A DNA stretch of 64,000 nt from contig OZ024740.1 in assembly GCA_964016885.1 (NCBI GenBank), positions 200,012,001 to 200,076,000 on the forward strand. The letters run 5' to 3'. Position numbers and translations under genes: made by a program. Origin of the DNA: Eledone cirrhosa. Lineage: Eukaryota. Shown here piece by piece: positions 1-64,000 of the stretch (its first letter is position 1; each line of letters begins with the position of its first letter). The notes beneath the pieces are model-generated. The model made no database searches, was not told the DNA's origin, and saw only the letters and a program-made list of their open reading frames with translations.

Positions 1-1590
1 GCTTCCATTTGCAGTATTGAGTGCATTCTTCCTCCATGTCTCCAAACTATTTCTAACAGTCGAATCTCATATTGAACGATTATTATACATGCATTTTATT
101 CTTGAAGGATCCATGTGACTCCCTTACACAATTGCCTGTATCTGGTCTTTGAACAACTTGTTTTCGTCCTTTATTCAGTTAATAAACACTGTTCAACCTG
201 CCTGACAGGCGTGATTCAATCATATACAGTACATGTTCGAACCTCCTCAGTTACTGTCTGTAAAGAGATGATTCCGTTTACTTTTATTGGTTCTATGGAG
301 GGTATTTGTGTGTGGAATCCTATCTCACCGGGTGACTTAAGGGATCTTCTGTAGACACTCTGAATAATAAAGGAATCAAAAATAGTAATACGTCGGCTGT
401 ATGTTGACCATGTCTCTATAAACAGGCTTTTATACATTTTATGAAGCTTTTAAAGCCGCTCCTCCTAAACAATCGCCTCACGTTTAATAGAAAATTTCTG
501 CGCATTCTGTGTTTCAATTTCCTTGCATGTGTGTAGGAACCGTAAGAAATTGGTTGCATGGGGTCTATGTCTCACACCCATACAAAGAAGTGGAAACAGA
601 AATTGCTCAATAGATGAACATTTCTCATGGAACTGAAGGTGATTGTTTAGCAATAGCGGCTTTCTAAACCTTCCATATTTTACTGAAGCCTGTTTGAAGT
701 GGTTTAGAATTTCTTCCTGTGTGCATTCATGTAATAGAATTGGGAGGATGTGATCAGTTGCTGGAGTTCAACAGAGAGATTGAGGAGGAGAGAAGCCAAT
801 TTAGTGTTTCATTTAATGAATCCACAGTTTTTAGGACGTGTTTAACCAATCCTTTTATGATATGTGAGTCCCGCTGAAATGGTGTCTTCAGTTTATGCTC
901 AGCGAAGTTATCAGTCCAATGAAATTCCACAATCGGTTTTTGAAGAGGGTCCCATCTGTTTGAAAAGTTATAGTGAATTCTCTCAACCTTTTCATCCTTC
1001 AATGAATGAATATCGTCAAACGAATGATACAGATATTAAACAATACAGATGCAAGAAAAAAGCCCGTCTTGGTTATTGCTATTACACTGAAGAGTTAAGA
1101 TACCGGCTCTACAATAAAAAACTCAGACTATCTGTGTGAATCTGACGTAGGAGTTTCACGAATTTGGAGCGGTCATCTTTCTGAGAACCTCCTACAGAGG
1201 GTCCCTGATTAATGTCTCGGAAGCGTTTGACATGTCTCTAAATGCAATGAAGAGGCCCTGCTTTTGATCCATGCATGTTTCTGCAATAAGAATTGTTCTT
1301 TAGCTACAGCCGAACCACGACCACAATGTTGACACTGGTGAGATGTTCAATATTGATAGGATCAACTTTTTAATTATAACTTTGGTCAGGAGCTTCCCTA
1401 CAATTGACATAAATGCTATCCCGCTTTTGTCTGAACATAACAATTTGTCTTTCTTTTTCTTGATGACAATGTTGGGATGCTTCCAGTGTTGGAGTATATA
1501 TTCTCAGTTCCATAATTCTGTGATGTAATTATGAAGCTTTCTTGTACAGAGGCAAACTTCTCCCTTCAATATATTCTCACATGAGTTACT
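1..1590 (-). pseudogene. Degenerate RTE-clade LINE reverse transcriptase remnant
   Basis: Minus-strand frames read KLHNYITELW..HWKHPNIV..GIAFMSIVGKLLTKVI..LFIAFRDMS and STSLYGCET*TP, matching RTE RT motifs; many stops and frameshifts. Confidence 0.75.
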
Positions 1591-2399
1591 GCTTCATGCA
1601 TACACACACGTTAATATGACACACGCACACACATACACACTCACTGACACACATAAATTCATGTAATGTATATACGAATATATGGCTTTTTTCAGCCTTT
1701 AGCAATACTTTTGCTAAGAATGTGTGTCTGTACGCACAGAAATGCTACTCATTTAGTTACACGTTTTGATTCAATTACAATATTGGTATCAATGATTTTT
1801 TGAGGTTTGATTTGGTTCATTTGCTCTCATTAAATCACTGCATTGTTGACAAATATTGGTGTTCGGTATAAAAGATTGTATGCAAAATATCATTGATTTT
1901 CTTATATATTTAATGTTATCTATTATTTTGAATATATTGTTTCATCATTATCTCCCGCACACATTTTCGTGTCACACTCCACTGCAGTGGAAATCATAAC
2001 ACGAACAACTACGTTTGAGCGAAAAACTTAAGGAAACGAAATAAATAGGGTTTATGGCTAATGAACATTTAAAATAAATTAGGAGCGATGAAGATAATAT
2101 AACATCCGGTAAAAGAAATATATCGCAAAATGTAAATATGAATTATGTACTAATTAAGAAAATAAATATTTATAAACCCACTGAATGGGAAAACAGATGA
2201 GTATTGACGTACATGGGACATCTTTGGTTTGCCGGAGCAATACCATACCATTACACCAACACTCCACCCATGCTTCCTTCCACACGTACGTATATGTATA
2301 TATGTATGTTTTGTATACATATATGTATATTAAATCAATATATACTTATATAATACGGGTGTATATATATATTTATCGCATATATGCATATATGGCCAA

Positions 2400-2477
<78 letters not shown>

Positions 2478-2478
2478 C

Positions 2479-2665
2479 GTTATGTAATAAACAACATAAG
2501 ATAATTATTTCATTTACCAGTGGTTTCTTGAAAGCAGATATATCTGTTTTCAGTCGTCAGACTGAATAAAACATGGTGTTCTTATTAAATATGGATTTGA
2601 AAAGAAAATATAAGACATATGAAAGTGAGGCTGAGGAAACAACGGGCGAAGAAGAAGGCAAAAAG

Positions 2666-2703
<38 letters not shown>

Positions 2704-3253
2704 TATTTTACTCTTTTAATCTGTTACCTGTTCCAACCACAAATAAACAAACATACACACACTCAACCACGTGCATATACTTAAAAGTTACGTAGAAATA
2801 TGCTGTCACATAAGCGTATATGTATCAACCGACATGGATAAAATACATATACATACATATACATGAAGTAATAAGAATAAATAAATAAATGAATAAGAAC
2901 AAAAAATATTCAAAGTCAAAAATAAAATAAAATAAAATAAAATAGACAGGATGCGCTTTGACAACGATAAGAGAGAGGATTAAAAAAATAAAAATATACA
3001 AATACACGAGGTGTGTAATTACATAAAAATACAGTTACTTTCATATTTGTAATATTTTGTTTTCACATCCATATTTAATAAAAAAAAAAATACCATGTTT
3101 TATTCATTCTGACGACTGAAAACAGATATATCTGCTTTCAAGAAACCACTGGGAAATGAAATAATTATCTTATGTTGTTTATTACATAACTAATAACCTC
3201 TGTAACCTACATAGAGTACTCCTTTCTCCTGCACCTTTCCGACGGAATTACTT
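2479..3253 (+). mobile_element. Hammerhead-bearing inverted-repeat element in (TA)n
   Basis: Arms 2479-2577 and 3092-3190 are reverse complements; right arm ttcatt-CTGACGA-stem II-GAAA-ccactgg..aatgaa (3103-3160); left arm keeps the GTA triplet; unpaired tail 3191-3253. Confidence 0.75.
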
Positions 3254-3302
3254 ATATATTATACTATATTTATATATATATATATATATATATATTATAC
3301 TA

Positions 3303-3645
3303 TAAAATAAAGTTAAATAAAAAGTCAAGTCATTAAAATTTAGCTTCGTTTATTACTGCTATATATATTTCAGTGACAAGCATTTTTGGCTGTGACCTCT
3401 TCAGGCAGTTTTAATTATGGTATAGACAAGTACATACTTGTCTATACCATACTAATACAAACTGCCTGAAGAGGTCACAGCCAAAGATGGCTGTCACTGA
3501 AATATATATAGCAGTAATAAACGAAGCTAAATTTTAAACTTTATTTTACACTACTCCGGAGTAACCAAACCAACCTGCGCAGTTCGTCGAGTGCTCCAGC
3601 CTGCATACTGAGGTGTTGGTATACAAGCAACATAAACTCAAAATC
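3303..3645 (+). mobile_element. Palindromic hammerhead element (second copy at 48001-48280)
   Basis: Fold-back centred near 3432; actgc-CTGAAGA-ggtcacagccaaagatggctgtcact-GAAA-tatata-TA-gcagt at 3461-3515; tail to 3645; TA flanks. Confidence 0.85.
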
Positions 3646-3675
3646 TATATTATACTATATATATATATATATATA

Positions 3676-4150
3676 TACAATATTAAATAAATGGAAAACT
3701 ATATTTATAAAACCATATTTATTTCATTATATATATTTCGGGGATATCATATTAACAATATGCTATGCCTTCATCAGACAAAATACAATATAAACAGTTT
3801 TATAGATAAATATATTCGACATACCGTAATAAACATCAACTTCATTTGAAGAGGTTCACTCTAGCAGTGAAAATACAGAGAGAAAGAAAGAGAGAGAGAA
3901 AAGAGGGAAATAAGAAAGAAAGAAAGACAAAACGAAGAAAAGGAAGAAAAAGAAGAAAAAGAAGAAATGCATGGGACAAAATAGAGAGATGGAAAAATAG
4001 ATAAAGCGAAGAGCTTCATGTAAAGAGACCGAAAGATATATATATATATATAGAGAGAGAGAGGAAATAGAGATAGATACATATATAAATATAGATATAG
4101 AAAAATTAGGTAGTGGGAGGTCATTTTGAGTAAGTGTATCAATGATGCAT

Positions 4151-4185
<35 letters not shown>

Positions 4186-5329
4186 GCTCAAGTATTAATG
4201 TAAGGGAGATATAGAGAGATATAGAGAGATATATAGAGAGAGAAAAATTTAAAAATAGCCAGACATATTCGAGGCGTAGAAAACCCTATGTTTTAATGTA
4301 TTAGTATTTATAAAACTTACACTATATTGTAAATATCAGTATTCCTGAATGAAACAAGTATTCACAATGCGTGAAAATTCATTATCTTATGTTTAGTTTT
4401 TTAAAAAAATTCATATGTCTATGTGAATCCAACTGATTCACTCCGCAAATTCAAAGTTACCGGAAAACATTCTCAATGTGGTATAAACATTTGAGCGTAT
4501 TATTATTCTTGCGATTACTCTACAAGATTATCTATCAAGCAGAAATAGAGAGCAGATTTCAATATACTAATCGAAAATATATATTATATTATAAGCAGAG
4601 ATAACAATAATAATGATAATAAGTAAAAATATATAAAAATATAAAAATATAGAATAGAAAACTAAAAAAGAATATTACGAAAGAATATTACATAATAAAA
4701 ATATTGCATATTAAAAATACTACGTATTAAAAATATTACGTATTAAAACTTTACATATAAAAATATTAAAAATATTAAAAATATTAAAAATAAAAATTTA
4801 CATATAAAAAAAAAAAAAAAAATTTACATATAAAAATATTAAAAATAAAAATTAAATAAAATAAAAAATAAAAATATAAAAATATTATAGAATACTACAA
4901 TACTAAAAGAATAAAAATAAAAATACAAATAAAAATAAAAATAAAAATAAAAATAAAAATAAAAATAAAAATGAAAATAAAAAATAAACCACAAAGAACA
5001 ACCCTTCAAGGTTAATTGACAATATATTGCCAAGTTCACTACAAGACAAAGCCAAAAATTATCTATCAAATCACATCTAGCAAGGAATATCGCAAAAAAA
5101 GATTATGATGTCCAATAATGTCTACATATGTTCCTATATTTAATATATAAGTTTATCAAGTGTAAGGTTAATTCAGAAAATTTGTATTACTAATTATATG
5201 TAATGTTTCTTCTCTCTTCATAATGCACTAGGGTTTTCTACGCCTCGAATATGTCTGGCTATTTTTAAATTTTTCTCTCTCTATATCTCTCTATATCTCT
5301 CTATATCTCCCTTACATTAATACTTGAGC

Positions 5330-5364
<35 letters not shown>

Positions 5365-5923
5365 ATGCATCATTGATACACTTACTCAAAATGACCTCCC
5401 ACTACCTAATTTTTCTATATCTATATTTATATATGTATCTATCTCTATTTCCTCTCTCTCTCTATATATATATATATATCTTTCGGTCTCTTTACATGAA
5501 GCTCTTCGCTTTATCTATTTTTCCATCTCTCTATTTTGTCCCATGCATTTCTTCTTTTTCTTCTTTTTCTTCCTTTTCTTCGTTTTGTCTTTCTTTCTTT
5601 CTTATTTCCCTCTTTTCTCTCTCTCTTTCTTTCTCTCTGTATTTTCACTGCTAGAGTGAACCTCTTCAAATGAAGTTGATGTTTATTACGGTATGTCGAA
5701 TATATTTATCTATAAAACTGTTTATATTGTATTTTGTCTGATGAAGGCATAGCATATTGTTAATATGATATCCCCGAAATATATATAATGAAATAAATAT
5801 GGTTTTATAAATATAGTTTTCCATTTATTTAATATTGTAAATATACTCCAAGTATTTGTTGAGTGCTTTTATATCAGTTATAAATATTTACTAGTTGTAA
5901 CCCAACAATTTTAAATATAACTT

Positions 5924-5925
<2 letters not shown>
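3676..5925 (+). mobile_element. Large inverted repeat (about 610 bp arms) with hammerhead, PLE pseudo-LTR-like
   Basis: 3676-4288 is the reverse complement of 5229-5839 (same 93-aa ORF appears on both strands); hammerhead tattttgt-CTGATGA..GAAA-tatata-TA-atgaaata at 5730-5795; tail 5840-5925. Confidence 0.85.
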
Positions 5926-5960
<35 letters not shown>

Positions 5961-6106
5961 TTATATATATATGCATATATACATATATATATATACGTAA
6001 AACATACACATACATAAAAACATTCACACACACACATATATATATAACTCACTGTGTGTGTATATATATATATATATATGTGTGTATATATATATGTGTA
6101 TATATA

Positions 6107-6185
<79 letters not shown>

Positions 6186-6281
6186 GCTAATATGTAGATC
6201 TGACTGACCAGGTTGTCTGCTAATATGCAAACCAGTCCGATCAGTCACTGTATATTTTCACTAGCTCTGACAGCTAAACAG

Positions 6282-7182
6282 CCTCCGTGGTATTTTTTTT
6301 CAGTGTTATAAGGGGCTTAGTTCTGTTTCCTGACCGATGTATCACGTGATTGACTCTCCCTCCGCCTTTTCGAGATTCTATCTCGCGCATTGCAGTCGTG
6401 TTTTGAAATCCTTAATGAGGTATCCCCTTGATAAGTCGGCAGAACCTCACAAAAACTCTATATCTCTATGATCTAGTGTTTTTGCATAATATGACACGAA
6501 ACTACATAGTCGGGGACTGAAGAACCAGCTAGGTATGATATATCTTATTACTAATTATATGTAATGTTTCTTCTCTCTTCATAATGCACTTTATAGCTCT
6601 GATACTGAATCAGTCTAATCCATTCGGATATTTCTGTCCCAGTTATTCATAGAGCAACATTGGTTGAGGTTGGCACCACTAACACAGGGATATGTGTGGA
6701 TATATTCATGTATATGTATGTGTCCGCATGTATCGGTGTGTTTCTCTCTATATATTGTTTATAACTCCCTTTGGTCGAGTAACCTTTGAAGTGTAGTGAC
6801 TGCTGGATAGCTACCATTACTCATAATTCTCGCATCCTCAAACCACTTCTTCTACGACTTTGATATGAATACCCCTCCACCTCCGTGGTATTTTTTTCAG
6901 GGTTATAAGGGGCTTAGCTCTGTTTCTTGACCGCTGTATCACGTGATTGACTCTCTCTCCGCCTTTTCGAGATTCTATCTCGCGCATTGCAGACGTGTTT
7001 TGAAATCCTTAATGAGGTATCCCCTTGATAAGTCGGCAGACCCTCACAAAGACTCTATATCTCTATGATCTAGTGTTTTTGCATAATATGCCACGAAACT
7101 AAGTAGTCGGGGTTTGAAGAACCAGCTAGGTATGATATATCGTATTACTAATTATATGTAATGTTTCTTCTCTCTTCATAAT

Positions 7183-7187
<5 letters not shown>
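6282..7187 (+). repeat. Direct repeat of about 310 bp, each copy with a degenerate hammerhead (retrozyme or tandem pLTR-like)
   Basis: 6282-6590 matches 6880-7187; tcccc-TTGATAA-long stem II-GAAA-ctacatag-TC-gggga at 6423-6516. Confidence 0.7.
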
Positions 7188-7232
<45 letters not shown>

Positions 7233-7233
7233 T

Positions 7234-7610
7234 GTACATACTAATGTTTCTGGGTGAATACCATACATCAGTACGGTATAGTGTCAAAGCTAGTGAAAAT
7301 ATATGATATTTTCTAAAATATAGAATGACTGATCGGCCTGATTTGCATATTAGCAGAATGCCTGATCACTCAGGTCTACATATTAGCATACCCAATGATA
7401 ACCATATTTGCATATCAGCAGAAAAACCAGTCGGGCTCAAGTATACGAGTGATTAATGGCCGATTTGCGATATTCAAATATAGTATGTATATAATCAGTT
7501 GTATACTTGAGCCTAACTGGTTTATCTGCTGATATACAAATATGGCTGATCATTGGGTACGCTAATATGTAGATCTGACTGACCAGGCAGTCTGCTAATA
7601 TGCAAACCAG
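7234..7610 (-). mobile_element. Fold-back element with repeated ATTTGCATAT motifs and a degenerate hammerhead
   Basis: Arms about 7337-7456 and 7492-7610; related segment at 6190-6275; minus strand gta-CTGATGT-atggtattcaccca-GAAA-cattag-TA at 7234-7276. Confidence 0.55.
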
Positions 7611-7990
7611 TATACATACATACTTATATTTAAGTAAGTGCCGTACTAAGAGTGAGAAATGAAATTTCGTTTCCATTCTATTACAACTTATCGTTTTCGG
7701 TGCGCCTGGCCGACTGAACTCACTCGATATGCAAATTAGGCTGCTCAGCCGTTAATTTTCATAAGGAAAGTATATACTTTCGAACGTTCAACCATCTGGC
7801 AGAAGGGCATACGGTGGTGATGATAGCTAAGAAGCTTGAAACTAGTACATCGTTCCTGTGTCAGTGTTGAACAAAAAGGTGACGTGGTTGCCTTAACACC
7901 GTACGGCATAAATTCAGGCTGCCCGCTTGTTTACAAACGGACAAAGCGGGCGTTATAATAAACGTCCGCTAAACTGATACGTACATATAT
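7610..7990 (+). mobile_element. Interspersed hammerhead-bearing repeat (copies on minus strand at 49370-49950 and 50082-50615)
   Basis: Near-identical to the 49.4-50.5 kb copies; acggtg-GTGATGA-tagctaagaagctt-GAAA-ctag-TA-catcgt at 7811-7853. Confidence 0.75.
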
Positions 7991-8027
7991 GTATGTGTAC
8001 CTGTATGTATATATATATATGTATATA

Positions 8028-8081
<54 letters not shown>

Positions 8082-8153
8082 TGCTACTGTATGTCTGTAT
8101 ACATATATGTATGTACGTATACATACATACTTACATTTATATGTATATATATG

Positions 8154-8184
<31 letters not shown>

Positions 8185-8407
8185 CATATATATATACATA
8201 CATACATATATGTGTATATACACACACACATATATATTTATATATACATACATATATGTGTATATACATACATACATACATACATATATGTGTATATACA
8301 TATATATACATACATTATATATTTATATATATATATATATCTATATATACATACAGACATCATATATGTGTATATACATATATGTGTATATATATATATA
8401 TATGATA

Positions 8408-8945
8408 TATACGAGAATATATAGTTTTCGCGTATGTGTAAATGAGGTGATTAATCTCATTTGCATATGAAGATGCATAAGTTGGCTCAACTTATAATAA
8501 AAAAGAAATAGGATTTCACCTCAAGCATGGCTTTATACAATATGTAAAAATATTTCGTCGTCTCCAAAGAAATACGGTTTTAGGAAGCCCTAGCTATGCA
8601 AACACCGGGGTGGGGGGCTACAACTTATGCAGCTTCATATGCAAATGAGATTAATCACCTCATTTACACAGACGAGAAAACTATATATTCTCGCCTCTCT
8701 TCTAGTCCAGCAGTCGCAAGCGGTGGGAGGAGCGTGCTGACGATGGCCAGTTAAGCATGAAATGCAGAGACGGTTGTCCCCCTTGCTTATGCTGGACATC
8801 ACCAGAGGGCGTTAGCCCCCCCCCCCCCACCCGGTGTTTGCATAGCTATGGCTTCCTAAAACCGTATTTCTTCGGAGTTACCAAATATTTATACATATTG
8901 TATAGAGCTATGCTTGAAGCGAAATCCTATTTCTTTTATATATAT
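8408..8945 (+). mobile_element. Interleaved inverted-repeat element; family also at 46575-46820, 49035-49245 and 51172-51360
   Basis: 8493-8610 pairs with 8831-8945 and 8410-8484 pairs with 8620-8693; CTGACGA..GAAA at 8737-8762 precedes the shared 3' segment. Confidence 0.65.
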
Positions 8946-8959
8946 ATATATATCTATAT

Positions 8960-9485
8960 ATCAAGTAAAAGTAACGGAGCAAAGGACTCGCGTATAATCT
9001 TGTAATTAAATGAGCTCAAAGGAAATAGTTTCCTGGGCACTTTAAAATACAATATATAGAGGGGAAAGACACAGAAGAGTGTGTTTTTCATTACAGGAAT
9101 TTCAAACCACCAGCGTGAAGAGAATATAAGCTACTAGAGGCATTGGTAAAACATTAAAATTAAAAGTATAAATTAAAATGAGAAACCATCCTCACCTAAA
9201 TCACACATGTACACACTCACCAGGAGCATGTTTCGGCATGTAGTATTGCGGGCAAGATCGGCCTTCCACATGCTGATGACCCACCGGCGAACCCACTAAA
9301 ATGGCGAAACATGCTCCTGGTTAGTGTGTACATGTGTGATTTATGTGAGGATTGTTTCTCATTTCAATTTATACTTTTAATTTTAATGTTTTACCAATGC
9401 CTCTAGTAGCTTATATTAATTCACGCTGGTGGTTTGAAATTCCTGTAATGAAAAACACACTCTTCTGTGTCTTTCCCCTCTATAT

Positions 9486-9492
<7 letters not shown>
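8960..9492. mobile_element. Palindromic element with a full type I hammerhead
   Basis: Arms about 9048-9239 and 9301-9492; TA flanks; unpaired segment 8960-9047. Confidence 0.85.
9267..9336 (+). ncRNA. Type I hammerhead ribozyme with intact core and stable stem III
   Basis: cacatg-CTGATGA-cccaccggcgaacccactaaaatggc-GAAA-catgctcctggttagtgtg-TA-catgtg; stem I 6 bp, stem III acatgct/agtgtgt, GTA triplet. Confidence 0.85.
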
Positions 9493-9536
<44 letters not shown>

Positions 9537-9543
9537 GCATGTT

Positions 9544-9609
<66 letters not shown>

Positions 9610-9619
<10 letters not shown>

Positions 9620-9870
9620 TGTAGTTCCTGTCTGTTTGTTTGTTTGTTCACGAACGAACGAACTCCTATGATTTTGGAGATAGACCCCCATAACCATATA
9701 TATTCTGAAACTACATTGCCCAGGGCACTTGGTTAAATATATTTCATTTTAATCAAAGGGTTTCCCGGGAGCACAAACCCTGCTGAAATATTTTTCCCTT
9801 CCATTTATATGAAATTTAAACCATAGGTAAATGACAAGACACCCTAATGAGGGTTAAACCACCTATAGTG
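9610..9870 (+). mobile_element. Possible non-autonomous Helitron-like element
   Basis: Starts tataaagttgtag then (gttt)n; ends with hairpin accc-taatga-gggt and ctatagt, resembling a CTAG-type 3' end. Confidence 0.35.
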
Positions 9871-10016
9871 AACATTTCGGAAGCATAAATAAAATAATGC
9901 TTTACAGAAAAATGAAATGATCAAGTTTTGAATTGATATTTTGAAAAAAATATATTTACAAGAAACAAAATAAGAATACGATTTAATAATGTAATTTTGA
10001 TTTGATATATTACGAA

Positions 10017-10207
10017 AAATAATTGTTTCTGCTTTTGGCACAAGGCCAGCAATTACCCAGTGCATTACTGGTACTTTATTTTATCGACCCCGTAAGGATG
10101 AAAGGCAAAGTCAACCTCGGCGGGATTTGAACTCAGATCGTAAAGGGACGTAACTATGCTTGAAAGCATGGCGTCCGACCCTCTACCGATACTGCCAATC
10201 CACCGCC
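10017..10207 (-). mobile_element. tRNA-derived SINE with Meta-type central domain
   Basis: Minus strand: A-box-like tggcagtatcgg, B-box gagttcaaatccc, then gcctttcatccttacggggtcgataaaataaagtaccag; near-identical copy at 58070-58256. Confidence 0.8.
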
Positions 10208-10319
10208 GAAAAATAATGTTTTCCAATTTGTCATGCATTACATTTACATTGAATTTTTCTTAAAATAAAATTATATTAAATTCCTTTTTTTGCTTTAAAC
10301 CTCCAGAAATTGTATTTAC

Positions 10320-10397
10320 ATATTTAATAACATGGCCCTCCGCCATGAGACTGCATAGCTGTTTGGCCCTCTCTCTCCAAAAGGTAGCCGAACCCTG
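10320..10397. mobile_element. hAT-like MITE terminus
   Basis: tggccctc repeats ending aaaaggtagccgaaccctg, resembling a CAGGGGTCGGC-type TIR; other end not located. Confidence 0.35.
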
Positions 10398-11889
10398 GTC
10401 TAAACGGACACCAGGAAGCATCGCGCCTGGTGCATTAATAATTCTGCCACACTAACGGATCTAGTTATTACGTTATTTCATCGATCGTAAAATGTTATGC
10501 AGCAAAATTGAACTGTGCGTTATATTAATATATAGCATAGATAGGCGGAACAAAAGTGTAAAATTCATTTAATCGGGAAGATTTACCTCTCATATTTCTT
10601 GCAATATTGTCAATGCATATTCACACATGCTGTGTAGTAATGAGTTATTGAGTAGTGTCTATTATATAATTAAACCTGATCTGTAAATAGCGAGAGGGTG
10701 GTATTTAATTCAATGACTTGATTGTATATGAAGATATGATAACGCTACTAATTTATGTTCATAAACTCTAGAAGGATTTACTTATTAGCACAATTTGTTG
10801 ATACTACATATTATAGTTGGGTTGCCATCAACTGATAAAATACGCAACAGGTACGTTACACATAAAAACACACATACATATGCACACGCACACGAACATA
10901 TACACATACACGAACATTGTGTCTCTCTCTCACCCTCTGTCATATATATCTATATATATATATATCAATATATGTAAAGACGTGTGTGTGTTTTCTTCTC
11001 TTCCCATGATATTCTATTACAAGAATTATTATCTCCAGTAAAAGTGCAAACAACTATATGTTGTCGGTGTCTGTGAGTATACATTTTCCTCCCCCCACCT
11101 ATACATTATATATATATAGAAAGAGATAAACAGAGAAAACCGAAGTTGTGTTTGCAGTCAAATATTTACAGATATTCCAGAATATATGTACCTAACATTG
11201 TTTGTATATGTCTCATTCACTGGGGGCTATTGCTTCCATTAATTAATTACAAATCGTTCTTTATGTGGAAATTTATATATATATATATAAAACGTTGCGT
11301 TTTCCATTACACTGGGTTAGAACATGTTAGGTTGAAACGACTCACATTCTATGATTGATTATAAGGAAGGTGTAACAAAATAGGAGAATAAGAAAAGAAA
11401 ACGAGGCTTTTGTAAGCCTTGATGAAATGATATATATACAACCTGTAAGTTCGTCTCCAGTGCGTATGAGTGCTATTCGTGGAGCGAGATTGTTTTGGTA
11501 TTTAGTGGAATAACGTAATATGATCTATTCAACATTCAAACGATTCTGGCAATCCACTAAGTAACGAAGAATTGACCAAGTTTCTGTTGTTGTTTAGGCG
11601 TACGTTAACCGTAACAAACAAATTACGTGACTGAAAGAAGTCCTGCAATTATTATCTCGACGTCGGGTGGATGTAGTGACAAAATTCCATTACAGAATAT
11701 CTTGTACAATCCTTAATCTTGTGGGGTTTCATGTGAAAGATATTTGGTTATAAATTCTTGCATTGGTCCATATAGTTAATATATAAATTAAGATTCTTCG
11801 GTTACAGTAAAAATTACAAATCTTTAAGCTCACGTATATATGCTGACTGGTGGGTTTGTATGTATTGTATGTGATTGATTGGCTAAACT

Positions 11890-12090
11890 ATGAAAACGTT
11901 GGAAAAATGGTTTGTGGTATTTGTTCCGGCTATTCATTTTCAAATACCTTCGGAATGAACTTTGCCTCTTCTACTTCCAGTGTCAATACAATAAATTATC
12001 AGTAAAGTAATGGAGTCGATATAGTCGATATTACACCATCCTTAACTAAAAACAAATAGTTGGCGTTCTCCCTAAAATACAAACCTTTAT
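11890..12090 (+). mobile_element. Old, diverged Meta-type SINE
   Basis: ttcaaatacc..gaactttgcctcttctacttccagtgtcaatacaataaattatcagt aligns with the 10017-10207 family. Confidence 0.45.
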
Positions 12091-12469
12091 TTGTAGAATA
12101 TTAATGAATATATGGATGTTGCTAGAAAGTTAGGCTTCTATGAGTCTTGGGCTTCTCTATTCTGTAGGTGATTTAAAACGGTATCTATTTTCTTTTTTAA
12201 TTCTTGATTTACCAATTTCTAAGTACCAAGATTGGTCTGTTGAAAATAATAAAAAAAATACAGTCACTAATTGAAGAAGTGGCACTCCTTCCATAAAATA
12301 TGGAATACGGTAGAGCAAAAAAAAAAAATTCGTATTAAAAGCATACATTGATCTACTTTGCTATCAGATTAAGTTTATATTTTTAATCGCTGGATAGAAC
12401 ACTTTGATGTGCATCATAATGCTATTGACTCAGTTTGTTTAATGTTGGAAATCTTTGAACTTTGACGAG

Positions 12470-13360
12470 ACCTAGGCTGAGATCAAACAGCTATAAAGGA
12501 AACGTCGTGGGTGGGGGTAACTCGGCTGGAGATGATGGAATACAGACCGAGGTGTTCAAATATGGAGGCAACGTACTCAAAGCGTGAACTATTAAATTTG
12601 TCATTTTGATTTAGGTGGGATGTAAAGATGCGTCTATTACCCATATATTTAAACGAAAAGCGGGAAAAGGATTATGTGACAATCATTGTGTAGATCTTAT
12701 ATCTATGCAGCCCTGAGAGAAACTATTCTTGTTTCAGTTATTCTCAACAGAATATTAATTCATCTGGTAGGTCAATTTTATCCCGAAAACTAGTGTAGAG
12801 AAGATATGGGAGAAGAATAGTGGATTGTTTATAATATATGAAATTTAGCAAATGCTTTTGATTCAAGCAATGGTGAATCTTTGTGGGCAGTCGTAAACAG
12901 GATTTGTATTCTTAGTAAGATGCTCAAATGTTATACCTTTCCATGAAACATGCAAGTTTCTGTTTGTCAGATGACAGGAGATCAAATCATTTTCGTGTAA
13001 AGAATGAGACAAAGAAAGGGTGGTACGTAATAGCCCTTGTTGTGTTTGCTATGTACTTTCTTTGATTTTAGATTATTATAACAATTATATTTTGTTTAAC
13101 TTTAGAACTCCAGCTGAGCTATTTTATCACCATAAAATTAATTCGAAAATCCTTACTGAGACGAAAATGAATTTAGACTTAATTTTTGCAGATGAAATGG
13201 CCTTTGTATATAATTATTTCCTGATATTAACAGTTTTCACTTGCGGCAAAAGTGTTTGGCCTAACGAACGTGAGGTTAAAGGCAGAGGTTATGTAGCACC
13301 TAAACCTATTCAAAGAAGAAGTGCAACAATACCAAGTCAAATTCTTCAGCACAACAAACC
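12470..13360 (+). pseudogene. Degenerate RTE-clade LINE RT remnant
   Basis: SAGDDGIQTEVFKYGG, KDASITHIFKRKAGKGLCDNH, ANAFDS and DLIFADEMAF (LFADD-type catalytic motif); frameshifted. Confidence 0.7.
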
Positions 13361-14210
13361 TTAAAATGTATTATGTACTTCCAAACCTTGGAAAGTAAAA
13401 TCAATTCTAATGCTTCCTTAGAAAATGGAATAGAGAATATTTTCATAAATATTGTGATTGTCGCCCATGACATAGCAAAGCGGGATGTCTTAGAGTATTC
13501 TTAGAAGTGTTGCCAAAAGGTGTAATCTTATTTCGTAGACTTCGGAAAATCACACGTACACGTTCCGCAGGAATTGTTAAGGAAGCTTCTGCAGGAATAT
13601 TAGATCAACATTTTGTTGTCTTTAATTCCCTATATAAATGCCCTATGGTGATAAGTGCGTCAACGTGTTTATATGAATATAAACACAAGTGCGTCAACTT
13701 GTGTTTATATTCATGAAGATAATTGATTTGCGTAGCGCGGTGGGAAGTCGTATCAAAAGTGCTGGAAGTAGGGACGCTGGCTGTAATTTACAGTGTCTTT
13801 GCCTATATGTGGTGTTACACCGAATTAGGTGGAGGGGTTCAAGTAACTTGGGTACATTTTACCGAGAGTTGGAATGCTTGACGCTGAATTAAACATAGGA
13901 ATTGCTGGATCTTGAAAGGGTGCACTCCAGATAGAAACTTTACGTTTCTTCACCGAGAGATCAAAGCCTTCGGTATTACGGACTTATATTTAGAATGCCC
14001 TAACTTAGAATCACTAGACCGACTTTACCTGCGAAACCATCCGGCTATAAACCCAAATGTAGTCAACAATTAAGATTGTTAGATGACATTCATGAACTTG
14101 GTTGGTCTTGTTATCAGGAGACGTTATCCTCTGATAGAATCCTCCTGAGAACTTTTCTTCCCGGGAATAAGTGGGCAAAAAAGAGAATGTTATATATTCA
14201 TGTGGACAAA

Positions 14211-14256
<46 letters not shown>

Positions 14257-14283
14257 TGATACCTCCCATCATTAAAACATCCA

Positions 14284-14375
14284 TTATTCTGATGAGATAT
14301 TGCTTCCGGATTCGGGCCGGTCAATACATCCGAAACGTTGAGCTGATCAATTGCGAAACGCGCGTCGCTCCCGAA
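14284..14375 (+). ncRNA. Two adjacent hammerhead-like cores
   Basis: CTGATGA-stem II-GAAACGTTG, then gag-CTGATCA-attgc-GAAACGCGCGTC-gctc. Confidence 0.5.
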
Positions 14376-14721
14376 TATACTTAATGATAATAATCTGACA
14401 TCTCATTCATACTTATTAATAATTATTGATTATCAATATCCTAAGGAGATTACGCAATAACGATTGCCTAAACTAAAAAAAATGATCTTTTTTCCGGTCG
14501 TCCACACGTCTAGAAACACTTCTTGAGTAAATACAAAGCTCCAGATTGAATGACTTTAACATTCTAATACTCTGATCAACTCGAATATTTTATTCCGGAC
14601 ATTCGCAGTTACCTCCCTTACACCGTTTGACCATGGGATTCTATCGCCTAGGAGAAGTGACCATTTCTGCGCAAGTGTATTCATACGATAGTTTTTACTT
14701 TTCCGTACAACTCAACTCAGC

Positions 14722-14862
14722 CCGAGCTGAAGATTCAGTTAAGGTGAAGCATTTGTTCTCGGTATGGTGAACTAAATGTTTTGGGACTACTTCTGCCAAA
14801 CACGTCTCATGGACTGAGTGCTCTACTACTACGGATATATCCCTCCAGTGTTCTACTATTAT
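14722..14862 (+). mobile_element. Hammerhead plus tail (PLE pLTR-like 3' end) ending in (TA)n
   Basis: ccgag-CTGAAGA-ttcagttaaggt-GAAG-catttg-TT-ctcgg (14722-14762); tail motif ctca-tggac-tgag-tgctc at 14806-14823. Confidence 0.65.
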
Positions 14863-15559
14863 ATATATATATTTATTAAATTAACAGATTAAAGTTTAAG
14901 CAAAGAATCGCTGCTTTCACCTTTAACGGGATCTTCTGAAACGAAAACATTCAATCTGTGAACGCAGAAGTAAATATTTAGAAAATGTTGCAACCGAAGG
15001 AAAACAGGAAGACAATACTTTGGTTCGTGAAGACGCTCCCTGCCAATATAAGGGATAACAAAATATCGTTATAGGTAATCCAGTTAGAGGTTGTGAATAT
15101 TAATTTATTATTAATATTATTATTGATGATGTAATTTGAATTTGTAAATTTGCCGGTTATATATATATTTTGTAACAGTTTCTGATAATCTGATTGAGCT
15201 AGCATCGTATTTGAAATTGAGTGGCACTGCTTCTAGTGTTCAGCAATTTTTAGACAACTTAATCAGAGAAACAATTGTCAGACTGTAAATAAATCCCCTT
15301 TTTTCTGTACTGTTGACCATGTTATTTTTCACTTTTTCAATGTTATTACTCCAAGATAAACTTACATAGGAATACAAGTCAAATCATAAACTCGTCATCT
15401 ACGTAAACTTCTTGTTGAGTCAAACAACGCCGTACGCTAAAACTATCCATAATAAGAGGTATTCACAACCTCTAACTGAATTACCTATAACGATATTTTG
15501 TTATCCCTTATACCAAGCTCCCATTAGGTTGAGCAATTATTTGAACGCACGGCACTAAC

Positions 15560-17810
15560 ATGGAAAAAGACTACATAGGAATGTTCTTAAAAAACATACC
15601 TATACCTACAAATAAGGAATATATGCTCGGTATGATACAAAGAACTATTGACTTTATCCGTAGAATCAGATGGAAAGCATATCATTACGATAAAGGACAT
15701 AATAATAATGATAGAAATAATGGGTCTACCAGTGAAAAATATGGGTTTAGATCCTGCAAAACTCCACCGAGCAACCCACAAATTGATGCCTTTGAACTTG
15801 ACCTCATGAACATGATAAAAGAAACTAAATTCAAAAAACGAACACATCATAACAAACTGCAAAATAACATCAATGAACTACTAAAAAAATTACGTAACAC
15901 CAACGGTATTATAGTAAATGCAGACAAAACATCAAATGTATATACCATGATCCTTAATACATACAACAACTTTATACGCCGAGAATTACATAAAAAATAC
16001 GAAAAGACTACAGAGTCTACACTCAATAGCATTAACAAGGAAGGTCTTAACATAGTAAAAAATGTTAAAATATCTGTATGAACCGAACCTTTAACTCCTT
16101 GTAAACCCACTTTTAATCAGAAGCATCATAAATGTAACTTCGAAACTAACCCTACTATTAGATTAATATGTCGTTCAAAGTCAAATAGAGGCAGAAATAG
16201 TAAGTTTATACTAGATAGAATAATGCCACAAATTAAAGAAAAACTAATAATTACTGGGGTAACACTAATGAAGCAATAGATTGGTTTAATAAATTAGACA
16301 ATAGAGAATCTTCCGACTTTATACAATTTGACATAAATGACTACTACTCTTCGATTTCCCCGGTAACCCTAAATAAGGCACTATCCTTTGCACACAAAAA
16401 CTCAGACCTATCACCAGAGGAAATTAAAATAATACTAGCTGCTAGAAGAACAATCATTAGATTCGACAATAGTTACTGGGAAAGAAAAAAATAGACAGAA
16501 TAGCCTCGATATAACTGTGGGATCAAATGATCCAGCCCAAGTTACAGACATTGTCGGAATTTATATAGGGAATTTGATAACTTACAAGGTGGAATTTATA
16601 GAGACGATACACTACTTTTAGCTAAAAACCTAAATAATCAAAACTTAGAAAGATTAAGGAAAAAGATTAGAACATTATTTAATAATTTATGCCTTAACAT
16701 CACTTTTGAACTCAACTCTAAAAATGTTTTCTTCTTAGATGTATCGCTCAATCTTAAAACAGGACTAATAGAACCCTTCCATAAAAATAATGAAAATTTA
16801 GCTTACATTGATTATAACATTAATCACCTCGATCCAAAATTAACTCGATAGTACATAGTATATCCCTTCGAATCTCGCGCATATCTTCTAACCTAGAGAT
16901 TTTTAACGAACATGCTAACTACTACAACATAGCTTTACTTAAGGCAGGCCATAAAGAGATACTCAAATACACACCAACCAGATACAAAAAATAACAACAC
17001 ACTTAATATTAATAACACTATCCACACCTATAGAAGCAACAATTCTAGGACTAAACATAGAAATTGGCAACAAGCACGTAAATTAATTGAACAGTGTACT
17101 AATATAAAGGCCACTAATAACTATAGAAGATGCAAAGATAGAAACTACTTATGGTTCAATCCAGTGTTTAACTCCTCTATAAATACAAAACTACTTTACA
17201 CTTTCTTCAAATTTGTTGACACATACTTCCCTAAAATTCATAAATATCATAAAATCTTTAATAGAAAAACTATCAAACTATCATACTCCACTGCCAACAT
17301 CATAGAATCACACATACATAAAATTATCTATAAAAGAATTTATAATGCAAGTAGCCCGTAAATAAGTACCATAACACCAAATACAAAACATAAGCTTAAA
17401 ACATCATCACAACCAAACACATGTCTGAACACATCAGCACAATACATCAACAAACCCAATTCTCAGCCCGTACAAGGCAACCTACAAAACCATATCGAAG
17501 AACCGGTGCGAATAGAAAATCATCTAAATGTAACTGTCATCTACCTGACAAATGCCCATTACAAAATAGGTGCCTAGAGACAAATATAGTATACCTATGT
17601 ACTATAAATTCAGGTAGCTTAGCATGGGATTACATTGGCTCCACAGCTGAGGAGTTTAAGAAAAGGTGGTACGTCCATAGACACTATAATTAACAGGAAC
17701 TTCTTAAATACAACGACTCTCGCCAATAAAATCTGGCAACTCAAGGATGCAAACATGGAATATAAAATCAGCTGGACGAAGCTATCAAAAGCAACGGCCT
17801 ATCAAATTGT
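15560..17810 (+). pseudogene. Penelope-like retroelement ORF (RT, Cys-rich linker, GIY-YIG endonuclease), frameshifted
   Basis: LKNIPIP..IRWKAY N-terminus; FIQFDINDYYSSI; DITVGS; GIYRDD; FLDVSLNL; WFNP; CNC..KCPLQNRCLETNIVY..DYIGST..FKKRW..H. Confidence 0.9.
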
Positions 17811-17816
17811 TATGTC

Positions 17817-18540
17817 CCACTTATCTCCCTTTGTTTGTTGAAAAAGGAAGTAAGCTGACAGATCTCTGTTTAATACTGTTGGTATTCCTCATAGCTTAGC
17901 ACTCCCCTTGTTTGTTGAAAATTATGAATGTTGGATTCTTATAGAATTCCAGTAATAATCAGGAACTGATTATACAGAACGGCACATAGCAAAAATTGAA
18001 AATTAGAATTGGTGCTCTGAAATAACGATATATATATATATATATATATGAATGTATATATAGCGTATTTTGCAATATACCGTATGCTTAATTTGTTTGT
18101 TGAAAAAAGAAGTAAGTGGCATAGTCAATACTTTAAAACAATAGCCTAAGGTCTTCAAAATGCTTTTAGTTAAGCAGACAGTGTATTGCAAAATACACTA
18201 TATATACATTCATATATATATCGCTATTTCAGAGCACCAATTCTAATTTTTCAATTTTTGCTGGACCGGCAACCGCTCTGTATAATCAGTTCCTGATTAT
18301 TACTGTAATTCTATAAGAATCCAACATTCATAATTTTCAACAAACAAGGGGAGTGCTAAGCTCTGAGGAATACCAACAGTATGAAACAACTTATCTCCCT
18401 TTCTTTGTTGAAAAAAGAAGTAAGTGACATAGTGACTACTTTAAAACAATAGCGTAAGGTCTTCAAAGTGCTTTTAATTAAGCATACATTGTATCGCAAA
18501 ATACACTATATATACATTCATATATATATATATATATATA
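17817..18540 (+). mobile_element. Rearranged pLTR-like element with inverted and direct repeats and a degenerate hammerhead
   Basis: 17868-18078 pairs with 18183-18388; 18093-18215 repeats at 18405-18530; CTGAGGA-atac-caaca-gtat-GAAA at 18363-18386. Confidence 0.65.
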
Positions 18541-19339
18541 TATGGGGGGGGTGCGTGTGTGTACTTGAACGCATTCGCATTTACAAAGTAAAATATATCC
18601 AATATATATTCATATAATTGTTTTCGTTATTTCTACTTTTTTAAGAAGAGATCTAATGATTTATTATCCTTCATAATTATTTAGTTCTTTAAAGTAAACA
18701 AACAACTGTATACTACGAAAGCTATATTTCATATAGTCCCTATCGCCAAACATTGAGACAATTAACCACAAACTCATATTCTGAACAAATATATAATAAA
18801 CAAATTTATAATGAAAGACAAAGATTTTCCCCAGCAAAAACAATGTTCTTTAATTGGATTCGTTGAATGAACAAAAACAAACTACAAATAAATATGAAAA
18901 TGCCAACCAAGAAAGGATGTAAAGGCAAAATCCAATTATGAAATTATTATATAATACATAGAATGGACATTTTATGATGACGTTATTCAGACAACAATGT
19001 ACAAGGTATATATTTCAAGTGAAAACTATAAAAAATATAGAGAGAATCAATTAATAAAAACGGGTAAAACACTGGCAAAAAATACAAAGCAGAAGCCCGA
19101 TCAAGTCCATTTAAGAATGTATTCTGTCAGCCATTTTGAAAATAATAGAACGGAAAAGCTTTCGTTTTGTCTTTTAATGTCTTGTCTGAAAGTGTTATTT
19201 ATTGTTAGTTTAATAAGTGTTAAGATGATATTTATTTCCTGAGGGTAGAAGAATTACTGGTGATAAATCTTTTTATCAATTGTTTTATCGCCAACTTTTA
19301 TTAGCTATCTTAAACTAACATGTATATATAGAGAGGGTC

Positions 19340-19700
19340 TGCGGTATTGTGAAGTTGTGTGGTTTAGTGTTAAGCACGTTGGATTCTTAAGCTTACAGTT
19401 TTGAGTTCAGTTCCTGTATTACGTGGCACATTTGATTATTTAATGCATTTACTTCCAATCCGGTCAAATGGAGACAAATGAATTGCGACGACAGATTTGC
19501 TAAGTTCCATCAACATTTACATTTCCTTTCGATGATATCGTACTCAACGAGAGGGAGAATTGCATTCAAACATAACTGCTAGTGTTTCACAAATTCACCA
19601 GGTGCAGGCTTGTAACTCAGAGAGGTAACTTCATGATAAGTCAGTCATAGCTACAAAGCCCATGGCCATGAAGATCATGTCATTGTGAAATTAATTCCAC
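19340..19700 (+). mobile_element. Diverged tRNA-head SINE
   Basis: A-box-like gtggtttagtgttaag and B-box-like gagttcagttcc; similar decayed copies near 44690-45000, 45580-45900 and 46210-46350. Confidence 0.45.
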
Positions 19701-19897
19701 TTCCTCAACTTCTGCTAACATTTTGACTAGACGTAGCCTGAGAAAATTACTTGAAGTTATTTCGAATAGAGGAAGAACACGGAAATTTTATTGAAAAATG
19801 TGTCAGTATATTTTTATTTAAAGTTCATGAAACGCAGTTAGTACTAATTCAAATTATGAAAAACACAGGTTGAAGCAAACTTTACCATCTCTGTTGC

Positions 19898-19930
<33 letters not shown>

Positions 19931-19956
19931 TTGTGTGTGTGTGTGGGGGGGGGGGT

Positions 19957-20012
<56 letters not shown>

Positions 20013-21464
20013 GTGTATATGTATGTGTGTCTTTTTGTGTGTACATATATATGTATATGAAGTCTGTTGGGGCCCACTTTCGTAACCTTCAGGTACAAAT
20101 TGGAACATCTGCAAAAGAATTGCATTCGAAGATGTTTACATGCAATGAAATATATTAAACGTGTATATAATGTGTATGAATGAGTTATAACAATATGTTC
20201 TCTGAAATGGCAAATTAGAATCTGTCCTAGGTCTTCCACAGAAAAAAGTATATAAAGATTGCTAATTAAATTTGAAACCTACATCTGTACATTTTTATGT
20301 AAAGGTGATAAAATCAATGAAATACCTATAACTTGGTATAGTAATCGATAGAGTAGATACGAGAAAAATGAAATTCTATACTGTAGTTATTTCCGTATTT
20401 TTTCATGACATCTTCAGGCATTTTCAGGTTAGTTACCATTCTACCGTCGCAAGAAACTTAAATGTTGCAGTACTAAAAGTTATTTGTCACGCTCTTAGCA
20501 AAAATGACAATATTCACCCGAACTATTTTCTTTTTCTCTCTATTTTCCCATTTGACAACAGCAGTTTTCTGATTCATTCCTTTTGAATAGTCAGAATGCC
20601 CAGGAGGGCTTTTAATCTGAAACATGATATATTACAACTAATCTACTACGGAAAAGCATGTGGATAAAAAGTACACGGATGAAAACTAATAAAAAATAAC
20701 AATATTTTGCATTGTGAATGTTCGTTAAAATAACGAAAAAAGATCATTTATTTTTCAGGCATGTTTTTATCTATTAGTAGACGTGTTATCGCATGGCATT
20801 AATAACTGGGTATCATTATGGCTGCAAGCAAAGTAAAATGGGCATGTAGAAGAACAGAAGGTTGATAAAATGTTAACTAACTATGAATTTAAATACATAA
20901 TATAGATTTCAATTAATATTGAGATTAAATATATAGTAAAGTTTTCACTTAAAACAGGGCAATGATATTTTTTAACCTTAGATATAATGCTCTGCGTTAT
21001 TCCATTCGGCTCTGCACTCTTAGTTAAACATCCACTAAGTCCAAAGTGGTCTTTCATCCTTTTGAGGTAGATAAATAATCGATATTTCCAGTCGATTCTT
21101 CAATATCTCTTTCTCACTTCATCTCTATCACTCTCGCTTTCTCCATCTAGAAGAAATTGGGTTTAACGCTGGAGAGAGGATAGTCGCTGCCAGGTTTGTA
21201 AAATAGCCTTGACATGCCGTATGTCAATACGGCGCCCTTCCAACTACTCCAGGAGTTATGGGACCATACAATACAACGTTTCCACTACGTTTCTATTGAA
21301 TTTGTATGTATTTCAATGATTCACTTTTAAACTTATTGTAAAGTTTTCGACTAAGATTAAGTTTAAACAAAGGCGATTTTGTTGTGTCAGATTTCACAAT
21401 CTATTTCGTCTGATGATTTATAATTCTGCCAGACTTGTTCCCATGCTAGATACTTTTCCTGAAT

Positions 21465-21639
21465 TAGCGTATTTCGCGGCGTTAAGGACGCTACGTTTTT
21501 CCCAAAATAATTCGCAAAAATCTACCATGCGTCCTGGAGGCCGAAGGTTGTTTATTATTTTTTTTTTCAAATTTTTGGTTGTCAAAATTAGGGTGCGTCC
21601 TCGAGGACGAAGCGTCTTTCCGGGCTGGCAAATACGGTA
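21465..21639. mobile_element. Tc2/pogo-type MITE
   Basis: Imperfect TIRs ta-gcgtatttcgcggcgttaaggacgc and gcgtctttccgggctggcaaatacgg-ta; TA flanks; internal gcgtcct repeats. Confidence 0.5.
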
Positions 21640-23711
21640 ATCCGAATAAATGAAATACAAATATGTCCTTAGAGGGATAATTCAAGGAATTCGTCACAGT
21701 GTAATTCGTGGAATTCGTGAGGCAAGGAAGTTTAGATGAATAAAATGGCACCAGATGTCATAAAAAACATTATACTTATCTTAGTTACTAATTCACACGT
21801 GTATAGAAGACTGTGGACACATATGGGTGGGTTTCTATATACGTATTATTTCTGCCCTTAGTTGAATTAAATGTTCTAACATTAACGCTCATCTTTCGCC
21901 AGCCAAACTTCAAGTCTTCTCTGAACGCTTGGATAATAATTCCTTCTATCTTGTTTATAACTACTACAATTATTGTGTTCTATCAAAATCGTTTACTTGT
22001 TCCTTCTTTGAAATAATAGTCGAACTACTCAATCTCATCATTTCACCGTGGTTATCTTTTCTTATTAAGAATCGTTTCTAATCTAATCGTTTCTATCCTG
22101 GCGTTTGGCAATTATTTCAGTCTCCTTGTTTTCACTTCATCCTTTTAAAACCATCTGCCATTTCAAGAACATCATTTCATAAGATTTTTTTCTCTGTTCA
22201 TTTATAATTGGAAATTGCGTTATCACAAGTTACTTGGTGTCTTGTTGAAGGTAACAACCATCGAAGAAAATGAAATTGTTGATGTGGAAGACAACTTTGT
22301 AATTCAAAAGCATGTTTTGTCTATATTATTACGCTGAGGATAATGAGAGCATGGAGGTGATGCAGTTTCTCGATAATCTTCTTTAATTACTACTACCGAA
22401 CTTCATTTACGACTACATTAGAATGGTTGTGGAATTATTTTTTTTCATTTACATGCTGTGACGTCTAAATTAGTGTTTTCCCTACATCTTGTCCAGGAGA
22501 TTGTTTCAGTCGTGAAATATTAACTGAAGAGCATTCATATTCTCCCTCAAGTAGGGTCACAATCATTTGCGCCATCTTTAAGAAGAGAAACATTTTTAAC
22601 CACTTTCCTCATTTATTTTTCACCATTTTACTATTCTACTTTCAACCCGTTTCTACTTTATCGTTTCTCCTCATATTTTCCTACTGCCCTTTTCTCAATC
22701 CCTTTAGTCACGAATAGAACAAGAATAAACATCGGTGCTATTAACAAGAAACATTTTAAGATTACTTCAAAACATTTTGAATATTGTCAATTATAATGTT
22801 GCCTATTTTATTTATTCTCGTAGCAGAAATATATAAAGAAGAAAGAAGAGAAAACTTAGATGTCAAGGCGTTACATCACATCAATTATAATGGTTGTTTT
22901 TATAGTTATACATTATATTCCTATCTCTAATAAGATTTCATAGCTTATGTTTTTTTTTTCTAAATTGTAATATTCTCCAATATTCTATTTAAAGACGCCT
23001 TCCATTAGAGTTGATGATTTAATCCGACATTCTAGTATCACATAATTAAAATGTAATTTTTGTTCGTAGCCAATCACAGATTTTGTTTGAGAAAAACGAA
23101 AAACATTTTTGAAATAAACATGGCCCATTCATGTTTCCATTTCTCGTGGAATCTAAATTTTATGTCTATGTGTGTTTAGTTTATTGGAAATGTAGTCATT
23201 TATATTATTCGCGCAATAGGCATTTTATCCCGCTTCCACGCTAGCAAGTGTTAAACAATTTATCATAGTCCGAAACGAAAGAAATTGGAGAAATCATATT
23301 TTGCTCATCGTCTTAACGCCGATCAACCTACATTATAGTACCAGGTGCGTTATATCATGACAGGAGCACTACCAATTTACAAAGTGTCGTAAATACATTT
23401 TATCGTGGCATCAGCAATAGAAAGGACCCCATATGCTCTGATATAGAAAAGATACCACTCTTTTATAAAAATATGAAATAATACAATAACCGCACATTAA
23501 TACGTGGAGATTCTGAAATCAATAGCTTATGAATACCAGACGTGAAATACCACATCGGCAACAAGATCCATATTGACATACAATGCTTATACTATTGAAC
23601 CAATAGTAACTAAAAGTTACACACCAATAAATTATATATAAACATTTATACATATATATATATACACACACATATATATATATATATACATATATACATA
23701 TATATAAATAT

Positions 23712-23910
23712 ATAACGAAGGAAATGTGGTAAGGAACCAGGGGACCATAACGCACCAAAGTACTCAATACTTAGGGTAGTAGAGTGGGTAATAGGAACAA
23801 GTAGGACACCGACGGCTGAGCTCAAGCCGTTTCGACGGCTAATTCTGCACAGAGTCCAGAATTAGCCGTCGAAACGGCTTGAGCTCAGCCGTCAGGGTCT
23901 TACTCATTCC

Positions 23911-23912
<2 letters not shown>
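23712..23912 (-). mobile_element. Short fold-back element keeping only the hammerhead 3' half
   Basis: Arms 23792-23847 and 23857-23912; GAAA-cggct-tgagctc-agccg-TC; tail with cactc..gtattgagtact on minus strand. Confidence 0.7.
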
Positions 23913-23954
<42 letters not shown>

Positions 23955-24017
23955 TATATATACATATAAACATACACATATATATACATATATACATACA
24001 CACACACACACACACAG

Positions 24018-24069
<52 letters not shown>

Positions 24070-24102
24070 CATATATGTAAACACACACACACACGCATAT
24101 AT

Positions 24103-24174
<72 letters not shown>

Positions 24175-24820
24175 GGGGGGGAGATAAATAACAATTAAAT
24201 TGACCCTATATGCTTGTATGCTCTAAAAAATAAATAGAATGATGTGCGATACAATATAGTGCTACATATACAATGAAGACTATAGTTACTGTAAAGACCG
24301 CGGTTTCAATATACATCTGAGATATTAATGTCAACTCAAGATGCTTCCTGTTAGATGGTATGATAAATATGTTATGGGTTTTTTCTGTGTTAACTTCACT
24401 TCTTGTAGTACTAATTAACTAATTGCATTGGAATGAACTGGCGTCTGTTGTCACGATGAATGAACCAGTTGTTCGATGTACGGATAAGACGGCACTAGAA
24501 ATCAGCATGTAAGTAGCTGATTATTCAAACAACTCGTTTACTCTTAACGTTACTTTCGGGGATATTCAAGGCAACACAATGTGTGAATTGCAGGTTAAGT
24601 CCATCCATATCTTTTAAATCTATCCAATTACACTCACATGACATGAATCGCTCCGAGGCTATATTAAAAGACACTTGCTCAAGATAACATACAGTGGGTT
24701 TTAACTCGGGACCAAATGATTACGAAACTCTTTCCACATTGACAACATTTAATGTCTGAAGCTACATCCATACAACCACTCATGTCATAATGCAGAGACA
24801 TATACAGATATGCAAGCAGG

Positions 24821-24855
<35 letters not shown>

Positions 24856-25139
24856 TTATCTATCAAATCTAGCTGTCGTCTGTTCTACAGCGTAGATGTA
24901 ATTCACTTCGCGCAGAAGTTTTGTTCCAATTTATTGCGGAAATTTTGTAAGTTCAATTTTAATTTTGATACTATTGTGTAGCTTGACCCCCCCCCCCCCC
25001 CCCCGTCTGACTGTAAGGCGGTGGGTCAGCTCATCTTCGCCCCTGCCAGGGGTGAAAAACCTGTTTTAAAAAATGTTGTGGCATCAAATTTCAATCGTCT
25101 GACAGAAATGTTAAACGAAGCTAACGAAAATAGTGGTGA

Positions 25140-27010
25140 GTGACAGCGGTAAGAGTTGTAAGCTCGCACGCTTTAGTCCCCTCTTCCTTCCCAACTAACG
25201 TCATAGAGAAGGAAAGAAAAAAGAAAATAAAAACAGACGAATGTGCGGAGAAAAATGACGAAAACACAAATCTGGACATTGATTCCAACAACAACAAAAA
25301 TTTGAAAAAATTGCATGACAATATTAATACCACACACAAAGACACAACAAACACAAGAATAACATTTGAAAACAACATCATAACAGAAAGCAAAGCAGAC
25401 GACAAAGTCAACACCAATAATATTTCATTTGCACAAACAACAAAGAAATCTTTAACATATATACCTGAAAATATTTCAGATGTGGCACAAAGAATTAAAA
25501 ATGCCAAACAATACATAACTCAAGGGGAAAATGGTACCTTATCGGTAAAAATGCCTCAAGAACTCACAAAAGATATTGAAAGTCGGACGGTCGTTTTCCG
25601 CACCATCAACAACATCTCTAAAAAACCTCAACAACCAACACAAGCAGAAATTAAAGTAGTACTTACAGAAGTACTTAATGAAAACACTTTCATAAGAAGA
25701 GACAGACTGTATGGAAGCCTAGCGATTATTAGGAAGAACGAATCAGCGGCAAAAAAATATGCTTTGTCGCCGATTCGTTCGACAAATTTTACCTTTTATC
25801 CATCTTATGTGGGTAAAAGAACTCAGCGCATATGGCTGGATGCGATGATGCCAGATGTGGACTACTGCTGGCTCATAGCTGGCTTCATCGATCCAGCGAA
25901 TGACAACGGGATTTCACTGGGAAAACCATAGGCAATGCGTTCAGTGGAACAGGTATAGAACTTGTAGTGCAAATGAAGCCTGAACGCATTGCCCAAATAC
26001 CCGACAGAATCCTATTAGAGGGCCACGGGTATATAAACATTAGCGTGGAGAGGAGAAGGCCGTCCTCTCATATCTGTGCAGGCAGAGGGCACCTGAAGGC
26101 AGCTTGTCCCCAACTCAACAAGAAGAAAACCTTGCTACCAACACAAGCTCCACTACCACCACAACAGATAAACAAACAACAAAACTCAGTCCCACCCAAC
26201 CCGTCCCTCAGTAAAACTACACCACCACCACAACACAAACAGACACAACACATTACCCAAAAACAAAACACAGTCCCACCCAACCCCTCACTCAATAAAA
26301 CAACACAACCACCGCAGCCACAACACACAACACAGTCTAACATAGTGACATCCATCTCCCCCACAAAGAAAACCAACACGGAAACATTACCAGCAAACAT
26401 ACCTCTTCCCTCCAACACTGAAGATAACCCAACGAATTCGGAGGAAGAAACGGAGTCCTTCAGACAGATCAACAGGAAAAAAAGAAAACATGTGCAAAAC
26501 ACACAAGGCCAAACAATCCCTACCCAAATGTCAACACAATCCAACAAAACACAAAACACCCCTCCAGCAACAAACAAAACCAAACATGCCCCTCCCCCCT
26601 TCGAAACACTCACACCATCCGAAAAAAAGACATTACACTATACTTACATCAACAGAAACAATAATAAATTAAATGAACTCATAAACAATAACCCTTCGAT
26701 ACAAACCGAAGGGGTAAACTTTGTTTCTTCAGAAAACTACCCACATTTAAAATTAATAAAGATCCCAATGAACCTCTACCAAAAACTAAAAAAGGATTTT
26801 AAGGAGGACGTAGGACCACCCTCTGTCAAACCCATAAACCGCGTCCTCCTAAAAAACGTTTCCCCTCCCCTTCCCCTCCCCAACACAACTCCAAACACCC
26901 CAACCCCACCACACACTGACGACCCCACACCACCACAAGACACCCCTTCACCCAACACCCCCGACCCCATGGAAGTCGTGCGACCCGAACCCCGGGAAGC
27001 AGAAAGGTAA
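25140..27010 (+). pseudogene. LINE ORF1 (gag-like, decayed zinc knuckle, Pro/Thr/Gln-rich linker), interrupted near 25931
   Basis: ORFs 25140-25931 and 25967-27010; SHICAGRGHLKAACP; MKPERI and KPINRVLLK blocks shared with copy B. Confidence 0.8.
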
Positions 27011-27043
27011 GTCTCTACGATCTCCTTTGGCTTTGCCCCCCAC

Positions 27044-30000
27044 ATGGATGTGTTAAGAGTAGGACGTTTGAATGCACGTGGCCTTGGTTCAACTTGGAAG
27101 CAAGCAAAGCTTCTAAATGACCTCAGGTCACGTGGTATAAATGTAATGGTTATCTGTGCGACTCGAATCAGCGTCGTGCGGCAGCTGACCCCTACCTTCG
27201 ATGACTTTGAGGTGCACGCATCTCTCTGTCAACCTGGAGGTGGGGGTGGGGTTATCGTACTGCTGGAAAAACACCTGTGTCTCGCCGGCCAGGTTGTTCA
27301 CTCGCACCCGGAAGGTCGTTTGTTGGTGCTAGACGTTGGCAGTAGTGGAGGTGCGGCCTTGAGATTGGTCGCCGTCGACTCCCCTTACGGAGCTGAACGA
27401 CCCGACTTCTTCCAGCGACTGGAGACTTTTCTGGGAACGTCGCGTTCCCTGCTTCTAGCGGGGGACTGGAATGACATCCTAGATGCACGTTGGGACTATG
27501 CAGGAGCATGTCCTAATAGAGGGGGGGTGTAACAGCCTCAAGGGGTTACTCGACCATTTTAACTTGGTCGATAGATATCGACTAGATTTTCCAACTGTGC
27601 CAACCTGGACTTGGACGAACCATCGTGGGCAATCTAGATCGTACTTAGATAGATTCTTAGTTAGAAGTAAGGATAGGGACATATTAAGCTGTCCAGAAAT
27701 GCTCACGGTTGGCTATACAGATCACAAATTAGTGACCTGCGTAGTCAACCTTGAGAGAACACATAGACAGGATCCCGGTTACTGGAAACTTAATTTGTCT
27801 TTACCGGCAAAAGAGGCTTACAGAGACCGAATTAGCAGGTTAGTTAAGGAGAGGTTGATGGGTGCAATCGTCAACAACCGATGGTGGGCATCTCTCAAAA
27901 GAAAGATTAGAACAGAATCAATAAGTTATAGCAAGATGTTAGCTGCCGATAGGAATAGGAACGAGAAAGAATTAACAGGTAAATTAGAAGAGGCAATCAA
28001 GAGCGAAGATGTGGCCAGAGTGCTGGCATCGAGGACGGCCTTGAGCCAGTTTTTCGATGCAAAGCACGAAGGCTGCGTCATTCAAAATAAAATACGTGGT
28101 CTAGGTAATGAGGGGGCCAAAGCCGATGGCTGGGCCCGCGTGACAGAAGCTAAGAGTAGAAATCGATACACCATCCGGTCTTTGCAAGACGAGGATGGGC
28201 GGGTGATCCGGGAGCCTAAGCAGATGTGCGAGGCCTTTCAAAGGCACTTTGCCCGATTGTTCGGGGGAGGCGGGGTCCGGGCGGAGGCGTGGATTTTCGG
28301 TCCATACCTCGACGGCCTGCCGTTCTCTCGAGCGAAGAGGCAGAATCCTGCGAAGGACCAATCTCGGCTGATGAGATCGGGGATGCGCTGAGCCAATGCA
28401 GCAAACGCAAATCTCCAGGTCTCGATGGCATACCTTACGAACTTTATTTGGCAAAGCCGGTTTTCTTCTCCGAACTCGTCGAAGCAGTCTACTGCAATTG
28501 GCAGCAGAACTGGAGAATTCCTTGTTCTGTAGCCAAGGGCGTAGTCTCGCTGGTGAGGAAGGACGAAAACAAGGGGGATAGTATAAATAATCTTCGGCCC
28601 ATAACCCTGCTAAACACAGAGTTAAAGATTTTGGCCAAGGTGTTAGCAAAGAGGTTGGCGCTTGTCGTGAGTAGCCTGGTGGGAGATGCGCAGACATGTG
28701 CTATCCCATCCAGGTCCATTCACGATAACCTCCACCTCATGCGATACATCATAGAGAGGGTTGGCAACAAACCCGGCTTCGGTGGGGCCCTGATCAACTT
28801 GGATCAGTCTAAGGCGTTCGATAGGGTCGACCATGGTTACCTGGATGCGGTGCTAGCGGCGGCTGGGTTCGGCCCTGTTTTCAGAGGCTGGATCACTGCC
28901 TTACATAGCAACCACATCTGTTCTAGGATCAAGGTGAACGGCTACCTTTCGAAGCCGTTCGAAATCACACGATCCATTCGACAGGGGTGCCCTCTCTCCT
29001 CCCTTCTGTACGTATTGACTCTCGAGCCTTTACTGAGGAAGTTGGAGTTGTTGCAGTGTATCCCCCTGGAGCAAAGCGGTGTCGGCCTACGCCGATGACG
29101 TAACAGTAATGGTATCGACCGACTCGGAGATCGAGGCGATCGGCACCTTACTGGAGGAATAGGAAAGGTGGTCAGGAGCGAAACTGAACCGGGAAAAATC
29201 CATCGGGCTGCAACTAGGAACGTGGAGAGGCAGACCGATGCCTCCCGACGGTGTCGTCGGACACTGGACGGAGGGCCCGGTGAAGTTGCTTGGGGTCTGG
29301 CTTGGACCGGACCTCCTGGTGGAAAAAAACTGGGGCGAGGTTACGAGCAAGGTGTTTGCACTGACCCGGAAATGGGCCAGGTGTAAGCTGTCCCTGAAAG
29401 GTCGGGCGGAGGTGGCGAACATTTACATAGCGTCCGTCACCTACTACCGCCTGACTGTCGTGCCTTGCCCTAAGGAAACACTCACCACCATGGAACGCAT
29501 GCTCTTTCAATTTCTTAGGAAAAAGCGCCCTCCTATGGTGAGAAGATCCATCTTCTGTCAAGAACCTTCGAAAGGAGGGCTGGGGATGCCGTGGTTGATG
29601 ATGCGTAGGCACGCATTAAGGCTACGGCACCTACAGGTATTCCTCACTGGTCAACCGGTGTGGGCTCCGTTCGTGAGACGAGCCTTTCCGAGACTCGTCT
29701 CGCTCACCGAGCTGCAGTCCTGGGTCAAGCAAAGATCCGGAAAACTGGGAGACTGGCACACTGAGTGCGCCCAGGCGCTCAGGGCTCTCTGACAAGCGGA
29801 CCCGGCCATCGGTGGAGAGTCCACCTCGTCATTCTATAGAGGGCTGGTGGCTAGCAGGGGCGATGACACCCTTGGAGAGTCGCTGGACATGGAAGAGGAC
29901 GAACTGGCCAGCCTGTTCGGTAGGACTTTCGGCCCGGGACCAATGGACAACTTCCAGAAGTCACTGGCCTGGCAGTGCTACCGGGGGGCTCTACCCGTTC

Positions 30001-30442
30001 GAGAGAGGCTCTACAGACACGGGCGCCCGGCAGGGATCCCTCGAAAAAGATTTGCCCTAGATGCGTGCGTCACGAAGAAACCGGGCGTGGCTGATCTGTG
30101 GGGCTACGCCGAACGACTGCTGTCGCGGGTGGTGCCGATTCGATTGACCGCCGAGTCCGTGATGACAATCGAGCCGCCTCCCCTTTTCACAAAGGAAGCA
30201 AAGGCGGTTTTTCTGTGCGTAATAGCCATGTTGAAAGAGGTTATTTGGTGGACACGATTGAAAGGTATGAGGTCAGGCAACTCGTCTCTGGCCATAGTCT
30301 GGTCTACTTCTTCCGATATCACTTCGGAAGAAGGATAAGAATGGAGAGAGAGGTGCTTGGTCTCAGGCAGTTTTATGAAAGGTGGGTGCTAGTGGCGAGA
30401 ATGGCTCGTGTAAATGGGCCTTCTCTGTATACCATCCTGTAG
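27044..30442 (+). pseudogene. LINE ORF2: APE endonuclease plus reverse transcriptase, frameshifted
   Basis: LNARGL, AGDWN, SYLDRFL, TDHKLV, PGYWKLN, KSPGLDG, RPITLLN, LDQSKAFDRVDH, RQGCPLS, AYADD, GGLGMP. Confidence 0.92.
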
Positions 30443-30666
30443 GTAAAGAAGTGAAGGAGAGGGGAGCACCTTCTCCATGTGCTCCCCGGGCAAAGGATTG
30501 CACACTTTTTCGGGGGTGTGTGCAACCCCCATCACGTCCCCTCCCTTTTGAGGTTGTGTTCGATTATGTTCATGTTATACCCTTTTTACTCGGTTTTATG
30601 AAAACTCCCCCTTTGTATTTGTCCCTTCTTTTTATGCCTTTATGGTAAATAAAGAAATATATCTCT

Positions 30667-30790
30667 TTGAGGAAAATCGACTATTTTTTTAAATTGCATT
30701 TGTGATAACATTTTACACGTTTTTATTGTATGTAAACTTCCCCCTCTGTATTTGTCTCCTTCTTTTGTGCCCTTGTGGCTAATAAAGAAA
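30667..30790 (+). mobile_element. Very short 5'-truncated copy of the Tx1 3' UTR
   Basis: tgtaaacttcccc..tgtgcccttgtggctaataaagaaa matches the 3' ends of copies A, B and C; followed by (tcta)n. Confidence 0.75.
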
Positions 30791-31020
30791 CATATCTATC
30801 TATCTATCTGTCTGTCTGACGCGTGAACATCGCGGGTAAGATTTTTTCTAAATTTATTTACGAAAAACAGAACAAATTGTTTGAAAAAACATATTATTTT
30901 GTAGATTAACCCCCACGCTGAATTGTCAGCTGGGTGGCAATCCCATTTTTCGCCCCTGTAGGGGCGAACATTTTATTTTAAAAATTGTTTTAAAATATCA
31001 AATTTTACAAATTATATAAC

Positions 31021-32927
31021 TTGAAAAACACAAGAACGCTTGAGAACGTCAATAGAGAAAAGAGAGAGAAAGAGGCATATTTTAACGTTATATCTGCTTC
31101 TGCTACTATGGACGTCGTCATAGATACGACTGTCAACAAAGAGGAAAAAATGTTACCACTTGAAGATTTTAACATTTTTACCGTCGAAGCGGATAAAAAT
31201 AACAATAACACAGGAAAACACAGGAATGAAACCTATTAACATACATACACATGAAAAAGACATCAACAACTCCACAGATACATCTACACATAATGTTTAA
31301 CCTCGTCAAGAAATTGAAATTTCCAACACCGAGACTAACAAGGATAACAACAACAACAACAACAGCAACACCACACAAAAAAAGAAAATGTATTTCGCTG
31401 AAACAGAGAACAAGAAAACAAGATTTTATAAATCTTGATATCACCAATGCAAGAGATATGCTCCAGCAAGGGAAAAAATGTGTAACTTTCGAAGAAATAT
31501 CTGGGTTTAGAATTAACTCACCCCTTGAAATAAAGGAAGACGCAATTCGCAGATCAGTCACCTTTACGACTGTGTCAAATTCCACAAGAAAGCCGACATT
31601 TGTTAGCCAAGCAGATATAGAAGCTACTTTCAAGGAAATTCTACCAAATATCGATTTTCTCCAACGAGGAAAACAGTACGGAAGTGTTTCCGTACTGTTT
31701 AAAAGCGAGGCACTCGCCCAAAAAACATTCTGTGACACCAATGGTGTCAAAAGCATACACCTTTTTCCCTACATACATGGGAAAAGGGACACAAAAATAA
31801 AAAAATATATATATACCCCCAAACATTAACATCTGGTGCATCTTGGCTGGCTTCGTAGAGCCAGAAACTGATATGATTCTTTCGATACGAAAATCTATTC
31901 GACAAAGGTGGGCGGGTACTGATTTGGAGATTCTGTTGCAAATGAAACCGGAGAGAATCTCCAAAATACTCGATAGAGTCGTCATCGATGATAATAACAA
32001 AATAAATATTTCGGTAGAAGTACGAAAATGTCATTGCTTTCGCTGTGGTAGCACAGCATACGTAAAAGCCTATTGTCCACAAACACACAACAAAAACATC
32101 ATTAAAAAACACTATTACCAACACCAACACCAAAACAACCACCACCACCACCACAAGTACAACGACAGACGAAACGAGCAACCACACCAAAACAAACAGA
32201 CACTCAACCAACAACAACAGAAAAAACAGAGACAACTCTCCTCACGAACACAGGCCCACCCCATCCTACTCCATCAAACACTACCACAAACACACACACC
32301 GAAACACCACCTCCACACAACATACCCTTACCCCACACACCTGACGATGATTATTCATCGACGGATGAAGCTGCTTCTCCTTCTTTAAGTGAAGAGGGAG
32401 AGCCGCGGAAATCTAAAAAATAAAAAAGAGACACCACAAAACCCCCAAAACTCCAATCACCAACACCAACACACAACCACAGACACAAATAACAACACAA
32501 ACAACACTACTGTCAAACATCCCCCTATCAGCAAAACCAACACCAACACCACCCCAAACACAAGCACCCACCATAAAAAGGAAACTCCCGGACGAACAAC
32601 AAACTAAAACAATAAAAACACAAACAACAATACACATACATCAACACAAACAACAATAATTTGATGGAGGTCATCTCCCAAAACCCCAAGGTGGAGACAG
32701 AGGGCAAAACTTTCTTCAAGGCAGAATCGTCTCCACACCTTAAACTTATAAGGATTTCTATGGAAACCTATAATGACCTAAAAAATAAATGTTCACAGGA
32801 CTTGGGCAAGCCCTGCCAGAAACCCATCAACCGCGTCCTGTTAAAATGCTTCCCTACCTCACCCAACACCCCATCCAGCACCCAAATGGAGATTCAACAA
32901 CCCGATCTCCAGAAAAGGAAAAGGTAA
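31021..32927 (+). pseudogene. LINE ORF1 of copy B, fragmented
   Basis: Fragments 31021-31239, 31251-31829, 31843-32388 and 32661-32927; CFRCGSTAYVKAYCP knuckle. Confidence 0.75.
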
Positions 32928-32968
32928 GTGCACCTTTCGTCCTTTTTCTCCAACTCTTCTTCACCAAC

Positions 32969-35900
32969 ATGGCTAGTTTACGAGTTGGAAGCGTGAATGT
33001 GCGTGGCCTAGGGATGCCCTGGAAACAGGGCCAACTTTTAAAAGACCTTAAATCACACGGTATGGATGTAATAGCCATCACCGAGTCCAGGATCCACAAC
33101 AGGCAGCAACTAACCCCCATCTTCGACGACTTTGAGATCAACGCATCTCTCTGTCAGCCAGGAGGTGGGGGTGGAGTGGTGTCATGTTTCGGAAGAACCT
33201 GGACGTCGAAGTACAGCAAGTACACTTGGACCCGGAGGGTAGACTGGTAGTCCTAGACGTGAACAGTATTGGAGGTGGAGCCGTCAGACTGGTGGCCATT
33301 TATGCCCCGACCGGGCAATCGCAATCACGGCCAGACTCCTTTAAGCGTCTAGAGTCTTTTCTGGGAACGTCTCGCTCCCTAATTTTAGTGTGGGACTGGA
33401 ATGGTATCCTAGATTCACGATGGGACTATGTGGGAGCATGTCCCAGTAGAGTGGGGTGCAACAGCTTCAAAACTTTAATCGGCCAATTCCAACTGGCCGA
33501 TGTGTATCGACTGGATTCCCCGACTGCACCACAGTGGACGTGGGCAAACCGCCGCGGGACATCTGGATCGTATTTAGATAGGGTCTTCATTGGAGAAAGG
33601 GACAAGGAGATGTTAAGCTGTCCACGAATGCACATGGTTGACTATTTAGATCACAAATTAGTCTTCTGCTTGGTCAACCGTGATAGAACACATAGACAGG
33701 GACCAGGATACTGGAAGCCGAACGTGTCGTTGCCGGCACGTAAAGCTTACAGTGAACGGATAAATAGACTAGTCAAGCAACAGTTAACGGGAGCCATCGT
33801 CAACAATAGATGGTTGTACTCTCTCAAGAAAGCAATTAGAATAGAATCGATAGGGTATAGCAGAGAGTTAGCCCTAGAGAAAAACAGAATAGAAACAGAA
33901 CTAGTAGCCAAGGTAGAGAGGCACTTAGAAGTGGAAACGCGGCGGCTAGAGTGTTAGCGACGAGAACGGCACTGGACCAGTTCTTCGATGCGAAACACGA
34001 AGGCTGCGTGGTCAGAAGCAAAACACGTGCTCTAGGAAGCGAAGGAACGAAAGCTGTCAGCTGGGCCCGAGTGGCGGAGGCAAAAAGTGGCAACAAGTCC
34101 ACGATTCGGTCTTTGAAAGACCAAAACGGACGGGTGCTACTTGACCCCAAGCAAATGTGCGCGGCCAACAGCGGCACTTTGCGCGACTGTTTGAGCAGAA
34201 CGACGGTGCAATGGACTTTAGTTCATACCTCGACGGCCTGCCGCGTCTCTCGAACACGGACGCCGAGTTCTGCGAAAGAGCGATCACGGACATTGAGATA
34301 CCGGACGCTCTGGGCTGCTGCGGGAAACGCAAGTCACCCGGTCTAGATGGTCTACCCTACGAATTTTACATAGGCATGCCGGACTTGTTCTCTGGCGTCC
34401 TCGAAGCCGTCTACTGCAATTGGCAGCAGAACGGGAGAATTCCCAGTTCTGCAGGCAAGGGCGTAGTAACGCTGATCAGGAAAGAGGAGAACAAGGGGGA
34501 CGAAATTAACAACTTCAGGCCCATAACTCTGCTCAACTCAGAGTTAAAGATTTTGGCCAAGGTGCTAGCGACGAGGTTGGCGCTTGTCGTCGAGAACCTG
34601 GTAGGGAAAGCGCAAACGTGTGCAATCCCGACCAGGTCCATACACGACAACCTCCACCTCACGCGATACATCATAGAGAGGGTGGGTAGTAAACCCGGCT
34701 TCGGTGGGTCTCTGATCAACTTGGATCAGTCTACAGCATTCGATAGGCTCGACCATCGATACTTGGAAGCGGTTCTCAAGGCGGCCGGTTTCGGTCCCGT
34801 GTTCAAGGATGGATCGAGGCGATGCATACCAGCACCTGCTCGAGGGTCAAGGTGAACGGCTACCTATCGGAGCCGTTCGCAATCACGCGTTCCATTCGAC
34901 AATGGTGCCCTCTCTCCTCCATTCTGTTTGTATTGACGCTAGAGCCACTACTGCGGAAATTGGAGCTGTTGCAGGGCATCCCTCTAGAACTGGGACTGCG
35001 CAAAGCGGCGTCGGCTTATGCCGACGAAGTGACGGTAGTGGTGTCGAGCACCTCGGAAATCGGGGTGATCGGCAACTTACTGAAAGAATACGAAACGCTG
35101 ACGGGAGCAAAACTAAACCCGGAGAAGTCTGTCGGTTTGCAACTCGATACGTAGAGAGGTAAACCGATGACGTCCGACAGCGAGCAATTTCACGGACGGA
35201 CCGGTGAAATTGCTCGGGGTCTGGTTCGGTCCAGACCACCAGGTGGAGAAAAACTGGAACGAGGTCACGGCTATGGTGTTTGCACTCACCCAGAAGTGGG
35301 CAGAGTGCAAACTGTCCTTGAAAGGTCGAGTGGAGGTGGCGAACATTTTCATAGCGTCCGTCATCTACTACCGCTTGACTGTTGTGCCTTGTCCCCGTGA
35401 ACGCCTCGCCAAGATGGAACGCATGCTCTTCCAGTTTCTGTGGAAGAAGCAGGCTCCTCTGTTGAGGAGATCCGTCTACTGTCAGCACCCTTCCAACGGA
35501 AGGCTGGGAATGCCGTGGCTGATGTGCGCAAACATGCGCTGAGGCTGCGGCATCTCCAGGTATTCCTCACCGACCCCAACCCGTGTGGGCACCGTTTGTG
35601 AGACAGGCTTTCCCACAGCTCGTCTCGCTGACGGAGCTGCAGTCCTGGGTGAAGAAAAGACCGAAAACGATGGGCGCCTGGCACATTGAATGCGCTCAGG
35701 TGCTCACAGTCCTCTGGCAAGCGGGCTCAGCAATCAGTGGAGACTCCACTTCGACATTGTATAGAGGGATTGTACGTTACAAGGGCGACGACGTGCTCGG
35801 AGAGACTCTGGGCGTCGAAGCCGATGAGCCCACCATTCTGTTTGGTAGGTCTTTCCGCCCGGGACCTATGGACAACTTCCAGAGGTCACTGGCCTGGCAG

Positions 35901-36392
35901 TGCTACCAAGGAGCTCTACCGGTTCGTGATAAGATCTACAGGCACGGACGCCCCGGCAAGGATCCTGCCAAGAGGACGTGTCCAAGATGCGCGCAGGACA
36001 TTAAAACAGTCCTGAACGCAATTATACACTGCCCGGGCGTAACCGACCTGTGGAACTATGCATAACAACTGCTGTCGCGTATGGGACAAATCCAGTTGAC
36101 TGCCGAGTCCATAGTAATGATCAAACCGCCAGCCTCTTTCAAAAACGAAAGAGAGGCGGTTTTCATCTGTACGGTGGCTATGGTGAAAGAAGTTATATGG
36201 TTGACAAGATTGAGAGGACTGAATACAAGTGCCTTTCTCTCCGGACAAAAATGGATTCCCTTCTTTAAGTATCACTTTAGAAGGAGAATCAGAGTGGAGA
36301 GAGAGACACTGAAGCACAGTAAATTTTCTGAAAGATGGGTGAATGTGGCAAAAGTGATTGGGCCTTCTCTGTTTTTTAAGCCTGTAGGTTAA
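32969..36392 (+). pseudogene. LINE ORF2 of copy B (APE plus RT), frameshifted
   Basis: VNVRGL, ITESR, IYAP, SYLDRVF, KSPGLDGLP, FRPITLLN, SAYADE, CPRC..HC C-terminal zinc motif. Confidence 0.92.
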
Positions 36393-36729
36393 AGAAGAGA
36401 GCAAAAGGAAGAAAGGAGCACTTGCAGAACACGCTCCTGAAGTTGAGGGTTGTTCTATCGACGGGGTATTAAACAACCCATTTGTGGCGCTTCCCCCCTA
36501 TTGGGAATTTTGATTGTAGTAATTGTGTGTTTTATATTTTTTACACGACTGTATGTAAAATCCCCAGCATGTGTCCTTGTTTTGTCCCCTTTTCTTGTGC
36601 ACCCTTGTGGCAAATAAAGAAATCTATCTATCTATCTATCTATCTATCCATCTACTTATCTATGTATACATCTATATATCTATCTAAATAATACTTTATA
36701 TGTGTATCAATCTGCCTATATATCTATAC

Positions 36730-37852
36730 ATGCCGTGGCTGATGCTGCGAAAACACACGTTGAGGCTACGGCATCTACAGGTATTCTTGACCGGCCAGCA
36801 GGTATAAGCTCCGTTTGTGAGACAAGCCTTCCCGCTGCTCATCTCACTAACGAAGCTGCAGTCGTGGGTCAAGAAAAGACCCAAAAAAATGGGCGACTGG
36901 TACATTGAATGTGCCCAGGCGCTCACAGCCCTCTACCAAGCGGACTCAGCAATCAGCGGAGACTCCAACTCAACATTCTATAGAGGGTTACGAGAGGACA
37001 GGTGCGACGACGTTCTCGGAGCGACTCTGGGCGTCGATGAGGGAGAACTGGCCAGTCTGTTCAGTAGGACTTTCCGACCGGGAACCATGGACAACTTCCA
37101 AAAGTCCATGGCTTGGCAGTGCTACCGAGGGGCTCTGCCAGTTCAAGACAGGCTTTACAGGCACGGACGCCCGGGCAGAGTTTCCGTAAAAAGGATCTGT
37201 CCGAGATGCGAACGGGACATTGAAACCGTGTCGCACGCACTCGTACACTGCCCGGGCGTTACCGACATGTGGAGCTACGTAGATCGACTACTGTAACGTG
37301 TGGGACAAATACAGTTGACTGCTGAGTCCATAGTGAGAATAACCCCCCCTTAAAAACGAAGGAGAGGCGGTTTTTCTCTGTATGGTGGCTATGGCGAAAG
37401 AGGTAATATGGTGGACGAGAGTGACAGGGCTGAGGACAGACGCCTTTCTCTCCGGAAAACAACTTATTACCTTCTTTAAATACCATTTCAGAAGGAAAAT
37501 AAGAGTGGAGAGAGTGACGCTGCATACCAACCTATTTTCTGAAAGGTGGGTGAATGTAGCGAAAATACCCGAGTGATTGGGCCTTCTCTGTATATAAACC
37601 TGTAGGTCAAGGAAGAGGAAGAAAGGAAGAAAGGAGCACTTGCACTTCGTGTTTCTGGAGTTCTGGGTTTTTATTTCTACGGGGTATGCAACAACCCGTT
37701 GAAGCGCCTCCCCCCTATTGAGGATTTCGATTGTTGATTTACTTTGTTAAACTGTTATTATTTACATTTCTTACTCGACTACATGTAAAATTTCCGCCAT
37801 ATGTCATTGTTCTGTCCCATTTGTGTGCGCCCTTGTGGATAATAAATAGAAA
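36730..37852 (+). mobile_element. 5'-truncated Tx1 LINE, copy C
   Basis: ORF2 C-terminus PGTMDNFQKSMAWQCYRGALPV..CPRC..HALVHC plus 3' UTR; TCTA-like flanks. Confidence 0.88.
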
Positions 37853-38586
37853 TTTATCTATCTATACATCTAAATAAATATCTACATATCTATCTATGTA
37901 AATAGATAAGGATACAGATAAGTAGCTAGATATAGATAAGAATCAAGAACTGTAACATTAAATCAATTAAATGACACCGTAGAATAGAGAGGTATATATA
38001 TACACAGAGAAGAGTGGCGGGAAGAAAGATTTAAAGAGTAGGGAAGAAGAAGAAAGAGTGAATAAAGAGAAAATGCTGAAGTTGCTTAAGATGTAAATAC
38101 AATATATTGAATGCAGTACAGTTGTGTATGTACGATGGAAACCGAACATCATACCACCTAACATACACAACCTTACACACGACGTAGACAGCTGAAGAGA
38201 AAGAGTTAGAGAGCCGAACGAAGAGGAATATGGAGACAGCTCGACACATAAAAATCAATAAAGATCAGTTTGGAAATGAGCCTGTAGATATTTGAACTTT
38301 TATCTACAAATAACGATAATGCCATGCTTTCTATCTCTAAAGCAATGAAGACTTGTATTTCAATAGACATTACAACATTAGCTCTATCACAAGTGACGGG
38401 ATGTATATTCGCCAACAGTTTATAGGTTAAATATTGCTTCAGGCAATCTCACTAGTAATTTAAAAGTATATAATTACCAATGTTAAACAGTTAATCGGTT
38501 GTATAGATGTAGGTAATATTCTACAGAAAATTAGGTGTGTTTATATATGCACACACAAACACAAATACATATGTGTGTGTATGTGT

Positions 38587-38626
<40 letters not shown>

Positions 38627-39774
38627 CATATGGTTACACTAATTTGAGTTTCTGCAATATATTAAATGCCAAATCGAAGATCAAACATCATTTTGTATAT
38701 GCAGATATGTATCTGTGTGAAGTGAAATATGAAGGTTAAAGAAGACATGTTTGAACTCAGATCATCTAATGTTACATATGGTAGTCTTAATGGGTCAAAG
38801 TAAGCATGTTTCACCCCCGATCAACGGAACGCGTATCTGACTAAGCATTCTTTTTCTATCGTCTTGATTTGGAGGAATGGTGATAGGACGATGAATTGTT
38901 TACTGTATAGTGAGTGACTAAATAGTGGTAACGAATACTGAAATGCGATCACAGATATCCAGGTGATGTATAATCGATTAAGTATATTCATTGTACATGC
39001 AACACGTTTAATGTCCGTCTCTATCTCAGAAGCTCATCAGACCGAGGTTTATCCTGGTTTCATTGGACTTAAGAGAGTGAAATTACACCCCTACCTCACT
39101 AAAAAGGAGAGCAGCATGTCGTAGCGTTAACCCCTAGAGGTTTCTGGTAATTATCTATGTTTCATGGGTGTTGATTGAGAATTCAATATCTGGTGTTAAG
39201 GCAGTCCATCTCACTGTTAACCCATGGGTGCTGCTACTACACGTTTCTATATGCATGAAATAGAGCCACGAGACATGAACTGAGTTGACTAAGGAATCAA
39301 TGTATCGCCCAGTCAGGGAATCGAATATATGACCTTAGATTAATAAATACAACAATTTACCCGTTGGCGTTCTATTTTCTGAAACGGTAAATGAAATATC
39401 TAAAAACTAAACTCTACTTCAGAAGGATATGGTCTCTGATGTTATAGGCAAAACAAAAAATGTCAGAAATTTTAACCAGAATTCATGAGAAATATAATTG
39501 AATTGTCATCTTATATGGAAAAAGGTCAGAAATATAGTGGGAAAGGTAAAGTCAATTGAATCGAGCCATATTGACTGGTAAATGATTGTCTCCCGACGGA
39601 TAAAAAATAGATGTTAGCTACTGCATAGTTTTATCTCAGAACCTAAACAGTTGTAAATATATACTATAAAAACATTTCATCCGACGCACCACAAAAGCTT
39701 CTACCAAATCACCAATAATAATACGAGTGGTATAATGTGTATCCTACGTTTTCTATATTGTATATATTTATATA

Positions 39775-39900
39775 GTGTATCGGAAGTACGTAAAAGTCCC
39801 AAATCTGGTGGAGCACTCAATACGACGTTCGAGTTGTAGTATACAGTTATTTATTACGGCTAATCTGAGACACATGTTTCATTGATATTGCCAATACCTT
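39775..39900 (-). mobile_element. Truncated hammerhead and tail fragment
   Basis: Minus strand GAAA-catgtg-TC..aataaa..actc-gaacgtcgtatt-gagtgctcc..(TA). Confidence 0.55.
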
Positions 39901-40009
39901 AGTCCGGAACACATTGGACAAGACTGAAAAATTGAGAACACCATTTAAACACGTTTCTCCGGTAAGCTGGATCTCTTAGTGTACTAATTTATTTCTACAT
40001 GCATAGACA

Positions 40010-40086
<77 letters not shown>

Positions 40087-40202
40087 CTATAATTTCAAGC
40101 CTTAAACTAATATATTTCCCACATGTATGTGCCGTTTGTATTCTTATTTTTTGTTATTTCTGTTTACCTTTTACATACACACTTACGTACGTACGTACAT
40201 AC

Positions 40203-42101
40203 ATGGTGGCTGCCAACTCGTTTTCGAGTACGGCCACTACTTTATATCCATGTAGGAGAACCCCTACTAGTGCGCTGAACGAGTGTAACTTTTAGTCCAG
40301 CCATTGACTTGAAAACTCTGGTACAAACACTACACCTGTGACAATTATTGACACATAGTACTGGGTCCATGGTACCATGTGACGACAAGTGCAGAGAGAT
40401 CTCCAGATATAAAGCAATGCCCGTGCCGTGAAGCTTTTATAGTGAGCAAAGGCACTGCACAAAGCCAGTCCCACTCTCTTAACCAAGATGATATTTACCA
40501 AAAAGAAGAACAAGTCAACATCATTGGATACCATCAGGGTTGCAGGTGTTATATCAGAGTTTTCCTTCTCCTAGAATTTTGCCTTGACAAAGGCTAAGGA
40601 GTCATCTCTCCCGGTGATTTTTGATGGCCATTGACTCTTAAGAGCTCCTTGCCCTTTGACAAGTTTTGTTTTTAGTCCTGCAGGATGTCCAAAGTCGCCC
40701 TCCTCACCAAGAAACCTTGGTGGGGTTTCCAGTTTAGTCGCCAACGACCCGACCATGAGGCAGGTTGTACTGGGATACATGTTACCAGTAGCACCAACTG
40801 GTGACCTGACATAATATACATACATACATACATACATACATACATGGTGGTGGTGGCTGCCAACTCGTTTTCGAGTACGGCCACTACTTTATATCCATGT
40901 AGGAGAACCCGTACCGATGCGTTGAGCAAGTGTGACTTTTTAGTCCAGCCAGCGACTTGAAAACTCTGGTACAAACACTACACCTGTGACAATTATTGAC
41001 ACATAGTGCTGGGCCCATGGCACTACGTGACGACAAGTGGAGAGAGATCTCCAGATATAACAGATATAAAGCAATGCCTGCCGTGAAGCTTTTATAGTGA
41101 GCAAAGGCACTGCACAAAACCAGTCCCACTCTCTCAACCAAGATGATATTTACCAGAAAGAAGAACAAGTCAACATCATTGGATACCATCAGGGTTGCAG
41201 GTGTTATATCAGAGGTTTCCTTCTCCTAGAATTCTACCTTGACAAAGGCTAAGGGGTCATCTCTCCCGGATATATATATACATACATACATACACACATA
41301 TATATATACATGGTGGCTGCCAACTCGTTTTCGAGTAGGGCCACTACTTTATATCCATGTAGGAGAACCCCTACCGATGCGCTGAACGAGTGTGACCTTT
41401 TAGTCCAGCCAGCGACTTGAAAACTCTGGTACAAACACTACACCTGTGACAATATTGACACATAGTGCTGGGCCCATGGCACCACGTGTCAGGTCACCAG
41501 TTGGTGCTACTAGTAACATGTATCCCAGTACAACCTGTCTCATGGTCGGGTCGTTCGCGACTAAACTGGCAACATTCATACATACATACATACATACATA
41601 CATACATACATACATACATACATACATACATGACGATCGCTGCCCCCTCGTTATCGAGTATGGCCATTGCACGATATACCATTTTTAATAATTATTAATT
41701 AATTCTATCGTGCAATGCCTGTGCGTGAAGATTTTTTTTAAAGTGAGGAAAGACTGTGCACTGAGCCAATCCCACTCTCTGAGCGACAGTATCTATAACC
41801 CGAAAGGAAGAAAAGATCAACATCATCGGTAACCCTGACAAATGCTAGGGGTCCTTCACTCCCAGTGGGTTAACCGCTTGGTACATGTGTATATACATAT
41901 TTACACACTTTCGGATGGCCGTTGACTCTTATGAGTTCTTCCACCCTTTGTCAGGTTTTGTTTTTTGTCCTGCAGGGTGTCCAAAATCACCCTCCTCACC
42001 AAGTAAACTTGGTGGGGTTGCCGGTTTAGTCGCCGACGATCCGAAAATGCGACAGGTTGTACTGGGTTACATGATACCAGTAGCACTGAAGAGTGACCCT
42101 A
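40203..42101 (-). mobile_element. Cluster of four RTE-derived non-autonomous elements with (TATG)n tails
   Basis: Copies about 40203-40812, 40843-41270, 41308-41575 and 41630-42101; C2H2 remnant CSVCTRVFKSLAGLKSH; 3' stem-loop gcc..ctcga..cgag..ggcagc typical of RTE ends; no RT between head and tail. Confidence 0.75.
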
Positions 42102-42126
42102 CATACATACATACATACATACATAC

Positions 42127-43182
42127 CCGGATAGTAACACTGAAGCAACACCTTCAACAGAGGAAAAAGGTAGGCAACCATCTTGCCCAGGTTTGTGAGC
42201 ATGAAAAAAAAAATATCATTAGAATAGCGACTGATCTGGAGGAGAGATATGGAATAAAGCCTGATATAAATTTCTCACCCAGAGAAATCGGAAGATCCTA
42301 TTCAATGTTCAAACAAGATAAAAAAATTGACCAATTTACAGAAAAAGTTGTGCATGGATACTTGAGACGTAAAACACAGACCATAGAGGGGATAAACCAC
42401 TCAAAAAGCCTGGCATAGAGTTCCGACAAGTTTATGACATCACACCTTGAGGGATATCTCTATGTAATACAGGAACAAGAACTCCCTACCAAATATCTGC
42501 TGCACAAAAGAGGGACAGCAGCTGACAATAAATGTAGGCTATGTAAAACAAAGATCGAGGATGTAAGCCACATTGTTGCCAGCTGCGAAACAATGTCATC
42601 TCGCTACTACCTCCCCATGAGACACGATGGGATAGCTAGAACCATCTGGAACGCACTTCGGAAAACAAAATTAACAACAAACGAGGAAGAATATATTGAG
42701 ACAGATGGCACTAAGGAATACTGGTGGAACCTGAAAATAAAAACTGCCACCAAATTAAAGCACAACCGGCCTGATATTGTTGTTTGGGACCACACATTGA
42801 AAACGTGTTCTGCTGTGGAGATCAGCTGCCCACTTGATGTAAACGTTGTCAGAAAAATACAGGAGAAGGAGGACATCTACAGACCATTGATGAGGAGTTT
42901 ACAAATCCAGTATCCAAGATACACCTTTAGCTTCATACCCATCATTATTGGAGCTACGGATTATATACCAACCCGCTTCGACCAAAATATGACTAAACTT
43001 GGATTTGCGGACAAAAAGCACAGCTCCCTAATTCATAGTCTACAAATGGCTGCAATGGCTGGCACCTACAAAATTTGCAAAACATTCTTGCGATTCAATG
43101 GATGACAATTTCTTTTCTTTTACAACCTTGCCACCAGGAAGGTGGCCGGTCAAAAAATTATACTCGAAATTAAGAGAAAGAG
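42127..43182 (+). pseudogene. 5'-truncated R4/Dong-type non-LTR element (CCHC finger plus restriction-like endonuclease)
   Basis: QEQELPT, CRLCK..HIVASC, MRHD, HNRPDIVVWD..VEISCP, PIIIGA; in-frame stop at 42416; (CATA)n on both sides. Confidence 0.85.
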
Positions 43183-43204
43183 ATACATACATACATACAT
43201 ACAT

Positions 43205-43754
43205 AAAATGCAGGCATAACAGACCAGATATTATGATATGGGACAGGGAGAAGAAAGCATGCACAGTAGTGGAAGTTAGCTGCCCAGCAGATACCAATAT
43301 ATCAAAGATTAGAGTAAAGGAGAATATTTATGCAGAACTGATGAGAAATCTGCAGATACTCCACGCTGATTACACCTTCAGATTTATGCCTGTGATTATT
43401 GGGGCACTGGGGTATGTTAGTAACTCCCTCAATACAAATATTGAGAAGCTAGGCTTCACAGGAACAGAATGAACACAACTAGTTAGGAAAGTACAATCCA
43501 TTAATGGAACAGTAAAAGTATGTAAAACATTCCAAAGATTTTGCATCTAATAACTGTACAGATACAAATCATGCACACATACAACTCAAAACATCCACAT
43601 CCACATACACAATAACATCCATATCTACACATGCATGCATACATAATCTACCTAATTGATGTTGTGTACATTCCAATGAGAGGGTCTTGTGTCTATGTTA
43701 AAAACCGACTCTCTCCCTATTGGGAAAAAATGTGGAAATTATAAAACCTGAAGA
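43205..43754 (+). pseudogene. Second, shorter R4/Dong-type RLE fragment from a different family
   Basis: KCRHNRPDIMIWD..VEVSCP..PVIIGALG, then 3' UTR and a long (CATA)n. Confidence 0.8.
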
Positions 43755-43764
43755 ACATACATAC

Positions 43765-43795
<31 letters not shown>

Positions 43796-43829
43796 CATAC
43801 ATACATACATACATACACACATACATACA

Positions 43830-43860
<31 letters not shown>

Positions 43861-46574
43861 TTACCTATTGTATATTCTCCTCAAATTTGTATAATGATAT
43901 GTCCTGAGTAAATTCAGATACTTATCGAGGAATATGCCTGTAGTTTATACAAAGAGAATATCATTTCTAATTAGTTATTTTCCCACGCAGAATTGTTTGC
44001 AGATGACTTCTTATTCTGTCACTTCCTTCCTTCTTTTGTATTCCAGATGAATATTTTGTGATGGTGCCGAAATACAAGAATTTAGATTAATCTTGTAATG
44101 TTGATTGAGATTTAAGTGTTTTATGATACGATTACATACCATCAGTTGTATGTCACTTTTACATGTCATGTAGAAACTGGTGTCCTTTTACTAGAACGCA
44201 GGACGCTTGGATTTGTTTACGTTCATGAATTGGATATTTACTTTTAAAAGAAATTCTGGCTGATTTTGGTTACATTGGAAATGATTTCTCTTCTGTCTAA
44301 TTATATTGAGAGATAACATGATTGCTAGCTTGCTATGATTACATTAAAGTGATTGCTTTGCGTATCGTTTGATGTTACATTGTTAGGAAAATCATCAAAT
44401 CAGTCTAATGCTGTTACATTTGCAATAAAAGATTTTAAAGAGATTGATCGTTTCATGGGGTTATATTGAAGATATGAGTCGTGGCATATATTGAAAGTAG
44501 AAAAAATACGTTGATAGAGACGACCATACCAAAGTAATTATGAATAGGCTTTTTCTCTGTGTTATGTGTGAACATGTTGATGGCAAAAAACTAACTTGTT
44601 TGTTAGTCTAGATGTATGGTGCTAGTAATGAGTGCTGTAAAGTAACTGAGAGTGTAAGAAGAATTATTTGTAGCATCACAGAAGTAGACCGGACTGAATG
44701 GTTAAGATGTTTTCTTCGCAATCATGTACGTGGTTGAGTTCCTCAAAGGTAGTGTGTACCTTTAACGCAATTTGGATGTAGAAGCAATGTAGCACATGTG
44801 ATTAAATTAGTCCATTAATTCATTCACTCGACGTTCATACAGCTTCTTGTAGCGAATGTTGTTATAATACTTGAGTCAACCAGAAGCTATAGTAAACTCT
44901 TGTACCCATGATGCCGGTCTTGATTAATTTCACTGCGTTATATGGACACATACCGTTAAGATGTACAATCGATTTAATCGACTAATTTATTTTATCCTAC
45001 TCAATTATTTTATCGATGTACAATGAAATCGGATCTACGTTCTAAATTCTCGTAGTAGCACTTTCATATACTGTTCTAGCACACTTTGTAGCTATACCAA
45101 ATACTCATCGAGTACCACCTGAAATTTTTCATATACTCTTCGAACATTTCTTGATAATTGTATCAACTTTACAACTACCCTTTCATCATATTAAGGTCGC
45201 TAATATTGAGGAATGCTTGGAGGGATCGCGGGAATGTGTGGCAGTGTAAACAAATGCGATTTTCAAGACGTGTTCTCGAATACCAGAATAACCAATATCT
45301 AGAACTGCAACGATATCGATACCATTTAAGGGAAAAAGGAAAAGAGAACAATTATTATGAGGCACGATACTTTCAAAGAAGATTCAAAATAGCTTAACTT
45401 CACAGAATGCTAGAGCACAAACTTGAATAATTAGTGACTTCTTCCTGTCGGTAAACAGGTTGGAACGAGGAACAATTTAGTGTATATAGAAATTGAGAAA
45501 TACACATTCGATAACTTCTTTCTAGCCATCAGAAAAGTACATCGCAAAGTGTAAGCAACCATAACTGAATGATTAATAAGTTCCTCTTTGCAATCCTGAG
45601 TTCTCGGGTTTGATCCTTCTGTGTGATATTCTAGGCACTTTAGTTTACCATAGCTTTGAATGGCCCAAATCTTGTGGGGGAAATTGGGTAGACTAAAACT
45701 GTGGTAACTCGTCAGAGGATCTGTATCGGAAATTCGGAACTCCAGCCTTGCCACATATTTTGTCACTTCGCGTTTGTCTTAGAATTATGTTAGGCGGACA
45801 CGTTTTATGGAATACTCAACCAGTTAGACGTTAACTTCTACATGGGACATGAATTTCATCGATCTACCGATGGATGACCCATTACGCCGGAAGGAAATAT
45901 GTTCCTAACAGAATGTATCTTAGTAGCCTGTCAATTAGTCTTTATAGGATTCTGTGTTATTCAATTCCCTATTTATTACTTAACTGGCTCCTAGAATTGA
46001 TATTGAGGAGTTACAATGATAGCAATTTATCGTCACCCATCGAGACTGAAATCTCTATAATAAACCTGTTATTGAAGATTCATTTCTAAGTAAACAGGTA
46101 GGTAAGGTTTTGATAAATGGCTATAGATAAGATGTTACTAGTTAAATGAATAGTAAATCCATTATTCAAAGTAGTCTATTAATTAAAATAGTTTATTAAT
46201 TAAAGTATGGCTGTAGAGATAAGAGGATTGCATCGCAAATACGGTTTTCTGGATTCAGTCAAACTGTGCGTAAATTTAGGCAAGTACATTCTCAGATAGC
46301 CTATGGCTGACCGATGTAATATGAGTGGAATTTGGTAAATGTAAAATTCAGAATCCCATGGGGTGTATATACGTACGTCATTTCGAATTTTGTCATTTTC
46401 AAAATTACAACGGTTTTTCTTAATATTTTATAGGAAAAATAACTCTTGGATCATGTCGATCGACTCAAAGTTACGTCGGTGTACCAAAAATATTAAACCA
46501 TAAAATAAAATAAACATAAACTGCATACATAAATATAAGTGTACTGTGATATATATTGTATGTACGGTTTAAAG

Positions 46575-46820
46575 CGAGCTGATGATCCGTTTCAGGTCAC
46601 ACAAAATTGACTCGGAAATGGTGTACTAACTGTTGTGTAACTATTCCCCCTTGCTTCCGCTGGACACCACCAGCGGACGTTAGCACCGGTGTTTTGCATA
46701 GTTACGGCTTTCTAAATGTTTACCTGTGAACATACCGTATTGCTTTAGAAAAACGAAATTCTAATACATATCTGTATACAGCTATGCAGGAAGTTAAATC
46801 CTAATTCTATTTTATATATA
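46575..46820 (+). mobile_element. Copy of the 8700-8945 family with a hammerhead-like core
   Basis: CTGATGA 46579-46585, GAAA 46615-46618, then the shared cccccttgctt..gctggacac..accggtgt..aaatcct segment ending in TA. Confidence 0.5.
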
Positions 46821-47427
46821 TATAATGCTTTGTGTGATTGTGTGCATGTATAGGTTTACACGTACCTAAGAAGATCGGTAAAGGTTAGTACCAGGCTTGA
46901 AGAGTTAAGCACTGTGGTATATATCTTCGCCTAAATCAAGATGAGCCCCCAGCATGTAGATGGAGTAAGGCTTTTAAAAGAAGAATAAAAGTACTAATGC
47001 TCAATACATGTAACCTAGATAGCCACGCTTAGAACTGTGTTGGTGTTTGAATACAAATTAAATATATATAGATAAGATTTTTAACATCAGGTTGGAAGTA
47101 GATTTCCTTTTCAAATTCCATCGCGTGTCATACTTTCAACATTGGCCTATTTTATATTGCAATAAGCAATGTGGTGATTGTTATTTACTTGATATATCCA
47201 ATGGTCTATCGATAAGATATCGAACTCAATAACAAACCTTCTTCCGCTCCTTGTTCATTGTGTATTTGTTATCTTCTATAATACTATTTTTTTTTTTACT
47301 GGTTTAATATAATATACCTGGCTATCTCAGTTTCTATGCACACATAATTCTGACTGAGATTCTCTATGACTCATAACTTCCTTCCTCGCTCTCTCTATGT
47401 ATATATACACATACACACTCACACACA

Positions 47428-47487
<60 letters not shown>

Positions 47488-47746
47488 AATACATAGATAA
47501 ATGAATACGTGTATACAACATGTTTATTCTTACATATAGCTAATCGAATATCTAGACTTCATGGTTTTAAGTACAATAGCTTCTCTATTTCCTATTGATC
47601 CAGTTCTAGTACTTTACGAATAGTTATATCTTTTGATATAAGTATACATATAATGCAATTATAGCTATTTGTCTAGCAGAATATTTATAGGTTAGAACAT
47701 TTAAATATTTTCTTATACATATATATATATATGTATACATATATTC

Positions 47747-47933
47747 TTTAGTATGGCTAAGTAATGAGACTTGTGCCTCTGGAGTTTCACCTGTCTACTC
47801 ACAACACTGTCTTCCCCGATAATCATGTAACAACACAGATGAAACTCCAAGGTAACAAGACTCATCACTTAGCCGTATTAAAACTATTTATGTTCTTCTT
47901 TGGCATATAGCAATCTTTCTCATGTCAGTCAAC

Positions 47934-47936
<3 letters not shown>
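47747..47936 (+). mobile_element. Fold-back element with a degenerate hammerhead
   Basis: Arms 47747-47794 and 47835-47883; gtctt..CCGATAA..GAAA-ctccaagg-TA-acaagac. Confidence 0.5.
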
Positions 47937-48636
<700 letters not shown>

Positions 48637-48650
48637 ACATATATATATAT

Positions 48651-48977
<327 letters not shown>

Positions 48978-49257
48978 AGAGAGAGTGAGAGATAAAGAGA
49001 TATATATATATAGAGAGAGAGAGAGAGTGAGAGAGAAGAAATAAGATTTCACTTAAAACATGAATTTATACATTATGTATAGAAATTTCATATTTCTAAA
49101 GAAATACGGTTTTATGAAGCCGTAGCTATGTAAACACCGGGCACTAACGCACTCTGGTGGGTCCAGCAGAAGCTAGGGTGACAAGCCGGACGGTTGTGCG
49201 CCTTAGCTACAGCTTCCTAAAACCGTATTTCTTTAGAAATACTAATTCTCTCTCTCT

Positions 49258-49367
<110 letters not shown>

Positions 49368-49369
49368 AA

Positions 49370-49950
49370 GTTGTAATATAATGAAACGAAATTTCATTTC
49401 TCACTCTTAGTACGGCACTTACTTAAATGTAAGTATGTATGTATACGTACATACATATATGTATACAGACGTACAGTAGCATGCATATATATATATATAT
49501 AGTATAATATATATTTATATATACATACAGGTACACATATATATATGTACGTATCAGTTTAGCGAACGTTTATATTATAACGCCCGTTTTGTCCGTTTGC
49601 AAACAAGCGAACAGCCTTATTTATGCCATACGGTGTTAAGGCAACCACGTCACCTTTTTGTTCAACACTGACACAGGAACGATGTACTAGTTTCAAGCTT
49701 GTTAGCCATCATCAACACCGTATACCCTTCTGCCAGATAGTTGAACGTTCGAAAGTATATACTTTCCTTATGAAAATTAACGGCTGATCAGCCTAATTTG
49801 CATATCGAGTGAGTTCAGTCGGCCAGGCGTACAGGAAAACGATAAGTTGTAATATAATGAAACGAAATTTCATTTCTCACACTTAGTATGACTGGTACTT
49901 ACATGTAAGTATGTATGTATACGTACATACATATATGTATACAGACGTAC
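49370..49950 (-). mobile_element. Copy of the 7610-7990 family with duplicated end
   Basis: 49366-49485 repeats at 49843-49960; hammerhead with core TTGATGA at 49679-49720 on minus strand. Confidence 0.75.
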
Positions 49951-50028
49951 AGTAGTATGTATATATATACATGCACACAACAAATATATATATATATATT
50001 ATATATTATATATAGATAGAGAGAGAGT

Positions 50029-50083
<55 letters not shown>

Positions 50084-50211
50084 TGTACGGATGGGTTTAC
50101 CGAACATCTATTATAATGCTCAGTTTGTTTGTAAACAAAAAAAACAGCCGCAATTACCCCCTACAGTTTCAGGCAACCATCGTCACCTTTTTGTTCAACA
50201 CTGACACAGGA

Positions 50212-50254
50212 ACGATGTACTAGTTTCAAGCTTATTAGCTATCGTCAGCATCGT
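50212..50254 (-). ncRNA. Minimal type I hammerhead with intact core (within element 50082-50615)
   Basis: acgatg-CTGACGA-tagct-aata-agctt-GAAA-ctag-TA-catcgt; palindromic ACTAGT stem III. Confidence 0.85.
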
Positions 50255-50931
50255 ATACCTTTCTGTCAGATAGTTGAAACGTTTGAAAAATATATACTTT
50301 CCTTTTTCATATTAACGGCTGAGCAGCCTCATTTGCATATCGAGTGAGTTAGTCGGCCGGCCGGACCGAAAACAATAAATGGAAAAGAATGAAACGAAAT
50401 TTAATTTCTCACTCTTAGTACAGCTGATACTTAAATGTAAGTATGTATGTATACGTACAAACATATATGTATACAGACGTACAGTAGTATATATATATAT
50501 ACCTACATGCACACATATATATAAGTTACGTATGGGGTTACCGTAATTCGGGCTGTTTGTTTGTTTACAAACAAACCGACCATTATAACAAATGTTCGGT
50601 AAACCCATACGTACATATATATATATGTGTGCATGTATGTATATATTATACATATTACTGTACGTCTGTATATATATATGTATGTACGTATACATATATA
50701 CTTACATATATATATGTATATATATATTATATATATATATATATATAAGTTTATATGGTTCGTTGATTATTCAACCACTAGAGGAATTGAAAATTCAAGA
50801 CATAGGGGTATGTCGTGTAACCAATCTCTTATATATTTAGCCGATGGAAACGTACTGAAACACCATTGTACCTTTGAAATATGTATAATAAAATATATAC
50901 TTCCGTTATGATCGCCTTCACATTTTATTAT

Positions 50932-51040
<109 letters not shown>

Positions 51041-51069
51041 GAGTGAGTGAGAGAAAGAAAGAGCTAAAG

Positions 51070-51102
<33 letters not shown>

Positions 51103-51110
51103 ATTTATAT

Positions 51111-51151
<41 letters not shown>

Positions 51152-51355
51152 GAGAAGAGAGAGAGAGAGAGAAAAGAAATAAGATTTCACTTCAAGCATA
51201 GATTTATACAATATGTATAGAAATTTCATATTTCTAAAGAAATACGGTTTTATGAAGCCGTATCTATGCAAACACCGGGGAACTAACGGACTCTCGTGGT
51301 GTCCAGCTGAAGGAAGGGGGACAACCGACGGTTGTCCCCCTTAGCCACGGCTCTC

Positions 51356-51480
<125 letters not shown>

Positions 51481-51494
51481 TACATATATATATA

Positions 51495-51876
51495 CTTTAT
51501 TTTTGAATTTGTTATGCAAAATTTCTTGTCTGAAAACAGATATTGTCATACTTTAGGAGGGTTATGTTGCCAATAAACACATGCACATGTTAATTTTCAA
51601 ATAAATTTATTACAAATTTCTGGTTGGCTGGATTAATAAGCAAATTGTTGTTTATTTATAGTCAAAGCACTTTCGTCAAATTTTCTGTGACCTTCCTCAG
51701 TGACTGATTTGTTAATTTGTCTCTCCTTTTATCTGTCATACACCATCATGGAAAGAGCTTTGACAACATTCCGGTTATTGAACCAACCAACCGGATATTT
51801 GAAATAAATTGAAGCAAATATCAGCAGATGTGTGTGTTCTTATTGGCAATAATACCCTCCCAAAATATAACAATAT
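51495..51876 (-). mobile_element. Diverged inverted-repeat element with minimal hammerhead
   Basis: Minus strand agtca-CTGAGGA-aggtcacagaaaatttgac-GAAA-gtgc-TT-tgact at 51660-51705; arms about 51540-51675 and 51750-51876. Confidence 0.7.
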
Positions 51877-51942
51877 ATATATATATATATATATAATATA
51901 TATATATCATTATCTATAACAGGCAGATTGCTGTTGTTGTTG

Positions 51943-52012
<70 letters not shown>

Positions 52013-52215
52013 ATGTTCCATGTTTATAGATTTGCACAATTTCAAACCGATTCGACTCAATGTCTGTAAAAATGTTGTAAATGGTCTAAGTTACGTCAAC
52101 AACTATTTATTTTATTTACACTCACCCTCAATTACGGAAATTATAGATAAAACTAAATACATAACGCTTTACCCCTCTAATAAAATCTGAAACCCTCTCT
52201 CTACTCACCTTAAAC

Positions 52216-52255
<40 letters not shown>

Positions 52256-52354
52256 AGACAGAGAACGTTTGTTTTTGAGTGTGGAACGGTCAAATATTTA
52301 ATTTTCTTCAATGACAAAGAGAACTTATTACATTTCATACGAAACAACAATTAT

Positions 52355-52922
52355 TCAAAAGCAACAGATAAATTTATCCAACAACAAAAAAAAATAGCGA
52401 TAAATCTTTTTTAAAACATCTATCAACGAACGTGGAAGAAAGAAGTATCAGTTCATTTACTCTACACAATAATATCCTCTATGAGGTCACTAAACCTGCT
52501 ATAAACAGCAGCTAACTCTCCCCCATATCACATCACTCCCTACTGTCGTATATTTAGAAAACATATCCTATATGAGGTCACTAAACCTGCTAGAAACAGC
52601 AGCTAACTCTCCCCCATATTCAAAAGCAACAAATAAATTGATTCAACAACAACAAAAATAGCGATAAATATTTTTTAAAACATCTATCAACGAACGTGGA
52701 AGAAAGAAGTATCAGTTCATTTACTCTACACAATAATATCATCTATGTGGTCACTAAACCTGCTATAAACAGCAGCTAACTCTCCCCCATATCACACCAC
52801 TCCATACTGTCTTAAATTTAGAAAACATATCCTCTATGAGGTCACTAAACCTGCTAGAAACAGTAGCTAACTCTCCCCCAATATCACACCCCTCCCTACT
52901 GTCTTAAATTTAGAAAACACAT
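52355..52922. repeat. Nested tandem duplication of a SINE-like fragment
   Basis: 52355-52620 matches 52620-52885; inner unit atgaggtcactaaacctgcta..ctctcccccatat occurs four times. Confidence 0.8.
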
Positions 52923-53231
52923 TAGACAACCATGCAGAACAACTCCATCGCAGCTCTGTTATTCGGCTGGCATCGTCTACGCGCGTGTTGCGCAAGTAAT
53001 GTGAAACAATAAATGTCAACACTTCTTTGCACAGAGATAATATCCATAGGTGAAACTACAATTGTCACTGCTGGCGCAGCTCCTGCTTCGGCAGTCCAGG
53101 TCTGCAATTCATTCACCCAGTGCCTGGCAGACAAAAGAGTGCTGCCATAAAATCGATGGTGCAACCTAACTTTGGTAACTTACTGACCCGAGCAATGCCG
53201 GGCTTTAATGCTAGTATACTTATATATGTAT

Positions 53232-53275
<44 letters not shown>

Positions 53276-53284
53276 GTGTGTGTA

Positions 53285-54052
53285 TTGAAGTTTCCGTTTA
53301 AAATTTAAAAAGTCATAGGAGTGAAGAGTGCTCTATATAAGTTACAGAGCTAAAGTTAATGTATAATAAACAATACAATATAATTACCTCATTACCAGAG
53401 GTTTCCCGAATAAGACTAATACAAGAAACGTCCTCATTCGTTCGTTAGACAAGGCAATTTAAAACAGAGTAAAATATTTGAAAAATCTCCTCAAGAACGG
53501 CAAACGTTTCACAGGGAAAAAAATATTTAAATAAAAGTAATGCAAGAGATATATAAAAATAAAATGAGTGTTTATACACGTGCTTTCATACTTCTATGTA
53601 TATATATTTCAATCCTTAGTCCCTGAGTCTGTATGTACGCTAACTCTATTATCTTACAATTTCTTTTTTCAACATATATTATATACGTATTTGACGTATT
53701 TGTGGTCACACATACACTGATATGCTTGCCCTCATGTATGTACTTACGCACACATTTTTCACTATACACATGCATTTGCACATACAAACATATGTACATT
53801 TGTAGGTACATCTACACACATTTATAGACATACCCTTACTATATTTCCTAATTTTATTTTTATATATCTCTTGCATTACTTTTATTTATATATGTTTGGG
53901 GCCCGTTAAACTTTTGCCTTTCTTGAGGAGATTTTTCAAATATTTCACTATGTTTTAAATTGCCTTGTCTGACGAACGAATGAGGACGTTTCTTGTATTC
54001 GTCTTATTCAGGAAACCTCTGATAATGAGGTAATTATATTGTATTGTTTATT

Positions 54053-54056
<4 letters not shown>
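53285..54056 (-). mobile_element. Inverted-repeat hammerhead element
   Basis: Arms 53361-53568 and 53848-54056; ttgccttgt-CTGACGA..GAAA-cctctga-TA-atgaggtaa at 53960-54033; tail 53285-53360 resembles tail 3191-3253. Confidence 0.8.
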
Positions 54057-54135
<79 letters not shown>

Positions 54136-54136
<1 letters not shown>

Positions 54137-54547
54137 AGCAAGAAAGAAGGTGTTGGTAAAATCCAGTACTTCAGTATGCGGATAGGGAGCACTGAACGAA
54201 GATATAAGTTCCGGAGTTATAATAGTGACGAAACATAAGTCAATTGCATGAACACATAATCCTTTATTTACTGCTATATATATTTCGATGATAGCCATTG
54301 AATGGCTATGACCTCATCAGGCAGTTAGTCAGTTCTTAGATATGCCAGCTCTGTGTTTATAGTGTTGATGGTATCAGAGCGTTGGGATGTCCCAAGGCTC
54401 TGATACCATCACACTATAAACACAGAGCTGACATATTTAACAACTGACTAACTGCCTGATGAGGTCATAGCCATTCAATGGCTATCATCGAAATATATAT
54501 AGCAGTAAATAAAGGATTATATGTTCATGCAATTGACTTATGTTTCG

Positions 54548-54554
<7 letters not shown>
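54136..54554 (-). mobile_element. Palindromic element with two intact hammerheads, one per strand
   Basis: Arms 54222-54387 and 54390-54554; actgc-CTGATGA-ggtcatagccattcaatggctatcatc-GAAA-tatata-TA-gcagt at 54451-54506 and its mirror at 54270-54325; tail 54136-54221. Confidence 0.9.
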
Positions 54555-54594
<40 letters not shown>

Positions 54595-54598
<4 letters not shown>

Positions 54599-55012
54599 AA
54601 TTTATATCTAGTAACATTTATATACATACAGATGCATATCAATGCTAGCAAATATATAGGTTTTGTCTTAGTAACATTGTGGTTCAATGCATGGGGTTGC
54701 AGAACAATAATATGAGAGACGTAAGATAAGAAAATTATAAAATTATAAAAAAATTATAAAATTGACTTACTTACTAAAATATCACTTCCAACTAATTAGT
54801 TTCTGGAATGGAGTAAATATATTTTCCGAAGAACATATAGAAAAGCATTCCGTCGTCAGGAAAGTCTCTTTCCTGACGACGGAATGCTTTTATATATGTT
54901 CTTCGGAAAATATATTTACTCCATTCCAGAAACTAATTAGTTGGAAGTGATATTTTAGTAAGTAAGTCAATTTTATAATTTTTTTATAATTTTATAATTT
55001 TCTTATCTTACG

Positions 55013-55022
<10 letters not shown>
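54595..55022 (-). mobile_element. Near-perfect palindrome of about 310 bp with hammerheads on both strands
   Basis: Centre near 54866; tttc-CTGACGA-cggaatg..cattcca-GAAA-ctaattag-TT-ggaa at 54869-54946; unpaired segment 54595-54710. Confidence 0.88.
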
Positions 55023-55105
<83 letters not shown>

Positions 55106-56954
55106 CGTGTGTGTATACACATGTATAGTATGAACAGTCATTGGAAGAGATTGAGTACTTAATACCATAAATGGGATTGATAGTTTTATTGAGTTTTCGT
55201 AAGTGTTCCCATATATGGCCCAAAGGCTCCCTCCCTACTCTCCATCATAGGCGCAGAGCTGGCCATCCGCATGTGTGAGCCTCGCGAGATGGAATGACCC
55301 TTCCTGCGCATATCCCTTACAATCCTCCGCGGAAACGCCTTCTCCATTCTGTCCGCCGGGGCTGTGGGGCGGCCAGCACGTGGGACGCCAGTTGCTCACA
55401 TTACAGATAAATGGAGGCAAGTTGTGTTTTATTTTCGTAAAAATGAATACGCATATGATAGCGAGTAGTATATATGAATTAGTACAAAATGTATAGGGAC
55501 AAATTTTGTTGTTTTTCTTCTTCTAAATACACTTGTTTCTGTTTTCACATTTGACAAATTCCGTTCTTTCTATTTTATTGTATTTCGTGACTAAATTTCA
55601 ATAAATTGGAATATGAATATTATGAAAGCAAGGAAAACAAAATGTTTCTGTCCTGAGCCAAATAAAGTTAGTTTGCGGCCCGCATGCGAGGCGGGGATCA
55701 TGCGTTTGAGACGCTTGCATCAGAGTATTTTATCGGTAAGACTATAGCCATGGAATGATGAAAGTGATTTCATCTGTTATCAGAGGTTCAGACCCGAAGT
55801 AATTATTTTTATCAAGTTTATAAAAACATCAGGTTTCTGAAAATGTTCTATGTATGTAGGTTTTAATAAAAATAAACTAACATATGAATATATTTACGAA
55901 AATATTAGTGTGAAATCAGCATAAATCATACGGCAGACCGGATCATATAACCTTGTTCACTTCATTGCTTTTGTCAGCATGGAGGTTTACCATATGAAGT
56001 AATGAGATGTCTCAAACATCTGGTTTATTATGTAATGTCATTGTGACATTTTCTTGTTGCTGTGCCGGTTGTTGGAGATATTTAGCACAGAGACTGCCTT
56101 AATCCAGCAAGCGTATATTCAAATACATTGAAGTTGGGACTAATCCTTCTGTTCGGACCGGGTTTATTATAATCAATGGTATCTAATTATCTTCCCTTTC
56201 TAAAAGAAAAATGTATTTTTTAACTTTTAATCTTTCCGCCTGTACTATTGGGGCAGTCGTAGGTAGAGAGCGAAGTTGTACTGCGGTGAGCTGGAAGACC
56301 CTTCATTCCATGGTAACATGTGACTTTAGTTCATATGGTTCTATCAAACCACATCTGATCCTTGTGTTTTACAAATCCGCCAATCCAACGCCTCCGGGGG
56401 TTACTTTATTTATTGACTCTAAATGATTATATTCAAAGATGACATCGGCAGGATATCAACATAGAGAGCTGGAATAAATTTGGAGGCACTTAATCCATTG
56501 CTCTAACGACCTAGCCAATTCACCGATATTGAGTGATATTTAAAAAAAAAGGTTTCTTGAGATACAACGTCTGTCTATTAATTGCGGAGATTTCTCTTCC
56601 AAATAACTACTCAATATGTAAACGATCTAATGCTTCAAAATTGTTTGCCTTTCGCGCGAAATCAATATTGCGTAATAAAGCTGAAGTCTGCATTTAATAT
56701 ATTAGCAATTTTGATTAACAAAATAATGTAATATGTATCTTCAGAATTATATATTACGCATTAAAATTATTCTAACACTTTCAATGTTTAATACAAATTG
56801 TTCTTCCTAGTCATGATTTTACTATTACTACTATTGAAATGTAATGATATGATAATCATAAAGAATTAAAATGAAAATCCTAAATGTGCATACTATGAGC
56901 ATGTGGTTAGAAGGTTTCATGAAAGAAACGCTTGACAGATTTTACGGGCGAACT

Positions 56955-57220
56955 CAACAGGTAGGAAACCCAGGGGTAGACGCCGAGCAAGATCTTTGGA
57001 TAACGTGCATGATCTTTGGATAACGTCCTTGGCTGATCACGCTTGGATATCCAGCCGGATCATTTGGAGACGGTTGCTTCTGACAGGACCAGCTGGTAGG
57101 AGTGTCGAGGGACTCTGCTCCCAAGAACATTCCAGGAATAACTGGGTAAAGAAGAAGAAGAAGAAGAAGAAGAAGAAGAAGAAGAAGAAGAAGAAGAAGA
57201 AGAAGAAGAAGAAGAAGAAG

Positions 57221-57250
<30 letters not shown>
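56955..57250 (+). mobile_element. 3' end of an RTE-clade (Rex3/Expander-like) LINE with (AAG)n tail
   Basis: TGRKPRGRRRARSLDNVHDL..RLDIQPDHLETVASDRTSW, then about 100 bp of (AAG)n. Confidence 0.7.
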
Positions 57251-57251
<1 letters not shown>

Positions 57252-57705
57252 GTTAAGAAATATTCTGTTATAAACAAATTTATAATGCTTTCAATAAACA
57301 TTAATGCTCTTAGCTATGAAAGGTTAGCTAGTCCTCTACGAGGTTGAACCACACAATAGGTTTCTCTATATCGGTACGTGCCCTAGTTCAATCCCGAGAA
57401 ATATGTGATATGAAGCTCCTTGCTGAAAAACACAACGCAAGGCTTATGTCAACCTGTGATTACGGTAAATAACAGTTGTTCTAAACGTGATTTCCATCAC
57501 CGCTACTAGAGGGTATACATTCTTTACACAGCTGCGTTGATTTACGAAAAAGGATGAACGGAAAGAAATATTTCCGCTTTCAAAAGCGCTTCATTTCACA
57601 TGTTTCAAAACCCATTAGAACAAATGTAACGCTACCTTATCTGGAGAAATGCTTCATAAAGAAAAGTGCTTGTGCGACATTTCCTCTTTTAAAACGTAAT
57701 ACAGA

Positions 57706-57769
<64 letters not shown>

Positions 57770-57859
57770 CACGCACGCACAGACACATGCACGCGCACAC
57801 ACATTTATGTATAAAGAGAGAGATACATAGATAGATAGATATTTTTCATTATTGAATAA

Positions 57860-58256
57860 TATTTCTACTTTTGGCACAAGGCCAGCAATTAATCCCGTGT
57901 ATTAATGGTGATTTATTTTATCGACATCGTAAGGGTTAAAGGCAAAGTTAACCTCGGTGGGATTTGAACTCAGAACGTAAAGGGTAATTACTCTATGCTG
58001 CAAAACATGCTGTTATAAATATAGATAGATATGGAAAGCTATTTATCTAGCTAGATAGGTAGATAGATAACTGTTTCTACTTTAGGCACAAGGCCAGCAA
58101 ATACCCAGTGCATTACTGGTACTTTTATTTTATCGACCCCGTAAGGTTGAAAGGCAAAGTCAACCTCGGCGGGATTTGAACTCAGATCGTAAAGGGACGT
58201 AACTATGCTGGAAAACATGGCGTCCGACCCTCTACCGATACTGCCAATCCACCGCC
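57860..58256 (-). mobile_element. Two tandem Meta-type tRNA SINEs (57860-58010 truncated; 58070-58256 full)
   Basis: Same sequence as 10017-10207; separated by (GATA)n. Confidence 0.8.
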
Positions 58257-58565
58257 GTAGGTAGATAGATAACGATAGTTAGATATATAGATATTGTTCG
58301 ACCATCATCGTTTCCGATGACTAGACTTCCATTTATTTGACCGATTCTCATCAAGGTAACGAGTTAGAGATTAAATATTCCAGCGGCACATGTATAATAC
58401 CCTGAGCCTATTTCGCCTGGAGGTCTTGAAATTTCAGGTACGATGCGGAAATGCAGCATGCCATAATGAACGGAACACCCAGCCGTAAAGCCACACACAT
58501 CCACATACGTACGCACCCAAACTCACATACACACACATATATATCTAAATTCACACGCACACAGG

Positions 58566-58619
<54 letters not shown>

Positions 58620-58753
58620 GTAACCAATTTACTCCCTTGGTACAGACTATGTAGACAGTTATGAGTACAACTATACAAGGAGATACTTATATATCAGTAC
58701 AGGCGGTAGCACAAATGACGTATTTGCATGAGTTATATGCTTAGAGTGCACAA

Positions 58754-59416
<663 letters not shown>

Positions 59417-59643
59417 GTATATATATATATATATATACATATGAAGATAGACTGCCAACGCTTCATGTTTATCTTTATTTTCATTCTTGTTTTTATTTTA
59501 TTTTTATCCTGTAACCTTTATATGTAAATTGCCATGCTATATCATTTGATGAATGTCACCCCACTGTTGATCAATGTGCGCATATGTTTTATATGTCTCT
59601 TGGGTTGAAAAGGAGGTCAAGTATGTTATAGATCAGTAAATAG

Positions 59644-59692
59644 TTGCTCCGAAGAATCCAAACCTCGGTTTGGAGGAAACAATTGTAAGCAA
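59644..59692 (+). ncRNA. Minimal hammerhead with one core substitution (within insert 59440-59900)
   Basis: ttgct-CCGAAGA-atccaaacc-tc-ggtttggag-GAAA-caattg-TA-agcaa, followed by aataaa. Confidence 0.75.
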
Positions 59693-59897
59693 ATAAATGA
59701 CTTAAACTGAACTTTGATTATTGTAATCTCTATATAACTGCTCTGTAAAACAACTGATGTTATTACATTGAGCTATTTATCTTACTGGTAATAGGATAGT
59801 AATTAATTACTATCTTTCACTATTTAAGGTTTGTGTATATATAATATATTTCCATTAAAGGTTCTATTGCATACATAACCATAAATAGTACCCTTAA

Positions 59898-59937
<40 letters not shown>

Positions 59938-59942
<5 letters not shown>

Positions 59943-60130
59943 AAGGAGCTTCTACAGGATTAGTACTGTTTCATTCAGATGAAATCTTCAGGAAGCTTCC
60001 TGAAGATTTCATCTGAATGAAACAGTACTAGTCCTGTAGAAGCTCCTTCTATAAAATAAAAAAATTTATTCTGCCATGTATTGAGTACCTTACTTACTGT
60101 GGTTATCCCCGACTCAACCCGGGACCTACG
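59938..60130 (+). mobile_element. Compact palindromic hammerhead element
   Basis: Centre aagctt near 59996; CTGAAGA 60000-60006, GAAA 60019-60022, GTC 60031-60033; tail with gtattgagtacc. Confidence 0.8.
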
Positions 60131-60190
60131 TATATATATATATATATATATATATAATTGGATATATATGTATATATATATATGTATATA

Positions 60191-60250
<60 letters not shown>

Positions 60251-60254
60251 GATG

Positions 60255-60290
<36 letters not shown>

Positions 60291-60332
60291 GATGTATATA
60301 TATATATATATATATGTATATGTATATATATG

Positions 60333-60382
<50 letters not shown>

Positions 60383-60575
60383 GATATATATATATATAGA
60401 TATACATATATATGTATATATAAATATACATAAATATACACACACATATATATATATATATATGAAATATATATATACATATGTATATATGCATATATAT
60501 GTGTGTGTGTGTATTTATATATATATATATATATACATATATATTCTATTAAACACAGACACACAAACTTATATG

Positions 60576-60707
<132 letters not shown>

Positions 60708-60719
60708 TGTGTGTTTGTG

Positions 60720-60920
60720 TGTAATAGAAGCTTGGCGGTTAATTCCATGTTTCGCCAAAACTGGCTGATAAAACTGTCAGACGACAAAGTGATATGACAG
60801 TTTGATGGGTTAGCTACGACGAAAGATTGAAGCAACTGTCAACCTGCTTGTAATAAATATATGTACTCTAGCAAGTATTGAGTCCTCTATAGCATATGCT
60901 CTACATAGATACGATACGTT
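60720..60920 (+). mobile_element. Degenerate hammerhead and tail fragment
   Basis: CTGATAA-aactgtca..tgacagtt hairpin, gaagcaactgtc, aataaa, then actc-tagcaagtatt-gagt-cctc. Confidence 0.45.
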
Positions 60921-60978
60921 TGTGTGTGTGATACAAATGAATATATATGTGAATATATATATATATATATATAGAAAC

Positions 60979-61070
<92 letters not shown>

Positions 61071-61072
61071 AC

Positions 61073-61136
<64 letters not shown>

Positions 61137-61138
61137 AC

Positions 61139-61186
<48 letters not shown>

Positions 61187-61209
61187 ATTTATATATATAT
61201 AGAGAGAGA

Positions 61210-61279
<70 letters not shown>

Positions 61280-61342
61280 ATAAGAGAGAAAGAATGAGAA
61301 AATGCGAAGTAGTTTCAGTTGTAAAAGTCCTTTATTGGTAAT

Positions 61343-61417
61343 GCTGTGATACATATTCCAATGACGACAGTGGCCACACGATTCCCTGTACCCAGGGCCG
61401 TGACATCATCAGACAGC
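61343..61417 (-). ncRNA. Hammerhead motif downstream of the minus-strand PLE
   Basis: gctgt-CTGATGA-branched GC-rich stem II-GGAA-tatgta-TC-acagc, then aataaa. Confidence 0.7.
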
Positions 61418-61949
61418 TTCTTATATCCCTCAACGAATTTTTATATACACTTTTCATGGTCAAATTGACAAACATTTCCATCTCTTCTACCTTCATCTCC
61501 ATACCGATACTCATGTTTGCCTTTCTCATATATATTTGTTCTCATATTTGTTCTCATACATGTTCCCTCTCTCAATTTGCATATATGTACCTTTCCTTTG
61601 GTTTTGTCTTGATTCCTGTAGTAGAAGATAACTAATTGTTGACCTAATTACTACGTTTCAGACCTTAATCTTCTGTTCTACTATACTGTATCGTTCAATA
61701 TATTGATAATATATCTGAAGTATCCAATATGGATCACCTTTTCTAAACTTCTTGCTTTAATTTAAAAATCTCCTTATTTACTCTTTATAAATATTTTTTT
61801 TTTATTCACTCCAATCAAGGTTTTAACGTTTAATTGTTAATTTCCACTGTGAAACCATAATATTTAGCAATAAGTTTATATTCTCATGGCAGGGATGGTC
61901 AAACCCATTGTCCAGTCATATATTAGGGGTAGTATTAAGGCCTATTGAA

Positions 61950-63196
61950 ACTCATACTTTGGCACTCGATTTCAGCTAGCTGCCATTCGCAGTATACTTT
62001 AACAATGTCATATTACAAAGCTGGACGGAGTGGTCGTTTGGTGGGGGGCATGCCTAGGCTAGTTTTTGGTGAGTTTGGTGTAGTGGATAGTCAGCTTTCG
62101 TTTGCGCCTGCGCAGAATCGCGGAAGGCAATTGTTGACCACAGGGAAACGGCAGGCGATTCAAGGACACACTATGTATGTCGTTGTCATATTTCTGCAAG
62201 TACCATCTGTACATCTTATTCAATAGACTACATTTCTAGTTTTACAGTTTATCTGGGGTTTCACTTTACATGTAACACATTTCTTATTAGTACAGTGGGT
62301 TTTATTAAAGGGGTATGTTTTGCTGATCAGGGATTGTATGGTAGTTCCTGTCTTTTCTACCACTTTAATCTTTAAGTGGGTCTTTCTTGGGGCCTTTCTA
62401 CATTGGTTAGCTAATTTCCCCCTGGTATCTCTGGTTGTCGTACCATGAGGTGGCTTTCCTTATCTTATGTTTAGTCCTATCTAATCTATTCCATTATTTG
62501 CTCCTGTATAATGGGCGAATTCCTTTCATGTCCATTTCTATGAGGGCCTTATACTTCTCCGTGACTCCTTTGTATACTCTGATTCTGTATCTTTGGTTGT
62601 AGCCAGAGAACTGCATGCGGTTGTTGAAGTGTTGGATGTGTCTTTCCATTTCTGTTGGGTCGCACATGCGGGACACCTTCTTCATGAATCGTACCAAGTC
62701 TGTGATCAGAATATTAAAATTAGCACGATTGGACATTGCTGAGTTTTTGAATTATCAGGAATTTGGAGGCAATGGCTTTAGCATATTGTGAATGGAGCAT
62801 TTGGGCCCTCTCGTCTATGGTGTTAATGAAGAGTCCCGTGTCTAATACAGGTAGTCTATTGATAGGGTGTTTGGAAGCGTAGTCAACAGTTACTGTTATA
62901 CTCTGCTGGATGCTTTACATTGTGCTATATTCTAAATCCTATTCATTAGTACTCACTTGTGGGGGTGTTATTATTACTATATCAATATCGTCTACGTAAC
63001 GAGAGAACATGACGAAGTCTATGGAGCTCTCTTCAAGGAGATCTTTGATTCTCCTTTCCCACCATACCATAAATAGATTGGCAACATCGCCAGCTGTACT
63101 GACGCCAATGGCTGGTCCCTCATTCTGGGTGTAGATATTTTCATTGAATTTAAACATATGGCCCTTTAGGCTAGCCCCTATTGCATGCGCGACCAT
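61950..63196 (-). pseudogene. Penelope-like element, RT C-terminal half plus GIY-YIG, frameshifted
   Basis: FKFNENIYTQNEGPAIG, LFMVWW, SRYVDDI, VTVDYASKHPINRLPVLD, MQFSGY, KVVEKTG, CTNKKCVTC..NCKTRNVVY. Confidence 0.85.
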
Positions 63197-64000
63197 TTTT
63201 TCTCACGTGATCATTGTTTTTGTGTGTCCGTATGTCTTCGGTCCAGAAAAATGTCTCACGAAAATACGTTGGAATACGCGAAAATAAATAACAATATTAC
63301 GGACAACAACGATAATAACGAAAGTAGTAATATAAACAATAAATTTGACTATAGAAATAACAGCTATAATAGTAATAGTCATAACAATAATAATAGCAGG
63401 AGAGAGGAAAATAATAATAATAATGGAAATGTTATTGATAGACAGGACAACAACAACAACAACAACCACAATAATAATGATAATGCAAACGTTAACGTCA
63501 GACAGGACAACAACAACAACAACAACAACCACAGTAATAATAATAGAAATAATACGAGTAGAAACATTAACGATAAGCACAACAAAAACAACCACAACAA
63601 AAACAAGAAACATAAAGGTAACAACCACAATGGTAGAAATAACAGTAACAACAATAACAATAGAGAGGACAACAACAATACATCTAACAATCATAACAAC
63701 AATAATATTAACGGTAAGAACAACAACAACCACAATAACAATAATAGTAGCACACACAACTATGACGATAGATTTAATGATAACCCTTTAGAGAAACTAT
63801 TCTTCACCCAGCTGACAAAACATAGAAGACGAGCCAAATTTATCCCACTAAATTACCTTTTAATAAAAGAGCTTGTATACCACAACAAATAGATGACGAA
63901 ACAGAGGCACAGTTTACCATAGCTAGAAATAAGCTCAAACAGGTAGTAGACCGACATACTAAGAAACAAAGCAGACCAGAAATCCAACACCTTGTAAGGA
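63185..64000 (+). pseudogene. Asn-rich low-complexity ORF leading into a probable PLE N-terminal region, inverted relative to the RT half
   Basis: AAC/AAT-rich ORF then KHRRRAKFIPLN; shifted frame IPQQIDDETEAQFTIARNKL; abuts the truncation point of the minus-strand RT. Confidence 0.45.

What the first reader, a model, noticed from the sequence alone, without database searches (positions are those of the whole stretch)
3303..3645. Same palindromic element, with the same fold-back centre, recurs 45 kb away
3303-3645 and 48001-48280 share the inversion point (tagacaagta..tacttgtcta), hammerhead and tail. Independent truncation-inversion events should give different breakpoints, so the palindrome itself may be the replicating unit. 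54136-54554 is a diverged relative with the same stem I (actgc/gcagt) and a similar tail.
Basis: partly seen in the sequence, partly recalled or inferred. Interest (0 to 1): 0.7.

Follow-up and report, generated by a model that had tools for sequence, protein, structure and literature searches.

The report
Neighbouring Penelope stubs, locally copied
The two palindromes are back-to-back end pieces of a common Penelope-type jumping gene whose fold points differ widely across the genome, so they are not a self-copying element, but this pair shares two rare marks and likely arose by one local copying event, probably DNA repair between neighbours.

Summary
Real, but mostly a known architecture. 3303-3645 and 47999-48280 are head-to-head, 5'-truncated ends (pLTR with type I hammerhead, one-sided ~100-nt tail) of an autonomous Hydra-type Penelope-like retrotransposon with about 4,000 hammerhead matches genome-wide. 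Breakpoints vary: 43 junction types among 49 short junctions on 91 Mb; 17 types among 27 short-centre sites. Repeated centres sit on short internal palindromes and recur on different subfamily haplotypes, so recurrence does not imply a mobile palindrome. The window's centre exists at only 4 sites, and its two window copies are mirror isomers (CA versus TG relative to the tail); copy 2 is heavily deleted and its hammerhead is broken. Yet the pair is probably not independent: both carry a tail variant found in 8 of 3,155 matches, with no shared flank. A second local cluster (3 of 6 carriers within 271 kb) exists, but a systematic test without it was not significant. Best reading: local ectopic conversion or copying plus spacer flip; a local RNA-templated re-copy of the palindrome is not excluded. 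54136-54554 is a sister family with its own centre. This scan noted the class before on other DNA of this genome; the neighbour link was not found there.

The parts
3291..3302 (.). left copy of a 12-bp direct repeat (TATATTATACTA), probable target-site duplication of copy 1; a third copy lies at 3256-3267, so the call is tentative
   Evidence: sequence
3303..3436 (-). copy 1, inverted tail-less pLTR arm (element positions +108 to -27; +1 = first base of AAACTGCC before the hammerhead core); stem II of its hammerhead is mutated
3433..3436 (.). copy 1 junction: 2-nt spacer CA plus 2-bp TA microhomology (-27/-23)
3435..3548 (+). copy 1, direct pLTR arm (-23 to +108) with an 18-nt internal deletion
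3461..3515 (+). type I hammerhead motif: stem I ACTGC/GCAGT, CTGAAGA...GAAA core, long stem II, palindromic TATATATA helix III; cleavage untested
   Evidence: -16.7 kcal/mol, z -2.9; no Rfam match at gathering score
3549..3645 (+). one-sided ~100-nt tail (+109 to +208); in full-length copies it runs on into the 5' part of the ORF-bearing unit
3582..3582 (+). rare G at tail position +142, shared with copy 2
3646..3657 (.). right copy of the probable target-site duplication
   Evidence: sequence
47999..48070 (-). copy 2, remnant of the inverted tail-less arm (+108 to +45, then about -12 to -23); the middle is missing between two TATA stretches
48069..48072 (.). copy 2 junction: TA microhomology plus spacer TG, mirror image of copy 1
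48069..48182 (+). copy 2, direct arm (-27 to +108); hammerhead core present, 3' strand of stem I deleted
48183..48280 (+). copy 2 tail, with the same rare G at 48216, followed by (TC)n(TA)n
54136..54217 (-). sister family: one-sided tail
54218..54554 (.). sister family: head-to-head pLTR arms with intact hammerhead motifs at 54270-54325 (-) and 54451-54506 (+); own junction within 54372-54405

Best explanation
Both loci are head-to-head end stubs of a Penelope-like retrotransposon family whose fold points vary from copy to copy, each likely built at insertion from two reverse transcripts, and this neighbouring pair likely shares its rare centre because one locus was copied onto the other locally. 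The stubs encode nothing and need the family's RT for any RNA-based move.
For: Full-length parents with RWK, DKT, YRDD, CxCX5C, GIY-YIG, CxxC-E and CxH motifs. 3,984 hammerhead 24-mer matches. Junction diversity: 43 types in 49, 17 in 27. The dominant centre is another one: 327 sites, 31 of the 50 listed an exact palindrome on TCATATGA; it occurs on at least 4 haplotypes also carried by other copies. Two short-centre junctions each recur on two subfamily variants. Arms of one insertion differ at 8 of 523 polymorphic-site comparisons against 5,068 of 25,498 between insertions. One tail in 52 of 56 pairs; the tail-less arm reaches deeper in 17, the tailed arm in 13, 22 within 3 nt, and two loci have non-overlapping arms (L028, L030), which simple snap-back from the tailed cDNA cannot make. 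Pair link: +142G in 8 of 3,155 exact matches, 2 in the window; public contigs read C at 99.9% of depth; unrelated loci share a rare substitution in 53 of 2,346 pairs; 2 of 4 centres within 45 kb has p 1.8e-4 if uniform. Second local cluster: -55T, 3 of 6 loci within 271 kb, with three different architectures and present in only one arm of L140, as conversion predicts. Conversion between neighbouring repeats and reversible 2-nt spacer flips are published (PMC8230782, PMC8604942; passages).
Against: The pair shares only one substitution; about 8 other substitutions of copy 1 and 7 of copy 2 are private, so the event must be early. DNA copying needs a second event to flip the spacer. The published conversion range for Alu is about 10 kb, less than 45 or 271 kb. 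The systematic neighbour test is weak: 7 of 69 close pairs share a rare variant against 2.1 expected (p 0.006), but 4 of 69 against 2.0 (p 0.14) once the lead variant is dropped. The pair was picked after the fact from about 150 expected pairs within 45 kb in this family alone. +142G creates a short palindrome (CTGCGCAG) and occurs on several haplotypes, so it can arise repeatedly. Arm concordance can be inflated by later arm homogenisation. Twin priming is inferred; no RNA or biochemical data here.
Confidence: 0.62

Rival explanations
1. Local RNA-templated re-copy of the palindrome: a transcript through one stub was reverse transcribed in trans from both start sites; the cDNA from the +108 site ran across the centre and annealed to the cDNA from the +210 site. 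One event would give the same centre, flipped relative to the tail, with the tail variant kept, inserted in a nearby TA tract.
For: Explains centre, mirror polarity and +142G in one step; both ends of both copies are at the canonical RT start sites in TA repeats; pLTRs suffice for mobilisation in trans in a rotifer family (PMC3846280, passages).
Against: No arm-specific variant of one copy appears in the swapped arm of the other; RNA-based insertion has no known reason to be local; the -55T cluster has three different junctions and a one-armed carrier; the other two sites with this centre lack the G.
Confidence: 0.17
2. Coincidence: two independent insertions hit the same minor microhomology junction and the same recurrent substitution; copy 2's inner 12 nt may be a snap-back templated insert made at insertion.
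For: The -27 end recurs with other partners (L012, L016, L019, L069, L071, L076); templated inserts are common at these junctions; L054 and L055 share the dominant centre 113 kb apart with no shared rare variant; mirror polarity is what independent joins give half the time; many families and about 150 close pairs in this one give many chances.
Against: Needs a 4-site centre twice within 45 kb and a shared rare substitution (2.3% of random pairs) together; an independent local cluster exists (third carrier near the first two by chance about 7e-4).
Confidence: 0.14
3. The palindrome is a genome-wide replicating unit (a MITE- or retrozyme-like element with one fixed centre).
For: For another centre (-116) about two thirds of 327 sites are identical and dispersed, and 9 of the 13 inspected loci with that centre carry the commonest young haplotype.
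Against: This centre has 4 sites, not sharing private variants apart from the window pair; 43 types in 49 junctions; the -116 centre occurs on at least 4 haplotypes, and solo copies also end near -116, so it marks where cDNAs stop, not a master copy.
Confidence: 0.04
4. Segmental duplication or assembly artefact joined one locus in twice.
For: Same orientation, 45 kb apart; several other repeats occur in both neighbourhoods.
Against: No unique flank shared in 2.5 kb on either side; the repeats shared by the two neighbourhoods are common elsewhere; the copies differ by three deletions and many substitutions.
Confidence: 0.02

Closest known systems
Endonuclease-bearing Penelope-like element insertion with inverted 5'-truncated pLTR and one-sided tail (PMC3846280, PMC8557442; passages)
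   Same: Head-to-head arms, palindromic junction, tail at one end only, partial tandems, hammerhead in the pLTR, insertion in (TA)n.
   Different: Tail is about 100 nt rather than 30-40; most copies are ORF-less stubs; the self-priming reading proposed in PMC3846280 does not fit 17 of 52 one-tailed pairs in which the tail-less arm reaches deeper.
Hydra clade of PLEs (PMC8557442; passages and supplementary File S1, which lists Hydra-1_Obim with (TA)n preference)
   Same: RWK, DKT, CxCX5C linker, no CCHH pair inside GIY-YIG, CxxC and CxH around E/N, canonical hammerhead, (TA)n targets.
   Different: Unit is about 4.0 kb against the usual under 3 kb; identity with any named Hydra family was not tested.
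Poseidon of Anolis carolinensis in vitro (PMC11167929; sections 1-2 of the text)
   Same: Two internal RT start sites define the tail; both target strands are cut and extended; hammerhead cleavage dispensable.
   Different: Different clade; head-to-head joining of two cDNAs was not shown there.
Non-allelic gene conversion between neighbouring repeats (Alu; PMC8230782, passages) and inverted-repeat spacer inversion (PMC8604942, passages)
   Same: Neighbouring copies share non-diagnostic variants; 2-nt spacers flip between perfect arms.
   Different: Distances here are 40-270 kb against about 10 kb; the shared mark includes a rearrangement junction.
Animal non-LTR retrozymes (10.64898/2026.07.22.740005; passages)
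   Same: Protein-less, type I hammerhead, related to PLE pLTRs.
   Different: Retrozymes are tandem direct arrays; these are single inverted stubs continuous with an autonomous parent.

Membership tests
EN+ Penelope-like element | Single ORF with RT followed by GIY-YIG endonuclease, continuous with the repeat | tested here: met
   L036, L045, L059 hold frameshifted RT (YRDD) and C-terminal VYSC...YIG domains between pLTRs. Pfam and PDB gave no hit for these pieces, so the assignment rests on motifs.
EN+ Penelope-like element | Partial tandems forming pLTRs, inverted 5'-truncated copy, one-sided tail | tested here: met
   (one tail in 52 of 56 pairs).
EN+ Penelope-like element | Type I hammerhead with palindromic helix III in the pLTR | tested here: met
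   Motif and fold in copy 1 and the third locus; broken in copy 2; no Rfam match at gathering score.
EN+ Penelope-like element | Ribozyme cleavage, RT and nuclease activity | not testable with these tools
   Needs in vitro assay.
Hydra clade | RWK, DKT, CxCX5C linker, no CCHH, CxxC/CxH near E and N | tested here: met
   against the description in PMC8557442.
Hydra clade | (TA)n insertion preference | tested here: met
   Flanks of the window copies and of the loci printed.
Hydra clade | Length generally under 3 kb | tested here: not met
   Unit about 4.0 kb; a tendency, not a strict criterion.
Hydra clade | Placement in the RT phylogeny | not tested
   No reference proteins fetched.
Self-replicating palindromic element (MITE-like) | One fixed centre in many dispersed copies forming one lineage | tested here: not met
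   4 sites; 43 junction types in 49; shared centres on several haplotypes.
Non-LTR retrozyme | Tandem direct array of hammerhead monomers without a coding parent | tested here: not met
   Inverted single stubs, coding parent present.
Segmental duplication | Shared unique flanks | tested here: not met

The most novel reading that the evidence does not exclude
Palindromic Penelope stubs seed daughters in their own neighbourhood: a transcript through an existing stub is re-copied in trans from the two RT start sites, which swaps the arms relative to the tail, so one junction propagates locally in flip and flop forms. This would be local hopping by a retroelement and would make the two-primer model of Penelope insertion testable from genome sequence alone.
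Probability: 0.17. Interest if true: 0.6.

Novelty: new member of a known kind. Interest (0 to 1): 0.3.

Why it matters
The class is known, and the finding as stated (a mobile palindrome) does not hold. Two things are of use. First, the junction census speaks to an open question, how Penelope elements make their inverted ends: fixed outer ends, either arm reaching deeper, non-overlapping arms and joins on short palindromes favour two primed cDNAs over snap-back. Second, rare variants cluster among neighbouring stubs at 40-270 kb in two places; if general, nearby copies exchange sequence or spawn each other, which would distort age estimates and could reveal local retrotransposition.

Tried and rejected
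Rfam gathering scan of the window: 0 matches. Pfam on 6 proteins and PDB search: no hit for the parent's RT or nuclease pieces. RNA test of a transcription start at -116 and of hammerhead cleavage: no RNA holder listed. Public contigs did not bridge the centre of copy 1, which proves nothing; they only confirmed the rarity of +142G. CpG decay of a CG-centred palindrome as the source of CA and TG: rejected, no CG-centred site among 27 or within 2 mismatches. +142G as a subfamily marker: rejected, its carriers lie on different haplotypes. 11 other pairs closer than 45 kb: none shares a junction; L179/L180 looked like siblings but are 88% identical old copies. Systematic neighbour enrichment: not significant without the lead variant. 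No tree was built; arms are about 98% alike and variants were tabulated instead. Literature: 6 searches listed no paper on local copying among Penelope stubs or on twin priming in PLEs; subscription papers and bioRxiv supplements were not visible. Two look-ups of earlier scan notes for the neighbour link or this sequence found nothing.

Full report
Observation. The window is AT-rich animal DNA from a 3.0-Gb assembly. At 3303-3645 a 134-nt inverted arm meets a direct arm that runs on into a ~100-nt tail; 47999-48280 holds the same element end in the same orientation; both sit in (TA)n. The shared 26-nt centre occurs at 4 sites in the genome, two in the window, with 0 or 2 mismatches allowed. 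Aligned with the two distant sites (L026, L027), copy 1 has spacer CA while copy 2, L026 and L027 have TG when the tail is put on the right, so copy 1 is the mirror isomer. Copy 2 has lost most of its left arm and the 3' strand of hammerhead stem I; its hammerhead no longer folds (z -1.3), whereas copy 1's right arm does (z -2.9). Rfam gives no match. No unique flank is shared within 2.5 kb; the few hits are simple repeats.

What it is. Genomic relatives extend upstream into a 4.0-kb unit. L036, L045 and L059 hold partial tandems with a frameshifted ORF: RT pieces with RWK, DKT and YRDD, then CNCRNPESC, a GIY-YIG domain without the CCHH pair, CKLCLNE and CRH. These are the diagnostic motifs of the Hydra clade of Penelope-like elements in PMC8557442 (passages; its File S1 lists a cephalopod Hydra family with (TA)n preference). 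Pfam and PDB searches did not recognise the pieces. An inverted 5'-truncated pLTR with a tail at one end is the textbook layout (PMC3846280, PMC8557442; passages), and the hammerhead with palindromic helix III is the usual PLE type (PMC4209133; passages). The family has 3,984 exact hammerhead 24-mer matches. 54136-54554 belongs to a sister family: 2,607 matches, nuclease 69% identical over 132 residues, 124 of 226 columns identical over hammerhead and tail; 1 of 19 fetched insertions was palindromic and the window's centre is unique among 7 short-centre sites.

Do breakpoints vary? Yes. The first 100 listed matches contain 25 inverted pairs with 20 spacings from 137 to 4,515 nt, none near the window's 71. 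All 114 listed insertions on C1:1-91 Mb were fetched: 60 are head-to-head, 54 show no inverted arm in the stretch; 49 short junctions fall into 43 types, none of the window's type (some types reflect later deletions). Near the window's centre, 27 sites give 17 types: 6 perfect on ACATATGT, 3 of the window's type (copy 2 is missed because of its deletion), three pairs and 12 singles; two of the pairs carry the same junction on different subfamily variants (counted by hand). The main hot spot is elsewhere, at -116: 327 sites, 31 of the 50 listed an exact palindrome on TCATATGA and 3 more one base off. Two of the three 8-bp palindromes upstream of the hammerhead are these two hot spots. The -116 junction occurs on at least 4 haplotypes and solo copies end there too.

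How the inverted stubs are made. In 56 short head-to-head pairs (a mixed, not random, sample) outer ends are at +108 (44 of 112) or +207 to +211 (53 of 112); 52 pairs have exactly one tail; the tail-less arm reaches deeper in 17, the tailed arm in 13, and 22 are within 3 nt. L028 and L030 have arms that do not overlap. A cDNA that starts at the tail and snaps back cannot give a deeper tail-less arm, and one that starts at +108 cannot supply the tail. Two cDNAs, primed from the two target strands at the two start sites and joined by microhomology, give all forms. This is inference, supported by the Anolis element, which cuts and extends both strands and starts at two sites that bound the tail (PMC11167929; text parts 1-2). 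Arms within a pair differ at 8 of 523 polymorphic-site comparisons against 19.9% between pairs: each palindrome is built from one lineage of template, though later homogenisation may add to this. Earlier notes of this scan reached the same class and two-primer reading on other DNA of this genome; they are not independent support.

Are the two window copies independent? Probably not. Both have G at +142 (3582, 48216). That variant has 8 exact matches against 3,147 for C, public contigs read C at 99.9% of depth, and its other carriers lie on unrelated haplotypes, so it is a private change. L026 and L027 have C. Unrelated loci share a rare substitution in 53 of 2,346 pairs; 2 of 4 centres within 45 kb has p 1.8e-4 if uniform. 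The pair is chosen after the fact among about 150 expected close pairs, so I looked for a second case. Of 11 other pairs under 45 kb none shares a junction, but L135/L136 share -55T. Genome-wide that variant has 7 matches at 6 loci, and a third locus, not part of the selection, lies 230 kb away (chance about 7e-4). The three have different architectures and flanks, and L140 has the variant in one arm only. Against: over all 69 pairs at 5-300 kb, 7 share a rare variant (2.1 expected, p 0.006), but only 4 (2.0 expected, p 0.14) without -55T; at the stricter thresholds p was 0.06 and 0.08. Local kinship therefore looks real but uncommon.

Mechanism for the pair. I favour DNA-level copying: a break at a palindrome centre or TA tract repaired from the neighbour, early, followed by a flip of the 2-nt spacer and separate deletions. 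Conversion between neighbouring repeats is reported for Alu within about 10 kb (PMC8230782; passages), and 2-nt spacers flip reversibly between perfect arms (PMC8604942; passages). The one-armed carrier L140 fits conversion. The rival needs one event instead of two: a transcript through a stub, copied from +108 across the centre and from +210 through the tail, would give a daughter with swapped arms, flipped centre and the G kept. But no arm-specific variant was handed over and nothing explains the short distance. Coincidence remains possible. A genome-wide mobile palindrome and a segmental duplication are contradicted.

Verdict. Six literature searches listed nothing on local copying among Penelope stubs; coverage is limited to open papers. 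No expression, cleavage or population data were available. Interest 0.3; 0.6 if local RNA-templated propagation proved true (probability about 0.17).

Noticed in passing
G000:C1:77.57-77.84 Mb (L140, L135, L136): A rare variant (-55T; 7 matches, 6 loci genome-wide) is carried by three insertions within 271 kb with different architectures and flanks; in L140 only one arm has it.
   Followed up: partly
element position -116 (327 sites): Dominant stop and join point on the 8-bp palindrome TCATATGA; solo copies end there too; 842 matches read through it. Likely RNA 5' end, untested. The sister family shows a like pile-up on CATATG.
   Followed up: partly
window 3303-3436 and L005 (C4): Copy 1 and L005 share both +142G in the tail and +83C in the tail-less arm only, though their centres differ; could mean the arms came from two different pLTRs of one source.
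   Followed up: no
window 2479-3190, 3670-5845, 54710-55022, 58873-59223, 59922-60069: Five more head-to-head inverted repeats of unrelated sequence, each with a hammerhead core in both arms; four of the five hit other fetched loci.
   Followed up: partly
window 9047-9492, 17867-18388, 47760-47880, 48649-48824: Further fold-back palindromes; no hammerhead core in both arms by the simple scan.
   Followed up: no
window 15545-16081: RT N-terminal fragment with RWK and DKT motifs, another Hydra-like Penelope family.
   Followed up: no
window 25.1-37.9 kb and 42419-43105: Two to three degenerate tandem copies (72-77% alike) of a LINE-like element with endonuclease and RVT_1 pieces; a separate zf-RVT fragment.
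   Followed up: no
window 48281-48352, L007, L014, L015, L019: (TC)n tracts grow directly out of the element's tail end in several copies.
   Followed up: no
L054 and L055 (C1:77.37 and 77.49 Mb): Identical dominant centre 113 kb apart with no shared rare variant, showing that same-centre neighbours also arise by chance.
   Followed up: yes
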